Assembly (NCBI GenBank): GCA_017464845.1
Contig: JAFTYD010000011.1
Span: 1 to 61,473 of the forward strand
Length of the DNA stretch: 61,473 nucleotides
Direction of reading: 5' to 3'
Origin: Clostridia bacterium
GTDB lineage: Bacteria > Bacillota > Clostridia > Christensenellales > UBA1242
The notes beneath the pieces are model-generated. The model was not told the DNA's origin. It saw only the letters and a list, made by a program, of their open reading frames with translations, and searched no databases. The position numbers and the translations under genes are program-made. Positions 1-61,473 of this stretch are shown here, one piece after another; the stretch's first letter is position 1, and each line of letters begins with the position of its first letter.

Positions 1-1353
1 AGAGATGTAAATACATTTATCTCTTGTTTTGGAGTTTTGTATAGTGGTAATTATTATGCCGATTTAGACTCACAATCTCCTGTTGAGAGATTACAAAAAA
101 TAATTGATACTGTTCAACCTGTTGCAATTATTTGCGATGAAAGTAATAGAGAAATCTTAAAAAATCTTAATTTAAACTGTAAAACTTTATTTATTAAAGA
201 AATTTTAGAAACAACAGAAATAGACGAACAAAGTTTAATAAGTGTTAGAGAAAAAATGATTTCAACAGATCCAATCTATGCCCTATTCACTTCAGGTTCA
301 ACAGGAATTCCTAAAGGAACAATTCTTACTCACATCAATGTAATAAGTTATATTGAATGGTATGTTAAAGCTATGCAAATTGATGAAAACACAATTTTTG
401 CAAGTCAACACCCTTTCTATTTCAGCGCTTCTGTATCAGATGTTTTTGGAACAATAGTTGCTGGTGCAACATTACATATCATACCAAAAAGTTATTTTTC
501 TTTCCCAATTTACCTTGTCGACTTTATGAACAAAAACAAAGTTAATGCAATTTATTGGGTTCCTTCAGCATTAAACATTATTGCAAATATTGATTTATTT
601 AAATATGCAAAGTTTGAATATCTAAATAAAATTATGTTCGCTGGTGAAATTATGCCAAATAAACAATTAAATTATTGGAGAAAACATTTCCCTAACGCAA
701 CGTTTGCTAATTTGTTTGGACCAACAGAAACAACTGATATTTGCACTTATTATGTTGTTGATAGAGAATTTAAAGATGACGAAAGTTTACCAATTGGTAA
801 ACATTGTGACAACTGTGATACATTCATTGTTGATGAAAATGATAAACTTGTTACTGAAGTTGGTGTAATCGGAGAACTCTTAGTAAGAAGTCCTTTTATA
901 GCAAGTGGTTACTATGACAACCCTGAAAAAACCAATGCTGCATTTGTTCAAAACCCACTACACAACCACTACCCTGAAAAAGTTTATAGAACAGGTGATC
1001 TTGTTAAAATAAATGAATTTGGTGAATATCTCTATGCTGGAAGAAAAGATTTTCAAATAAAGCATTTAGGATATAGAATTGAACTAGGTGAGATTGAAAC
1101 ATCTGCCATGGCTATTGAAAAAGTCAACAACGTTGTTTGTCTTTATAATAGCGAAAAAGATTTAATCATTTTGATTTATGAAGGAAAAGTAAATCAATCT
1201 GATATTATCGAACAATTAAAATCTAAAGTTCCATATTATATGGTTCCAAATGTTACTATTAACATAAAACAAATGCCATACAATGCAAATGGAAAAATAG
1301 ATAGAGCATGGTTAAACAAAAACTATGAAACATTAATAAAAAAGGAAGATTAA
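1..1353 (+). CDS. DltA-like amino-acid adenylation domain protein (5'-truncated by window)
   Basis: Frame is open from base 1. Motifs FTSGSTGIPKG, NLFGPTE, YRTGD, GRKDFQIKHLGYRIELGEIE and NGKIDR; lies upstream of ACP and MBOAT genes. Confidence 0.9.
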   Translation, partial: RDVNTFISCFGVLYSGNYYADLDSQSPVERLQKIIDTVQPVAIICDESNREILKNLNLNCKTLFIKEILETTEIDEQSLISVREKMISTDPIYALFTSGSTGIPKGTILTHINVISYIEWYVKAMQIDENTIFASQHPFYFSASVSDVFGTIVAGATLHIIPKSYFSFPIYLVDFMNKNKVNAIYWVPSALNIIANIDLFKYAKFEYLNKIMFAGEIMPNKQLNYWRKHFPNATFANLFGPTETTDICTYYVVDREFKDDESLPIGKHCDNCDTFIVDENDKLVTEVGVIGELLVRSPFIASGYYDNPEKTNAAFVQNPLHNHYPEKVYRTGDLVKINEFGEYLYAGRKDFQIKHLGYRIELGEIETSAMAIEKVNNVVCLYNSEKDLIILIYEGKVNQSDIIEQLKSKVPYYMVPNVTINIKQMPYNANGKIDRAWLNKNYETLIKKED

Positions 1354-1357
1354 AAAA

Positions 1358-1588
1358 ATGGAAAAATTATTAGAAATTTTAAAAGAAATTAAACCTGAAA
1401 TCGATTTCTCAAAAGAAGAAAATTTAATTGAAAGAGAAATCTTAACATCTTTTGATATTATTCGCCTTGTTTCTGAACTTAACAACGAATATGACATTGA
1501 AATTTCTCCACTTTACATAGTACCTGAAAATTTCAAATCTGCACAAGCAATACTTGATTTAGTTACAAAAATTCAAGATGAGGACTAA
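1358..1588 (+). CDS. DltC-like acyl carrier protein
   Basis: 76-aa acidic protein with LTSFDII around the phosphopantetheine Ser and a C-terminal PENF motif typical of DltC-like ACPs. Confidence 0.88.
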   Translation: MEKLLEILKEIKPEIDFSKEENLIEREILTSFDIIRLVSELNNEYDIEISPLYIVPENFKSAQAILDLVTKIQDED

Positions 1589-1594
1589 TAAAAA

Positions 1595-3178
1595 ATGAAT
1601 GATATTTTAACACTTTTAATTTTATTTGGAGTGTTAGTATTTTGTATTTATTATATTGTTCCCAAAAAACATAGATATTTGGTTTTATTAATTTCAAGCA
1701 TAATTTTCTATGCAATTTATAGTAAATTTATGATTTGTTTTATAATTTTAACCATAATATCTATTTATTTTGCTGGAATCTTTATGAATAAACTTGATGA
1801 TAAGTTTACGAAAGAAAAAGAGAGTCTCGAAAAAGAACAAAGAAAAATTTTAAAAGCTAAAATAAAACGTAAAAAACTTTTAATTTTAGTAATTGCAATT
1901 TTATTAAATATATTAATATTAACCCTTCTTAAATACTCAGGTTTTATAGCTTCAATATTTGAAGGTATTTTCTCTTGGTTTAATTTATCAGTTAAATTAC
2001 CAATCTTAAAACTTATGTTACCTCTCGGTATTTCTTATTACACTCTTTCTGCAATCGGTTATATGATAGATGTTTATAGAGGTAAATATCGTGGTGAAAA
2101 AAATTTCTTTAAAGTAGCACTTTTTGTTTCATACTTCCCTCAATTATATGAAGGTCCATTTGCCTCTTATGACAAATTAAGTCCTCAACTTTATGATGGA
2201 AATGATTTTGATTCAAAAAACGCATTTTCAGGATTATTACTTATCGTTTTTGGTGTACTTAAGAAAATTGTAATTGCTGATAGATTAAACATTCTTGTAA
2301 GTGATATTTTTAAAAATTATAACACTTATAATGGTTTAGTCGTTGTACTTGGAGTTATTCTTTTCACCTTCCAATTATATGCAGAATTCTCTGCTGCAAT
2401 TGATATTGCTGTCGGTTCAAGTGAAATGCTTGGAATAAAATTAGCTAAAAACTTTAACCAACCTTTTGTCTCTCAAAGTGTAAATGAATTTTGGAGAAGA
2501 TGGCATATATCTTTAGGTGCATGGTTTAGAGAATATATTTTCTATCCAGTATCAATGTCAAAAGGTATGATGAAATTTAACAAAAAAATTCATGGAAAAG
2601 TTAGCAAATTTTTTGAATTATTTATTACATCTGCTCTCCCATTATTCCTTGTTTGGTTTACAAACGGACTTTGGCATGGAGCAAGTTGGCTCTATGTAAT
2701 TTATGGATTATATTACTATATTCTTATGATGCTTGGAATGGTTGTTGAAAACCTTGGAAACAAATTCTATAAAAAATTTAATATAAACAAAGACAATAAA
2801 GTTTTAGTTTATTTAAGAATTTTTAGAACTTTTGTACTTGTCAATATTGGCATGTTAATTTTCAAGTGTGCATTACTTTCTACATCTCTTTCTGAAACAT
2901 TTAATATATTTGCAAGTATATTCTCTGGTGGAAAATTAAATTTAATTTCTCTTAAAGTTATAGATATTTATGATACTATTTTCTGTGCTTTAGGAATTCT
3001 CACATTACTTGTCATAGATATCTTAAAAGAACACAATATCGATTTAAAAGAAAAAATTTCAAATTCAAATGTTTATGTAAAATTTATTATTCTTTTAATA
3101 ATCATATTAGTTATTATAATCTTCGGTGCATACGGTGATGGTTATATCCCTGCTGACCCAATTTATGGAGGTTTCTAA
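1595..3178 (+). CDS. MBOAT family O-acyltransferase (DltB/AlgI-like)
   Basis: LPLGISYYT, NFNQPF, EFWRRWHISLG and GLWHGA (catalytic His); many TM helices. Confidence 0.93.
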   Translation: MNDILTLLILFGVLVFCIYYIVPKKHRYLVLLISSIIFYAIYSKFMICFIILTIISIYFAGIFMNKLDDKFTKEKESLEKEQRKILKAKIKRKKLLILVIAILLNILILTLLKYSGFIASIFEGIFSWFNLSVKLPILKLMLPLGISYYTLSAIGYMIDVYRGKYRGEKNFFKVALFVSYFPQLYEGPFASYDKLSPQLYDGNDFDSKNAFSGLLLIVFGVLKKIVIADRLNILVSDIFKNYNTYNGLVVVLGVILFTFQLYAEFSAAIDIAVGSSEMLGIKLAKNFNQPFVSQSVNEFWRRWHISLGAWFREYIFYPVSMSKGMMKFNKKIHGKVSKFFELFITSALPLFLVWFTNGLWHGASWLYVIYGLYYYILMMLGMVVENLGNKFYKKFNINKDNKVLVYLRIFRTFVLVNIGMLIFKCALLSTSLSETFNIFASIFSGGKLNLISLKVIDIYDTIFCALGILTLLVIDILKEHNIDLKEKISNSNVYVKFIILLIIILVIIIFGAYGDGYIPADPIYGGF

Positions 3179-4149
3179 TGAACAAAAAAAATATTAAAAG
3201 AATACTTACAATAATAGAATTTGGATTAATTTTTATGCTCCTATATTTTTACATGATGATGGTTTTTATGCCAAAAGATAGTAACGATATGGGTGGACAA
3301 AAATATTATCGTGCAAATGCTTATCAAAATGAAATATCAAATTCTCTTGATGTTATGATGTATGGAAATTCCGATGTATATAGTGGTATATCTCCTATGC
3401 AAATATATCAAGATTACGATATCACTTCTTATAATTGCGCCAATGAAAAAGAAACTGCTAAATCAATGTTAAAACATATAAAAAGAACACTAAAAAAACA
3501 AAAACCAAAAGTTATCGTTATCGATACAGATTGTTTATTTGTTCCTAACGATCCAGATGTTGGTTCTTCAAAATATAGTAATGTTGAATTAAATGCTCCT
3601 GTAAAATATCATGCAAGATGGAAAGAACTTGAACTAAAAGATTTTTACACAATGCCAAATATAAGTAAACATGAAGACCCTTTTAAGGGTTATAAATTTT
3701 CAAAGAAAAAATATAACTACACCTTGAAAGAAAACTATATGCAGGATTTTGATGCAAAACCATTTAAGTTAGAAAAATCTGTTTTAAAAGATGTTAAAAA
3801 AATTAAAAAAATTTGTGATAAAAAACATATTAATTTGTTATTTATAACTATACCTACCCCTATTACTTGGACAAATGCAAAACATAATACTATGACAAAT
3901 TTGTGCGAAGAATTACAAATTGATTATATTGATTTTAATCTTCAAATCGATAATTTTGATTTTGATTATCAAAATTATTTTAGAGATAATGGAAATCACT
4001 TAAATATTTATGGGGCTCAAGAAGTTTCTGATTATTTAGGAAATTATTTAAAATCACATTACAAATTTAACACTCATAAACAAAAGGTTATTAAAGCATG
4101 GGATAAAAATCTTAAATATTATAACAAATATTTAGAGGAAAAACTATGA
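3178..4149 (+). CDS. SGNH-fold DltD/AlgJ-like extracytoplasmic acyltransferase
   Basis: N-terminal TM anchor, GNS(D) block I and DNGNHLN (DxxH-like) motif; start overlaps the MBOAT stop. Confidence 0.75.
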   Translation: MNKKNIKRILTIIEFGLIFMLLYFYMMMVFMPKDSNDMGGQKYYRANAYQNEISNSLDVMMYGNSDVYSGISPMQIYQDYDITSYNCANEKETAKSMLKHIKRTLKKQKPKVIVIDTDCLFVPNDPDVGSSKYSNVELNAPVKYHARWKELELKDFYTMPNISKHEDPFKGYKFSKKKYNYTLKENYMQDFDAKPFKLEKSVLKDVKKIKKICDKKHINLLFITIPTPITWTNAKHNTMTNLCEELQIDYIDFNLQIDNFDFDYQNYFRDNGNHLNIYGAQEVSDYLGNYLKSHYKFNTHKQKVIKAWDKNLKYYNKYLEEKL

Positions 4150-4697
4150 TTTATTATTTTAAAGATATTGAAAATTTAGATAAAAAAATTTTTAATAACT
4201 TAAAAATATATTTACCAAAATCTAGAAAAGAAAAAATTAAAAAAATAACAAATAAAAATCAACAAAATATAAGAATTTTGGAATACTTTTTAATACATAA
4301 ATTTTTAAATTTAAAAGAGTTTGAAGACTTTAAATATACAAAATATGGTAAACCATATTTACCAAATTCAAAACATTTCAACATCTCTCATTGTGAAAAC
4401 TTTTTATGTATATCTTTTGCAGATACCCCAGTTGGTATTGATGTTCAAAAAAAAGTTTCTTACAATGAAAAAATTGCAAAATATATTTGCAACGATTATG
4501 AACTTGAACAACTTAAAAATTCAAATTCAAAAGATATTGATTTAACAAAATTATGGATTAAAAAAGAGAGTTTCATTAAATGTTTAGGAATTGATATAAG
4601 TTTTAATTTAAAAAAACTAGATTACAAAAATTGCACTTTTGAATATTATCAAATAGATGATTATTTTATATGTGAATGTTTAAAAAAAGATGATTAA
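4146..4697 (+). CDS. Sfp-type 4'-phosphopantetheinyl transferase
   Basis: GKPYL, HFNISH, VGIDVQ and WxxKESFIK motifs. Confidence 0.92.
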   Translation: MIYYFKDIENLDKKIFNNLKIYLPKSRKEKIKKITNKNQQNIRILEYFLIHKFLNLKEFEDFKYTKYGKPYLPNSKHFNISHCENFLCISFADTPVGIDVQKKVSYNEKIAKYICNDYELEQLKNSNSKDIDLTKLWIKKESFIKCLGIDISFNLKKLDYKNCTFEYYQIDDYFICECLKKDD

Positions 4698-4713
4698 CTA
4701 AATCATCTTTTTT
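4682..4713. terminator. Bidirectional intrinsic terminator
   Basis: aaaaaagatgatt-aacta-aatcatcttttt hairpin with A/T tracts between convergent genes. Confidence 0.75.
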
Positions 4714-4716
4714 ATT

Positions 4717-5286
4717 TTATTTCATTAAATTTATTCTTTCAACAATCTTTTTAAAAACAGGAACCATTTGCTTATCAACAACAGCAGCTCTTTCTATTAA
4801 ATCTTCAAAAGTAAGCCAGCCTATTCCACTATTTTCATCTTCTAAAATATGTACATTTTCATTCTCTTCTGCTTCAAACAAATATGCCAAATCAAGATGA
4901 ACATGAGCTGGTACATACACACCTCTTTTGTAATGACTATTAACAGTCAAAACATCTACAGAAATCGGTTCTCCTGATAAAACTTTAAAATTTTTTAATG
5001 AAGTTTCTTCCATTGTTTCCTTTTTTGCAACATACAACATATCATCATCTCCATCAGCATGTCCACCAACCCAAGTCCAAGATTTATAGATATTATGAAA
5101 AATACAAAGAACTTTTGTTTTTTGTGGATTAATAATAAATGCAGAACTTGAAAGATGACAAAACATATTTGTTCTATTTAAAATATCTCCCATAATTTCT
5201 TCAGCTTTAATAATATACTCAACATCTTTAGCTTCTTGTTCATTATATGGTTGATATTTTTTTAATAATTCAACTGTTTTACTCAT
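4717..5286 (-). CDS. NUDIX hydrolase
   Basis: Nudix box GGHADGDDDMLYVAKKETMEETS. Confidence 0.9.
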   Translation of the reverse strand: MSKTVELLKKYQPYNEQEAKDVEYIIKAEEIMGDILNRTNMFCHLSSSAFIINPQKTKVLCIFHNIYKSWTWVGGHADGDDDMLYVAKKETMEETSLKNFKVLSGEPISVDVLTVNSHYKRGVYVPAHVHLDLAYLFEAEENENVHILEDENSGIGWLTFEDLIERAAVVDKQMVPVFKKIVERINLMK

Positions 5287-5297
5287 TTTATTTCTCC

Positions 5298-5936
5298 TTA
5301 TTCTAAAACACTTTTGATGTAATTTAAAATATTTTCATCTTTGCAATTCTTGAAAAATTCTTCCTTAAATACATCATAATCAATTGTACTTTTTAAAAAG
5401 TCTTGATCTATTTCTTTTAATATAGTCAACATATCCTTAGTTGTAACAGATTTAACCTTATCTAATATCAATTTATTTTCTTTCTCAGGAATAGCTCTTT
5501 CTTTTGGATAACCATTTCCACCTTTAGTCATCAAAAGTTTATCAAATATTGTTTCAAGTTGCAATTCTGCACCCCAACCAAAACCTTTTGCAAATGGTAA
5601 ACTTACAGCATTTCCATCATTTATTTCTCTAAACATAATAGCATCAGATGAATCAACAATAAGTCCACATAAGACATTTGGAAAAGAATTAAGAGCAAGC
5701 ATAGCACCTTCTCCAGTACCACAACCTGTAACAACAAAATCAACAGTTTTTGTATTTAACAAAATACCTGCTAAAAGTCCATTTTTAACATAAGTTAAAC
5801 TATGAGTATCATCAGCTGAAAACATACCAAAATTTATAACTTCATCTCCGTATTTATTTGCAACTTTACATAAAACATCATAAATCAAATTATTCTTAGC
5901 TGCTTGACTATTTTCATTAATTAACGCAATTCTCAT
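5298..5936 (-). CDS. RpiB/LacA/LacB family sugar isomerase (DhuI-like subfamily)
   Basis: MRIALINENSQAAKN start, TGCGTGEGA and FAKGFGWGAE motifs. Confidence 0.88.
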   Translation of the reverse strand: MRIALINENSQAAKNNLIYDVLCKVANKYGDEVINFGMFSADDTHSLTYVKNGLLAGILLNTKTVDFVVTGCGTGEGAMLALNSFPNVLCGLIVDSSDAIMFREINDGNAVSLPFAKGFGWGAELQLETIFDKLLMTKGGNGYPKERAIPEKENKLILDKVKSVTTKDMLTILKEIDQDFLKSTIDYDVFKEEFFKNCKDENILNYIKSVLE

Positions 5937-6481
5937 TTTTTATTTTCTCCCTTTAAATCTATTTCATAATACAAATATTTTATAAGATTATCCATTACAT
6001 TTATAAGCTTTCCTCCATTTCTTTCAATGGCTTTTTTTGAACCAATATTCTCAGCTCTGCAACCAACTCTAACACAACTTAATCCCATCTCTTTAAAGAT
6101 ATCCAAAAGTAATTTCAACCCTTTTGTTGCATAACCTTTTCGTCTCTCTTTTGGTCTGATTGAATAACCAATATTTCCAGCAAAACTATCATCACAAATC
6201 TTATTTCTAAACTCTCTTAAACAAAAATTTCCAAGAATTTTTTCATCACTTCTTCTAACAAGTAAGTAAGTTGTTGATGGTACTTTTCCTTCTACATCAT
6301 AACCTAAAAAAGGTTGTTTTTCACTCTCTTTATTTAATCTAATTAAATCAGCAAAATCTTTTGCTCTTTCACTTCCTACAAAACCTTTTAAATCACTTCC
6401 TATAACAATAAATTCATTTAAATAATCAAGAATTTTTTCTTTATCATCTTCTTGAATTCTTCTTAAATATAATTCTTCCAA
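5933..6481 (-). CDS. GNAT family N-acetyltransferase (true start likely TTG at 6481)
   Basis: GNIGYSIRPKERRKGYAT and NIGSKKAIERNGG motifs; AGAGGAG RBS precedes the TTG at 6481, so the ORF-track extension to 6751 is probably artefactual. Confidence 0.85.
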   Translation of the reverse strand: MEELYLRRIQEDDKEKILDYLNEFIVIGSDLKGFVGSERAKDFADLIRLNKESEKQPFLGYDVEGKVPSTTYLLVRRSDEKILGNFCLREFRNKICDDSFAGNIGYSIRPKERRKGYATKGLKLLLDIFKEMGLSCVRVGCRAENIGSKKAIERNGGKLINVMDNLIKYLYYEIDLKGENKK

Positions 6482-6677
6482 CTTCTCTCCTCTCTTTATT
6501 TTTATCAACATTTTTAGTATAACATAATAAAATTTATTAAGGCAAATATTTAAATTAAATATAAAAATAAAGAATGATTTAAATAAAATCATTCTCATAT
6601 TAAATCTTGTTGTGTTTTTAATATTTATAAGCTTGCATAATACTTTATATAGTGTATTATGTATATACATAATACCA

Positions 6678-7382
6678 TTAAAGGTATAATGCAATATCAT
6701 TATCTTGTTTTTTCTCCTGTATTTTCCAATGAATAAACCCATATAAATCATTAATAAAAAACACGCAAAAACTTAAAACAGTAGGAAGATATGACCACCC
6801 ACTTTCTACTATTGCCATTGACCAAAGTATAATCAAAATTATATCATTCAACATAAAACCAATAGCATAATACGAACACCTTCTTAACATTAAGTATGAT
6901 GCAACAACTGATGTTATTAATGAAATTGTACTCACTATTAATTGACTTGTATTTAAAGCTTTTAATAAGAAATAAAAACCTATTGTAAGCACAATTGTTG
7001 CAAATGTTAAATATAAATATTCCATACCTTTTATTTTGTTTATTTTTACAAAATTTTCATTTGTTTTACTTTTATTTTTAAACCAAGAAAATATAGAAAA
7101 CAAACTTATCGGCATCATCATAGCAATATAAATAATCGCCTCTCCGTAATACTTTTGAAAATAAGAAACTAAGGCATACAAAATACAAAAAACAATATCA
7201 ATTATCGGAGCTATTGTAAGACCTTTTGCAACAAATAAAACTGACACCACCCCAATTATTGATGTTATAAATGATAGTATATTTTTCTCTTTTTCTATTA
7301 TAAAACAAACCACAATCAGAGATATTCCTATTACTAAAATCAATATTTCAAATATATTCCAATCTTTAAAAAATTTCTTCAT
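6678..7382 (-). CDS. pnuC: PnuC-family nucleoside/vitamin transporter
   Basis: Seven to eight TM helices; AKG, YYGE, LMLRR and NDLYGFIHW motifs of the PnuC family. Confidence 0.82.
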   Translation of the reverse strand: MKKFFKDWNIFEILILVIGISLIVVCFIIEKEKNILSFITSIIGVVSVLFVAKGLTIAPIIDIVFCILYALVSYFQKYYGEAIIYIAMMMPISLFSIFSWFKNKSKTNENFVKINKIKGMEYLYLTFATIVLTIGFYFLLKALNTSQLIVSTISLITSVVASYLMLRRCSYYAIGFMLNDIILIILWSMAIVESGWSYLPTVLSFCVFFINDLYGFIHWKIQEKKQDNDIALYL

Positions 7383-7398
7383 AATCTTTTATTTTAAA

Positions 7399-8370
7399 TC
7401 AAAGCCTCTCATCTAAAATTTTTCTTAATTCTTCTTTTTCACTTTCTATCAAAAATGCCGCATCAAGAGAATTGTATAACAATTCTTTTTTCTCATCTCT
7501 TGTTAATCCAAAATTGTCTTCAAGAATTTTAAACTCTTCTATTAAAGTTGTATCAGAAATATTTTTGTTATCTGTGTTTACAGTAAGTTTCACACCCTTT
7601 TCTAATAACTTTCTAAATGGATATTGCTCGATCCCCTCAACAGCTCTTGTCTGCAAATTGCTTGACGGACAAATCTCTAAATATACATTATTTTTTATTA
7701 ATTTTGAAATAACTTCATCATCTTCAATAGACCTTATACCATGTCCTATTCTTCTTGCTCCAAAATCAATTGCATCACTAACACTCTTTGCACCATCAGC
7801 TTCTCCAGCATGAATTGTAAATGGTATATTCTTTTTACTAGCAATATCAAACAAATCTTTATAATCAATTGTTTTAAATTTTGCTTCAGCACCTGCAAGA
7901 TCTAATCCACCAACACCTTTATTTAGATATTTTTCAGCCAAATTTACCGTTTCAAGATTTTCTTCAAACAAATTATCACCACGCATACAACATAAGATTA
8001 AAGAAGCTTTTATTCTTGATTTTTTAACTCCTTTAATTGCTGATAAAACAACCTGTTCTTGAGTTAACCCATTATCTCTATGCCTTTGAGGTGCAAATCT
8101 AATTTCAGTATAAATTAACCCTTGTTCAGCCAATTCCTCTAATAAATAGTAAACAGCATTTTCAATACCTTTCTCTGTTTGCGTAACTAATCTTGGAACT
8201 GCTGTACATTTCAAATAATCATTTAAACTTTGATTATTTTTAGGAACACTGATAAGTTTTTGCAATTCTTTTTCATCATAAGTTGGAAGAGACACATTTT
8301 CTTCTCTTGCAATTTTTAAAATAACTTGAGTACTCAAAGACCCATTCAAATGCATATGTAAATCAATCAT
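7399..8370 (-). CDS. add: Adenosine deaminase
   Basis: DLHMHLNGS, YTEIRFAP, DLAGAE, HAGE, RIGHG, CPSSN and NTDN motifs. Confidence 0.9.
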   Translation of the reverse strand: MIDLHMHLNGSLSTQVILKIAREENVSLPTYDEKELQKLISVPKNNQSLNDYLKCTAVPRLVTQTEKGIENAVYYLLEELAEQGLIYTEIRFAPQRHRDNGLTQEQVVLSAIKGVKKSRIKASLILCCMRGDNLFEENLETVNLAEKYLNKGVGGLDLAGAEAKFKTIDYKDLFDIASKKNIPFTIHAGEADGAKSVSDAIDFGARRIGHGIRSIEDDEVISKLIKNNVYLEICPSSNLQTRAVEGIEQYPFRKLLEKGVKLTVNTDNKNISDTTLIEEFKILEDNFGLTRDEKKELLYNSLDAAFLIESEKEELRKILDERL

Positions 8371-8382
8371 ATATATCTCTCT

Positions 8383-8883
8383 TTATTTTTTGTAATTAAA
8401 ATTTGTTTTTTCATCATAACTTTTATTATTTAAAAAATTAATTAAGTTTCCCTTTGAAACAAAGAAATTATCAAGTGGAAGTTCTTCTTTTGAAAACCAT
8501 TTAATCATATCACATTTATCTTCTTCTAAATTTCTAGGTTCTCCTTTCCATTTCGTAATAACAAACCCATGATGGTCAAAATGAACATTTTCTGTTGCTA
8601 TACATTGAAAAAAGTTATTCCATTTTACATCTTCAAGTTCAACTTCAATACCAATTTCCTCTTTCAATTCTCTTACAATTGTTTCTTCCATAGTTTCTTG
8701 TTTACATTGAGTTCCACCAACAAGTCCCCATTGCCCACCACCTGATTTATGTTTTGCTCTTAAACCAAGTAAGAAAAAAAGTTTACCATCTTCTTCTTTC
8801 AAAATTATTGCATTACAAGCATTTGTTCTTTCTTCATTTTTTAATGAAACAACATTTAAGTTGTTTTGTTTTCCAAAATCCAT
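8383..8883 (-). CDS. NUDIX hydrolase
   Basis: GGTQCKQETMEETIVRELKEEIG Nudix box. Confidence 0.88.
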   Translation of the reverse strand: MDFGKQNNLNVVSLKNEERTNACNAIILKEEDGKLFFLLGLRAKHKSGGGQWGLVGGTQCKQETMEETIVRELKEEIGIEVELEDVKWNNFFQCIATENVHFDHHGFVITKWKGEPRNLEEDKCDMIKWFSKEELPLDNFFVSKGNLINFLNNKSYDEKTNFNYKK

Positions 8884-8910
8884 ATTTATCTCCTATAGTA
8901 ATGTTTTTAA

Positions 8911-9711
8911 TTAAACAATAAATTTTATATAACATCTATCATCGAAACTAAAATTACCTTCAACCAAACCTTTTGTTGATTTGTTATCTTTATAACACAA
9001 AGGATCAGAAACAAGTACTTCTTTCAAAAATTCTTCTGAAGTTGACAAATTATCAAAAAGTTTTGGATAACCATCAGAAGCAAGCACAACAATATCGCCT
9101 TTTTTAACTTTGTACTTAACAATATTTTTTACATTTATACTTTGACCATTCAAAACAGAATAACCAAATTCACCATCTTTATTTTCAAAATATTGTTGCA
9201 TTTTTAAGAAAGGCATAATAAGATTTCTACCTAAATCTTCTTTCTTTATATCATCAATTGTATAACCATTGTTCAAATAAAATTCCAAAGCAAAACTTCT
9301 CATTTTACTATTAAGCTCATCTATTAATTTTGCATGATCAAAAACTTCATTATTTATCATACATTGCAAATCACCAAACGACCAAATTTCATTATAAAAT
9401 TTACTGTAAATAATTATACCTGCTCTCAAAAATTCATTAACTTCTTCACTTGTTAAAATTTCAGAATACGCTTCATATAAAGCAGAATTTAATTTTAAAA
9501 TAAGATCTTCAGCCGATATATCTTTTTCAATATTTTCAAACAAATTTATAATAATATCTTTTGCATATTCTCCACTAGTTTTTCCATCCCAAAGTTTTTT
9601 CCCTTTTGATGTAACACCATCTACAACAACAATAAAATCATCATCAATATAGTAACCGTCTTCACACTTATCTTGTTTTTTTCCGAAAATAAATTTTTCT
9701 AAAACTTCCAT
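8911..9711 (-). CDS. PP2C/SpoIIE-like metal-dependent phosphatase
   Basis: ED, VVVDGVT, GD, VLASDG and terminal DD motifs; AAGGAG RBS before the ATG at 9711. Confidence 0.7.
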   Translation of the reverse strand: MEVLEKFIFGKKQDKCEDGYYIDDDFIVVVDGVTSKGKKLWDGKTSGEYAKDIIINLFENIEKDISAEDLILKLNSALYEAYSEILTSEEVNEFLRAGIIIYSKFYNEIWSFGDLQCMINNEVFDHAKLIDELNSKMRSFALEFYLNNGYTIDDIKKEDLGRNLIMPFLKMQQYFENKDGEFGYSVLNGQSINVKNIVKYKVKKGDIVVLASDGYPKLFDNLSTSEEFLKEVLVSDPLCYKDNKSTKGLVEGNFSFDDRCYIKFIV

Positions 9712-9907
9712 TTTTTTCTCTCCTTTTTTTGTTATCATAAATATATTTTATAACAAAAACATTATTATTTACAAATAAATTTTATCTATAATTTTTTTAG
9801 TTTTATATACAGTTTATTTTTTAAATAAAATAAAAATAAGAGAAAAAGCATATTTTTTTTATAAAAAATACTTATTTTTTTATGTTTTTTTAATATTTTA
9901 CTTAAAA

Positions 9908-9946
9908 AAATAAAAATCGATAGATAATTTCTATCGATTTTTATTT
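9908..9946 (-). terminator. Intrinsic terminator of the ABC/surface-protein operon
   Basis: aaataaaaatcgataga-taatt-tctatcgatttttattt perfect hairpin next to the stop at 9947. Confidence 0.8.
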
Positions 9947-12900
9947 TTAAACTAATGTCCATGTATTATTTGATGAAACATATTTTCCACCATTTGTAAC
10001 TGTAATTTTTGACAACTCTGAACCATTTTTTACATAAGCAAGTTCCAAGGTTTCTCCTGTAATAAAATATTCTGTAATTTTATAATTCTTACTTATTGTT
10101 ACTCCAAAAAGTTTCTTCTCTTCAACATATCCCGCTTTCGCTTCATATGACAAACATTTTGGTGTTGTCACTTCAATAATCGCATTGTCATTTTCAGTTA
10201 TTATTTTTCCACTAAGTTCATTTACAACCAAGTGTCCATTAACAATAAATTTTGCAGGTGGAAGTTTTTTTCCATATCCATAATTTGTTACTTCAGGACC
10301 ACTTAATACACAATATGATATAACATCATTAAAGACTTCATACACAGTAAATTGATCCATTGTAAGTTTAGCTGATTTATCAACATATAACACTGCTCCT
10401 GGAAGCAATTTATATTTATTACTTATAACATATTCTCCATCATATAAAGACATATTAAATCTCCAAGAAATTGGAAAACTTGTAGTTGATGTATCAAGTT
10501 TAACTGATACTAATGCAACAGTAACAGTAAGTACAATTGGATTACCAATAGCTCCACCATAAATTTTTATGTAATTAACACCATCAGCCCATCTATCTGT
10601 ACCAGAAATTCTTGTACTTTCATCAATATCATATTTTGCAATCATATAAGCATTTTCTTTTAACTGAATTACAAAACTAGAATCTGATCCTACCATCTTA
10701 ATTTCTGTATGATGATTTTCTCCAAATGTTTTTTCATGTACATTTGAATGAGAAATAATTTTTCCACCATAATTCACCCTAATCTCTGGAATAACATTTC
10801 TAAATTCAAATTGATTAAATGGACTAATTTTATTTTTATCTTCTTTCATTCCCTTCATAAATGTACCACCACGCAAATCGTGTAACAAGAAAGGAAGATG
10901 AAGTTCTGCTCCATTTTCGATTATTACTTGACTACCATTATTTTTTATTTCTTCATCAATATAACCATAAACTCTTGTTTGACTTAGATTTTTAAGCATC
11001 AATTTTGAATTTGCTCCAAGAAGAAGTTTTGCATAATTTCTTCCTGTTTGTCCAGCAATTCCTGTTCTAGTTATCCCCATAGAATCAAGTATAGATTTTG
11101 TTGCACCAGTTCCACCACCACTAAGCTCACCACCAATTTTGATAGTGCCATAATTTTCAATAGTTACCCCACTCTTGACATAAATAAGATTTGTTAATTT
11201 TAAAGAATCAAAAGCATTTGCAAACGTATCTAACTCTTCAATTATATTACTATTTAATTTTGCCTTATCATCACTATTTATTGCAATATTACCATTCGGA
11301 TCAAGATAAGGTAAAATAAGTGAAACTCCAGAACTTATTTTTATATCACGTGCAATTGTTACATTTCCAGTTATGTTTGGTATTACATAAACCAAATTTC
11401 CTGAAACTGCATTTGATAATGCATTTTCTATACTTCCATAATAAGTTGTATCAATATAAGCAACTTTATATATATTTATTGTTGCTGTTGTTGTAACTGA
11501 CATATAATTTTTGCTTGCTGAATTATATGTTATTTCAAAAGCAACTTCTTCAAACTTTCTTGTAGAATCAACTATTGTAGTTGAAAGAATTGGATTTGAA
11601 AAAGTAAAATTATTTCCTGCTTCTTTTAATGAAATTTCATCAACCAATGGTGCTGTTAAATAACATTTTGAAACATCAACATTATTTTCAAAATATGCTT
11701 TAGTCATATCATAAGTTGGCGCTGTTATTGTTGGTGTAGCTTGTGAAATAATAAAATCTATTGTTTGCTCAAGTCCATTATAATTATCATTACCCTCAAC
11801 AACAAATTTTGCAACATAAGCACCTACATTTACAGGTAATTCAGTTGAATATTCACTTTCATTTGCAGTTTTTAATTTATATTTTATAATTGTTGAACCA
11901 TATTTTGAATTAGCAACTCCAGCTTTTCCACCATTTGGTGTATATACCCAATTATCAATTTTTGGCACTGTTTTCCAAACATTATCAACAGCTTTATTAA
12001 TTTTGTAACCAATTGTTTTTTGAAGACCAACAGTTCCATCAGCCCATTTATGATTTGCACTAGCAAGTTCTAAAACAACTTCATATAAACCTGTATCTAT
12101 ATGAGCTTCATTCATTACAATTGTATAATCATCACTTTCTGGAACAATTGCTGAAAGTTCTGTACCATCATAAGTCAAATCTTCAATAATTGGAGTTGCA
12201 ACTTGAATATATTTAATACTAAATTCAAGTATTCGTTCAAGACCATTATAATTTTCTGTTTCTTCAACATAGAATTTTACAAAATAGTCTCCAACATTTG
12301 TTGGATTAATCAACATTCTTCCAGTAGCTTTATCAGTAAAAATTACTGATAAATATTCTTTACCAAATTTTGGAGTTCCTTCTATAATTCTTACTCTATC
12401 CTGTCCATAAACAAAACTATTAATTGAAGGTTCTTCAAGCCATACATTTGATTCATTTTTTGTAATTTCAAAACTTAATGTTGTTTGAGCAGTTTCATCT
12501 ACTCCTGACCAACGATAATTATCAGAATCAATAAGTTCTAATATTACCTCATATGTACCAACATTTTCTCCACCTTCATTTTTAAAAATAATATATTCAT
12601 CTGTTTCTTCAACATCTGCAGTAAGAATTGTTCCTTCAATAAATTGTTTTGCACTAATAGTTGGTTTTTCTACCATTTTCTTTGCAATATTAAAATTTAC
12701 ATTTACAGTTCTACTACTATAATTAACAACATCATTTGGAGTAAATTTTGCAATATTAATACATTTTCCTGCATTTCCCACATTTGCAGAATTTCCTTTC
12801 TCCCAAACCCATACTCCTGTTTCTGAAGTTGGAAGTTTATATAAAGATAATGTCTCTCCATAAGTTGCATCAATATTTTCTGCAACAGCATCAATATTTT

Positions 12901-14980
12901 CTATTTTATTAATTTTAACAATAAAAGTTTTTGTTACCTTTAAATAGTGTTCACTTTCTGGCAATGTCAAAGTAACACTATAATTTCCTGCATTATTTAT
13001 TTTCTCTACTTCTTGACCTTCATAAAGATAAACATAGTTCAATTCACTTTCTTCATGTGAAGGTGATATACTATACAATTCATAACCATCTTTACTATAT
13101 GTAAATTCATAATTTTTAAGTACTGAAATATCTGCTTTTGCTTTTGTTAAAGTTACTGCAAGTTCTTTCTTTTCTGTTTTATAATTCAAAGTATCATCCG
13201 GAGTAAAAATCGCAAAAAACTTTTTAGTTCCAATATAATCAATATGTTTCATTGGATCTTCCCAAACATATCCTTCATCTAATTTTATATCATCAAGAAC
13301 TAAAACTTTATTCCATTCTGTTTCATAAACTTTACTAAAATCAGACTTACTCGCTTGATTAATTTTTAAAGTCGTATTTGTACTTGCAACATATCTTAAA
13401 TCATCAGATGATATACTTAAAATAATTTCATATTCTCCTGCATTTACTACTTTTACATTCCCAACAACTTCAACTTCTTCACCTTCCATAACATCGTTAA
13501 CTTGATACAAAACTGTATGTTCACTTTTATCATAAGTAAATTCATTGTTTAAAATTTCAATTGTTAAAACTTTTTTTGTAACATTAAGTTCCACTTCTTT
13601 TTCAGAAGGAAGATAATCTTGTGTTTCTATTGGAGTAAATACAGCAATCGCATTGAACTTTCCAGTTTTATTAACAACAATCTCTGGATTCTTCCAAGCC
13701 CATGTTCCTCTAACATCCATATTTGCAAAAACTAAAGTTTCTAATTTATTACTATATGCAATGTTATTTCCATACTCAAAAATTGGATCATAACCTTCAA
13801 GATCATGTTCTACTTTATTTACAGTAAGATAACCTTTATTTACTGTTACTTCAAAATTTTCATTCTCAATCTCAACATTTATTTCATAAATTCCAGCATG
13901 CTGATAAGTTGGTTTTATAACTTTAATTCCCATTAAATCTAACAAATCAGATTCTATATTTTCTTCATTTTTATCTAAAACTTCATATACGAAACTTGAA
14001 GGATACTCATCTGAAAATTTTATAGTTTTACTCTCTATTACAACTGTTGCTTTCACTTTTTCAATTGTAAACATTCCATAATATAAACCACAATAATTTT
14101 CATCTATGATTTCCATTTCATATTCATATTCGCCACTTGAAATTGCATCTGAAACATAGTATGGAATATATTCAACCTCAAGTCCTTCTACATCAAGTTC
14201 ATACTCAGGAACTTTTACTTTTCCATCATATGAAAATAAATTTACAACATTCTTAAATTCTAACTCCTTTTTTGCTACAATAACTTTTAAATCTTTTGTT
14301 TGTGATGGTAGCAATGTTTTATCATTTGGAACAAATTTTACTTGAAAATAATTTTCTCCTGCATTTCCAACTTGTGTTGAAAGGTCATCAACAAACACCC
14401 ATTTTCCATTTTCATTTTGTGGCAATTCTATATCTGCAAGAGTATCTAAATATGTTGCATTATAATACGGCATAAGTTCTTGCATACCTGTGCTTCCAAC
14501 TGTAAATTGTGCGTGTAATGTCATATTATCATCTATATCTTGTGGTATGCTTGGATTCCAAGTTACAAACTCAACACCATTCTTTTCCGGATTAAGTGGA
14601 AGAACAATATCATCTACATCAAGCACATACTGAGTATCATACACAACATCATCTACAATAAAATCAACTTTATATTTTACAACAAAATTTATAGTATATT
14701 TTTTATTATTATATTTTACAACTAGTTGTTTATCTCCTACACTGTCCGTTGAATCACAACTCACCACCATATCTTCTGTTATAGAAATTTTTGTTTCTTC
14801 AACACCTTTTAATTTTGTAATAAATATTTCATCGAAGGAAATTTCACTGTTATATGCTACTACATTATTTATAGAATCATAATCAATATAATACTCTATT
14901 TTTTCTTTACCGCAACCTGAAAAAATACCAGCAACTAGCATAAACAAACTCATACAAATAGTAACTATTATTTTCTTCAT
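9947..14980 (-). CDS. Large repeat-containing surface lipoprotein (Ig/MBG-like beta-sandwich repeats)
   Basis: Lipobox FSGC after a hydrophobic signal; repeated YDG/NAGxY and FTPxD-NY modules; beta-rich C-terminal domain. Confidence 0.75.
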   Translation of the reverse strand: MKKIIVTICMSLFMLVAGIFSGCGKEKIEYYIDYDSINNVVAYNSEISFDEIFITKLKGVEETKISITEDMVVSCDSTDSVGDKQLVVKYNNKKYTINFVVKYKVDFIVDDVVYDTQYVLDVDDIVLPLNPEKNGVEFVTWNPSIPQDIDDNMTLHAQFTVGSTGMQELMPYYNATYLDTLADIELPQNENGKWVFVDDLSTQVGNAGENYFQVKFVPNDKTLLPSQTKDLKVIVAKKELEFKNVVNLFSYDGKVKVPEYELDVEGLEVEYIPYYVSDAISSGEYEYEMEIIDENYCGLYYGMFTIEKVKATVVIESKTIKFSDEYPSSFVYEVLDKNEENIESDLLDLMGIKVIKPTYQHAGIYEINVEIENENFEVTVNKGYLTVNKVEHDLEGYDPIFEYGNNIAYSNKLETLVFANMDVRGTWAWKNPEIVVNKTGKFNAIAVFTPIETQDYLPSEKEVELNVTKKVLTIEILNNEFTYDKSEHTVLYQVNDVMEGEEVEVVGNVKVVNAGEYEIILSISSDDLRYVASTNTTLKINQASKSDFSKVYETEWNKVLVLDDIKLDEGYVWEDPMKHIDYIGTKKFFAIFTPDDTLNYKTEKKELAVTLTKAKADISVLKNYEFTYSKDGYELYSISPSHEESELNYVYLYEGQEVEKINNAGNYSVTLTLPESEHYLKVTKTFIVKINKIENIDAVAENIDATYGETLSLYKLPTSETGVWVWEKGNSANVGNAGKCINIAKFTPNDVVNYSSRTVNVNFNIAKKMVEKPTISAKQFIEGTILTADVEETDEYIIFKNEGGENVGTYEVILELIDSDNYRWSGVDETAQTTLSFEITKNESNVWLEEPSINSFVYGQDRVRIIEGTPKFGKEYLSVIFTDKATGRMLINPTNVGDYFVKFYVEETENYNGLERILEFSIKYIQVATPIIEDLTYDGTELSAIVPESDDYTIVMNEAHIDTGLYEVVLELASANHKWADGTVGLQKTIGYKINKAVDNVWKTVPKIDNWVYTPNGGKAGVANSKYGSTIIKYKLKTANESEYSTELPVNVGAYVAKFVVEGNDNYNGLEQTIDFIISQATPTITAPTYDMTKAYFENNVDVSKCYLTAPLVDEISLKEAGNNFTFSNPILSTTIVDSTRKFEEVAFEITYNSASKNYMSVTTTATINIYKVAYIDTTYYGSIENALSNAVSGNLVYVIPNITGNVTIARDIKISSGVSLILPYLDPNGNIAINSDDKAKLNSNIIEELDTFANAFDSLKLTNLIYVKSGVTIENYGTIKIGGELSGGGTGATKSILDSMGITRTGIAGQTGRNYAKLLLGANSKLMLKNLSQTRVYGYIDEEIKNNGSQVIIENGAELHLPFLLHDLRGGTFMKGMKEDKNKISPFNQFEFRNVIPEIRVNYGGKIISHSNVHEKTFGENHHTEIKMVGSDSSFVIQLKENAYMIAKYDIDESTRISGTDRWADGVNYIKIYGGAIGNPIVLTVTVALVSVKLDTSTTSFPISWRFNMSLYDGEYVISNKYKLLPGAVLYVDKSAKLTMDQFTVYEVFNDVISYCVLSGPEVTNYGYGKKLPPAKFIVNGHLVVNELSGKIITENDNAIIEVTTPKCLSYEAKAGYVEEKKLFGVTISKNYKITEYFITGETLELAYVKNGSELSKITVTNGGKYVSSNNTWTLV

Positions 14981-14992
14981 ATTTCCCTCCTT

Positions 14993-17959
14993 TTATTTAT
15001 TATCATATATTTTATATATTGGTGAATAAGCATCACTTGAATTTAAAATTTTTGTTTGATCTTCAGGCGAAAAACCTTGTGTTGTCGCATCATTCATAAG
15101 AAAGTAAAAACTCTCAGTTCCTGCAGCAACTTGAAGCTCAAGTTTATCTACATCTGATAAACTAATTTCATAACCATTAAGGATTTTAAAATCATAATCT
15201 TTGGCTTCATACACCCCATAGTTTTTTCCACCACCAAAGAAAGCTATTCCACCATGTACATATTGTTTACCACTTTTTTTATAAACAATAGTTTTATATT
15301 GAGGTTTTGAACTATTATTAGCAACTGTATCTATCATTTCTTTTAAATCAAATGATAATGAATCATAACTTGTATTTCCTAGAATTTCAATTAATGTTGA
15401 ACTATCAACTTTATCAACTTCTTTCCAGTCATACATTCTTACATCACCTTCAAAAGTTAATTTTGCACCATAACTAGTTTTCGCTAAATCATACCAAGAA
15501 TCTATCAAACCACTAGCAAGTCCTCTACCATCAGCAAGAGCTCCTCCTGAGAAGTGAGTATCAATTCCTATACAAAATAATCCAGAATCTTTTAAGATTG
15601 TATTTTTCAAATTTACAAATGTTTTTATATATTTTTCTTCATAACTTAATTTTTCTTGAGCTGACATTGAATTATATTCTTTTTGCATTGGAAACTTTCT
15701 CTCTGTTGTATCTAAATATGGAGATGGATTGTCTGAATTTCCATCAACAAAAGAATTTGTTCCCATTCTTATTATAAATTCCCTTGCACTACTTAAAACG
15801 CTATTTTTTATATTTACATTAATAACTTTGTTTTTATTTTCAATATCTCCAAAAGCACGAAGTACAGTTCTTCCATTATTAATTCGACAATATTCAATAT
15901 TTACATTATCCCCTAATACTTCAACTGTTGACCCAACATAAGTTAAATCCGTCAAGTCGTAATTACCATCTTTATCAGCTTGCAATTCACAAGAACTTAA
16001 AACAACATTGTTTAATGTAACATTTTCATAAACTGCAAAACTAATATTATCTTGTGCTTTAACACTTACAAAACTTGTACTTGACTCTGACATAGAAACA
16101 AAATTTAATGGCCCTCTAAATGATGCATCTTTTTTAAGTTTTCCTGTTGAATCAAGTCCATAAGCAACATTATGAGCATTTATTTGATAACCATTTCCAT
16201 AGACATCGTTTTTAAAGCTAATTAATATCTTAACTTTCGCATCACTTAATTTATCAATATTTTTATAATAAGTTGTATCATATGTACTATTTATTTTTTC
16301 AACAGTAGATTCTGAATAAATCTCTTTTCCTGACTTATCCTTTCCAAAATCATTTTTTATTGTCTTTTGCAAAACAATAACCTTATTATTTTTTGAAGCA
16401 TTATATAAATCATAGAAATTTCGTATATTAACTCCTTCTCCAACACAACGAACTGAAAATTCTGATGTTGAAGTTTCTATATTTTTATAACCAAATTTTC
16501 CTGTTATTTTAACTACGCCGTCAAAATTATCATCTAAAATTTTTATTGTTCCATCTTTCTCTACACTTACATTATCATTATCAGTTGTATATGAGAAATT
16601 TTCAATAAAGTTTAACCCAACCTTTGTTTTTCCAGTCAACAAATTAACCTTTGAAGTATTTAAACCTCCATTTGCTTCATACTTACCTATCGTCCATAAA
16701 TTTTCAATTCCATAAGTATTTGCTTGTTCTGCAATATCCATATCAGTTGGAAGTATTACTATTTCTTTTGTTAATGTAACAACTTGATCTGGTAACGCAT
16801 TATTTATTACCTTTAATGTTAAATTAGTTACCCCTGGAAGAAGTGCAGTAAGTCTTATTCTATTAGAAACTTCATCTATTCTTAGATTATCATTATCTAA
16901 AATAACATCATAACTATAATCAGCGTTTTCTGGATTTACTGTAATTTTATTATGTAATGCAAACGGTGAACCTGCAACACAGCTTATTACATCTTCACTA
17001 TCAAAGCTTGCTGTTATTTGTTCAATTCTATGAATTACACAAGTTTTTGTTAATGGTTCTCTTATTTCATTATCTGTTGTAATAGTTATTTCTACCAAAA
17101 CACTTCCGTAGAAACTTTCTTCAAAATTATAATTAAAAAGAACCTTTCCTTCTTCTTTATTTTGAATTTCAATACCTGTATCATCTGTTTTGATTACATT
17201 TGATATAGGATTTCCATATAAATCTTTTATATCATACTCTAATTCATAATTTTCATCTGTATCAACAGATATATTTATACTACCATTTGTTTTCCAAGTA
17301 TAAACTTCAGTTTGAGCTAAGTCCATTATATTTTCATTGTATACTTCAACTTCAATAGTATCCTTTACTTTAGGGTTTTCTTCTGATGATATTGTAATAA
17401 TAGCATCACCTTTACCAATCCCTTTAATTATCCCTTTTTCATTAACTTGAACAACATTCAAATCGCTTGATTCATAATTTAACATTTTATTTTTTACATT
17501 ACTAGGATTAAATGATGTTAAAATAACAGATGTTTCACCTACCATAAGTTGAGTCTTGGTTGCAACACATTCAATTTCTTGAACTTTTGTTGCTTCCACC
17601 TTAACAATAAAACTATCTTTAAACCCACCATCTATTGTTGACAAATAAACTTTCGCAACACCAACAGACTTTGGAATAATATAACCATCATCAAATTCAA
17701 GTTCTGCAAATTCTTGAGTGCCTACTTGTTCTGTTATGAAAGATACTTTTTTATTTTTCGCCGTCAAAGGATAAACTGTATATTTAACCAAATGTTTTTC
17801 ATCAATATCCATATCAAGATATACAATTTTGTTTCCTGTTATCTCAATACTAGAAACAGGAACATCAACATTTATACTAATTGAATTTGTTGTTGTGAAA
17901 ATACAAAACATTAATACCAAAGGTAAAAGTAATATTAGTAAAATTAATTTTTTATTCAT
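14993..17959 (-). CDS. Secreted or membrane-anchored Ig-like (Big_2) domain protein
   Basis: N-terminal hydrophobic segment; Big_2-type repeats (YTVYPLTAKNKKVSF; YESSDLNVVQVNEKGIIKGIGKGDAIITI). Confidence 0.75.
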   Translation of the reverse strand: MNKKLILLILLLPLVLMFCIFTTTNSISINVDVPVSSIEITGNKIVYLDMDIDEKHLVKYTVYPLTAKNKKVSFITEQVGTQEFAELEFDDGYIIPKSVGVAKVYLSTIDGGFKDSFIVKVEATKVQEIECVATKTQLMVGETSVILTSFNPSNVKNKMLNYESSDLNVVQVNEKGIIKGIGKGDAIITISSEENPKVKDTIEVEVYNENIMDLAQTEVYTWKTNGSINISVDTDENYELEYDIKDLYGNPISNVIKTDDTGIEIQNKEEGKVLFNYNFEESFYGSVLVEITITTDNEIREPLTKTCVIHRIEQITASFDSEDVISCVAGSPFALHNKITVNPENADYSYDVILDNDNLRIDEVSNRIRLTALLPGVTNLTLKVINNALPDQVVTLTKEIVILPTDMDIAEQANTYGIENLWTIGKYEANGGLNTSKVNLLTGKTKVGLNFIENFSYTTDNDNVSVEKDGTIKILDDNFDGVVKITGKFGYKNIETSTSEFSVRCVGEGVNIRNFYDLYNASKNNKVIVLQKTIKNDFGKDKSGKEIYSESTVEKINSTYDTTYYKNIDKLSDAKVKILISFKNDVYGNGYQINAHNVAYGLDSTGKLKKDASFRGPLNFVSMSESSTSFVSVKAQDNISFAVYENVTLNNVVLSSCELQADKDGNYDLTDLTYVGSTVEVLGDNVNIEYCRINNGRTVLRAFGDIENKNKVINVNIKNSVLSSAREFIIRMGTNSFVDGNSDNPSPYLDTTERKFPMQKEYNSMSAQEKLSYEEKYIKTFVNLKNTILKDSGLFCIGIDTHFSGGALADGRGLASGLIDSWYDLAKTSYGAKLTFEGDVRMYDWKEVDKVDSSTLIEILGNTSYDSLSFDLKEMIDTVANNSSKPQYKTIVYKKSGKQYVHGGIAFFGGGKNYGVYEAKDYDFKILNGYEISLSDVDKLELQVAAGTESFYFLMNDATTQGFSPEDQTKILNSSDAYSPIYKIYDNK

Positions 17960-17969
17960 CTTTTACCTC

Positions 17970-19625
17970 CTATTTATTAACTCTTTCAAGAGCTTGTTGT
18001 AAATTTTTCCTGTAATACACAATGGCTAATATCAAATATACAGCACTTATAAATATTGGAATTAAGTACACAAAACAAATTGGAAAAGACATTTCAAACA
18101 ATCCTTTTGATAACATTCCTAAAAGAATATCTCCTATACCAACAATAAGCGAAAGCACAATTCCAAGTGTAACTACTTTTGTAACTGTTCTATTTTCTTG
18201 CTTCTCAACTTCAACACTTGATGATATAATTTTTACATTTTTTAAATCAATTTTTGTAGCAATAAAAATTTGAGATAAAGAAAACATAATTCCTACAAAC
18301 ATACATAAAAGTCCACTAAGAATATTTAACGATGTAACTATAATAAGAATTAAACTTGACAAAACAACTGCACTAATACTCACCATTGAACAGAAAACAA
18401 TCTTTGCACCAAGAAGTTTTTCTACCTGTATTGGCATTGTTTTTTGTTTCAAAAGAGTTTTTCCTTCTCTTGAAATATTTGTTGAACAAAAAGTATTAGT
18501 TAAAACACTAAACACCAATATAACAAGTAATGCTAATTCAAAACTAAATCTAACACCTATCATATTTAAAATTAAAGATTCGAATAATGTATAACAACAA
18601 TAAACCATAACAGGCATTGCTGTTGCAATAACAAAATAAGAAAACATATGTTTTGGTTCTCTAAATACAGAAATAAACTCTTTCTTTATGAGAGTAGCAA
18701 ACACAGAATGTTCTTTTACTTTTGAAACTTTCTTATAAACAATTGCAGATTCATTTTTATATAATGTTATGTTATACAATTTTTTAGTAATATAATAAAC
18801 TACAACACAACTAAGTATCACACATAAAACTACAACAAGATATGATATTAATAAATTTTTACCCATTGTAATACCAGCAAAACAATTAGCTGGATAAGTG
18901 ATTAATAATAACAAATCCATAGCATAGATAAAATCATCATTAAATAAAAATCTAATAAGCCCTGTTTCAAGATAATTTTGTATTATACCCAAAATCATTG
19001 AATACAAAAAGAAAGTTGCAATAAATATAACAGTTAACAAAATAAACATAAAAATATATTTATTTTTCAAAAAATCAATAAGTTTTATATAAGGAACAAT
19101 AAATAAACTAGCAAATAATAACACTACAATTGGTAATAATAAAAACACAACAAATGTTTTTAACCAAAATACCCAACTTGGTTTTACAGCTAAATAAACA
19201 ATAATATTTGTTGGAATAATAAAAAGTAAAGCAATAAGATATGTAGAAATAAGTAAAACTATTAACTTTGCAATAAATAAAGTTTGTTGTTTTATTGGCA
19301 AACGCAAGAAAATTTTTCTATCTGTTTTATCAACAAAACTTTTTCTCATTTTTTCCAAACAAATAAAAATCATTGCAATTAAAATAAAAACATAATACAA
19401 ATTCAATAATTCATAAGCCCTAGTTGAACTATCAAGCACTTTATCTACTTTAACTAAAACATAATTTTTGGTTATGATTGACATTAAAAATACACAAAGT
19501 CCAATTATGACTAAAGTAAAAATTGACGAAAAAAGAAATCCAGCAAGATGTTTTTTATCCCTTTTGAAAAATGCTGGGAATTGCTTTTTTAATTCGTACT
19601 TAAATAATGTCAAAAATTCACTCAT
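17970..19625 (-). CDS. ABC-2 type exporter permease
   Basis: About 12 TM helices; FLRLPI, KKEFISVFREP, ISREG and MPI motifs; overlaps the ATPase stop. Confidence 0.82.
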   Translation of the reverse strand: MSEFLTLFKYELKKQFPAFFKRDKKHLAGFLFSSIFTLVIIGLCVFLMSIITKNYVLVKVDKVLDSSTRAYELLNLYYVFILIAMIFICLEKMRKSFVDKTDRKIFLRLPIKQQTLFIAKLIVLLISTYLIALLFIIPTNIIVYLAVKPSWVFWLKTFVVFLLLPIVVLLFASLFIVPYIKLIDFLKNKYIFMFILLTVIFIATFFLYSMILGIIQNYLETGLIRFLFNDDFIYAMDLLLLITYPANCFAGITMGKNLLISYLVVVLCVILSCVVVYYITKKLYNITLYKNESAIVYKKVSKVKEHSVFATLIKKEFISVFREPKHMFSYFVIATAMPVMVYCCYTLFESLILNMIGVRFSFELALLVILVFSVLTNTFCSTNISREGKTLLKQKTMPIQVEKLLGAKIVFCSMVSISAVVLSSLILIIVTSLNILSGLLCMFVGIMFSLSQIFIATKIDLKNVKIISSSVEVEKQENRTVTKVVTLGIVLSLIVGIGDILLGMLSKGLFEMSFPICFVYLIPIFISAVYLILAIVYYRKNLQQALERVNK

Positions 19626-20356
19626 ACTTTAGACGCCTTTTTTGTGATATTTAAAAAATATTTTTCCAAGCTTTTACCTTTCTTTCTAAATTTTTCCAAA
19701 TCAATTTCTTTTAATAAAATTCCATGATTAATTATATAAGCCCTATGACATAGACTTTCAACTATATCAAGATTGTGTGATGAAAATAAAACTAAGTTTC
19801 CTTTTTTGCTATGTTTTATAAAGAATTTTTTAAGTTGATTTGCAATATTAGGATCAAGCCCTGTCATTGGTTCATCTAGAATAAATACTTTTGGATTATG
19901 AATAAGCGCACCCATAATTGATATCTTTTGCTTCATACCATGAGAATATGATGAAATCTCTCTATATAAAGCATCTCCAAGTGCAAATATTTTTTCAAAT
20001 TTATCTATTTGTTTTTTTCTATCTTTTTCACTAACCTTATAAATATCTGCCATAAAATTTATATATTCAAGACCAGTCATCTTTTCAAATAAATCAAATT
20101 CATCACTTACATATCCAAAATGCTTTTTTGCTTCAATTGGTTGAGTTTTTAAATCAAAATTACATATTGAAATTTGACCTTCTTCATAAGGATGCATTCC
20201 GACAATACTTTTTATTGTGGTAGATTTTCCAGCTCCATTATGACCTAATAACCCAATTATCTCCCCACTATTACCATACAAAGAAATATCTTTTATAGCA
20301 TAATCAACTTTTGCATTATATTTCTTATATAAATTTTTCACTTGTAATAGTTCCAT
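19622..20356 (-). CDS. ABC transporter ATP-binding protein
   Basis: Walker A GHNGAGKST, signature YSHGMKQK, Walker B FILDEP and H-loop SSH. Confidence 0.95.
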   Translation of the reverse strand: MELLQVKNLYKKYNAKVDYAIKDISLYGNSGEIIGLLGHNGAGKSTTIKSIVGMHPYEEGQISICNFDLKTQPIEAKKHFGYVSDEFDLFEKMTGLEYINFMADIYKVSEKDRKKQIDKFEKIFALGDALYREISSYSHGMKQKISIMGALIHNPKVFILDEPMTGLDPNIANQLKKFFIKHSKKGNLVLFSSHNLDIVESLCHRAYIINHGILLKEIDLEKFRKKGKSLEKYFLNITKKASKV

Positions 20357-20457
20357 AATCCACCTCTTTAAAAAAAATCGTTACATAATTTTAATTTGCT
20401 TAAATTAAAAAAAAATATTTATTAATAAATAAATATAAACATAATTCCTTTATAAAA

Positions 20458-20486
20458 ATTATACTTACCATTTAAACACGTGTCAA
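20458..20486 (-). promoter_or_regulatory. Sigma-A promoter for the ABC/surface-protein operon
   Basis: Minus strand TTGACA-17 nt-TATAAT, perfect consensus. Confidence 0.8.
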
Positions 20487-20524
20487 CAAATTTTATATAC
20501 ATATTTTCTGTATGAAATTTTTAT

Positions 20525-20554
20525 TTGACATAAACCAACAAAATACATTAAACT
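20525..20554 (+). promoter_or_regulatory. Putative sigma-A promoter for the O-antigen ligase-like gene
   Basis: TTGACA-18 nt-TAAACT upstream of the ATG at 20587. Confidence 0.55.
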
Positions 20555-20586
20555 TAACATGAAAACCTCTTATTTTTGGAGAATTT

Positions 20587-22095
20587 ATGGCAAAAACAAT
20601 AACATATCAAAACAAATTATTTGATTTTTATTTTAAAATAAAAAAAAGTAATTTTATTCAAAACTTAAACAAATTTATTTACTCTATTTGGAGTTTTGTA
20701 TTTATATCTTTTTTAACGCTTTCTGCTTATATTTTTTCACTTGAAATTTATTTCTATTTATTTATTGCTTTATATGTTATTTATATTTGTTTATTTTGTG
20801 ATGACCTTTTACCAATTGTATGTTTGTTTATTTTTTGTTATATATCCCCTTCAAGAAAAAACAATCCTGGATTAAGTACAAACTCTGTTTTTTATAATTA
20901 TAGTGGAACAATTGTTACTATAATTGCAGTTGTTTGTACAATTTCAATTTTATCAAGAATAATATTAGATAAAAATATGGGACTAAAGAAATTGTTTACA
21001 CAAAAAAAATATCTTTTATCTGGAATGATAATTTTAGGATTTGCATATTTAATTTCTGGAATTGGAAGTAAAAATTATAGTGAATATTTTTTAAATAATC
21101 TTTTATTTGCTTTTCTTCAATTTCTTTCAATATTTTTAATTTATTTTATTTTTAGTACGTCAATTAATTGGAAAAATTTACCTAAATATTATTTTCCATA
21201 TATGTGCATATTTATCGGAATAGTTGCAAGTTTAGAAATTGTTTATATTTACTTAACAAATGATGTTATTTTAGATGGAATGATAAACCGTTCAATTCTT
21301 TTCACAGGTTGGGGAACTTACAACAATGTTGGTGCAATGATAGCAATAACTATCCCCTTTGCATTTTACCTAGCTTGTAAGAAAAAACATAATTACATTT
21401 ATATTGTTTTAGCAACCATTTTACTTTTAGGAACCATAATAAGTTGTTCAAGAGGTTCGATTCTTGGTGCTATTGTAATTTATATAATTTCTTTTATCAT
21501 TTCAATTTTTAAAGCAGAAAACAAAAAAATCTTTTGGATTTCTTCAGGAATATTAATAATTGTTGCATCAATTATTGGATTAATATTTTTTGACGAAGTT
21601 AGTAAACTTTTTAGTAAGGTTCCCAAAATCGTAGAATCTACCGGTGGTGATGTAAAAGTAAATGACAGCTCTCGTTTTTATATTTATGAAAAAGGCTTTA
21701 AAGCATTTTTAAAATATCCAATTTTTGGTCAAACTTTTTACCCAACAAATTTTGTCCCATATGATTTTTCTACAATAGATTCTTTTAGTTTACTATTCCC
21801 TCCAAGATGGCATAATACAATTATTCAATTGCTTTCAAGTTGTGGAACTGTTGGAATTTTAGCTTATGGTTTTCATAGATTTCAAACTATAAAATTAATT
21901 ATCAAAAAACCATCTCTTGAAAAAACATTTATCGGTTTATCCATTTTAACTTTGCTTGCAATGAGTCTACTTGATTGTCATATATTTAACATCGGCCCTA
22001 CAATGTTTTATTCAATATCTTTAATGTTTGCTGAATTCTCAAATCAAAAAGAAAAGAATATTTCTTTTGAAGACTTAATTATTCAAAACTTATAA
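20587..22095 (+). CDS. O-antigen ligase/polymerase (Wzy_C) family membrane protein
   Basis: More than 12 TM helices; SCSRG, SSRFYIY, PIFG and HN..IQLL...G.VG motifs. Confidence 0.8.
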   Translation: MAKTITYQNKLFDFYFKIKKSNFIQNLNKFIYSIWSFVFISFLTLSAYIFSLEIYFYLFIALYVIYICLFCDDLLPIVCLFIFCYISPSRKNNPGLSTNSVFYNYSGTIVTIIAVVCTISILSRIILDKNMGLKKLFTQKKYLLSGMIILGFAYLISGIGSKNYSEYFLNNLLFAFLQFLSIFLIYFIFSTSINWKNLPKYYFPYMCIFIGIVASLEIVYIYLTNDVILDGMINRSILFTGWGTYNNVGAMIAITIPFAFYLACKKKHNYIYIVLATILLLGTIISCSRGSILGAIVIYIISFIISIFKAENKKIFWISSGILIIVASIIGLIFFDEVSKLFSKVPKIVESTGGDVKVNDSSRFYIYEKGFKAFLKYPIFGQTFYPTNFVPYDFSTIDSFSLLFPPRWHNTIIQLLSSCGTVGILAYGFHRFQTIKLIIKKPSLEKTFIGLSILTLLAMSLLDCHIFNIGPTMFYSISLMFAEFSNQKEKNISFEDLIIQNL

Positions 22096-22102
22096 AAATA
22101 AT

Positions 22103-22131
22103 AAAAAAGACTATATTTTTAGTCTTTTTTT
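22103..22131. terminator. Bidirectional intrinsic terminator
   Basis: aaaaaagact...agtcttttt hairpin between convergent genes. Confidence 0.7.
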
Positions 22132-22171
22132 ATTAAAAATTATCAATTTTTAGTACTTTTATAAAATTTTA

Positions 22172-22624
22172 TTAAAAATTCAACTTCATAGGTACAAATT
22201 TTATACCATCAATTTCTTGCATTTCTGACTCGTCTTTAAACCCTATTTTATGATAAAAATCAATCGCATAAGGTGAAGAATTTAATGTTAAAAAGTTTAC
22301 TTGACTAATACTTTTAACCTTTTCAACTAAATTTTTTGCTATACCGTTTCTATGATATTCTTTATCAACAAACAACAAATTTATATGTTGTCTATCTTTA
22401 ACACAAATCATTCCAACAATTTTATTTTCTACCTTTGCAACATAGATTTCAAAATTTTCTTTTAAGCATTTTGAAATATTATCGAAATTGGCAAACTTAT
22501 AAAACGAATTAACCCCTTCTTCAGAATAATCCGGCTTTTCAAATTCATCAAATACACAAGTTACAAGTTTTAAAGTTTCACTTAATTCTTCAATTTTTAA
22601 TTTCTCAATTTTATAGTTCATCAC
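22172..22624 (-). CDS. GNAT family N-acetyltransferase
   Basis: LLFVDKEYHRNGIA and NSSPYAIDFYHKIGF motifs. Confidence 0.9.
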   Translation of the reverse strand: MMNYKIEKLKIEELSETLKLVTCVFDEFEKPDYSEEGVNSFYKFANFDNISKCLKENFEIYVAKVENKIVGMICVKDRQHINLLFVDKEYHRNGIAKNLVEKVKSISQVNFLTLNSSPYAIDFYHKIGFKDESEMQEIDGIKFVPMKLNF

Positions 22625-22642
22625 TATCTCCGTAGATAAATT

Positions 22643-22855
22643 TTAATCTTTATTTATTAATCTATCTGCCTCTTCCAAAATTTCCCTTTCTGTTGCGTTT
22701 TCATTATTCTTAATAAAATCAACCAAATTGTCCATTTGTTCTTCTGTTTGCAAAGCTGCAATAACATACCTAATTGCATCACGAGGAACTTTTTTATCAT
22801 TTAATATTCTTATAAAAACTCTAACTAAATTTTCATTTTCTTTTGTTACTTGCAT
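22643..22855 (-). CDS. Small hypothetical protein
   Basis: 70-aa ORF with an AAAGGAG RBS, co-oriented with its neighbours. Confidence 0.65.
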   Translation of the reverse strand: MQVTKENENLVRVFIRILNDKKVPRDAIRYVIAALQTEEQMDNLVDFIKNNENATEREILEEADRLINKD

Positions 22856-22918
22856 TTCATTCTCCTTTTACCTTTAAGCAACTTTTTAATTTTAAAAAAT
22901 TTTCTTTTAATTAATATA

Positions 22919-23611
22919 TTATATCTCAATTTTTTCCATATAACCTAAACCATCTATTGTTTTATGTAATCTTAAAACAAAATCAAATTTATTTGCTTCA
23001 ACACTTAAATAAAAATCTTCTTCTGGAAAAATATCATTTAAACTTTTATCAAAAAACTTTGCACCACTTGTTATTTTTAAATTTTCAATTTCATTTTTTA
23101 AATCAATTTCATTTCCTTCTAACAAAGACTTAATATAATAAGCACACAAATTATCTTCTTCTGTTTGTGATTTAGCTTCAAGTCCCATACAAACAAGAGA
23201 AACATTTTCTGGATTTTTGCTTTTTATATACCTTGCTATAGCCTTTGCATTTACCAAACTCCCAGATATAATTTCATCAGCATTAATCGCATTTGCAATA
23301 CCCTGAGTTCCTGCACTTGTTGTGTGAATAATTATTTTTCCTGAAAAATCAACATTTCTTATTTGTGATGGTGAATTTCCATAATCAAAACCTTCCATAA
23401 TTTTGCCATGCCTTTCACCAACTAAAATTGTATCGGGATTTTTTGATTTAAAATCATAAGCTATTTGTGCATCTCCAACAGGTATAATTTTTTCTGCAGA
23501 GTTTGCTGCTAAATATGCTTCAACAGTAAAAGCCCTAAACACATCAATAATAACAGTTAAGCCTTTTGCATTCTTTGCACCATCAATCATATGCAAAATA
23601 TTTATATTCAT
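22919..23611 (-). CDS. comB: 2-phosphosulfolactate phosphatase (ComB family)
   Basis: VIIDVFRAFT, GER.G, DYGNSP, TTSAGT and EEDNLCA motifs. Confidence 0.88.
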   Translation of the reverse strand: MNINILHMIDGAKNAKGLTVIIDVFRAFTVEAYLAANSAEKIIPVGDAQIAYDFKSKNPDTILVGERHGKIMEGFDYGNSPSQIRNVDFSGKIIIHTTSAGTQGIANAINADEIISGSLVNAKAIARYIKSKNPENVSLVCMGLEAKSQTEEDNLCAYYIKSLLEGNEIDLKNEIENLKITSGAKFFDKSLNDIFPEEDFYLSVEANKFDFVLRLHKTIDGLGYMEKIEI

Positions 23612-23710
23612 GTTACCCCTCTCATATATTTTATATTATAACATATCATATTTTTTCTTGTATAAGATTTTATTAAATTTTTAAATAATTAATAAAATTT
23701 TATAAAATAA

Positions 23711-23741
23711 AAAAACATACCTATATATCGAAGTATGTTTT
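23711..23741 (-). terminator. Putative terminator downstream of mntP
   Basis: aaaaacatac...gtatgttttt inverted repeat. Confidence 0.5.
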
Positions 23742-23883
23742 TAAATTACTTAATATAAAAAATCGATTAATCTTTTTACATTATATATTTTTTATTAATA
23801 ATTTTGATTAATATTAATTTTACATAAAACTTTAAAAATATATTAAAATTTTTATTAATAATGCATATTTTTATAAATTTTCA

Positions 23884-24483
23884 TTAAGCATAAAGAGAAA
23901 TCATTCCACTAATAAAAATTTCAAGCCCGATTGCTATTAAAATAATTCCTCCAAGAATTTCTGATTTTGATGAAAACTTTGTTCCAAATTTTTTACCAAT
24001 AATATTTCCTATAACACATAACAAAAAAGTTATAAATGCAATAATCAATGCGCAAACAAATGCATTAAGAAAATTATAATTTGATATGGTAAAACCAACA
24101 GATAGAGCATCAATTGATGTTGCTATTGCTTGAACAAGAATTGTAAGAAATCCCAATTTTTTTATTTCTGTTTCACTTTCCTCTTTTTTCTTAACACATT
24201 CATATATCATCTTTGCTCCAATAAATACTAATAATACAAGAGCTATCCATGGAATAATGTGTTCAAAAATTTTAAATTTTTCAACAATTGTATAAACACA
24301 TACCCAACCTATCATTGGCATCAAACCTTGAAATAATCCAAACATCAATGAAGTCAAAAAGACTTTTATTTTTTTTATATTAGGATTATTCAATCCATTT
24401 GCAAGAGATACAGAAAATGCATCCATAGCAAGTCCAATACCAAGTAAAATACTATTTAAAAAAAACACAACACTAAAATCCAT
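23884..24483 (-). CDS. mntP: Manganese efflux pump MntP
   Basis: GLAMDAFSVS, FQGLMPMIG, AIATSIDALSVG and EILGGIILI motifs. Confidence 0.92.
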   Translation of the reverse strand: MDFSVVFFLNSILLGIGLAMDAFSVSLANGLNNPNIKKIKVFLTSLMFGLFQGLMPMIGWVCVYTIVEKFKIFEHIIPWIALVLLVFIGAKMIYECVKKKEESETEIKKLGFLTILVQAIATSIDALSVGFTISNYNFLNAFVCALIIAFITFLLCVIGNIIGKKFGTKFSSKSEILGGIILIAIGLEIFISGMISLYA

Positions 24484-24489
24484 AATTAT

Positions 24490-25530
24490 CTAAATCAAAG
24501 TCCTTAAAACTAAATATGCTAAATATACAAAATAGAAAATTATTAATATAAAACCTTCTTTTTTTCCTAATTTTCCCTTTAATGCAAATACAAACACTAA
24601 TATTGTTGCAAGCATCATCATTATTAAATCAACTATAATTTGAGAACCAACAGTTAATGGACTTATTATTCCAGAAATCCCCAAAACAAATAACACGTTA
24701 AATATATTTGAACCAATTACATTTCCAAGTGCCATGTCAGCTTCACCCTTTTTTGCAGCCACGATTGAAGTTACAAGTTCAGGTAAAGAAGTTCCTATAG
24801 CAACAATTGTAAGTCCAACTAAAGATTCAACTAAATCATGGTTAAGCTTTGCAACATCACCAATTCCAATAGCAATATTTTTTGCACCATAAACAACAGC
24901 TTCACCACCTAAGACAATTCCAGCTATACCAATGATAACAAAAATAATTGCTTTCCAAGTAGCCATAACTTTTATATTATCTTTTTCTTCTTGTAATGAA
25001 AAAGATTGTTTTTCTTTTTTTGCATCGAAAACTATGTATATCATATAAACTATTATTAACACAACAAGAATTATAGCTTCCCATCTTAAAACTGCATATT
25101 GACCATTTAATGAAAATAAAATTCCAAATAAAGATAATATCAATGAAACAAAAATAAGAATTGGAAATTCTTTTTTACAAACACTTTTCTTTACACAAAT
25201 TGGTGAAAAAAGCGCGCAAAAACCTAAAATTAACAATAAATTTGCAATATTTGAACCGACAACATTTCCTATTGCAACATTTGCGTTTCCACCTTTTATT
25301 AAACAAGTAACTGAATCACTAGCTGAAACAGCGAGTTCCGGAAGACTTGTCCCCATAGCAACAATTGTTAAACCAATGATTAATGGAGAAATATGAAATT
25401 TCTTTGCAATTGAAGATGCAGCCGAAACAAATAAGTCAGAAAACTTAACTAAGAAAATTATTCCAACAACAAACAATGCTGCACAAATTAACCAACTATA
25501 CCATGTTCCCATATTTAAATCTTTTAACAT
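24490..25530 (-). CDS. Calcium/sodium antiporter (CaCA, YrbG-like)
   Basis: Two alpha repeats GTSLPEL...GNV(V/I)GSNI; GGAGG RBS before the ATG at 25530. Confidence 0.92.
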   Translation of the reverse strand: MLKDLNMGTWYSWLICAALFVVGIIFLVKFSDLFVSAASSIAKKFHISPLIIGLTIVAMGTSLPELAVSASDSVTCLIKGGNANVAIGNVVGSNIANLLLILGFCALFSPICVKKSVCKKEFPILIFVSLILSLFGILFSLNGQYAVLRWEAIILVVLIIVYMIYIVFDAKKEKQSFSLQEEKDNIKVMATWKAIIFVIIGIAGIVLGGEAVVYGAKNIAIGIGDVAKLNHDLVESLVGLTIVAIGTSLPELVTSIVAAKKGEADMALGNVIGSNIFNVLFVLGISGIISPLTVGSQIIVDLIMMMLATILVFVFALKGKLGKKEGFILIIFYFVYLAYLVLRTLI

Positions 25531-25944
25531 TTTAACCTCCAAAATAATTAAAAAATCATATTTAATCAAGTTTTTTATATATTTTTATATATTTTTCCTA
25601 ACATTGTAACATAATATTACAATATTTAACAATAAATTTTATAAGAATTATAAAAATATTTTTTTAAAATTTTAAACAAATATATGTATAACTTTTTATC
25701 TTAAACTCGACTTTTAAACCACCTTATTCCATAGCAAATAATATTTAAAAAGTCAACTATTTTTCAAAAATTTATTTATAAAAATGTGTCTAAAAATACT
25801 TGTATTAAATGTTAAAAAGTGCTATGGTTAATAGTAGATAATTTTGATTAATTACTAAATTTCAAATTGACTTTTTGTAAAAAAAGCCAATTGTATTTTT
25901 CTCAAAATTACATTTATGAAAGAATTGAAATTAAGGAGAGAAAC

Positions 25945-28134
25945 ATGATTAAAGTTATTAAAAAGTCTGGCGTGTATGAAGATTTCAATGAGAAAAAAAT
26001 TATCTCTGCAATAAGAAAATCTGCTGAAAGAGTTATGATAACTCTTACCCCTGAACAAGAAGAACAAGTTTGTAATTTTGTTAGATCAACATTAACTGAC
26101 AATTCAAATGTACAAGTTTCTACAATGCATAATATTGTTGAAACTGCTCTTGACAAAGTAAATCCTCATGTTGCTAAAAGTTACAGAGAATATAGAGATA
26201 ACAAAGCTTCTTTTGCAAATATGCTCGACAAAGTTTATAAAAAGAAACTTGGTTTAAATTTTATTGGCGATAGAAGTAATGCAAATGCTGATAGTGCTAT
26301 CATTACAACTCAAAGAGCAATTGTATATAATGAATTAAATAGTGAATTATATAAAAAATTCTTCTTAACTAATGAAGAAGAAAAAGTAATGAGTGAAGGA
26401 TATATTTATATTCACGACAGAGGAAGTAGACTTGACTCTTTCAACTGCTGTCTTGCTAATGTTAAAGAAATTTTACATGGTGGTTTTGAAATGGGAAACC
26501 TTCATTATAACGAACCAAAAACATTAGATGTTGCCTTTGACCTTATTGGTGATATCATAATGAATATGGCTTCTTGTCAATATGGTGGTTTTACTATTAG
26601 TGAAATTGATAAAGTATTATGTCCTTATGCTGAACTTAGTTATGAAAAATATTATACAGATTATGAAAATATCCTTAAAGATGCAAATACAACACTTACC
26701 GACTTTGAAATTAAAAGCAAATCAGAAGAATTTGCTATAACAAAAGTTAAAAGAGAATTTGAACAAGGCTGGCAAGGTCTTGAAATGAAATTAAATAGTG
26801 TTGGTTCTAGTCGTGGAGATTATCCTTTTACAGCTGTTTCATTTGGTCTCGGAAAATCAAAATTTGAAACAATGTGTTCATCTATTGCTATGAAAGTTAG
26901 AGCCGGTGGACAAGGTGAAAAAGGTTTTAAACACCCTGTTTTATTCCCTAAATTATCTTTCCTTTATGATGAAAACGTACATGGTGAAGGTAAAGAACTT
27001 GAATGGTTATTTTTAGAAGCTATTGATTGTTCTAGTAAAGCAATGTACCCTGATTACATAAGCTGCACTGGAGATGGTTACTGTGGCGATATATATAGAA
27101 AATATGGAAAAACTATATCTCGTATGGGTTGTAGAGCAACTCTTGCCCCTTGGTTTGTAAAAGGTGGTTTTGAACCTGCTGACGAAAATGATGAACCAGT
27201 TTTCGAAGGTAGAATGAACATGGGTGCAATAAGTCTTCACTTCCCTATGATTATGCAAAAAGCAAAAAATATTTATCAAGAAAATATAAATCGTGGAAAC
27301 AATTCAAAAACATTAGATGATATTTTCTTTGATGAACTTAGTTATTATTGTGAATTAATAAGAAATATACATAAAAGAACTTATGAATATTTCAGTCATA
27401 AAAAAGCAGGAACAAATCCTCTTGCATTCTGTCAAGGTGGTTTGATTGGTGGTCATATGAATCCTGAAGAAGAAATTGGTAGAGAATTCTTAAAACCTAT
27501 GACTGCATCTTTTGGTATTACAGCGTTAAACGAAACTCAATTTTTATATAATGGCAAATCATTGGTAGAAGATCAAAGTTTTGCTATAAAAATCTTACAA
27601 TTTATGGACGAATATAAGAAAAAATCAACATCTGAAGATAAAATCTTATATGCCCTTTATGGCACACCTGCAGAAAGTCTTTGTGGATTACAAGTTGAAC
27701 AATTTAGAAAAATGTTTGGAGAAGTTAAAGGCGTAACAGATAAACCTTACACTTCAAATAGTTTCCATTGTGCAGTTTATGAAGACATTACTCCTATTCA
27801 AAAACAAGATATCGAATATAAAATGTATCATTATTGCAATGGTGGTGCAATTCAATATTGTAGATATCCTATCGAATATAACAAAGATGCTATTATAACT
27901 TTAGTTAGAAGAGCAATGAAAATGGGATTCTATGAAGGTGTAAATCTTCAACTTGATTATTGTGAAGAATGTGGGGCTCAATTTATTGATAGCGACAATT
28001 GTCCACAATGTAACAGTGAAAATATAACTAGAATTGAAAGAATGAATGGATATTTAGGTTATTCAAGAGTTAACGGAAGATCAATGTATGCTGATCATAA
28101 GTTAGCAGAATTTAAAGATAGAGTGAGTATGTAA
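25945..28134 (+). CDS. nrdD: Anaerobic (class III) ribonucleoside-triphosphate reductase
   Basis: N-terminal ATP cone, IYIHD, FNCC, MGCR, TPAES, C-terminal Zn ribbon and glycyl-radical RMNGYLG; AAGGAG RBS before the ATG at 25945. Confidence 0.95.
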   Translation: MIKVIKKSGVYEDFNEKKIISAIRKSAERVMITLTPEQEEQVCNFVRSTLTDNSNVQVSTMHNIVETALDKVNPHVAKSYREYRDNKASFANMLDKVYKKKLGLNFIGDRSNANADSAIITTQRAIVYNELNSELYKKFFLTNEEEKVMSEGYIYIHDRGSRLDSFNCCLANVKEILHGGFEMGNLHYNEPKTLDVAFDLIGDIIMNMASCQYGGFTISEIDKVLCPYAELSYEKYYTDYENILKDANTTLTDFEIKSKSEEFAITKVKREFEQGWQGLEMKLNSVGSSRGDYPFTAVSFGLGKSKFETMCSSIAMKVRAGGQGEKGFKHPVLFPKLSFLYDENVHGEGKELEWLFLEAIDCSSKAMYPDYISCTGDGYCGDIYRKYGKTISRMGCRATLAPWFVKGGFEPADENDEPVFEGRMNMGAISLHFPMIMQKAKNIYQENINRGNNSKTLDDIFFDELSYYCELIRNIHKRTYEYFSHKKAGTNPLAFCQGGLIGGHMNPEEEIGREFLKPMTASFGITALNETQFLYNGKSLVEDQSFAIKILQFMDEYKKKSTSEDKILYALYGTPAESLCGLQVEQFRKMFGEVKGVTDKPYTSNSFHCAVYEDITPIQKQDIEYKMYHYCNGGAIQYCRYPIEYNKDAIITLVRRAMKMGFYEGVNLQLDYCEECGAQFIDSDNCPQCNSENITRIERMNGYLGYSRVNGRSMYADHKLAEFKDRVSM

Positions 28135-28626
28135 ATGAATTATCATAATATAAAACATGACGACATGTTAAATGGAAAAGGTCTTAGAGTAAGTTTGTTT
28201 GTAAGTGGTTGTTCTTGTCATTGTCACAACTGTCACAATCCTCAAACATGGGATAAAGATAGTGGAATATTATTTGATGATAAAGCAAAACAAGAGATTT
28301 TTGAAGAACTTGAAAAAGACTATATTGATGGTATCACCCTAACTGGTGGTCACCCACTAGAAGAATATAATCTTAAAGAAATTACCAATCTATGCAAAGA
28401 AATAAAAGAAAAATTTAATAACAAAACTATTTGGCTTTACACAGGTTTTTTATATGAAAATATTCAATCTTTGCAGGTTATGGATTATATAGATGTTTTA
28501 GTTGATGGTCCTTTTGTTGAAAGTTTAAAAGATAAAAATGCAAAATGGATAGGTTCAACAAACCAAAGAGTTATTGATGTTAAAAAATCAAAAACAAAAA
28601 ATAGAATTATACTTTTAGATAAATAA
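28135..28626 (+). CDS. nrdG: Anaerobic RNR activating protein
   Basis: NGKGLRVSLFVSGC..HCHNCHNP, LVDGPF and GSTNQRVID motifs. Confidence 0.95.
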   Translation: MNYHNIKHDDMLNGKGLRVSLFVSGCSCHCHNCHNPQTWDKDSGILFDDKAKQEIFEELEKDYIDGITLTGGHPLEEYNLKEITNLCKEIKEKFNNKTIWLYTGFLYENIQSLQVMDYIDVLVDGPFVESLKDKNAKWIGSTNQRVIDVKKSKTKNRIILLDK

Positions 28627-28634
28627 GGATAAAT

Positions 28635-29072
28635 ATGAGAAAATTTGAAAAAGTAAGCACAGCTGACAACGGAATTATTCCTACACGTTCTGATGTAGGT
28701 TCTGCTGGATATGATTTTTATGCTGTTGAAGATTTAACAATAAAACCTCAAGAAATGGTTAAATTTAAAACCAATATAAAAGCTTGCATGGAAAAAGATG
28801 AAGTATTGTTGCTTTATGTAAGAAGTTCAATTGGTATCAAGAAAAATTTAATGTTATGTAATGGAACTGGAGTTATTGATAGTACATATTACAATAACCC
28901 TGATAATGAAGGAAATATCTTCTGCACCCTTTTCAACTATGGAACAGAAACTCAAGAAATAAAAGCTGGAGATCGTGTTATGCAAGGTGTTTTTGTTAAA
29001 TATCTAATCACTGATGATGATAACACAGTGAATGAAATTAGAACTGGTGGAATTGGTTCAACAGGTAATTAA
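28635..29072 (+). CDS. dut: dUTP diphosphatase (trimeric)
   Basis: SAGYD, RSS, GVIDSTY, MQG and RTGGIGSTG (motifs I-V). Confidence 0.95.
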   Translation: MRKFEKVSTADNGIIPTRSDVGSAGYDFYAVEDLTIKPQEMVKFKTNIKACMEKDEVLLLYVRSSIGIKKNLMLCNGTGVIDSTYYNNPDNEGNIFCTLFNYGTETQEIKAGDRVMQGVFVKYLITDDDNTVNEIRTGGIGSTGN

Positions 29073-29090
29073 AATCATATATTTATTTAT

Positions 29091-29136
29091 AAAATATCAA
29101 AAAAAAACAGCAATTATGCTGTTTTTTTGATATTTT
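29091..29136 (+). terminator. Terminator of nrdD-nrdG-dut
   Basis: aaaaaaacagca-atta-tgctgttttttt hairpin, extended by flanking atatc/gatat. Confidence 0.75.
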
Positions 29137-29202
29137 TAACAACTTTTATTAAAGTTTTATTTATATAAAAATTATAATGACAATATTTAAAAAAATTATT
29201 AC

Positions 29203-29235
29203 AAAAAAACACCTAGAATTTTTCTAGGTGTTTTT
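29203..29235 (-). terminator. Terminator of the yhaO/yhaN-like operon
   Basis: aaaaacacctaga...tctaggtgttttt hairpin. Confidence 0.75.
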
Positions 29236-29240
29236 AACTT

Positions 29241-31142
29241 TTAGTCAATAGTCCTAAACTTTGAACAAGTAAAGTTTAAAATTTGATAATCCTTTGAAAG
29301 CTCATTTAAAAGTTTATTTACTTTTTCAATTTTATCATCATCTAAATTAACAAAAGAATCATCAAAAATTATAAATGGTTTTTCCCTCTTAAAAACAAGA
29401 TCAATAAGTGCTAATCTTTTACAAAAATATATCAAATCTTGATAACCAGCACTCATATATTCCACTTCCTTAAAAGTTGAATTTATATCAAGTTTTATAT
29501 TTAAATCAACATCAAAATCTAGTTTATTTTTATTGTTATCAATAAGGTCAAAATACTTTTTAAAATTCCTAGAAATTGGATTTAAAAATTTTACAGATAA
29601 ATTATTTTTTGCTTGTTCAAGATAAGAAATTGTAGTTTGTAAAATTTTTACTTTATCCCCAACTTCATCTGTATCTTCCCTCTTATTTTCTATAATACTT
29701 AAATTTTCTTTTATTGAAGCCTCAAGTCTTTCTTTATTATAATTTAAATTCTTAATTTCATTGTTTAAAATTGCTACTTCCCTATCACAAATATTGAATT
29801 GTTCTTCAGCTTCAATTTTTTCATTTTCCAACACCTCAAACGGCATATTAAAATTATTTTTTATTTCCTTAAAAAGCAAAGAAACTTTTTCTTGAACATC
29901 ACACAATTCTTTGTTTTTGGTCATCATTTCTTCTTCAATACTTTCAAATTTAACAAGTCTTTCTCTATATACTTTTAAAGCTTCATTTACTTTATCATAA
30001 TTAAATTTTAACTTACCAAAAAACTCATTACTTTCATCATCTAAAACAAATTTTTTCGCTTTTATATACTTAATTAAAATTATAATAAAAGGAATAAATG
30101 ACAATAATGACAAACATAAAACTGTTAAAGTAATTGCATTGAACCCAACCAAAACTGCAATCACACTCGCCATAGAAACTATTACAATTGCCATAAAAAG
30201 ATACATTAAAATATTTTTTAAATTTGCACCATTTGACATTCTTTTTTTGTTAAACAATTTATCTTTTATCTCTTCAAATTTTTCAAGTTTTTCTCTATTT
30301 AAATAATCTTCCAAAATACTATTTTTTTCTTGTTTTAGTTTGTCAATACTATCAGCAAGATTGCTTATTTTATCTTCATTAGTTTCTATATTTTCAAGAC
30401 AGTTTTTATAATAATCATAGTTTTGTTGCACTTTTTTTAGATTTTTTTCGCTATTTTCTTTATTTTTTTCAATTTCTATTAATTTTTTTTCGTAAGATGC
30501 GATTTTTTGTTTTATAAAATTTGAATTTTCTTTGTCTTCTTCTACCTTATACAAAAGCATACTCATATCATTATCATGTGAAATATTTGACTTTAATTCT
30601 CTCATTTTTTTTGAGATAGAATTGTTTGCTTTTGTAAATTTATCAACATCATCGTTGTTTGTTTTTATGCCAGAAAGATTAGCTCTAATATCATCTGTAA
30701 CAGAAGATATTAATGCACTTTGTGGGAAAAAAGTTGTCATTTCAAATGTTTCCTCTCCAACTCCGAATAATTCATATCCTAGATTTTGAGAATATTCATT
30801 TGATTCTAAATTTGTGTTTAAATCATATAATTTAAACATATCTTTATCTGGTTGTGCGCCAAAATTTCTAATAACTCTATATCTACTTTTTTTTGTTTCA
30901 AATTCAAGAGAACCACCAAACAAACCATCGCTATTCCAAGATTTATATTTACTTCTTAGTGCGACATATTCTTTATTTCTTCCTTTTGCTGACATACCAT
31001 AAAACATTACTTTTACGAATGTTGCAAGAGTAGTTTTTCCCCACCCATTTTCTCTATTTATATTACAAATATTTTCATCAAAATTAAAATCAAAATTTGA
31101 AAAGAGACCAAAATTATCTATATGACAACTTATTAATTTCAT
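29241..31142 (-). CDS. YhaN/SbcC-like SMC-type ATPase
   Basis: Walker A ENGWGKTT, long coiled coil with two TM segments, signature MSAG and Walker B FDDSFVNLD. Confidence 0.85.
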   Translation of the reverse strand: MKLISCHIDNFGLFSNFDFNFDENICNINRENGWGKTTLATFVKVMFYGMSAKGRNKEYVALRSKYKSWNSDGLFGGSLEFETKKSRYRVIRNFGAQPDKDMFKLYDLNTNLESNEYSQNLGYELFGVGEETFEMTTFFPQSALISSVTDDIRANLSGIKTNNDDVDKFTKANNSISKKMRELKSNISHDNDMSMLLYKVEEDKENSNFIKQKIASYEKKLIEIEKNKENSEKNLKKVQQNYDYYKNCLENIETNEDKISNLADSIDKLKQEKNSILEDYLNREKLEKFEEIKDKLFNKKRMSNGANLKNILMYLFMAIVIVSMASVIAVLVGFNAITLTVLCLSLLSFIPFIIILIKYIKAKKFVLDDESNEFFGKLKFNYDKVNEALKVYRERLVKFESIEEEMMTKNKELCDVQEKVSLLFKEIKNNFNMPFEVLENEKIEAEEQFNICDREVAILNNEIKNLNYNKERLEASIKENLSIIENKREDTDEVGDKVKILQTTISYLEQAKNNLSVKFLNPISRNFKKYFDLIDNNKNKLDFDVDLNIKLDINSTFKEVEYMSAGYQDLIYFCKRLALIDLVFKREKPFIIFDDSFVNLDDDKIEKVNKLLNELSKDYQILNFTCSKFRTID

Positions 31143-32215
31143 AAAATAATATCATCTCCTTTTAAGGCTTGTAAACCAACATTTGCAATTTTATTTTTAT
31201 CTTCCTCACTTAAATTTTCATCTTGAAAAACAAGTTTCAAAAATTCTGCTTTAAGTGATGTTTCTTCTTCCATATATTTTGAAATATTAAATTTAACATT
31301 TGAATTATCAACTATTTCAAAGTAATAAAATTTATCTTTATAAAAATTTTCTAAAATATTTGCAAAACCATTACAATCTTCATCTTTTGTTCCAATAAAA
31401 ATTATTCTAACAAAATCTTTTTCATTTAAATTTTTAAATATATTTTCTAAATTTAATTTATAATCTTCTATTGTATATAAATTTGTAACATCTATTTCTT
31501 TTTTAATAAATTCTCTTTGTGCAAATTTTATAAATTCATAAGAAATTGTTTGCTCAACTTCTAATAACATAAAACCTTTTTCACCACATTCATCAAAACC
31601 TCTACCTTCTAAACAACCCGGATAACAATAAACACCTCTATCATCTATTTTATCCATGCTTGACATATGAATATGACCCAATGCTAAATAATCAATATTT
31701 TTATTTTTAAGTTTCTTTAAATCAATATATAAATTTGATTGAGCATTTGAAAAAACATCTCCATGTAACATTAATATATTTTTATAGTTTTCAGAAAAAA
31801 CTAAATTTTCATAAAAACTATTTATATTATCTTTTGTTAAATTTAATCCAGATATATTAATATTACCGATTTTAAAACTTGATAATTTATCATCAAATAC
31901 AATAAAATTATCTGGACAATCATCTTCAAAAATATTAAAATTGTCATCATGATTTCCACATACATAAAAGAATGTAATCTCACTATTTGCTGAAATTTCA
32001 CTCTTTAAAACATTTTTTGTTGATACTCTAGCAGAATTACTATCAAACAAATCTCCACTAATTAAAATAGCTTTTACATCATTTTCTTTTGCAAAAGAAA
32101 TCAACCTTTGAAAATTATTCAAAAGTTCATTTCTTCTTTCAGAAGATTTTGTTAAAGATAGTTTTCTTTCCATTTTTGAATCTAAATGTAAATCTGAACA
32201 ATGTATTATTTTCAT
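31139..32215 (-). CDS. YhaO/SbcD/Mre11-like metallophosphoesterase nuclease
   Basis: DLHL, GDLFD, GNHD, LHG, ALGHIH and YPGCLEGRGFDE motifs. Confidence 0.92.
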   Translation of the reverse strand: MKIIHCSDLHLDSKMERKLSLTKSSERRNELLNNFQRLISFAKENDVKAILISGDLFDSNSARVSTKNVLKSEISANSEITFFYVCGNHDDNFNIFEDDCPDNFIVFDDKLSSFKIGNINISGLNLTKDNINSFYENLVFSENYKNILMLHGDVFSNAQSNLYIDLKKLKNKNIDYLALGHIHMSSMDKIDDRGVYCYPGCLEGRGFDECGEKGFMLLEVEQTISYEFIKFAQREFIKKEIDVTNLYTIEDYKLNLENIFKNLNEKDFVRIIFIGTKDEDCNGFANILENFYKDKFYYFEIVDNSNVKFNISKYMEEETSLKAEFLKLVFQDENLSEEDKNKIANVGLQALKGDDIIL

Positions 32216-32407
32216 AAAAAAATTATAACATAACTATTAAAAAAAAATCAACAAAATTGTTTTTCTTAAACAATTATATTAAAAACCAAATTAATTTATA
32301 ATTTTTACAAGTATTAAAAATTTTTATCAAGTTATTTCATATTTATAAAAATAAAAAAAGTCCAAAAGATTTTCTTTTAGACTTTTTATTATTTATTTTA
32401 TTAATTA

Positions 32408-33925
32408 TTAAAATTTAACTGTGTTTAAGCAAATTTCTTTATCACATTTAATATAAAGTTCATTAACACAACTATCTTCATCACAGTTTATATAACATGG
32501 GTTAGAATTTGGTACACCAGATTCTAATGAATATTTAATATTCTTTGCTTTTTTAGAATAAATAGTTCCTTCTGCATTTCTAAGTTCAATAAGCATAGCT
32601 GATTGAGTTGTAAAGTTAACAGTAACTTCACCTTTACCTTTAACAGTAACATTGTTTAAACCATTTACTCCACCAAGGTAATTTAATTCAACTTCACCAC
32701 TCTTTGTAAGAATATTATTTGCTCCTACGTTTGAAGCTGTGAAATAAACATCAATATCACCTTTTACAGTTTCAACAAAAACTTCTCCAGTAGCTCCACC
32801 ATATCCATTTTTCTTAGTTTTTCCACCAATTTTTACATATCCATTTTTTGTTTTAATATAAGTTTTACCTTTTACTTCATGGATATTAATTTTTGATGAA
32901 CCACCATTTGGAATATGAAGATCTCCATCAATTTGATCCATAGTAATAATTGGAGATTCAATATCATTTTGTGATTTGTCTAAAGAAACATTACCTGTAA
33001 TATGTCCAACAGTATAATTACCTCTTTGACATCTGATATCAAGATTAGCATTAATATTATCGCAAATCAATCTACCACCAGTACATGTTAAATCTAATGT
33101 ACCAAGACCATTTGCAACGTAAACATTATCTAATTCAATTTGACCTGAAGTTGTTGAAATTTTAGCTTCATTAGTTATTGATAAGCCAACTTTCTTTCCT
33201 CCAGATGTAAATTGAGCTCCTGATCTAACATCACCTGATTTAGTTTTTAAATCAATACTTCCAATAACAGGATTTGCCATTGAAGTAAATCTGATGTCAC
33301 CTTTTGTTGTTGTAGCTTTAAGTTCTTGAATATTAATAAGTCCAGCATTGTTTGTGTCAATACCACCTATTTCAATATCACCACTTGTTGTTTTAAATAC
33401 AAATTTTGTATTATCAAAGTTTTTAGTTTCAGTAACATTTGCACCGATTCTTTCTTCATTTCCTAAATTGATAATAACAGCAACATCTTTTGAGAAGTAC
33501 ATAAATCCTGTTTGTTCAACAACAGAAACTTTCAATTTTCTGATTCCACCTTCTTCAACAGATGTTTTTATTGAATAAGAAAAATCATTTGCTTTCTTTG
33601 ATCTAACAAAACCTTTTGCATTGTTTTTAATTAAAACACTACCATCGTTTGAACTTTTATAACGATTGTTCTTATCAACAATAATTTTTGAGTAAGAACC
33701 GCTAACTTCAATAACATCATAAGAAGTTAAATCGCCTAATACTGCACCTGTTTCATCTTTAATACATTTTACGGTTCCTTTATTAGTAAAATACTCCATA
33801 CCAAAGACACTTGTTCCAGGTGAAAAAATCATAATACACATCAATATTAAGAATACTGCTAAAAATAATACAGCCAAAGTTCCAAGATAAAACAATATAC
33901 CTTTCTTCACTTTTGTTTGTGCCAT
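32408..33925 (-). CDS. DUF4097-like beta-strand repeat membrane-anchored protein
   Basis: N-terminal TM helix and repeated T.SG(D/E)I turns (TTSGDI, TTKGDI, TKSGDV, TTSGQI, TVKGDI, TKSGEV). Confidence 0.7.
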   Translation of the reverse strand: MAQTKVKKGILFYLGTLAVLFLAVFLILMCIMIFSPGTSVFGMEYFTNKGTVKCIKDETGAVLGDLTSYDVIEVSGSYSKIIVDKNNRYKSSNDGSVLIKNNAKGFVRSKKANDFSYSIKTSVEEGGIRKLKVSVVEQTGFMYFSKDVAVIINLGNEERIGANVTETKNFDNTKFVFKTTSGDIEIGGIDTNNAGLINIQELKATTTKGDIRFTSMANPVIGSIDLKTKSGDVRSGAQFTSGGKKVGLSITNEAKISTTSGQIELDNVYVANGLGTLDLTCTGGRLICDNINANLDIRCQRGNYTVGHITGNVSLDKSQNDIESPIITMDQIDGDLHIPNGGSSKINIHEVKGKTYIKTKNGYVKIGGKTKKNGYGGATGEVFVETVKGDIDVYFTASNVGANNILTKSGEVELNYLGGVNGLNNVTVKGKGEVTVNFTTQSAMLIELRNAEGTIYSKKAKNIKYSLESGVPNSNPCYINCDEDSCVNELYIKCDKEICLNTVKF

Positions 33926-34028
33926 ATTCCCTCCTTTTTCTTATTTAAAGAATAACACACTTACAACTAAAAGTCAATATTATATTATAAAAAAGTATTA
34001 TTATATTATTATGATAATAATATAAAAT

Positions 34029-34058
34029 AAAAAAGAAGGTTTCATTTAACCTTCTTTT
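34029..34058 (-). terminator. Terminator of alaS
   Basis: aaaagaaggtt-tcattt-aaccttctttt hairpin. Confidence 0.75.
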
Positions 34059-34062
34059 AAAC

Positions 34063-35874
34063 TTAATCAAGTATTGCTTTTATTCTCCTAACACCACTTG
34101 AAGAACTTTCTTCTTTCATAATTTTAAAATGGTGCAAGTCGCTAGTCCTTTTAGCATGTGGTCCACCACAAATTTCTTTACTTACATCTCCAATAGTGTA
34201 AACTTTAACATTTTCACCATATTTTGAAGAGAATACTCCAAGAGCTCCTGAATTTCTTGCTTCATCAATGCTCATTTCTTGACATACGACTTCAATATCT
34301 TTTGAAATTACATCATTTACAAAAGCTTCAAGTTCAGCAAGTTCCTCAGGTGTCATCTTATGATCTAAATTAAAGTCAAATCTTAATCTTTCAGGTGTAA
34401 TGTTTGAACCTTTTTGATAAACATCTGTTCCAAACATTTTTCTAAGACCTGCAAGCATAATATGAGTTGCTGTATGAAGCTTTGCACTTTCATTTGAAGT
34501 ATCAGCAAGCCCACCTTTGAAGGTTCCAGCAGAAGCAACTCTACTTTTTTCTTGATGTTCTGCAAAAGCTTGTTCATAACCTTTCACATCAACTTCATAA
34601 CCTTTTTCTTTTGCAAGTTCAATTGTTAATTCTACAGGGAACCCAAAAGTATCATACAATCTAAATGCTGCTTTTCCACTAATAATATTTTCAACAACTT
34701 CACCATTTTTTGCTGCAAATTCTTTATGTTTCTCAATTCCAAAAATAACTTTTTCAAATTCCTTATGACCACCTTCCAAAGCTTTTGCAAACTTTTCTAC
34801 TTCAGTCATAAGTTCATCTTTAACCTTTTGTCTGTTTGAAGCGATATCACTATAATCTTCACCATGTTCATCAACATACATATCTGCAATATCTAAGAAA
34901 TATTTTGTATCAAGTCCGATATTTCTTGCACAGTTTACAGCTCTTCTAATAAATCTTCTAAGGATATAACCTTGTTGAACATTTGAAGGTACAACTCCAT
35001 TTTCATCACCAATAACAAAAGTTGCAGAACGAAGATGATCTGTAATAATTCTGTAAGATTTTTTTGTTGAATCGTTTTCTAAATATTTTCTTTCAGCATG
35101 TTGTTCGATGAAATCAATTATCTTTCTTCTAACACCATAATCATAAACACTTTTTTCACCATTAAGAACACAGACTGTTCTTTCAAGACCCATTCCTGTA
35201 TCTATGTTTGGTCTTTCTAATTTTTGTGCTTTCTCTCCTGCATTTTCAACTTTGTATTGCATAAAAACATCATTCCAAATTTCAAGATATTTTCCACAAT
35301 CACAATCTGGAGAACATTCATCACAACACTTTGGTTTACCAGTATCATAAAACATTTCTGAATCAGGTCCACAAGGTCCAACACCACCAGCAAGAGCCCA
35401 CCAGTTATTTGAAAGATAGAAAACTTGATCTATTCCACAATCTCTCCAAGCTTTGGCAGCTTCTTCATCTCTTGGTGCAACGTCATCACCTTTGAAAACA
35501 CTCACAGCAAGTCTTTCCTTTGGAATATTTAAGTACTCTTCACTAGTCAAAAATTCATAACTTAATTTAATCATTTCTTCCTTATTACAAGCACCTAATG
35601 TCCAATTTCCTAACATCTCAAAACAAGTAAGATGGCTATCATCACCAACCTCATCAATATCAGTTGTTCTTATACATCTTTGCACATTAAAAATCTTTTC
35701 ACCTGAAGGATGTTTTTCCCCCAATAAATAAGGAACAAGTGGATGCATTCCAGCTGTTGTAAAAAGAACTGTTGCATCATTTTCTGGAATAATAGAAGAT
35801 GATGAAATTCTTTTAAATCCATGGTTTTCAAAAAACTTTATCCATAGTTCTTTTAATTCTTTATCTGTTCTCAT
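34063..35874 (-). CDS. alaS: Alanine--tRNA ligase (short form)
   Basis: LFTTAGM, HLTCFEMLGN, GPCGPDSE, IDTGMGLER, LYDTFGFP; editing domain HTATH...CGGPH. Confidence 0.97.
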   Translation of the reverse strand: MRTDKELKELWIKFFENHGFKRISSSSIIPENDATVLFTTAGMHPLVPYLLGEKHPSGEKIFNVQRCIRTTDIDEVGDDSHLTCFEMLGNWTLGACNKEEMIKLSYEFLTSEEYLNIPKERLAVSVFKGDDVAPRDEEAAKAWRDCGIDQVFYLSNNWWALAGGVGPCGPDSEMFYDTGKPKCCDECSPDCDCGKYLEIWNDVFMQYKVENAGEKAQKLERPNIDTGMGLERTVCVLNGEKSVYDYGVRRKIIDFIEQHAERKYLENDSTKKSYRIITDHLRSATFVIGDENGVVPSNVQQGYILRRFIRRAVNCARNIGLDTKYFLDIADMYVDEHGEDYSDIASNRQKVKDELMTEVEKFAKALEGGHKEFEKVIFGIEKHKEFAAKNGEVVENIISGKAAFRLYDTFGFPVELTIELAKEKGYEVDVKGYEQAFAEHQEKSRVASAGTFKGGLADTSNESAKLHTATHIMLAGLRKMFGTDVYQKGSNITPERLRFDFNLDHKMTPEELAELEAFVNDVISKDIEVVCQEMSIDEARNSGALGVFSSKYGENVKVYTIGDVSKEICGGPHAKRTSDLHHFKIMKEESSSSGVRRIKAILD

Positions 35875-36040
35875 AATAATTACCTCTTAAATAAATTCAA
35901 CATCTATTTTAGCATTTTTGTATAATAAAATCAACATAAATTAATAAATATTTTATTTAACATAAAACTAAAATAAATCACAAAAAAATTCTTAAAAATA
36001 CACAATTTTTAAAGAAAAAACACATCAAAACATAGTTTTT

Positions 36041-36775
36041 TTAATATTTTGTTTGTTTTAGGTACAAACCATTTGCAATTAAAGTTGTTCCAGTCAAACT
36101 CCTATCTCCAGTTTTTAATGCTTCTTTTATCTTTTCTAAACTCAAAAATCCCCTACCTACATCTATAATAGTTCCAACAATTATACGCACCATATTATAC
36201 AAAAAACCATTTCCTGTAACTTCAAAATAAATCTCTTTATTTTTCTTTTTTATAAGCAAACTATATATTGTACGAATGTGATTTTCACTATTTGTTTTTG
36301 ACGAACAAAAAGCAGAAAAATCATGTTCCCCTATAAGCAAATTTGCACATTCTTGCATCAAAGAAAAATCTAAATCATATTTAATAAAGCAGTAATAATT
36401 TTCTTTCAATGCACTCCTTGTTTCTCCTGTATAAATTTTATACAAATATGTCTTTTCCTTTATATCAAATCTTGCATGAAAATTATCCTTTACTATCTTA
36501 ACTTTTTTTATACATATATCACTTGGTAAAAGATTGTTAATTACATTTACTAAATTACAAACTGGAATGTTAATTTCAAGGTCAACATGAGCAGTTTGAT
36601 TTAACGCATGAACCTTGGCATCTGTTCTTCCACTTGCTTCAAGTTTTACATTATGACCTGAAATATTTTCTAAAACTTTTTCAATTTCTTCTTGAACAGT
36701 TCTTTGCCCTTTTTGTTTTTGCCAACCTGAAAAATTCGTACCATCATATTCTATTGTTAATAAATATCTTTTCAT
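36041..36775 (-). CDS. truA: tRNA pseudouridine(38-40) synthase
   Basis: EYDGTNFSGWQ, GRTDAKVHA, HDFSAF and GNGFLYNMVR motifs. Confidence 0.97.
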   Translation of the reverse strand: MKRYLLTIEYDGTNFSGWQKQKGQRTVQEEIEKVLENISGHNVKLEASGRTDAKVHALNQTAHVDLEINIPVCNLVNVINNLLPSDICIKKVKIVKDNFHARFDIKEKTYLYKIYTGETRSALKENYYCFIKYDLDFSLMQECANLLIGEHDFSAFCSSKTNSENHIRTIYSLLIKKKNKEIYFEVTGNGFLYNMVRIIVGTIIDVGRGFLSLEKIKEALKTGDRSLTGTTLIANGLYLKQTKY

Positions 36776-36816
36776 AATTATGATTATACTTTAATATTTA
36801 TCAATTTCAAAATTAA

Positions 36817-36845
36817 TTGACTAATATTTTTATTTTGACTATAAT
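36817..36845 (+). promoter_or_regulatory. Sigma-A promoter of nifJ
   Basis: TTGACT-17 nt-TATAAT, 19 nt upstream of the ATG. Confidence 0.75.
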
Positions 36846-36864
36846 ATTTTTTAAGTGAGGTTTT

Positions 36865-39800
36865 ATGAAAAAAACAACTATTGATGCAAATTCTGCTGTT
36901 GCAGAAATAACATACAAAATGTCTCAAGTTATACCTATTTATCCTATTACTCCTTCATCTCCTATGGCTGAATATTGTGATACACTTCTAGCTAAAGGAA
37001 CAAAAAATATTTTTGATGAAATTCCAACAATAACAGAATTACAATCAGAAGGTGGAGTTGCAGGAACTTTACATGGTAGTTTATCTGCTGGTGCAATGTC
37101 AACAACTTTTACATCAAGTCAAGGTTTACTTTTAATGTTACCAAACATGTTCAAAATTTCAGCAGAAGGTTTGCCTTGCGTTATTCACGTTGCAGCAAGA
37201 TCAATTGCTACCCATGCTCTTTCTATTTTTGGCGATCACTCTGATGTTATGACAGCTAGATCAACTGGATTTATTATGTTATGTTCAAATAATGTTCAAG
37301 AAGCTCATGACTTTGCTTTAATTTCTCATATACTAACATACAAAGCAAATCTTGGAGTTTTACATTTTTTTGATGGTTTTAGAACTTCTCATGAAATCCA
37401 AAAAATAGATTTAATTACTGAAGATGAAATCAAAAAAATATTACCAACAAATGAAATACAAAGTTTTAAAAATAAAAGAATGACAAGTACCTCTCCTTAT
37501 CAAAAAGGAACTGCTCAAAATCCTGATGTGTTCTTTCAAAATAGAGAAGCAATAAATCCCGTTTACAACAATGTTTATCAAAAAGCAATTGAAGTATTTA
37601 ATGAGTTTGAAAAATTTACAAATAGAAAATATTCTCCTTATGAATATTATGGTTGCAAAAATCCAGAAAACATAATTGTTGTTATGGGTAGTGCTGCTGA
37701 CACAATTGAAGAAACCTTAGATTCAGTAGAAGATGAAAAAACAGGTTTAATAAAAGTTAGACTTTATAGACCATTTTTTGAAGAAGAATTTATTAAAACA
37801 ATTCCTTCTTCTGTTAAGAATATCTGTGTTATTGATAGAACAAAAGAGCCTGGTTCAAACGAACCTCTCTTCCAAGATGTTGCCACAGCTTTAATCAAAC
37901 ACAACAAAAATATAAATTTAATTAGAGGAAGATATGGTTTAGGTGGAAAAGATTTTACACCTTATGACGTTAAAGCAATATTAAACAATTTTGAAAATGG
38001 CAAAAAAGAATTTACAGTTGGAATTGAAGACGATGTAACAAATCTTTCATTAAAACCAATTAATTTTAACCTAAATAATTTAACAAAAGAAATAAAATTT
38101 TATGGTTTAGGTTCTGATGGTACTGTATCTGCAAGCAAAAGTACAATTAAAATTATTGGAGATTTAAGTGATAACTATGTTCAAGGTTACTTTGAATATG
38201 ATTCAAAAAAATCTGGTAGTTTAACAATTTCTCATATTAGACTTAGTAATAACCAAATAAAAAGTAGATATCTTATAAACAATAGTGATATTATTTCAAT
38301 TAATAATTTTTCATTTGTTCACAAATACGATTGTCTTGATGGATTAAAAGAGAATGGAATAGTGATAATGAACTCTATTTTTAATAATCAAGAAATTGAT
38401 AAAGTTCTCCCTGATAGCTATAAGAAAACATTGATTGAAAAAAATGCTACTCTTTATGTAATCAATGCACAAAAAATTGCAAAAGAAGTTGGACTAAATA
38501 ATAAAATTAATACGATTATGGAAACAGTATTCTTTAAAGTATCCGAAATTTTAGATTACAAGAAAATTAAAGATAATTTAATTGAATCAATAAAAACAAC
38601 TTTTGCAAAAAAAGGTCAAGAAACTATTGATAAAAATATTAACGCAATAGAAAAAGCAGAAAAATCAATAGAAAAAGTAGAAACAAGTTTGTTTACATTC
38701 AAAAATTTAGAACAATCTAATAAAAATTTTGATAATAATTTCTATAAAGATATTATGTCATCAATTGAAAGTTTAAAAGGTAACGAACTCCCTGTTTCAA
38801 AATTTGATAAAAATGGAATTATTCCTACTGACACTTCAAAATTTGATAAAAGAGGAATTGCAAACGAACTCCCTGTTTGGAAGTGTGAAAATTGTATTCA
38901 ATGTGGTCAATGCGTAATTGCCTGTCCTCATAATGCTATTTCTTCATACTTAATAAAAGAAGAAGATATTGATGAAAATGATAAATCATTATTTATTGAT
39001 GCAATGGGTATGAAAGGATATAAATTTAAAATCCAAATTTCCCCAGAAGATTGTACTGGTTGTGGTATATGTGCAAATACATGCCCTGCAATTAAGAAAG
39101 CTCTTGAAATGAAACTTGCTTCTGATGAAATAGATGAAAAAACATTATTTGATATCGAAAAGATAAATTACAAGATAGTATCAAAATATAAAACAGAACA
39201 TATAACTCCTTTCTCAACTGATTTACCAAAAGGACTACAATTTAATAAATCATATTATGGATTCAGCAGTGCTTGTGCCGGATGTGGAGAAACTCCATAT
39301 ATAAAACTTGCAACAATGTTATTTGGCGAAAAAATGGTAATTGCAAATGCGACAGGTTGTTCAAGTATTTATTCAGGTTCATTCCCTTCTTGTCCATTCT
39401 TTAAAGATGAAAATGGAAAAGGTCCTGCATGGGCAAATAGTTTATTTGAAGATAATGCCGAATTTGGTTATGGTTTAAAACTTGGAAGCAAATATCATAA
39501 TACAAATGAAAGCGTTTGGATTATTGGTGGTGATGGTTGGGCTTATGATATAGGTTATGGCGGTCTAGACCATGTACTATCATCAAATGAAAATGTAAAC
39601 ATACTTGTTCTTGATAGTGAAGTCTATTCAAATACTGGTGGACAGAGTTCAAAGAGCACTCAAAGAGGAAGTATGGCAAAATTCGCAAACTCTGGAAAAT
39701 TAACTAAGAAAAAAGATTTAGTATCAATTGCAATCGCAAATAAAAATTGTTATGTAGCACAAGTAGCTCTTGGTGCAAACATGATACAATGTATAAAAGC

Positions 39801-40131
39801 ATTTAAAGAAGCAGAGGCTTTTAATGGACCAAGTATAATTATTGCTTATTCTCCTTGTGTAAATCATGGAATAAATATGTCAAAAACTATGCAAGAAATG
39901 AAAAATGCAGTTGAATGTGGTTATTGGAATTTAGTAAGATTTAATCCTGAAAATAAAGAATTGAAATTAGATTCTAAACCAAATTTTGATAAATTTATTG
40001 AATTCCTTGACGGCGAAGGTAGATTCCATAATCTAAAAGAAATTAAAGGTGAAAAGATGGATTTAATATTTGAAAAATGTAAACAAGATGCAATTGAAAG
40101 ATACGAAAATCTATTAAATCAAACAAAATAA
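36865..40131 (+). CDS. nifJ: Pyruvate:ferredoxin (flavodoxin) oxidoreductase
   Basis: YPITPSS, FDGFRTSHE, GLGSDG, two CxxCxxCxxxCP ferredoxin motifs, ACAGCGETPY and GGDGWAYDIG. Confidence 0.97.
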   Translation: MKKTTIDANSAVAEITYKMSQVIPIYPITPSSPMAEYCDTLLAKGTKNIFDEIPTITELQSEGGVAGTLHGSLSAGAMSTTFTSSQGLLLMLPNMFKISAEGLPCVIHVAARSIATHALSIFGDHSDVMTARSTGFIMLCSNNVQEAHDFALISHILTYKANLGVLHFFDGFRTSHEIQKIDLITEDEIKKILPTNEIQSFKNKRMTSTSPYQKGTAQNPDVFFQNREAINPVYNNVYQKAIEVFNEFEKFTNRKYSPYEYYGCKNPENIIVVMGSAADTIEETLDSVEDEKTGLIKVRLYRPFFEEEFIKTIPSSVKNICVIDRTKEPGSNEPLFQDVATALIKHNKNINLIRGRYGLGGKDFTPYDVKAILNNFENGKKEFTVGIEDDVTNLSLKPINFNLNNLTKEIKFYGLGSDGTVSASKSTIKIIGDLSDNYVQGYFEYDSKKSGSLTISHIRLSNNQIKSRYLINNSDIISINNFSFVHKYDCLDGLKENGIVIMNSIFNNQEIDKVLPDSYKKTLIEKNATLYVINAQKIAKEVGLNNKINTIMETVFFKVSEILDYKKIKDNLIESIKTTFAKKGQETIDKNINAIEKAEKSIEKVETSLFTFKNLEQSNKNFDNNFYKDIMSSIESLKGNELPVSKFDKNGIIPTDTSKFDKRGIANELPVWKCENCIQCGQCVIACPHNAISSYLIKEEDIDENDKSLFIDAMGMKGYKFKIQISPEDCTGCGICANTCPAIKKALEMKLASDEIDEKTLFDIEKINYKIVSKYKTEHITPFSTDLPKGLQFNKSYYGFSSACAGCGETPYIKLATMLFGEKMVIANATGCSSIYSGSFPSCPFFKDENGKGPAWANSLFEDNAEFGYGLKLGSKYHNTNESVWIIGGDGWAYDIGYGGLDHVLSSNENVNILVLDSEVYSNTGGQSSKSTQRGSMAKFANSGKLTKKKDLVSIAIANKNCYVAQVALGANMIQCIKAFKEAEAFNGPSIIIAYSPCVNHGINMSKTMQEMKNAVECGYWNLVRFNPENKELKLDSKPNFDKFIEFLDGEGRFHNLKEIKGEKMDLIFEKCKQDAIERYENLLNQTK

Positions 40132-40163
40132 AAACATATTAGAACATTTCTAATATGTTTTTT
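40130..40163. terminator. Bidirectional intrinsic terminator
   Basis: aaaaacatattagaa-cat-ttctaatatgttttt hairpin between convergent genes. Confidence 0.8.
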
Positions 40164-41141
40164 TTATTCAATAATAGCTCTTATTGGTTCGCCAGTTTCT
40201 GCATCTTGATAAGTTAACCAATATCCAAACCCTTCAATATTTTCTTCGCTTAATGGAAACCAAACAGGATATCCCGTAAGCTCCTTTGGTGGAGATTTTT
40301 GAAATACTCCTGGAACCCCATAACACACATATTTTACTTTACCTTCTTCATAAATAAGACCAAACACATAATAATCTCCATCATTCTCATATTCAACTTT
40401 TACCCATTTTGAATTTGGTAATAATTGTTCCAAAAATTCTTCTTTTTCATTCCTCTTAAATATCTTATCAATTTGCCATTTTAATTTATCATAAAATGTA
40501 AAAAAACTATTTTTTTCTTCATTTACATTTTTTACATTTTTTTCATTTAATTTCTTTTCTTCTTCTAAAATTTCAATATTTTCGCATTTTTTTGCAAAAA
40601 AATAGGTTTTATATTCACATTTTTTACATTTTTCACAATTTTCTTGACATAAAATTTCATTTTTATCTTTATCAAAATTTTCTTCTATGACATTTTCTAT
40701 TTCATCTTTTTCAGATTGACAAAAATCAATATTGTTTTCATCTAACACTTTTTTTGCATTTGAATAAGTCGAATCTTCATACAATGATGAAATGACAGCA
40801 CCAAAAATATTATCAGAATTTTCCCTCCCTTCTGATGAACCAAAAAGAAGAGGTTTTGCAATTCCTCCATTAAATTGTACTATTGCACAAGAGAATTTTT
40901 TTGGTATTTCATTAAGTTCAGAAACAAAATTATACTGCATAGAATCTACTTTATTTAAACCTGCTTTCTTAACTTTTTTATCAACATAAATCCCTAAACT
41001 GAGTAATCCATCTACTTCACCTGAAAAATTATATAATCTAACATTTCCATAAAGTGAACCATCTTTTAGTTCTAAACTTAATACTGCTTTTTCATTTGAA
41101 TTTTTTACACCTGTTAAAACAATACTCTTTTTATAAAACAT
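40164..41141 (-). CDS. Conserved hypothetical protein (Clostridia-type, Cys cluster)
   Basis: GAGG RBS before the ATG at 41141; CxxCxxC cluster and a C-terminal YGVPG...GYW domain. Confidence 0.7.
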   Translation of the reverse strand: MFYKKSIVLTGVKNSNEKAVLSLELKDGSLYGNVRLYNFSGEVDGLLSLGIYVDKKVKKAGLNKVDSMQYNFVSELNEIPKKFSCAIVQFNGGIAKPLLFGSSEGRENSDNIFGAVISSLYEDSTYSNAKKVLDENNIDFCQSEKDEIENVIEENFDKDKNEILCQENCEKCKKCEYKTYFFAKKCENIEILEEEKKLNEKNVKNVNEEKNSFFTFYDKLKWQIDKIFKRNEKEEFLEQLLPNSKWVKVEYENDGDYYVFGLIYEEGKVKYVCYGVPGVFQKSPPKELTGYPVWFPLSEENIEGFGYWLTYQDAETGEPIRAIIE

Positions 41142-41225
41142 AAAACACCTCAAATATATGTTTATTATATATGAGATGTTTTTATGATTTTAAATAAAAT
41201 TTTGTTATATTTTTTGTATTATTGT

Positions 41226-43202
41226 CTATTTTTTAGGCTTAGTTGTTGATAACTTTTTTTCGATAAGTTTTACAATATTTTTAGATTCAAATCCTGCATT
41301 TTGATAAACTTCATCACCCTTTCCACTACATTGATAATTATCAACTGCAACTCTAATTCCAGCACCCTTAAAATATTTAAGCCAAGACAAATCATTTGAT
41401 GCTTCAATTGAAACATAAAGGTCAGCTCCACTTGGAATAACTTTTTCTTTATAAGCTTCTGTTTGCATATCAAATACTTCTTGACAAGGCATTGAAACAA
41501 CACTTACTTTTTTACCCTTAAGTTTTTCTGCAACTTCAACAGCAAGAGGAACTTCACTACCTGATGCCATAATAACAACTTTTGGTTTATCTGAATTAGA
41601 ATAAACAACATAACCACCATTTGCAGCTTTTTCAATTGATGTATTTTCAACAGGAGCAACTCCTTGTCTTGTTAAAATAAATGATATTGGACCATTTTGT
41701 TCCCTTGAAACTTTATATCCAGCAACCAATTCTCTTGCATCACATGGTCTAAAAACTTTCAATCCAATAATATTTCTAAGTTGAGAAACTTGTTCAATAG
41801 GTTGATGAGTTGGACCATCTTCCCCAACAGCAATACTATCATGTGTAAAGAAAGACATAACATTGATATTCATCATAGCTCTCATTTTAAGTGCAGGCAT
41901 CATATAATTTGCAAAAGCTAAGAAAGTTGAATCGAATACCATAAAATCTTCATATAATGCAATACCATTACAAATAGCTCCCATTGCATGTTCTCTAATA
42001 CCAAAATGTATGTTTCTTCCTCTTCTATTACCTGCAGAGAACTTTCCACCATTTTCAATAACAGCGAATGTTGAAGGACCAAGGTCAGCTGTACCACCCA
42101 TAATTTGCAATAATTCTTTTGAGAATTCATTTAATACATAACCATTAATTTTTCTTAAAGATTCTCCAGCCCACTTTGATTCGTTTTTCAAAATTTTTTC
42201 ATAATTAATATTTTTCTTTTCAAAGAAAGATGTAAATTGTTTATAAAGTTCAGGATGAGTACTACTATAAATTGCAAGTTGTTGATTCCATTTTTCATGG
42301 AACAATTTACCTTTTCTAGCAGAAACCATACAAAGCTCTCTTATATCATTTGGAACATAAAAACTTTCCTTAACCTTCAATTTTTCTTTTAATAAAGCAA
42401 GTTCATCTTGTGACAATGCTGCACCATGAATTGCCGATGTACCTTCTTTTTGTGTTCCAATACCAATTGTTGTTCTAAAAATAATTACTGTTGGTTTATT
42501 AGCTTTTTTAGCTTGTGCAATAGCTTTTGTACAAGCAGAATAACTATTACCATTTCTTACTTTAATAACATTCCAACCCATTGAATAGAATTTTTTTGCA
42601 ACATTTTCTCTATTTGCAATATTAAGATTTCCATCAATAGTTACATCATTTGAATCATAAAGTAAAATTAATTTTGAAAGTTTTAATGTTCCAGCTAAAC
42701 TAATTGCTTCTTGAGCAACGCCTTCCATTAAACAGCCATCACCAGCAAGACAATAAACATAGTTATCAATAATCTTAAAACCAACTGAATTAAATCTTTC
42801 TTCTAATTTATTTTCAGCAATAGCCATACCAACAGCATTTGCAACACCTTGTCCAAGTGGACCTGTTGTAACTTCAACACCATCAGTAACATGATATTCT
42901 GGATGACCTGGAGTTTTTGACCCATATTTTCTAAAATCTTTTAAATCTTGCAAAGATACATTAAATCCGAACATAGACAACAAAGTATAATACAATGCAC
43001 TTGCATGTCCAGCAGATAAAACAAATCTATCTCTGTTTAAAAAATCTGTATCAGAAATATCAAATCTATAATGATCTTTAAAAAGTGCAAACAAAATGGT
43101 TGAAGCACCAAGAGCTACTCCTGTATGTCCTGATTTTGCATTTGTAATAGTTTCAGCAGAAATAGCCTTAACATAATTTATCGCCTTATCAACTAATCTC
43201 AT
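41226..43202 (-). CDS. tkt: Transketolase
   Basis: SGH, RDRFVLSAGH, TPGHPE, TTGPLGQG, GDGCLMEG, FGIREHAM and GEDGPTHQP motifs. Confidence 0.97.
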   Translation of the reverse strand: MRLVDKAINYVKAISAETITNAKSGHTGVALGASTILFALFKDHYRFDISDTDFLNRDRFVLSAGHASALYYTLLSMFGFNVSLQDLKDFRKYGSKTPGHPEYHVTDGVEVTTGPLGQGVANAVGMAIAENKLEERFNSVGFKIIDNYVYCLAGDGCLMEGVAQEAISLAGTLKLSKLILLYDSNDVTIDGNLNIANRENVAKKFYSMGWNVIKVRNGNSYSACTKAIAQAKKANKPTVIIFRTTIGIGTQKEGTSAIHGAALSQDELALLKEKLKVKESFYVPNDIRELCMVSARKGKLFHEKWNQQLAIYSSTHPELYKQFTSFFEKKNINYEKILKNESKWAGESLRKINGYVLNEFSKELLQIMGGTADLGPSTFAVIENGGKFSAGNRRGRNIHFGIREHAMGAICNGIALYEDFMVFDSTFLAFANYMMPALKMRAMMNINVMSFFTHDSIAVGEDGPTHQPIEQVSQLRNIIGLKVFRPCDARELVAGYKVSREQNGPISFILTRQGVAPVENTSIEKAANGGYVVYSNSDKPKVVIMASGSEVPLAVEVAEKLKGKKVSVVSMPCQEVFDMQTEAYKEKVIPSGADLYVSIEASNDLSWLKYFKGAGIRVAVDNYQCSGKGDEVYQNAGFESKNIVKLIEKKLSTTKPKK

Positions 43203-43675
43203 AAATTTCCTCCCAAATTAGCAAAGATTTCTTCTAAATCTTTTTCAAAGTTTTTTGTAATTTTTATTTTAAAATCACTATTTTGTGTTAAATAATTATC
43301 TCTATCTTCAAAAGAAATAAAATCAATAGGATTTTTATCTTTATCAATTTTTTCTTTTTCAAGATATAAATATACTATTAAACAATTTTTCTTAAATAAT
43401 TCCACATTATTAAACAAAGTATCAAAGTCAATATCAACTAAAACATTTTCATATTTTGATATATCCTTTATAACTTTTTGTTCTCTTTTTTGTAAATACT
43501 CAACACCACACAATTCTCTAACCTTGTCTCTTTCAACTAAGTCATAGGCAATAAGGTCCCTACAATTTGCATAATATAAGCCAAGCTCATCTGCAACATT
43601 TTTTGAGCATATTCCCCTATACACTTCATCAAGACACACAAACATTAAACTTGATGGCACATTTTTTTCTTTCAT
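43199..43675 (-). CDS. Degenerate shikimate-kinase-like protein
   Basis: ADELGLYY, GVEYLQKREQKVI and IVYL resemble AroK, but Walker A GK(S/T) is absent. Confidence 0.5.
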   Translation of the reverse strand: MKEKNVPSSLMFVCLDEVYRGICSKNVADELGLYYANCRDLIAYDLVERDKVRELCGVEYLQKREQKVIKDISKYENVLVDIDFDTLFNNVELFKKNCLIVYLYLEKEKIDKDKNPIDFISFEDRDNYLTQNSDFKIKITKNFEKDLEEIFANLGGNL

Positions 43676-43716
43676 AATTTTATTTTATCATATAATTAAA
43701 TATTATCAACGTAATT

Positions 43717-44814
43717 TTAAATATTTTTTTTACTATTTATTTGTTTTTTACATAAAATTGCAATTGAAATTAAGCAAATTGTAAAAACAAGTGGTAAATC
43801 TATCCTCTCTATTTCACTTTCTAAACTTATAAGGATTTCTAAATTATCATCAATCCCGATTTTTATTGTTTTGTATTTTTTAGTAGATAAAGTATCTTTT
43901 ACATTACTTTCATCTAACCTTTTCAATAATTCATAAGCTGGATGTCCATAACTATTTTTACCTACAGAAATAATTGCATATTCAGGTTTTACAACTTTTA
44001 AAAATTCTTCACTAGTTGAACTTTTTGAACCATGATGAGATACTTTTAATATATCAACATCAAGCATTTCTTTTTCATACAAACTCAAAAGTTCTTTTTC
44101 TGTTTTATCTGTCGCATCTCCTGTAAGAAGAATTTTTCTTCCACCATATTCTATCATTATAATTGGTGAATATTCATTTGTGTTTATATCATTCAAGTCA
44201 TTATTATTATTTGAAAAATACACATCTTTATTTGGTGTTAAAAAATCAATTTTGTATTCTTTTGATTTTATCAAAGTGTTTGTGTCAAAAAATTCCATAT
44301 CAAACTTTTTTGACGCATATTTTATTGTTTCAACATAATTCTCCGAACTTGTGTAACCATACCCTAAATTTCCATATTTAGATGTTTCTGAATTTATTAA
44401 TATTTTAGGTCTTAAAATCTTATCAACTTTTATATTTTTTAAAACTCCCAAACTACCACCAACATGATCACTATCAGGATGAGTTAAAATTAAATATGAT
44501 ATTTTATTAATATCAAACTTATTCATTCTTTTCTTTAAATAACTAATTAATTTTTTTGAACTTTTTTCTGGGCCAGTATCTACTAAAATTAATTTATCAT
44601 CAGGAAGCCGAATTAATATAGAATCACCTTGACCAACATCAATAAAATCAATTTCAAAATCAGATTGTGTTATCTCATTTTCAATTCTTGAAGATTTGAA
44701 AAGTAACATAGAAATTTGATTATTAAAAATTTGAATTAATAAATAAACTACACAAACAAAAACTATTAAACTATATCTTATATAATCTTCTTTAGTAAAA
44801 TTTAATTTTTTCAT
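43717..44814 (-). CDS. ComEC/Rec2-type metallo-beta-lactamase fold protein
   Basis: IDVGQGDS, VDTG, THPDSDHVGG, LLTGD, KVSHHGS and NSYGHP motifs. Confidence 0.9.
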   Translation of the reverse strand: MKKLNFTKEDYIRYSLIVFVCVVYLLIQIFNNQISMLLFKSSRIENEITQSDFEIDFIDVGQGDSILIRLPDDKLILVDTGPEKSSKKLISYLKKRMNKFDINKISYLILTHPDSDHVGGSLGVLKNIKVDKILRPKILINSETSKYGNLGYGYTSSENYVETIKYASKKFDMEFFDTNTLIKSKEYKIDFLTPNKDVYFSNNNNDLNDINTNEYSPIIMIEYGGRKILLTGDATDKTEKELLSLYEKEMLDVDILKVSHHGSKSSTSEEFLKVVKPEYAIISVGKNSYGHPAYELLKRLDESNVKDTLSTKKYKTIKIGIDDNLEILISLESEIERIDLPLVFTICLISIAILCKKQINSKKNI

Positions 44815-44818
44815 AAAA

Positions 44819-45685
44819 TTATTTAATAAAAGTTATCTCATTTGGTGTATAATCTTTTATTTTTTTCTTTCCTACCTTTCCTTCAAAAATTTTCATTATT
44901 TGAGGCATCATATCAATAGCTGTTTTATATCCTTCCTCAATCATTTCTTCAAAACCATCTGTCTTTGTTGATTTAAATTTCTTTGTATTTGGACCAATCA
45001 TTAAGTCTGAATACAAATATCCTCTAACGGCATTACTCTTCATCAATATTCTTATTGAACAAGATAAAACATCTAAAACTTTTGAACTATCAGTACCATA
45101 AGTTCTTGATTTATTACAATCAACAGCAATTACATAATCACAACCAAAATAACGAGGTATATCAGAAGGAATACTATTTTGAAGACCTCCATCTGCAAGC
45201 AAATAATCACCAAATTCTACCGGTTGAAATATACCAGGAACACAACAACTTCCTGCCACTGCTTTAGCTAAATTTCCCTTGCAAATACATACTTGGTTTG
45301 TTGTCTTTAAATCCACAGCAACTGCTGAAAAAGGCACCTTTAAATCTTCAATATTAATATTTCCAAAATTTTCTATTATCAAATTTTCAATACCATCAGT
45401 TTTTGATGGAACAAAAATTATTTTATTGGTCTTAATATCTTTAACTTTTATATTTTTTGCTATATCATAAATTTGCTTATATGTCATACCATTCGCATAA
45501 GCAGCACCCATAATACTACCAACACTTGTTCCCGTTACATAATCAAATTTAAGTCCATATTCTTCAAATGCACGAATTACCCCAACATGAGCAAATCCAC
45601 GCATTCCTCCACCACCAAAAGCAAGTCCTATCTTTATTTTCTTTTTAAATAATTTATTAAAGTATCCCATTGTTTTCCCTTTCAT
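44819..45685 (-). CDS. Patatin-like phospholipase
   Basis: GGGGMRG, GTSVG nucleophile elbow and DGG motif. Confidence 0.93.
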   Translation of the reverse strand: MKGKTMGYFNKLFKKKIKIGLAFGGGGMRGFAHVGVIRAFEEYGLKFDYVTGTSVGSIMGAAYANGMTYKQIYDIAKNIKVKDIKTNKIIFVPSKTDGIENLIIENFGNINIEDLKVPFSAVAVDLKTTNQVCICKGNLAKAVAGSCCVPGIFQPVEFGDYLLADGGLQNSIPSDIPRYFGCDYVIAVDCNKSRTYGTDSSKVLDVLSCSIRILMKSNAVRGYLYSDLMIGPNTKKFKSTKTDGFEEMIEEGYKTAIDMMPQIMKIFEGKVGKKKIKDYTPNEITFIK

Positions 45686-45761
45686 TTTTTATTTATATTA
45701 TAATTATTATATAAATATATTATAACAAATAAGTCAAATTAATTCAAACAAACTAAAACAA

Positions 45762-45792
45762 AAAAAACAACGCTTAATCAAGCGTTGTTTTT
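45762..45792 (-). terminator. Intrinsic terminator
   Basis: aaaaacaacgctt-aatc-aagcgttgttttt hairpin. Confidence 0.8.
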
Positions 45793-45800
45793 AATTTTAA

Positions 45801-47351
45801 TTATTCAGCATCATCAGAATTTTCTCTTGCTTCCATTTCAGCTAATTTAGTTTCAATTTCAGCAATATCTTTCTTGAGTTGAACATTTTGTTCTTTCAAT
45901 ACAGAATACATTCTTTCAAGAACTGGGAATCTTGAAGCATTTTTCTTCATAATTTCATGACAATTATAAACTGATGCTTTTAATTCTTCAAGTAAGTTCA
46001 TATCTTCAGCAAGAGTTTTTGCTCTTTCTGGATCAATTTCAGCATAGTTATTTACGCCATATAATACAACCTTTTGTTTAGCAACAAGAGCTTCTTTTCT
46101 GCGAAGTTTCTTTTCATCTCTTTCAAGATTCTTGTTAACTTTTTGCAATGGTAAGTATTCTTTCTTACAAGCTTTGAATTCTTTTTCATTAACTCTAAGT
46201 CTTTCTTGTAAAATAGCAAGTTGTTCAAGATATTGTTCTCTTGTAAGATCTTTTGTAATAAATTGAGTTTCAACGATTGTTGTTTCAATAACTGGAGCTA
46301 CTGGAGTTTCAGGTTCTTCATCAACAATTTCATCTTCAGCATCAATTTGTTCAGGTTCTTCATATGTGCTAACTTCTGTAGCAACAACATTTTGAACTGG
46401 TTCTTGAGCTTTCAATGAAGCAATAGCATCTCTAAGTTCATCAAGGATACTCTTATAAGCTTCAACGCTTGCATCTTCTTTATTTTCTTCGATGTTAGAA
46501 ATTTGTTCTTCAATTGTTTCTTCAACTGGAGTTTCTTCAACAACTTCTTCTACTTCTTCGACTTCTTCTTCAACAACTTTGTTGTTTTCGTTTCTTTCAG
46601 CTTTAAGTCTTTCAAGTTCTTCTCTAAGTTCGTAAATCATATCTTTATATGTAGCAATTTCTTGAGAAACAGATTCTTTAACTCTTTCAAGTTCTTCTTC
46701 AGAAACTCCAACTCTTTCAGGTTGAACTTCTTCAACTGTTTCATCTTCAACTTCTTCTTCAACTTCTTCGACTTCTTCAATAATTGGAAGAACTTCTTCA
46801 ACTTCTTCAGTTTCTTCTTCTGTTGTTTCTTCTTCAGCTTCTTCTTCAGTTTCAGCTTCTTGCATTCTTCTCATGAGTTCTCTTCTTCTCATTTCAAGAT
46901 AAGCTCTTCTTTCATTTCTTAAAGCTTCTTCATCAACTTGAGGTTGTTCTTCTTCAGTTTCTTCAACAACTGGTTGAGAAACAATAGATTCACCTTCTAA
47001 TTCTCTTTCTTCTTCTTCAGCCTTAACTTCATCAACATCTGTTAATGAGTCAATAACTTCCATTTCTTCTTCAACAACTGGTTCTTCAACAACTGGTTCT
47101 TCAATAACATGAGCATCTTCATAAGTTAATTGAACAGTTGGTTCTTGTTCAAGTTGTTGTTGTTTTTCTTGAACATTTTGATTTTGATAATTTTCATCAA
47201 TTCTTTCTTCTTTTTTCTTTGTGAATGAAAGAACAATTTCACCTAAATAATAGATTAAGAAACCACCTGCAACAATTATACCAGCAAAAATAACAATGTT
47301 TAAAATTAAAGTTCCAAGACCTGTTTCTGATGCTAATAATAAACCGTTCAT
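45801..47351 (-). CDS. Glu/Val-rich single-pass membrane protein with coiled coils
   Basis: Likely start MNGLL at 47351 after AAGGAAAAGG; one TM helix, low-complexity EEVEE/EEPVV tracts and a C-terminal coiled coil. Confidence 0.8.
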   Translation of the reverse strand: MNGLLLASETGLGTLILNIVIFAGIIVAGGFLIYYLGEIVLSFTKKKEERIDENYQNQNVQEKQQQLEQEPTVQLTYEDAHVIEEPVVEEPVVEEEMEVIDSLTDVDEVKAEEEERELEGESIVSQPVVEETEEEQPQVDEEALRNERRAYLEMRRRELMRRMQEAETEEEAEEETTEEETEEVEEVLPIIEEVEEVEEEVEDETVEEVQPERVGVSEEELERVKESVSQEIATYKDMIYELREELERLKAERNENNKVVEEEVEEVEEVVEETPVEETIEEQISNIEENKEDASVEAYKSILDELRDAIASLKAQEPVQNVVATEVSTYEEPEQIDAEDEIVDEEPETPVAPVIETTIVETQFITKDLTREQYLEQLAILQERLRVNEKEFKACKKEYLPLQKVNKNLERDEKKLRRKEALVAKQKVVLYGVNNYAEIDPERAKTLAEDMNLLEELKASVYNCHEIMKKNASRFPVLERMYSVLKEQNVQLKKDIAEIETKLAEMEARENSDDAE

Positions 47352-47445
47352 ATCAATTTTCCTTTTCCTTATAAATTTATGATTTTTTAAGAAGTCCATA
47401 ACTTCATTGAAAGATTTTTACATTTCTTTCTTCAACTTGTGGAAC

Positions 47446-47852
47446 TGGTGGAGACGGAGGGATTTGAACCCTCGTCCGAAACAACTAAGCATAAGCCTTT
47501 CTACATGTTTAGTTTGTGTTTATTTTTCATTTTTAATTAGTCCACAAACAAACTTTAAAAACAATTCTTTTAAAATTTTTCCAAAGTCCAAAAGACAAAC
47601 AACTTTGAAAGTTTCGCTACATATGATACTCAATTATTAAATAAGCGACATTTAACATGAGCAGGTCGAAATCATATCGACCAAATTTGTTTCACTAACT
47701 AGGCAGCAATAGCAACAGGTGCTTTGTAACCAGCGAATGAAACTACATTATTATCGTCTGCGTTTATTTTCGCTACCCCGTTTTAAGTGTTCTTGGCACC
47801 ACTACATGCTTTATACTTTGCCGAACTATCCCGTCGAAACCTGTTCGCCCCC
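47446..47852 (-). ncRNA. ssrA: tmRNA
   Basis: 5' GGGGGCGAACAGGTTTCGACGG and 3' GGGTTCAAATCCCTCCGTCTCCACCA with G3-U acceptor pair; tag ORF at 47761-47699 reads ADDNNVVSFAGYKAPVAIAA*; directly after smpB. Confidence 0.97.
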
Positions 47853-47865
47853 AAGTATATTGAAC

Positions 47866-48309
47866 CTAACCTCTTTTAAGTGTTCGATCAAGTTCTTTCT
47901 TAATGGTTTTTTCTTTTAAGGTTTCTCTTTTATCGTAAAGTTTTTTACCCTTTGCAAGTCCGATTTCAACTTTAACTTTACCATTATTTTCATAAACCTT
48001 TGTTGGAACAATAGTAAACCCTTTTTCTTTCATATTCCTTTCAAACTTTCTAATTTCATTTTTATGAAGTAAAAGTTTTCTAGTCCTATAAGAATCCGGT
48101 GCAAAACTTGAAGTCATTTCGTAAGGTTTTATATAAGCATTTTTCAAAAACATTTCACCATTTTTTATAACGACAAAACTTTCTGTCAAACTTATACCAT
48201 TCGCCCTAACTGATTTTACTTCACATCCTTGCAAACTAATTCCAGCTTCAACCATATCCGAAACGAAGAAATTATGAAATGCTTTTTTATTGTTAGTAAA
48301 AATCTTCAT
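47866..48309 (-). CDS. smpB: SsrA-binding protein
   Basis: NKKAFHNF, EAGISLQGCEVKSVR, RKLLLHK and GKKLYDKR; GGAGG RBS before the ATG at 48309. Confidence 0.97.
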   Translation of the reverse strand: MKIFTNNKKAFHNFFVSDMVEAGISLQGCEVKSVRANGISLTESFVVIKNGEMFLKNAYIKPYEMTSSFAPDSYRTRKLLLHKNEIRKFERNMKEKGFTIVPTKVYENNGKVKVEIGLAKGKKLYDKRETLKEKTIKKELDRTLKRG

Positions 48310-48397
48310 CTCGCCTCCAATTATAACACAATTTTTATATATTTTCAATACATAAACGCAAATTTTTTATAAAAATGTTAAAATTTATTCTATTTTT

Positions 48398-50482
48398 TTA
48401 TAAAACAACAACAAATTCCAACTTCCTTGTATTTAAGTTTGCGGCTACTAATTGAACCTTTAACTTATCACCTAATGAGAATGTGAATTTTTGACCTTTA
48501 AGTTTCATTGTCTTTTCAAAATATAAGTATGCATCTTCAGGTAAATTTTCTACTTTTACAAGACCTTCAACAGTGTTATCAAGCTCAACAAAGAATCCGA
48601 ATTCTCTAACTTGAGTTATAACAGCATCAAACACATCTCCCACCTTATCTTTCATGAGATAAACTTTCCATAAATCGTCAACATCTCTTTCTGCTAAATC
48701 AGCATTTCTTTCACATAAACTTGATTGCTCTGAACTTTCATGAGTAAAATCAATAAGTTCTTCTTTTCTTGCTTTTGTTAACTTCTTTTTGAAACTATCC
48801 TTTATAATTCTATGAATTGTAAGATCAGGATATCTTCTAATAGGTGAAGTAAAGTGGCAATAATATTCAAGTGCTAATCCGAAGTGGCCCATATTTTCAT
48901 TTGAGTATCTTGCTTTTTGCATTGCTCTCAAAATAACTTTATTCACAGTATCTGCAAAATTTTCATCTTTAACTGTTCCAATCAATTTTTGGAAATATTT
49001 TGGATCAATATCCTTTGGTATTTCTGGATATCTTACACCTAATCCTTTCAAGAATGCACAAACATCTTGTACTTTTTCTTTCTTTGGTTTTTCATGGATT
49101 CTATAAACAAATGGCATTCCAAGTATTTCAAATTTTCTTGCTACAACTTCATTTGCAAGTACCATAAAATCTTCTATTAATCTATGAGCTATATTTCTTT
49201 CTCTTTTTCTAACCTCTGTTACATAATTATTCTCATCAAAGATGAAATATGCTTCAGGTATTTCAAAATCAAGAGCTCCTCTATTTTTTGTATTAGCTTC
49301 AAGAATATCAGCAAGTTCTCTCATAAGAATAAAATCTTCTTCAAGCATTTTTGTTTTTTCATTGAAAGAAGTTTTTGTCAACGCATCATAAACTTCTGTG
49401 TAAGTCAATCTAGCAACACTTTTAATGTATGATTCACATAACTTATGATTTACAACATTTCCATTTTTGTCAACATCCATAATACATGATAATGTTAATC
49501 TTTCTTCATTTTCCTTCAAAGAACAAATGTCATTTGATAATTTTTCTGGTAACATTGGAAGAACAGAATTTGGGAAATAAACACTTGTTCCTCTTTTAAA
49601 AGCTTCTTCATCAACAGCAGAATTTCTTTTTACATATTCCCCAACATCGGCAATATGAACACCAAGTTCATAACCTATATCAGTTCTTTTTATTGAAATA
49701 GCATCGTCAAAATCTCTTGAATCTTCTCCGTCAATTGTAAATATTCTTTCATGAGTTAAATCTAAACGATCTTTCTTTTGTTCTTTTGTTACGTGATCAG
49801 GAATTTTTGCAACTTCATCAAGAACTTCTTTTGGAAAAGCTTCATAAAGACCATGTTGTCTTATAATAGAAAGTTCTAAAGTCTTGACATCACTTTGTTT
49901 TCCTAAAACTTCAACGATATCACATTTTATATTTCCTTTTTCAGAACGAGTAAGCCTTGCAACAACAACATCTTCAACTTCAAACTTATTAGGTTTTGTT
50001 GTAATAGGAATCTTGAAACAAATTTTTGAATTTTCAGGTTCAAGATAATATTGTGAACTAACCTTTACAACAGTACCAACAAGTTTTTCGACTTGATGAT
50101 ATATTTTTACAACTTCAGCATCACTACCTTCACTTGAGGAATTGAGAACTTTGATAATAACGCTATCACCATCAATTGCACCAAAGCACTTATCTCCTGG
50201 AATAAAGAAATCATCAATCTCATCACTCACTTTACAAAATCCGTAACCTTTGGTACTACCAAAAAATCTACCTTTAAAATAATTTCTTGAAGGTATAGTA
50301 ATAAACTTTCCTTTTCTGATTTCAAATATATCTCCATCAGTTAAAAGTTTGTTAAATTCTTTTTTGATTGTTTCCAAACTCACATCAAGAGTATTGGCCA
50401 TAAATAAAAAAAGCTTGTCTATACTAGAATAGACCAAACTTTCTTTTTTAATAATATTTAATATACTTTGTCTTATTTTCAT
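48398..50482 (-). CDS. rnr: Ribonuclease R
   Basis: FTIDGEDSRDFDDA, VHIADV, HFTSPIRRYPDL and a C-terminal S1 domain; secG-rnr-smpB order. Confidence 0.96.
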   Translation of the reverse strand: MKIRQSILNIIKKESLVYSSIDKLFLFMANTLDVSLETIKKEFNKLLTDGDIFEIRKGKFITIPSRNYFKGRFFGSTKGYGFCKVSDEIDDFFIPGDKCFGAIDGDSVIIKVLNSSSEGSDAEVVKIYHQVEKLVGTVVKVSSQYYLEPENSKICFKIPITTKPNKFEVEDVVVARLTRSEKGNIKCDIVEVLGKQSDVKTLELSIIRQHGLYEAFPKEVLDEVAKIPDHVTKEQKKDRLDLTHERIFTIDGEDSRDFDDAISIKRTDIGYELGVHIADVGEYVKRNSAVDEEAFKRGTSVYFPNSVLPMLPEKLSNDICSLKENEERLTLSCIMDVDKNGNVVNHKLCESYIKSVARLTYTEVYDALTKTSFNEKTKMLEEDFILMRELADILEANTKNRGALDFEIPEAYFIFDENNYVTEVRKRERNIAHRLIEDFMVLANEVVARKFEILGMPFVYRIHEKPKKEKVQDVCAFLKGLGVRYPEIPKDIDPKYFQKLIGTVKDENFADTVNKVILRAMQKARYSNENMGHFGLALEYYCHFTSPIRRYPDLTIHRIIKDSFKKKLTKARKEELIDFTHESSEQSSLCERNADLAERDVDDLWKVYLMKDKVGDVFDAVITQVREFGFFVELDNTVEGLVKVENLPEDAYLYFEKTMKLKGQKFTFSLGDKLKVQLVAANLNTRKLEFVVVL

Positions 50483-50486
50483 TCAC

Positions 50487-50798
50487 TTAACCATTAATCA
50501 ATTTAGTTATCATATACAAAATTACGCAAACAAGCATTACACAAGCCATTATTATTGTAATTTTTTTCAATTTACCATCTCTTGAAGAACTCTTGTTTTG
50601 AGAGTAATAACTTTCTTGAGAACCGGTAATTACATTTGAACTTGTTCCTTCTGTATCATTAGATTGCATTAAAACAGTGATTATCATAGTAATAGCACAA
50701 GCTATTATTATGCAAAACAACACTATTCTTATAATCGGGAATGTTTTTGTAATAAAATCTGATTGCAAATCATCAGCAAGCATAGGTAAAAATTTCAC
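50487..50798 (-). CDS. secG: Preprotein translocase subunit SecG
   Basis: Two TM helices with VLMQS...ITG...KLKKIT; canonical position upstream of rnr. Confidence 0.85.
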   Translation of the reverse strand: MKFLPMLADDLQSDFITKTFPIIRIVLFCIIIACAITMIITVLMQSNDTEGTSSNVITGSQESYYSQNKSSSRDGKLKKITIIMACVMLVCVILYMITKLING

Positions 50799-50814
50799 TT
50801 TAATTCTCCTTAAT

Positions 50815-51051
50815 CTAATTTCTCGCTATACTTACAACCACCACGATTGCTATGGCAATAGCTGCAAGGATAACAAAACCTATATGAAATCTTTGATCCC
50901 CTCTATTATAAGTCCAGAATAACATTCTCATAATAGACATCAAAGCAATGATAGAACAAATACACATAACTGCAAGATAAAGACCAGAACTCCATCCATT
51001 AACCCAGTTAACGATATCATTCCACATTGAACAAACCATATTCATTGTCAT
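50815..51051 (-). CDS. Small two-TM hypothetical membrane protein
   Basis: GAGG RBS before the ATG at 51051; two hydrophobic segments. Confidence 0.65.
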   Translation of the reverse strand: MTMNMVCSMWNDIVNWVNGWSSGLYLAVMCICSIIALMSIMRMLFWTYNRGDQRFHIGFVILAAIAIAIVVVVSIARN

Positions 51052-51179
51052 ATAACACCTCACTTTCGTTGATTAATTATAACATAATATATATTAGATT
51101 TCAAGTATTTTATTTAAATTTGTTTAATTAATATCTATGTTATTATAAAATCTACAAAATATTGCAAAATGACATAAAC

Positions 51180-51767
51180 TTAATTTGATAAAGTCATATT
51201 TTTGATTTTCTTATAAATTTGTTTCCAAGTTTTTACTCTTTCAATCCTGTTATCTTTAAAATCTTTATTATGAGGATTTGTCATTATCATTAATTTGATA
51301 TTTGTATCCTTAAATTCCAACAAAGTTTTAGGCATATCATCAATAAAAACATCAATACCTAATTCTTGACTTATTCCTGCTTTTTTTTCATAACCGATTA
51401 AAATTTTATCATAATTTATTTTTTTTCTATGTAACCACCTAGCAGACATTCCTTCAGGATCTTTTAAATGTCTTTTATCTCTTGCAGTAATAAAATAAAT
51501 TTCATGACCAAGTTCTTTTATTTTGTTGATATATTTTGAAGCATTTTTTCTTTCAATAGCATCTTCAAGCATTATATCAGCATATTGCTTCCAAAAAGAA
51601 ATCTTTTCTTCATCACTTTGCCAATCAACCATTTCTGTTACATAGTTTGTTTTTTTATTGATAATTTTTCTATCAAGTTTATTCATCTTTAAATAGTTTT
51701 TAACAGTCTTGTAATACACAGGATAATTAGCCGTTGTTGTATCGTCAATATCAATTCCAATTTTCAT
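51180..51767 (-). CDS. HAD-family 5'(3')-deoxyribonucleotidase (NT5C-like)
   Basis: IGIDIDD, YFITAR, K, FIDD and PHN motifs. Confidence 0.82.
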   Translation of the reverse strand: MKIGIDIDDTTTANYPVYYKTVKNYLKMNKLDRKIINKKTNYVTEMVDWQSDEEKISFWKQYADIMLEDAIERKNASKYINKIKELGHEIYFITARDKRHLKDPEGMSARWLHRKKINYDKILIGYEKKAGISQELGIDVFIDDMPKTLLEFKDTNIKLMIMTNPHNKDFKDNRIERVKTWKQIYKKIKNMTLSN

Positions 51768-51880
51768 AAAAAACCTCTTAAAAAATTTATAAGCAATTTA
51801 TTATATCATAACTTAAAAATAAAAACCAAATTAAAATCAAAGAATTATTTATGTAAAACAATATTTTGATTATAAAAACA

Positions 51881-51908
51881 AAAAAAACGAGATTATACTC
51901 GTTTTTTT
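51881..51908 (-). terminator. Intrinsic terminator
   Basis: aaaaaacgag-attata-ctcgtttttt hairpin. Confidence 0.75.
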
Positions 51909-51918
51909 AAAATGTATC

Positions 51919-52896
51919 TTACATATTTTCGATTTCGGAATTCTCAATTTTTGGTTCTATAGGTTTTATCATTTTCTTTGATAAAATAGCACCTACCATT
52001 CCCATAAGACCTGTCAAAACAAAGAATAATCCAAAACTTGTTAAATCATTGTATAGTATATTACTAAAACAACCTAAATTTATTACGAAAATTACAACAA
52101 CACCAATCGCTGCTATCATAATAAATACAAAAAATTCAACAGGATATTTAAACAACAATGAAAACAAAATTAAGACACTTGTAACTATACAAACAATAGC
52201 TGTATATAAAAATATGTTTGTGTTATAAACTTTTTTAAATTCACCTTCATCATTTACAAAAATTTTTAATTTTGAAACTTTTACCATTTCCAATGGAATA
52301 ATTGTTCTATACTTTACATCATCTAATTCATATTCAACAATTGTATCATATTTAATTGTTGTGTAAGTTGTAGAAACTTCTTTTCCATATTCATCAATTT
52401 TTACTGTTTCTTTATATTTTTTATCACCTTTTTCTATTTTTTGTTCAACAATAGTTGCTGTTACAACATTATAATTGTCTTTTTTATCCTTATAAAGAAA
52501 ACCAAATATTCCAGCTATAACCAACAAAATAATTAAAAACACTACTCTAACAATTACATCTGTTTTTTTAATAGGTTTTGTGCAATCAAATATTAAATTT
52601 GTTTTTCTTCTACTATTAACAACTTTTTTTCCAGAATATTCTGTTGGTGAACCATTTTCAAATTGATCTAAAACTTTTTCTTTTAATAATCTTTTATTGT
52701 TAATAATGTTGAAAACAATAATAACGACAACCATTACTAACGGAATTATATTCCATATAGTAAAAATTTTATTACACAATTGAAAAATAACAAAACCTAG
52801 TTGTATTAAATACAAAGAAAAACTGATAAAAATTATTTTAATTGATTTTCTTAATACCTTATCATAATCTTCTTGACTTAATTTTTCTAAATCCAT
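51919..52896 (-). CDS. Hypothetical multi-pass membrane protein
   Basis: About six TM helices with an extracytoplasmic beta-rich loop. Confidence 0.7.
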   Translation of the reverse strand: MDLEKLSQEDYDKVLRKSIKIIFISFSLYLIQLGFVIFQLCNKIFTIWNIIPLVMVVVIIVFNIINNKRLLKEKVLDQFENGSPTEYSGKKVVNSRRKTNLIFDCTKPIKKTDVIVRVVFLIILLVIAGIFGFLYKDKKDNYNVVTATIVEQKIEKGDKKYKETVKIDEYGKEVSTTYTTIKYDTIVEYELDDVKYRTIIPLEMVKVSKLKIFVNDEGEFKKVYNTNIFLYTAIVCIVTSVLILFSLLFKYPVEFFVFIMIAAIGVVVIFVINLGCFSNILYNDLTSFGLFFVLTGLMGMVGAILSKKMIKPIEPKIENSEIENM

Positions 52897-52914
52897 ATTC
52901 TTCCTTCTAATTGC

Positions 52915-53250
52915 TTATCTAATAATAACAGATTCAAACCATTTTTCTTGAAAATGAGTTAACTCCCTTATTTCATCATCAGTAAAAGTTTTTCCATTTT
53001 CTACAACAATTAATTTATCATCGTCATCATCTAATCTATGAATTATTGCTATAACTTTTCCTTCAAAAGTTTCAAGAGGTTCATTTTCCCCAAGTACATA
53101 AACATCTAATTCTTCACCATCACCTGAAATTGTATTTGGAATATAACCATAATTTACTTCATATTTAAAATTATGTTTTGGGTGAAGTGAATTTAAAGGT
53201 CTATCAATAAATACTTTTACCACCTTACCTAAATAATCTTTGTTATCCAC
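52915..53250 (-). CDS. Short family I inorganic pyrophosphatase
   Basis: IDRP, NYGYIPNT, DGEELDVYV and DDDDDKLI motifs. Confidence 0.88.
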   Translation of the reverse strand: MDNKDYLGKVVKVFIDRPLNSLHPKHNFKYEVNYGYIPNTISGDGEELDVYVLGENEPLETFEGKVIAIIHRLDDDDDKLIVVENGKTFTDDEIRELTHFQEKWFESVIIR

Positions 53251-53259
53251 ATTATCTCC

Positions 53260-53874
53260 TTATTTACCTAAATTTGGATGCATTTCAACAAAGGCAGTTG
53301 GTTTTGAAATTTGAATCTTATCCATTCTATCATAACCTCTGTTTGACATTTCACTTCTTGTATGTTTTTGCTTAAACATTTTATTAACTTCTCTAATAGT
53401 AAAAACTCTTGTTGTAAAATGTTTGTCATAAGTTATTACATCATAACCTAAAATTGAAGCTTGTGCCATAATAAAGGCATCATTCATTCCATTGAATTTA
53501 TTAGGGTCATAATGAAAAGCATATTCCCCTGAAGATGTTTGAGTATTAAAATAATCATTTCTTAATTCATAAGCTAATCTTATTTCATCTTGACTAAATA
53601 CATGGAGTTTGATTTTTTTATTATTTTTAATATAATCTTCAACCAATGGTCCAAATCTTTTTGTACCTTGTTGAATTTCATTCAAAATAGTTGGTGTAAT
53701 TTCAGCAATAATTTCTCCACGTTCAATCATGTTATAAAGTTTTTCAATACTTCTTGCATAATAATAATTCATATTATCAGAAGCAGCTAACTTTTTATAG
53801 TCTCTTACTTTATCATACTTTGCAAGACTAATAACAATATTTGTATCCAATATATATGGTCTGTCGTATTTCAT
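53260..53874 (-). CDS. PIN-domain (VapC-like) ribonuclease
   Basis: LDTNI, TILNEI, NDAFI and ITYDKHF acidic catalytic residues. Confidence 0.85.
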   Translation of the reverse strand: MKYDRPYILDTNIVISLAKYDKVRDYKKLAASDNMNYYYARSIEKLYNMIERGEIIAEITPTILNEIQQGTKRFGPLVEDYIKNNKKIKLHVFSQDEIRLAYELRNDYFNTQTSSGEYAFHYDPNKFNGMNDAFIMAQASILGYDVITYDKHFTTRVFTIREVNKMFKQKHTRSEMSNRGYDRMDKIQISKPTAFVEMHPNLGK

Positions 53875-54077
53875 TAATCATTCCCTCCTTCGTCTGAAGT
53901 AACAATATCAAGACCTAATTTTTTCGCATAATTTATTGCTTCTTCTTCTTGTTTTTTATAATATTCAAGCACTTCATCTTTAGTCATTTTTCCAACAACT
54001 TGGTCTTGCTCAGCTCTATATTCTTTATAAGCTTCGCACATTTCTTTTATTGTTGGTAATTTTTCTTCTTTTTCCAT
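53874..54077 (-). CDS. Small acidic protein, putative antitoxin
   Basis: AAAGGAG RBS; its stop overlaps the PIN start (TAATG); about 67 aa. Confidence 0.6.
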   Translation of the reverse strand: MEKEEKLPTIKEMCEAYKEYRAEQDQVVGKMTKDEVLEYYKKQEEEAINYAKKLGLDIVTSDEGGND

Positions 54078-54178
54078 AATGCACACTCCTTTACATTTCT
54101 ATAATACATTAATCTTTTCTAAAAGTCAATATAAAATAAAAACAATATATATAATATATTAAACAACAATCAAAATAA

Positions 54179-54205
54179 AAAATCGAAACAAAAAAGTTTC
54201 GATTT
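54179..54205 (-). terminator. Putative terminator
   Basis: aaatcgaaac-aaaaaa-gtttcgattt hairpin after the NUDIX gene. Confidence 0.6.
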
Positions 54206-54255
54206 AAAATTTTATCTTTAATTAACACCAACTTTAAATGAAATTTTACTTTAAA

Positions 54256-54675
54256 TTATTTATTGCTTTTCAACAAAAATTCTTTAACTATTTTGAAAAA
54301 TTTTGAATGAGAATCATGATATGTAAGATTAGTTGGTTCATCATCAAAAAACCCAATTTTTTCCATTTCATATTCATTAGGTAATTCTTCTAATTTTTTA
54401 ACCTCTGCAAAAAGTAAAATGCCATAAGATGAAATACTATAAACACAAACAGGATAAATATCAAATTCTGTTGCACCTGTTTCTTCATATAACTCTCTTT
54501 TTGCAGCAGACAAATAATCTTCTCCTTCCTCAATATGCCCACCAGGAATTTCCCAAGTTTCTCTATCTTTATGTTTACAATAAATCCACTTATTGTTATA
54601 TCTACAAACAATAACTGCCCTTGTAAATAACTTTTCATCAACTGTATCTAAATCATAAAAATTAACTTCAAACAT
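54256..54675 (-). CDS. NUDIX hydrolase
   Basis: PGGHIEEGEDYLSAAKRELYEETG canonical Nudix box. Confidence 0.93.
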   Translation of the reverse strand: MFEVNFYDLDTVDEKLFTRAVIVCRYNNKWIYCKHKDRETWEIPGGHIEEGEDYLSAAKRELYEETGATEFDIYPVCVYSISSYGILLFAEVKKLEELPNEYEMEKIGFFDDEPTNLTYHDSHSKFFKIVKEFLLKSNK

Positions 54676-54769
54676 AGTATTTTCTCCTCATAAAACAACA
54701 ACTAAAATATTTTGTTTTTTATAACAACATTCATATTATTTTTATAAAATCGGTAAAAAACTATAATTT

Positions 54770-55540
54770 TTAAATATTTTTGATGATATTTTTGCCATTT
54801 TTTGTTATTTTATTATTTTCAATAACAATTCTATCACCTGTATCAACAACATTTATTTTTAATTCCTCAGCATTAAAAAACACCTTATTAATACAATGTA
54901 TTGCAAAAAAAGTTTTATCTAAATTTTCATTTTGAAATTTTGAATACCAATCATAACCTAAATGATTTTCTGTAGTTGATTCACCACAACATTCCAAAAA
55001 CATAACATCACATTCGTTAACAAAATTATCTAAATTTGGTGTGTAAGTACAATCTCCAGAAAAACCAAATTTTGTTTTTCCATCATTGAAAACATAACCA
55101 ATATCAACAAGTCTTCCATGCTTTAATTCATGCATTGTAACTGTGTAACCATCAATTTCAATTGTCTTTGAAAAGTCATCAATTTCTACAATATTTATAT
55201 ATTTTTCAATATCATCATTTTCAAAAAGAACTTTAAATAAACTAGCCATATCAGTTAAAAACTTCTTAAAATTTTTTGGTCCATAAATTGTTAAAGTTTT
55301 ATATTTTTCAGCAGGATTATATTGAATATGTTGACATAAAAACTGTAATAAAGAAACACAATGATCTGAATGAATATGTGTAATAAAAATATGCTTAACT
55401 TTTAAAAAATCAATTCCATTTTTTTCTAAATATTTTGATGTCCCCTCACCACAATCAATTAAAATATCTTTTCCAAGTGCATAACAACTAGCAGGTCTAT
55501 CTGTCCAAGATATACTTGAACCAATAACAGTAACTTCCAT
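54770..55540 (-). CDS. RNase Z/BN-like metallo-beta-lactamase fold hydrolase
   Basis: DCGEG, THIHSDH, H, SGD, LEC, HL and IH motifs. Confidence 0.85.
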   Translation of the reverse strand: MEVTVIGSSISWTDRPASCYALGKDILIDCGEGTSKYLEKNGIDFLKVKHIFITHIHSDHCVSLLQFLCQHIQYNPAEKYKTLTIYGPKNFKKFLTDMASLFKVLFENDDIEKYINIVEIDDFSKTIEIDGYTVTMHELKHGRLVDIGYVFNDGKTKFGFSGDCTYTPNLDNFVNECDVMFLECCGESTTENHLGYDWYSKFQNENLDKTFFAIHCINKVFFNAEELKINVVDTGDRIVIENNKITKNGKNIIKNI

Positions 55541-55717
55541 AATATCTCCTTTGTTAAATTATTTTTACATTAATTCATAATATAATAAAAATCCTTTTTA
55601 ATTATAACATATAATTTTCTTTTGTTAAATAATTTTTTATATTTTTAAAATATAAATAAAAATAATAAATAGAAGGATAAAAATTTTAACATTTATTGCT
55701 ATTTTTATTCAATTTTA

Positions 55718-55746
55718 TTGACAATCTAATTTTTATACCATATAAT
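55718..55746 (+). promoter_or_regulatory. Sigma-A promoter of the RNase III-viperin-Smr operon
   Basis: Perfect TTGACA (55718)-17 nt-TATAAT (55741); predicted transcription start about 55752. Confidence 0.85.
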
Positions 55747-55750
55747 AACA

Positions 55751-55899
55751 TTGCAGAATTAAAAGGTATTACTTTTTTGTGAATACGGAATAAGTATTGC
55801 TATGTTGAATACAAGATGTTGATATTCAACCCGATTTTTCAAAAAACTATCGGTAACGACATTATTAAATAATCTCGAAACCTCCTGATAATTCTGTAA
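55751..55899 (+). ncRNA. Structured 5' leader / candidate ncRNA (family not identified)
   Basis: Closing helix ttgcagaatta/taattctgtaa (11 bp, one G-U); inner hairpins ttttgt/acggaa, gttgaata/tattcaac, ccgat/atcgg and attat/ataat; begins at the predicted transcription start. Confidence 0.65.
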
Positions 55900-55905
55900 A
55901 GCTAC

Positions 55906-55927
55906 GGGAATTTATACCGTTTTATTT
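55906..55927 (+). repeat. Left arm of the inverted repeat bracketing the RNase III-domain gene
   Basis: gggaatttataccgttttattt; core 55912-55927 is the exact reverse complement of 58238-58253. Confidence 0.85.
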
Positions 55928-55961
55928 AACTAAACAGAATATGCAAAAGGAGGACTATTTT

Positions 55962-58238
55962 ATGTCTATACACAGACATGGGGATGGTCTATTTTGGCCA
56001 TCCCTATTTTCTATTTCAAATGAAATAGAAAAAAAACAATTATTAAATTTAATTGAAGAAAAAACAATTGTTAATTACACATCTCTTCAACTTGCCCAAG
56101 AAATGCTTGAAATATCAAATATGCCTTTAGATTACAGAATTGATGATCCTTGTGTACAATTAGCTTGTGAACATGTTGCTCTCAAATTTATGCTTCAAGA
56201 TTCAGAACTTGCAAAAGATTTACTAAATGAAGATGACTTTTATAAAGCAAATGAATTAATTTCAAGAAAACAATATAATAGCAAGCTATTACAAAAACTT
56301 TTACATAGTTTTTTAAAACTTTTAATATCTAAACAAAATGACAACTTAAAAAATTTGTTTACAATCTCTATTATTAATGAGTATAGTAAAGTACAAGAAG
56401 ATGAAATCAATCATTCTTATGGAGTTTTAAAAAAAATAATTGAAAAAAAAACATCAGGTGTTAAAAATAACTGTTATTATAAGGCTGAACATTCTTTACA
56501 AGCAACTCCATTAAATGACATACTTAATCAATTTATTTTAAATAAGATAAATTATAATTTTAACCAATCAAATGAATGTAAAGTAAATAACGAAACAAGT
56601 ACTCTTTTTTGTGGTTATGAACAAAAAGTAAATAATAAAATTTTACAAACAGCACTTATTAATGATGATAAATTTTGGGCAGAACATAAAAACTTTAATA
56701 TCGTAACTTTTCTTAATGAAATTGTAAATCTGAACGATATTCGTCATGCAGAAAAAGTTTTAGAATTAATTATAGAAAATTTACAAAAAATCCCACATAT
56801 AAACCTTATTTTTAAACACAACTTTCCACTTTATATGTCAAAGTATGATGAACTTGTAGAAAAACTCGAAGAACAAACATTTAGATTTTGTTTCAAACGA
56901 TTAGAGCCTTATTGTGATTTATCTATATTAAAAACAATTCATTTTTGTTATCCAATGAACAAAGTAGAACCTAATTTTTTTGAGATCGGGCAAAAAGTTT
57001 GGAATAACTTCATTTGTAAATACAATTATCCTAACAACTTTGATGATGTTAACAATTTTCTTAATAATGAAATTAATCGCTTCATATCTGGAGATACTCA
57101 TGAATATAATGATATCGCAGTTATTCTTGATGCAGCCCCATTTAGATATTCAGCCGATAATGATGATAGAAGATTATTTACAGCTTATCACCCTGATTGT
57201 TTCTCTTTTGATAATATTTGGAAACGTGTGTATCTAAAAGCTTATGCTGTTACTCTTCTTTCAAAAGACGAACAAACGCAATTTTCTTATTTACAAAGAA
57301 TTTTTGTAGATTTGATTAAAACAATTGAAAAAAGAATTGGAATTTGTACTACTCATCAACTTGATATTTCAACTCGTACAAAACATTATGAAGAACTTAA
57401 AAAAACACTTAACTTATTTGATATCAATGTAAATGATGAACATAAAAATGATTATATCATCTCTTTACTTGATAGAGATTCTGCACTCATAGAAGAAGCT
57501 GATGTTTTCCCAATCCTTGAACAGATAGGTGACGCTATATATGGATTCGCTGTTGCAGAACTTTTATTCTACGATCCTAACACTAGAAATATGTCAGAAA
57601 AGTTTGAAAATCTTACTCGTGCTGAAGCTCAAGTATTAATATCTAAAAAACATAGATTTGATAAACTTTATTTACAAATAGGCATCCCTGCTAAATACAC
57701 TGAATATGATTCTATCTTTTTTGATTACGAAAACATTAATGAAGAAAATCTTCAAATTCTTAATCAAGAAAAGTATCTTGCAGATTCACTTGAAATGATA
57801 ATAGGTTCTATTTACCGCGATGTAGGTATTGAACAATCTATCAATTTCACAAAACAACTACTTCTTACAACATTCCCAGAACAACTACATAAAGAAGTTT
57901 TCCCAACAGAAGAAAATAAATTTAACAGAGATATCGATATGGACTATTGGTCAAAAATACTCCCTTCTCCTTACTCTGTTATGAATAGTGAACTCATAAC
58001 TCTTTGGAATGCTCTTAATAAAGTCATTCTAATTACTTCGCTTGGTACTGAGACAAAAGAAAAGCGAAAATACATTACTAATAGCTTTGGCAATACTGCT
58101 ATTTATGGAGAAGAAAGCCTCAATCATATTGTAACATGGGCTTTCCATAATTATCTGAATAACGGACTTTATTCCGTTTTACAGAAATATAGCGAAAAAA
58201 TTCGCAATAATTACGAAAACAATAAAAATTTTAATTAA
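55962..58238 (+). CDS. Large protein with an RNase III catalytic domain in its C-terminal third and an uncharacterised N-terminal region
   Basis: AAGGAGG RBS before the ATG at 55962; LEQIGDAI and LADSLEMIIGSIYRD match the RNase III signatures LEFLGDAV and ADAFEALIGAIYLD; no dsRBD evident. Confidence 0.8.
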   Translation: MSIHRHGDGLFWPSLFSISNEIEKKQLLNLIEEKTIVNYTSLQLAQEMLEISNMPLDYRIDDPCVQLACEHVALKFMLQDSELAKDLLNEDDFYKANELISRKQYNSKLLQKLLHSFLKLLISKQNDNLKNLFTISIINEYSKVQEDEINHSYGVLKKIIEKKTSGVKNNCYYKAEHSLQATPLNDILNQFILNKINYNFNQSNECKVNNETSTLFCGYEQKVNNKILQTALINDDKFWAEHKNFNIVTFLNEIVNLNDIRHAEKVLELIIENLQKIPHINLIFKHNFPLYMSKYDELVEKLEEQTFRFCFKRLEPYCDLSILKTIHFCYPMNKVEPNFFEIGQKVWNNFICKYNYPNNFDDVNNFLNNEINRFISGDTHEYNDIAVILDAAPFRYSADNDDRRLFTAYHPDCFSFDNIWKRVYLKAYAVTLLSKDEQTQFSYLQRIFVDLIKTIEKRIGICTTHQLDISTRTKHYEELKKTLNLFDINVNDEHKNDYIISLLDRDSALIEEADVFPILEQIGDAIYGFAVAELLFYDPNTRNMSEKFENLTRAEAQVLISKKHRFDKLYLQIGIPAKYTEYDSIFFDYENINEENLQILNQEKYLADSLEMIIGSIYRDVGIEQSINFTKQLLLTTFPEQLHKEVFPTEENKFNRDIDMDYWSKILPSPYSVMNSELITLWNALNKVILITSLGTETKEKRKYITNSFGNTAIYGEESLNHIVTWAFHNYLNNGLYSVLQKYSEKIRNNYENNKNFN

Positions 58239-58259
58239 AATAAAACGGTATAATTTCTC
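58238..58259 (-). repeat. Right arm of the inverted repeat bracketing the RNase III-domain gene
   Basis: aaataaaacggtataatttctc, complementary to 55906-55927 (one U-U mismatch, one G-U). Confidence 0.85.
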
Positions 58260-58283
58260 CTAATTTTTTATAAAAAGGAGAAA
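58254..58283 (+). promoter_or_regulatory. Anti-Shine-Dalgarno hairpin over the viperin RBS
   Basis: tttctcct (58254-58261) is complementary to aggagaaa (58276-58283), the RBS of the ATG at 58289. Confidence 0.6.
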
Positions 58284-58288
58284 ATATT

Positions 58289-59134
58289 ATGAAAAAATTT
58301 AATGTGATAAACTATCACATAACAAACAAATGTAATTATCATTGTACATACTGCTTTGGCAAATTTAAAGGTCAAGACCCATCTATTGATGAAGCAAAAA
58401 AAATTATAAACAACATTGCATCATATTTTAGAAAAAACAAAATTAATGACGGAAGAATCAATTTTGCAGGTGGTGAGCCAACTTTATATAAACATCTTGA
58501 TGAATTAATAGATTATTCAAATTCACTTGGAATTACTACATCAATTATTACAAATGGTTATTTACTCACTCCTGAACGTATTCGCTCTTGGAAAGGTAAA
58601 ATCTCAATAATTGGAATAAGTGTCGATTCACTTTCATCTGATTCAAATAATAAAATTGGTAGATGCTATCTCAATAACTCAATATCTCTTACACAACTAA
58701 AAGAATTATCTAACTCTATACACGAATGCAACATTGATTTAAAGATAAATACCGTTGTTTCAAAACTTAATATTAACGAAAATTTTTCTGAATTATATCG
58801 TGCTTTAAAGCCAAAAAAAATTAAGTTATTTCAAATGCATTTAATTGATGGAATAAATAATAAATCAAAAAAATATGAAATAACTAAAAAAGAATTCGAT
58901 GAATTCTGTAAAAAACATCAAGAATTTGAATCTATTATTATTGCTGAACCTTGTGGAAGTATGGAAAATTCTTATTTAATGATTAATCCAGAAGGTGAAT
59001 TTCAGTTAAATAACAATGGAAATTATAAAACTTTTGGAAATTTAAATACAAATTCTCTTTATGAAATACTAAAAAATGTTCCACTAGATTCTAATAAGTT
59101 CAACCTTCGCTACTTAAAAGAAGGTTCAAGATGA
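58289..59134 (+). CDS. Prokaryotic viperin (antiviral radical SAM ddhNTP synthase)
   Basis: Viperin-diagnostic NYHITNKCNYHCTYCF, INFAGGEP, SIITNG, ISVDS, N.KIGR, KINTVV, KLFQ, M.NSYLMI and C-terminal D..KF..RY. Confidence 0.9.
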   Translation: MKKFNVINYHITNKCNYHCTYCFGKFKGQDPSIDEAKKIINNIASYFRKNKINDGRINFAGGEPTLYKHLDELIDYSNSLGITTSIITNGYLLTPERIRSWKGKISIIGISVDSLSSDSNNKIGRCYLNNSISLTQLKELSNSIHECNIDLKINTVVSKLNINENFSELYRALKPKKIKLFQMHLIDGINNKSKKYEITKKEFDEFCKKHQEFESIIIAEPCGSMENSYLMINPEGEFQLNNNGNYKTFGNLNTNSLYEILKNVPLDSNKFNLRYLKEGSR

Positions 59135-59469
59135 GTAAATATATAGAACTTAATATTAAAGATGGAATGCCTCCTGCTTGTGAAGCAATGGATTGTTTAA
59201 AAAATTTATTTGAAAGATGTCGCGTTAATAAATACAAATGTATACTTATCATTCATGGTTATGGCAGCACAGGTAAAGGTGGAAAAATCCGTAAGTTAAC
59301 TCGTACATGGTTAGAAAAACAAAAACAAAAAAGAAAAATCAAAACTATTATAATTGGAGAAGATTTTAATATTTATAATCCAAAAGCATTAGAATTAAAA
59401 AATAAATACCATGAACTCTCTCCACTACTATCTGTTTGCAATCATGGTGTAACGGTAATAGAAATCTAA
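59131..59469 (+). CDS. Stand-alone Smr (MutS2 C-terminal) domain nuclease
   Basis: LNIKDGMP, IIHGYGSTG.GG.IR and N.GVT motifs; ATGA overlap with the viperin stop. Confidence 0.85.
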   Translation: MSKYIELNIKDGMPPACEAMDCLKNLFERCRVNKYKCILIIHGYGSTGKGGKIRKLTRTWLEKQKQKRKIKTIIIGEDFNIYNPKALELKNKYHELSPLLSVCNHGVTVIEI

Positions 59470-59515
59470 TCTAAAATACAAATAAAAATGTCATTAGATG
59501 ATTAATTTTAAAAAT

Positions 59516-59547
59516 AAAAACCTATTAGAGAAAACTAATAGGTTTTT
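59516..59547. terminator. Bidirectional intrinsic terminator
   Basis: aaaacctattag-agaaaa-ctaataggtttt hairpin between Smr and the convergent gene. Confidence 0.8.
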
Positions 59548-59593
59548 ATTTTTATAATATAATTTCATATGAAACTTAAATATATACAATCTC

Positions 59594-60592
59594 CTACCAA
59601 TAACTAATGTCTAAATAAATTATTTTATTTTCAAAATCTACTCTTTTTATAAGATAACCATAATCTCTAAAAAGATTTGTATAAAAAAACATCTGATAAT
59701 CAAGTTTTTCACCTAAAATATTTTCTACTTCTTTAAAAGAAATTGTTTCATCTACATCATATTTATCTTTATTTCTTAAATAATCAGCAAATTTTTTATA
59801 TTTTTCTCTAATCGAAGGTAAATTTTGATAACTTATATCTGTCAATAAAATAAAATTTCTAACAATATCTTCAAGATCATCACAATTGCCATTAATCAAA
59901 TAAATAGCATACAATACAGCTTTAACAGCATCAGCAAGTATTGTATTGTTTGTAAATTCATAATTTTTTGGCTTAAAATTTTCATCACACAAAATATAAT
60001 CAATCAAATTGTATTTTTTAGCGATTATTTCAGTCAACTGCTTATCAGTTAAAAATTCAGGAAGAAAATAATCTAAATTAATCATTGAAGAATTATAAAA
60101 TTGAAATAAATAGTTTACTTTTAACAAATCGATTAATTTTTGACCAGCTGTAACCATATCAAAATTATATTCATACTCACGCAAGCAATTTTTTGAACAA
60201 GCATATGACCCATCTGTTAATGCTCTTTTTATAAACTTATTATCGCATTGTAAATATTTTAAGAATAAATCTTCAAAAATTTCCTCATGTGTCTCCTCAT
60301 TGTATTCATAAAAAGCAATATCTTTACATTTTTTCAAACTTATCCAACCACAAGTCCCTATTTTTGTACTACCTTCAAACCATATCATTCTGCATTTTTC
60401 AGGATTAATAAACATATCAACTTTTTCATATTCAGGACTTTTTGAAATCGCTAGCAAATTTTTATATTCTTCCAAAAACTGATGAGAATTTTCAACATCA
60501 TAGCATTTGTCTATATTTAATTTTTCTGAACGAATCAATATTTTATCAGGAAAACTACCATTTAATAGAAATAATTTTTTAATATTATTCAT
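59594..60592 (-). CDS. Degenerate (catalytically inactive) RNase III-like protein with a small C-terminal domain
   Basis: RALTDGSY, NFDMVTAGQKL and ILADAVKAVLYAIYL align with ALTHRSY, NERLEFLGDAV and ILADAFEALIGAIYL; C-terminal KY..F..YL...ISFKEVENILG...VDF. Confidence 0.65.
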   Translation of the reverse strand: MNNIKKLFLLNGSFPDKILIRSEKLNIDKCYDVENSHQFLEEYKNLLAISKSPEYEKVDMFINPEKCRMIWFEGSTKIGTCGWISLKKCKDIAFYEYNEETHEEIFEDLFLKYLQCDNKFIKRALTDGSYACSKNCLREYEYNFDMVTAGQKLIDLLKVNYLFQFYNSSMINLDYFLPEFLTDKQLTEIIAKKYNLIDYILCDENFKPKNYEFTNNTILADAVKAVLYAIYLINGNCDDLEDIVRNFILLTDISYQNLPSIREKYKKFADYLRNKDKYDVDETISFKEVENILGEKLDYQMFFYTNLFRDYGYLIKRVDFENKIIYLDISYW

Positions 60593-60905
60593 ATTTCCTC
60601 CCGTTTTCGTTTATTATATCATAAATTGTTAAATTTCAAAATTGTTATTTTAAATTACAAAACAACTATTAAATTATATTTGAGATATAACTGATAAACT
60701 TAATACCAAAATTTTGAAACTCTAAAAAAATAAATATTTTATATTTTGCATTATAAAAGGAGATTTGTTATAATATTTTAGTATTTGATAATTTAATCAA
60801 TATTGATGAAAATCTAATAATGAATTATGATAGATGAGTTATTGAATGGTTATACCTAAATAGATAACTACCAATAATATCCTTGGCTGATTTAAAGGAG
60901 AGAAT

Positions 60906-61136
60906 TTGAAATATTTAGATTTGGTTGAATTAATAAAAGAAAAACCAGCTTATACAAAAGCTGGAGTTAATGTTGGAGATTTTGGTGCCATAATGAGTAA
61001 AAAACCAATCAATGGAAAGTGGCAAGTTGTATTTTCTGAGTTTTATACAGGAAAAGATATTGCAGATATCATGGTTGATGAAGAAGATTTAAAAGTACAC
61101 GATAGTGTGCCAAAAGACAGATATCCAAAAAAATAA
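60906..61136 (+). CDS. Small DUF4926-like (SH3-like) protein
   Basis: AAGGAG RBS and TTG start; LDLVEL...GV.VGD.GAI...VVFS...DL pattern. Confidence 0.55.
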   Translation: MKYLDLVELIKEKPAYTKAGVNVGDFGAIMSKKPINGKWQVVFSEFYTGKDIADIMVDEEDLKVHDSVPKDRYPKK

Positions 61137-61189
61137 TTTGACACCTAATATTTTAGGATAAAAAATTAAGTAAAATTTTGAAAAATAAA

Positions 61190-61233
61190 AAACCTTTGAA
61201 AACACCCGATTTCAAAAGAGTTTTCAAAGGTTT
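61190..61233. terminator. Terminator between tRNA-Thr and the convergent small gene
   Basis: aaacctttgaaaac...gttttcaaaggttt 14-bp inverted repeat. Confidence 0.75.
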
Positions 61234-61238
61234 ATATT

Positions 61239-61314
61239 TGGAGCTGATGACGGGACTTGAACCCGTGACCTCCGCCTTACCAAGGCGGTGCGCTACCGAC
61301 TGTGCCACATCAGC
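61239..61314 (-). tRNA. tRNA-Thr(GGT)
   Basis: GCTGATG...CATCAGC-T-CCA acceptor stem, anticodon arm CCGCC-TTGGTAA-GGCGG and TTCAA T-loop; 76 nt. Confidence 0.98.
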
Positions 61315-61473
61315 ATATTATAAATTAAAAAGTTAAATTATTTTTATTACTTACATATCATATCATAAACAAATTTATTTTCCAAATATTTAATAAAAAT
61401 ATTATAAAAAATTATTTTATTTATATTTTAAATTAAATTTTTATTGAAAATACACAATTTATTAATAAAAAAT

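Follow-up and report, generated by a model that had tools for sequence, protein, structure and literature searches.

Comparative evidence for a long-range mRNA helix around an RNase III-domain gene in a prokaryotic viperin operon

In the processing stalks of rRNA, distant complementary stretches bracket the unit to be released and are cut by RNase III. The rnc gene of E. coli is autoregulated, its leader containing a hairpin that is cleaved, and in the RNA phage MS2 the replicase start stays masked by a long-distance pairing as long as the coat gene has not been translated. In B. subtilis, interactions between the 5′ and 3′ UTRs govern the decay of the hbs mRNA. Riboswitches and other leaders act through expression platforms, and attenuators such as pyrBI are sensitive to ribosomes. 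At the DNA level, invertons are invertible segments flanked by short inverted repeats.

For icaR of S. aureus, the accessible text of PMC3868564 describes pairing of the 5′-UTR with the 3′-UTR that controls translation initiation and makes an RNase III duplex; the 3′ element is an anti-SD, UCCCCUG, which covers the message's own SD and represses. The B. subtilis RNase III duplexes within mRNAs, as analysed in the accessible text of PMC11780869, are pairs within 1 kb.

The locus described here lies in a stretch of 61,473 nucleotides that was analysed as a whole (the window). The gene of an RNase III-domain protein, RN3L, is bracketed there by the arms of an inverted repeat and followed by genes for a prokaryotic viperin (pVip) and an Smr-domain protein. 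As in icaR, a 5′ UTR would pair with sequence behind the stop codon, and this arrangement is conserved (24 of 26 loci). It differs from icaR in that the 5′ arm lies at least 21 nt upstream of the first ribosome site (SD1), in a hairpin loop, with SD1 not covered by the arm pairing, and in that covariation is found throughout the gene family. The 3′ arm sits between two cistrons and shares bases with the next gene's anti-SD; pairing should therefore unmask rather than mask.

The locus resembles the rRNA stalks and the B. subtilis duplexes in having distant complementary stretches, predicted to lie on one transcript, that bracket a functional unit and could form about two turns of dsRNA in 15 of 24 loci, but here 2.3 kb and a translated ORF would be spanned, cleavage is putative, and the helix has only 14–17 bp in 9 of 24 loci. 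Like E. coli rnc, it has a gene of the RNase III family with predicted dsRNA in its own message, whereas the rnc element is a local leader hairpin and the present one a gene-bracketing helix around a gene that is not that of the housekeeping enzyme. As in MS2, a long-range pairing would set the state of a downstream cistron's ribosome site and be sensitive to upstream ribosomes; in MS2 that pairing masks, whereas here a local hairpin is predicted to mask and the long-range pairing to compete with it. A structured 5′ domain, a P1 stem sharing a strand with the SD-masking stem and a downstream terminator recall riboswitches and pyrBI-type platforms, but here the terminator-like hairpin is inside the ORF and the loop of the putative platform reaches a second cistron 2.3 kb off. 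Conserved, covarying structure is common to the leader and riboswitches; however, the leader occurs with one gene family, not before several. The inverton likeness is a short inverted repeat around a DNA segment; here no second orientation was seen, nor a conserved recombinase when the flanks were compared with the proteins of this window.

The RN3L operon

The genes of the operon and the repeat beyond them are as follows.

55962..58238, + strand: RN3L gene, encoding a 758-aa RNase III-domain protein (PF00636)
58289..59134, + strand: prokaryotic viperin (pVip), a radical SAM enzyme (NF038283, PADLOC)
59131..59469, + strand: Smr-domain protein of 112 aa (PF01713), its start overlapping the pVip stop
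59477..59586, strand not assigned: inverted repeat, likely a two-way terminator, in the gap between the operon and a convergent gene, with 52-nt arms, 73% complementary and 6 nt apart

In RN3L the first 465 aa or so are all-helical, and two RNase III-like domains follow in tandem at the C-terminal end, with a Pfam PF00636 match at residues 526–627 (30 bits, cutoff 27). By structure alignment, residues 466–758 match the tandem domains of Drosha and Dicer with Z 16–17 over 236–259 residues, and residues 471–643 match bacterial RNase III domains with Z 15–16 and rmsd 2.1–2.6 over about 139 residues. All 33 sequences compared keep the four catalytic acidic residues, E520, D524, D608 and E611, which are confined to the first RNase III-like domain. 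The sequence-only reading had spoken of an RNase III gene. This holds for the domain, but RN3L is not the housekeeping enzyme, since it falls far below the rnc equivalog cutoff (23 bits against 166); a canonical rnc is encoded elsewhere in the genome (TIGR02191, 173 bits, cutoff 166).

Homologues of RN3L form 109 clusters. PADLOC and NCBIfam hold no family for it except a weak RNase III match, sequence comparison with the PDB gave only weak RNase III domain matches, and residues 1–465 had no usable match in the ESM Atlas. Relatives were found in 0/60 related genomes and 0/398 other genomes of the class, nor were any found in genome contigs (single-protein search), viral contigs, or plasmids and phages (tblastn). 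A further RNase III-like ORF in the window, at 59594-60592 on the − strand, was considered as a paralogue of RN3L and rejected; it is also not conserved in other loci.

The pVip gene is recognised in both collections (NF038283, 277 bits, cutoff 180; PADLOC pVip, E 4.4e-80), and the Smr protein matches PF01713 with 35.2 bits against a cutoff of 25.7. In most loci pVip follows RN3L; Smr follows pVip in 14 loci and comes directly after RN3L in L023 and L028. RN3L is predicted to head a conserved operon with pVip and Smr. In the window the operon is located between a tmRNA gene and a tRNA gene. Among the papers listed by the literature search, none joins pVip with Smr or RNase III, and those on viperin and prokaryotic defense were reviews or unrelated papers; the supplementary neighbourhood tables of a preprint on HicA (discussed below) might list the operon.

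The repeat arms and their covariation

The two arms are as follows.

55906..55927, + strand: 5′ arm of the long-range helix, within the apical loop of hairpin H1, which is predicted to mask SD1
58238..58259, + strand: 3′ arm of the long-range helix, its first base being the last base of the TAA stop

Re-reading of the letters bore out what the sequence-only reading had claimed for them: the arm positions and sequences were correct, a perfect repeat of 16 bp is present at 55912-55927 / 58238-58253, and the 22-bp pairing of 55906-55927 with 58238-58259 consists of 20 Watson–Crick pairs, one G-U and one U-U. Its extension to about 28 bp also agrees with our alignment, which has 28 columns with 25 Watson–Crick pairs; a still longer extension, 55898-55934 / 58231-58267, covers 37 nt at 78% complementarity. 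As had been noted, the arms adjoin a ribosome-binding site and a stop codon: the 5′ arm ends 21 nt upstream of the SD AGGAGG at 55948-55953 (in other loci at least 13 nt before the ATG), and the TAA is at 58236-58238.

A chance repeat in A+T-rich DNA was considered. The window has 27% G+C, and Markov simulations of the whole 61 kb gave an expectation of 0.8–0.9 perfect inverted repeats of at least 16 bp within 3 kb, with two observed, the second being an A/T-only repeat at 22157/23689. Taken alone in the window, the inverted repeat is thus not significant. When only the flanks of the gene were compared, the 16-nt run exceeded all 40 shuffles (mean 8.8, maximum 11), and the best 22-nt window between them had 20 complementary positions. 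No further copy of the exact 16-mer exists at 0 mismatches across the 1.26-Mb genome; at 2 mismatches there were 5 genome sites, below the reversed-pattern control. The case for the repeat is therefore made by its conservation and covariation in homologous loci, not by window statistics.

In 24 of 26 complete homologous loci a complementary pair, differing in sequence, was found at the same two places (arm-against-arm alignment score of at least 22). The 5′ arm lies 13–71 nt upstream of the ATG and the 3′ arm spans −8 to +49 of the stop, starting between −8 and +16 in all loci with arms. Seven loci with one flank missing (L015, L022, L033, L037, L038, L039 and L042) were omitted from the arm tests, and L034 and L041 were dropped as duplicates, with results identical to those of L010 and L024. 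Since the helix has a one-base bulge in some lineages, the arms were compared by both pairwise and whole-gene alignment. The mean score was 32.2 for cognate arm pairs and 15.3 for non-cognate ones, and the cognate 3′ arm ranked first for 15 of the 24 loci and among the top five for all 24. In the whole-gene alignment of 19 loci, 86% of arm cells pair and 10 of 15 pairs have double-sided changes; 0/500 shuffles matched these values, and slid registers pair at 33–48%. On the sense strand G-U outnumbers A-C by 13 to 4 in gapped and 5 to 1 in ungapped arm alignments, the former being 17 events from related loci, some within A/U-rich extensions. A lack of conservation or covariation had been named beforehand as able to overturn the earlier reading; both are present, in 24 of 26 loci, and this fixed place and covariation refute the chance explanation, to which we give practically no probability.

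With mismatches and bulges counted, the predicted helix has 20–35 bp in 15 of the 24 loci with arms, the window being one of them (23–28 bp); about two turns correspond to 20 bp or more. In the other nine it has 14–17 bp. A duplex of 20–35 bp would be an RNase III substrate, other roles aside, a point against the switch proposed below. The two complete loci without arms, L018 and L029, are those in which the next gene begins no more than 4 nt from the stop, so that there is no intercistronic hairpin (H2, below); hairpin H1 is retained in both.

From these data we are highly confident that the arms pair with each other at long range within one mRNA and that this helix is under selection. That the arms act in the DNA, as borders of an invertible segment, as recombination sites or as ends of an inserted cassette, is highly improbable. 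Such a role would account for a near-perfect inverted repeat around one whole gene, for the sporadic occurrence of the operon and for its site between tmRNA and tRNA genes. However, the gene is inverted relative to leader and pVip in 0/26 loci, with constant gene order and orientation, and in two runs, X2 and X3, the contigs pass through the arms in unchanged order with no strand-changing joint there, contigs being blind to rare variants. When the flanks are compared with the proteins of this window, the genes that recur next to the arms are those of RN3L, pVip and Smr, with no recombinase among them; the arm sequences differ among lineages of apparently several bacterial classes, each of which would need its own recombinase; and the arms are embedded in predicted SD-masking RNA hairpins. 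Covarying pairs, the excess of G-U over A-C and the absence of an inverted copy argue for an RNA helix and not a DNA site. Of the two proposals made from the sequence, the first is supported as far as a functional long-range mRNA stem around RN3L, upstream of viperin-Smr, is concerned, and the second, recombination or cassette ends, is not supported.

Leader, masking hairpins and a possible long-range switch

The region upstream of RN3L and the start of its ORF contain the following elements.

55718..55746, + strand: sigma-70-type promoter TTGACA-17-TATAAT, 12/12 consensus matches
55749..55899, + strand: structured leader domain of about 150 nt, covarying fold (model R1)
55753-55759 and 55891-55896, + strand: P1, GCAGAAT (the transcript's first bases) paired with ATTCTG, with covariation
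55804-55830, + strand: P2 hairpin of the leader fold
55852-55882, + strand: P3 hairpin, including the first two C of the anti-SD
55881..55886, + strand: anti-SD1 CCTCCT, paired with SD1 in local hairpin H1
55891..55896, + strand: switch strand ATTCTG, with 5′-terminal CAGAA (P1) or downstream CAGAAT (H1 upper stem) as alternative partners
55935..55940, + strand: CAGAAT, 3′ strand of the H1 upper stem, conserved in the locus alignment
55948..55953, + strand: SD1 AGGAGG, 8 nt upstream of the ATG at 55962
55978..56017, + strand: intrinsic-terminator-like hairpin and T-run in codons 6-16 of RN3L (terminator scan)

The promoter places the predicted transcript start at about 55753, and −10-like boxes are found at equal distance upstream of the conserved leader in other loci of the alignment. 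RNAalifold gave a leader fold of 21 pairs, 10 of them with compensatory double changes. Model R1 matches once per locus, always upstream of the RN3L gene, and finds loci outside its training (L039, 127.6 bits; L017, 77.7; L022, 41.4; L029, 37.8; L026, 28.6). The leader is restricted to this position among the 33 sources searched, is single-copy in its own genome, and gave nothing beyond chance among 150 relatives. None of leader, arms and intergenic region matched an Rfam family, either at the gathering threshold or with E values as high as 10. By these comparisons the 150-nt structured leader is new and not in Rfam.

Covariation supports P1 at 3 of 5 pairs and also supports the alternative pairing of ATTCTG in P1 or in the H1 upper stem. 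In 20 of 24 loci the MFE fold has every base of SD1 paired with anti-SD1. Pairing of the 5′ arm with the conserved leader sequence ATCGGTAA was also considered and rejected, the complementarity being missing in the L019 group.

The hairpin in codons 6-16 is present in 25/25 aligned loci; it is G+C-rich, has 7 consensus pairs, 5 with compensatory double changes, contains many G-U pairs and has a T-run behind it. It is a candidate attenuator. As such it could end most transcripts ahead of the 3′ arm, which would tell against the switch.

A second masking hairpin is predicted between the cistrons.

58254..58283, + strand: hairpin H2, in which anti-SD2 TTTCTCCT (58254-58261) masks the viperin SD2 AGGAGAAA (58276-58283)

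In the window, six of the eight anti-SD2 bases are shared with the 3′ arm, and the terminator scan found no terminator-like site from the RN3L 3′ end to pVip. Of 24 loci, 23 have a predicted SD2 hairpin, and in 21 of these 23 the 3′ arm and the 5′ strand of this hairpin share 4–24 nt. Pairing between leader and intergenic region lowers the energy in 26/26 loci, by 1.9 to 31.6 kcal/mol. When the entire 2.5-kb transcript is folded, the MFE structure of 14 out of 24 loci, window included, contains the arm helix, which fits the expectation for two states of similar energy; its absence in the other 10 counts against the switch proposed next.

The best reading of these observations, which we put forward tentatively, is that of a long-range switch, in which the helix would unmask the two ribosome sites once a full-length transcript has been made. 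The order of elements would be promoter, leader, H1 masking SD1, RN3L with the early hairpin, H2 masking SD2, pVip and Smr. The arm helix, of about 15–35 bp, and H2 would be mutually exclusive because they share bases, and on topology (loop-to-strand reasoning, not computed) the helix seems hardly compatible with the H1 stems; from these two exclusions the transcript is expected to have two states. In the first, H1 and H2 would be closed and both ribosome sites masked; in the second, the arms would be paired, with SD2 open and SD1 probably open. Since the 3′ arm is made only after read-through of the early terminator, the helix would mark full-length messages and make translation of the downstream antiviral genes depend on the leader, 2.3 kb upstream, and its state. 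The comparisons show the complementarity of the arms, its conservation and covariation, its constant position with respect to both SD hairpins and the overlap with anti-SD2; we infer that the helix forms in vivo, that its effect is to unmask, and that the leader senses a signal. Against the switch, the presence of H1 without arms in L018 and L029 means that opening of SD1 does not need the 3′ arm.

End-to-end pairing with no on/off switch would be another use of the same helix, which would bring the stop codon close to the start region of its own gene, either protecting the message from exonucleases or handing ribosomes back to SD1 or on to SD2. Terminating ribosomes must encounter the 3′ arm, given its start at −8 to +16 of the stop, and hbs of B. 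subtilis offers a precedent in its UTR interactions. However, the 3′ arm lies within the operon transcript and not at its 3′ end, a structured domain separates the 5′ arm from the 5′ end, some 150 nt away, and the overlap of the 3′ arm with anti-SD2 suggests control of SD2 rather than protection. We consider this explanation quite unlikely.

Possible RNase III cleavage and the meaning of the operon

A second use of the helix, which we regard as possible though somewhat doubtful, is that it serves mainly as an RNase III cut site, either for RN3L (autoregulation by self-excision, as the sequence-only reading had suggested) or for the host RNase III (maturation). The cuts would detach the RN3L cistron on both sides, from the leader in front of it and from the pVip-Smr message behind it. 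The helix length in the window and in the majority of loci agrees with this, as do the canonical rnc of the host and the invariant catalytic residues of RN3L; confinement of the leader to the RN3L family is as expected if the operon's own protein regulates. In the accessible texts, B. subtilis RNase III cleaves long-range intramolecular mRNA duplexes (PMC11780869), and the icaR 5′-3′ UTR pairing of S. aureus yields an RNase III substrate (PMC3868564). However, 14–17 bp, as found in nine loci, is short for canonical RNase III, and processing leaves unexplained both the overlap of the 3′ arm with anti-SD2 (21 of 23 loci) and the lack of arms exactly where the intercistronic hairpin is missing. 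In addition, RN3L looks like a Drosha/Dicer-type tandem with one catalytic domain and may cut one strand only. Cleavage of the helix by an RNase III enzyme may nonetheless plausibly occur.

A further proposal by analogy, and an unlikely one, is that the operon is a self-processing RNA–RNase module, in which RN3L, as a Drosha-like tandem RNase III with one active site, would cut the helix in its own full-length transcript and free both the 150-nt leader, as a stable RNA acting as antitoxin-like inhibitor or guide, and the pVip-Smr message. The early terminator would then decide how much leader RNA is made per nuclease mRNA, and the module would resemble type III toxin-antitoxin systems in its RNA partner. 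If true, a new antiviral nuclease system under RNA control would have its maturation site in the gene-bracketing stem.

Long-range pairing in bacterial mRNAs is known from a few singly studied cases; here about two dozen loci are available. The predicted pairing is defined by comparative evidence alone, from that many covarying loci, and the covariation makes it directly testable by compensatory mutations. The helix also links three more unreported elements: the leader absent from Rfam, the candidate terminator in the first codons and the pVip ribosome site with its predicted masking.

For the gene family, the finding defines three genes (RNase III-like, pVip and Smr) as a conserved operon that is a candidate for defence, and of these PADLOC detects only pVip. 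A preprint on HicA and RelE beside pVip genes asks, in its accessible text, how pVip-linked RNases are restrained (10.1101/2023.12.08.570793), and the architecture of this operon offers one concrete, testable answer. If the switch reading holds, a single 5′ sensor would govern a cistron 2.3 kb away with no protein factor.

RN3L and its operon partners

The gene bracketed by the two arms had been read as the RNase III gene. An RNase III domain was indeed found in its product, RN3L, but the housekeeping enzyme is encoded on another contig (173 bits versus 166). Translation of RN3L most likely starts at ATG 55962, 8 nt past AGGAGG (55948-53), rather than at ATG 55941. The genes of the operon are as follows:

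55962-58238, + strand: RN3L, 758 aa, with a single Pfam RNase III domain (residues 526-627; 30 bits versus a cutoff of 27)
Downstream of RN3L: prokaryotic viperin, pVip (NF038283, 277 bits versus 180; PADLOC pVip, 4.4e-80)
Downstream of pVip: Smr protein, 112 aa

The AlphaFold model of RN3L is all-helical, with a mean pLDDT of 85. Structure alignment found that the nuclease domains of bacterial RNase III match residues 471-643 only (Z 15-16, about 139 residues), and that the tandem domains of Drosha and Dicer match residues 466-758 (about 290 residues; Z 16-17, 236-259 residues aligned), with weak Foldseek E-values of 0.014 and above. Residues E520, D524, D608 and E611 are invariant across 33 homologues, in which no comparable catalytic set was found at 644-758. 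The tandem alignment, together with catalytic residues in the first domain only, leads us to infer that the C-terminal part combines an active RNase III domain with a degenerate one. This arrangement suggests a bacterial intramolecular pseudo-dimer at 466-758, and RN3L may perhaps act as a single-strand nickase. The N-terminal 465 residues had no recognised relative in Pfam and structure-atlas searches.

Homologues of RN3L form 109 clusters at 34-99% identity and their distribution is sporadic: RN3L was found in none of 60 relatives and none of 398 other genomes of the class, and was absent from the viral contigs, plasmids and phages searched. Profile-guided scans yielded 25 RN3L loci from genomes and 9 from metagenomes; after removal of two duplicates (L034, identical to L010, and L041, identical to L024) and seven loci lacking a flank, 25 complete loci and the window were retained. 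These loci are mutually related, come mostly from metagenome bins and, judging by record titles, span several bacterial classes. In most of them pVip follows RN3L, and Smr follows pVip in 14; Smr is located directly behind RN3L in loci L023 and L028, and a different gene in L029. None of the window's remaining neighbours recurs at other RN3L loci.

A second RNase III-like ORF (59594-60592, - strand, 332 aa; PF14622, 36.5 bits versus a cutoff of 35) is convergent with the operon, unrelated to RN3L and not conserved at the other loci. A tmRNA gene (47446-47852, - strand) and a tRNA-Thr gene (61239-61314, - strand) bound a 13-kb stretch containing the operon along with PIN, NUDIX, metallo-beta-lactamase-fold and short pyrophosphatase genes; this stretch is possibly an island sited at the tmRNA gene.

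The inverted repeat and its covariation

The letters and coordinates of the repeat given by the sequence-only reading were confirmed on the window sequence. A perfect 16-bp inverted repeat joins 55912-55927 and 58238-58253, and the full arms, 55906-55927 and 58238-58259, form 20 Watson-Crick pairs (the count of the best 22-nt window), one G-U and one U-U. Complementarity reaches 37 nt at 78%, or 28 alignment columns including 25 Watson-Crick pairs. The 5′ arm ends 21 nt upstream of AGGAGG, and the 3′ arm begins at the last base of the RN3L TAA stop.

The window has a G + C content of 27%, and 60 simulated windows per Markov order contained on average 0.92 (order 1) or 0.80 (order 3) perfect inverted repeats of at least 16 bp within 3 kb. 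The real window contains two; the 16-bp repeat alone is therefore not beyond chance. The other one, 22157-22175 / 23689-23707, consists of A and T only. With the comparison restricted to the two gene flanks, the 16-nt run exceeded all 40 shuffles (mean 8.8, maximum 11), and no second exact copy of the 16-mer was found anywhere in the 1.26-Mb genome.

Comparison of the homologous loci found the repeat to be conserved and covarying, as the sequence-only reading required. A complementary pair is present in 24 of the 26 complete loci, in which the stretch from the strand masking the RN3L Shine-Dalgarno site (SD1) to SD1 itself scored at least 22 against the reverse complement of the post-stop stretch; the 5′ arm lies 13-71 nt upstream of the ATG, and relative to the stop the 3′ arm falls within -8 to +49. 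The arm sequences vary by lineage (GGATCATACCGTTCC, AGGATCATACCGATTCGA, AAGGATTATATTTTCCA, AAATTTATGAATTATT, TATGTCATTTAAGCAG, ATATCATTCCACACA), each complementary to its own partner, with about ten distinct types. The mean score was 32.2 for cognate and 15.3 for non-cognate pairs, and the cognate 3′ arm ranked first for 15 of 24 loci and in the top five for all 24. Across 15 arm pairs in a whole-gene alignment covering 19 loci, standard pairs filled 86% of cells and 10 of the 15 showed double-sided changes; none of 500 shuffles matched this pairing, and registers slid by 1-3 columns paired at 33-48%, although these conservation and covariation figures overstate significance because the loci are not independent. 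The arm alignments were partly guided by the complementarity under test, a circularity addressed by the non-cognate and slid-register controls.

The lineages of L019, L020, L021, L024, L025, L027 and L040 share a fixed bulge: at one helix position their 3′ arm has an additional conserved base and a mismatch (GGAGTT-TTATC versus GGAGTTCATATC), which would be superfluous in a simple inverted repeat of DNA.

It had also been proposed that the repeats are recombination or cassette ends. Among the non-Watson-Crick positions in the arm alignments, 13 were sense-strand G-U and 4 were A-C (5 versus 1 in the ungapped cores), an excess which, in such small numbers, is only suggestive of RNA. The order and orientation of leader, RN3L and pVip are identical in 26 of 26 loci; one contig each from sequencing runs X3 (over 55721-58700) and X2 (over 56505-58700) is colinear with the window. 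No strand-changing joint at the arms was found in the contigs examined, which may miss rare variants, and no recombinase lies within the conserved module in the loci compared. Given these data and the spread over several bacterial classes, an invertible or recombining DNA element is unlikely.

In a low-depth X3 contig, 107 bases of 55866-55974, covering the 5′ arm and SD1 region, are swapped for 93 other letters, and contigs of runs X3 and X5 have a 6-base insertion after 56504; both have the appearance of strain variants of the operon within the same samples.

Leader and hairpins at the ribosome-binding sites

The elements predicted around the arms are as follows (SD2 is the Shine-Dalgarno site of pVip):

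55718-55746: sigma-70 promoter, 12/12 consensus, transcript start at about 55753
55753-59 with 55891-96: helix P1, GCAGAAT (the transcript's first bases) paired with ATTCTG
55804-55830: helix P2
55852-55882: helix P3
55891-96 with 55935-40, and 55881-86 with SD1: hairpin H1, in which ATTCTG can pair instead with CAGAAT, and CCTCCT with SD1
55978-56017: early terminator-like element in codons 6-16 of RN3L, a G+C-rich hairpin followed by a T-run
58254-61 with 58276-83: hairpin H2 behind the RN3L stop, in which the anti-SD TTTCTCCT masks SD2 AGGAGAAA

The 150 nt after the transcript start (the leader, 55749-55899) are conserved and structured, with 21 pairs, 10 of them showing compensatory double changes. 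The leader covariance model gave one match per locus, always upstream of RN3L and also in loci outside model building, and a single match in its own genome; there was no match beyond chance in 150 relatives, and no Rfam family matched the leader. MFE folding leaves no base of SD1 unpaired in 20 of 24 loci; the 5′ arm forms the loop of H1.

The early hairpin was found in 25 of 25 aligned loci, with many G-U pairs and with double compensatory changes at 5 of its 7 consensus pairs. The peptide encoded there varies with it, and the RN3L model is disordered at this point (residues 1-15, pLDDT <50). The hairpin resembles an intrinsic terminator, one that passing ribosomes would melt, and is a candidate for ribosome-sensitive attenuation. 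A small hairpin just upstream (ATGTCT ... AGACAT, 55962-55979) contains the start codon in the window and in several close relatives.

Of the 24 loci, 23 are predicted to form H2, and in 21 of these the 3′ arm shares 4-24 nt with the 5′ strand of that hairpin; in L028 the 3′ arm abuts H2, and in L017 the distal arm overlaps it.

Proposed alternative states of the transcript

Since the arm helix and H2 share bases, they are mutually exclusive, and a 15-35 bp helix growing from the H1 loop would be hard to reconcile with closed H1 stems. The transcript should therefore alternate between two states: one with H1 and H2 closed and both SD sites masked, the other with the arms paired, SD2 open and SD1 probably open. 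In 26 of 26 loci the energy falls, by 1.9-31.6 kcal/mol, when the end of the leader is paired with the intergenic region. The MFE fold of the whole 2.5-kb transcript, unreliable at that length, includes the arm helix in 14 of 24 loci, among them the window (19 of 27 arm bases). These energies fit two states of similar stability.

The arms are missing in L018 and L029, where the start of the next gene is at most 4 nt from the stop. These loci, with the next gene coupled by overlap, also lack H2, which links the arms to regulation of the downstream ribosome site; both keep H1, so the arms are not required for SD1 opening. As the 3′ arm starts at -8 to +16 of the stop, terminating ribosomes must unwind it, and RN3L translation would also feed into the balance.

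The sequence-only reading proposed that the helix is an RNase III cleavage substrate, which may hold together with this two-state switch. In 15 of 24 loci the helix spans 20-35 bp, a duplex that the host RNase III, and perhaps RN3L, would accept as a substrate, and restriction of the leader to one gene family suggests control by the operon's own product. Two reports give precedents: RNase III cuts long-range mRNA duplexes in B. subtilis (PMC11780869), and 5′-3′ UTR pairing in icaR creates an RNase III substrate (PMC3868564). Against cleavage as the main role, the helix is limited to 14-17 bp in the remaining 9 of 24 loci, and the overlap with anti-SD2 is left unexplained. On the compared sequences we tentatively favour the switch as the main role of the helix, and rank processing below it as possible but rather doubtful. 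Helix formation in vivo, the direction of effect and the leader signal are what we infer.

Ribosomal RNA stalks, the rnc leader hairpin, the MS2 long-distance interaction and riboswitch platforms each have one aspect in common with the RN3L operon. The nearest described case is icaR, whose 3′ element covers that gene's own SD (PMC3868564), whereas the 3′ element here competes with masking of the SD of the next gene. A literature search of article text turned up no publication on an operon of RNase III-like, pVip and Smr genes or on its leader. Long-range intramolecular mRNA pairing is already known, and the surrounding regulatory architecture is undescribed. In 10.1101/2023.12.08.570793, pVip genes are described beside HicA and RelE RNases, and the control of those RNases is posed as an open question. 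In the RN3L operon, only transcripts extending beyond the early terminator contain the 3′ arm. The helix would therefore label full-length messages, and it would relay the leader's decision between P1 and H1 to a cistron 2.3 kb away.
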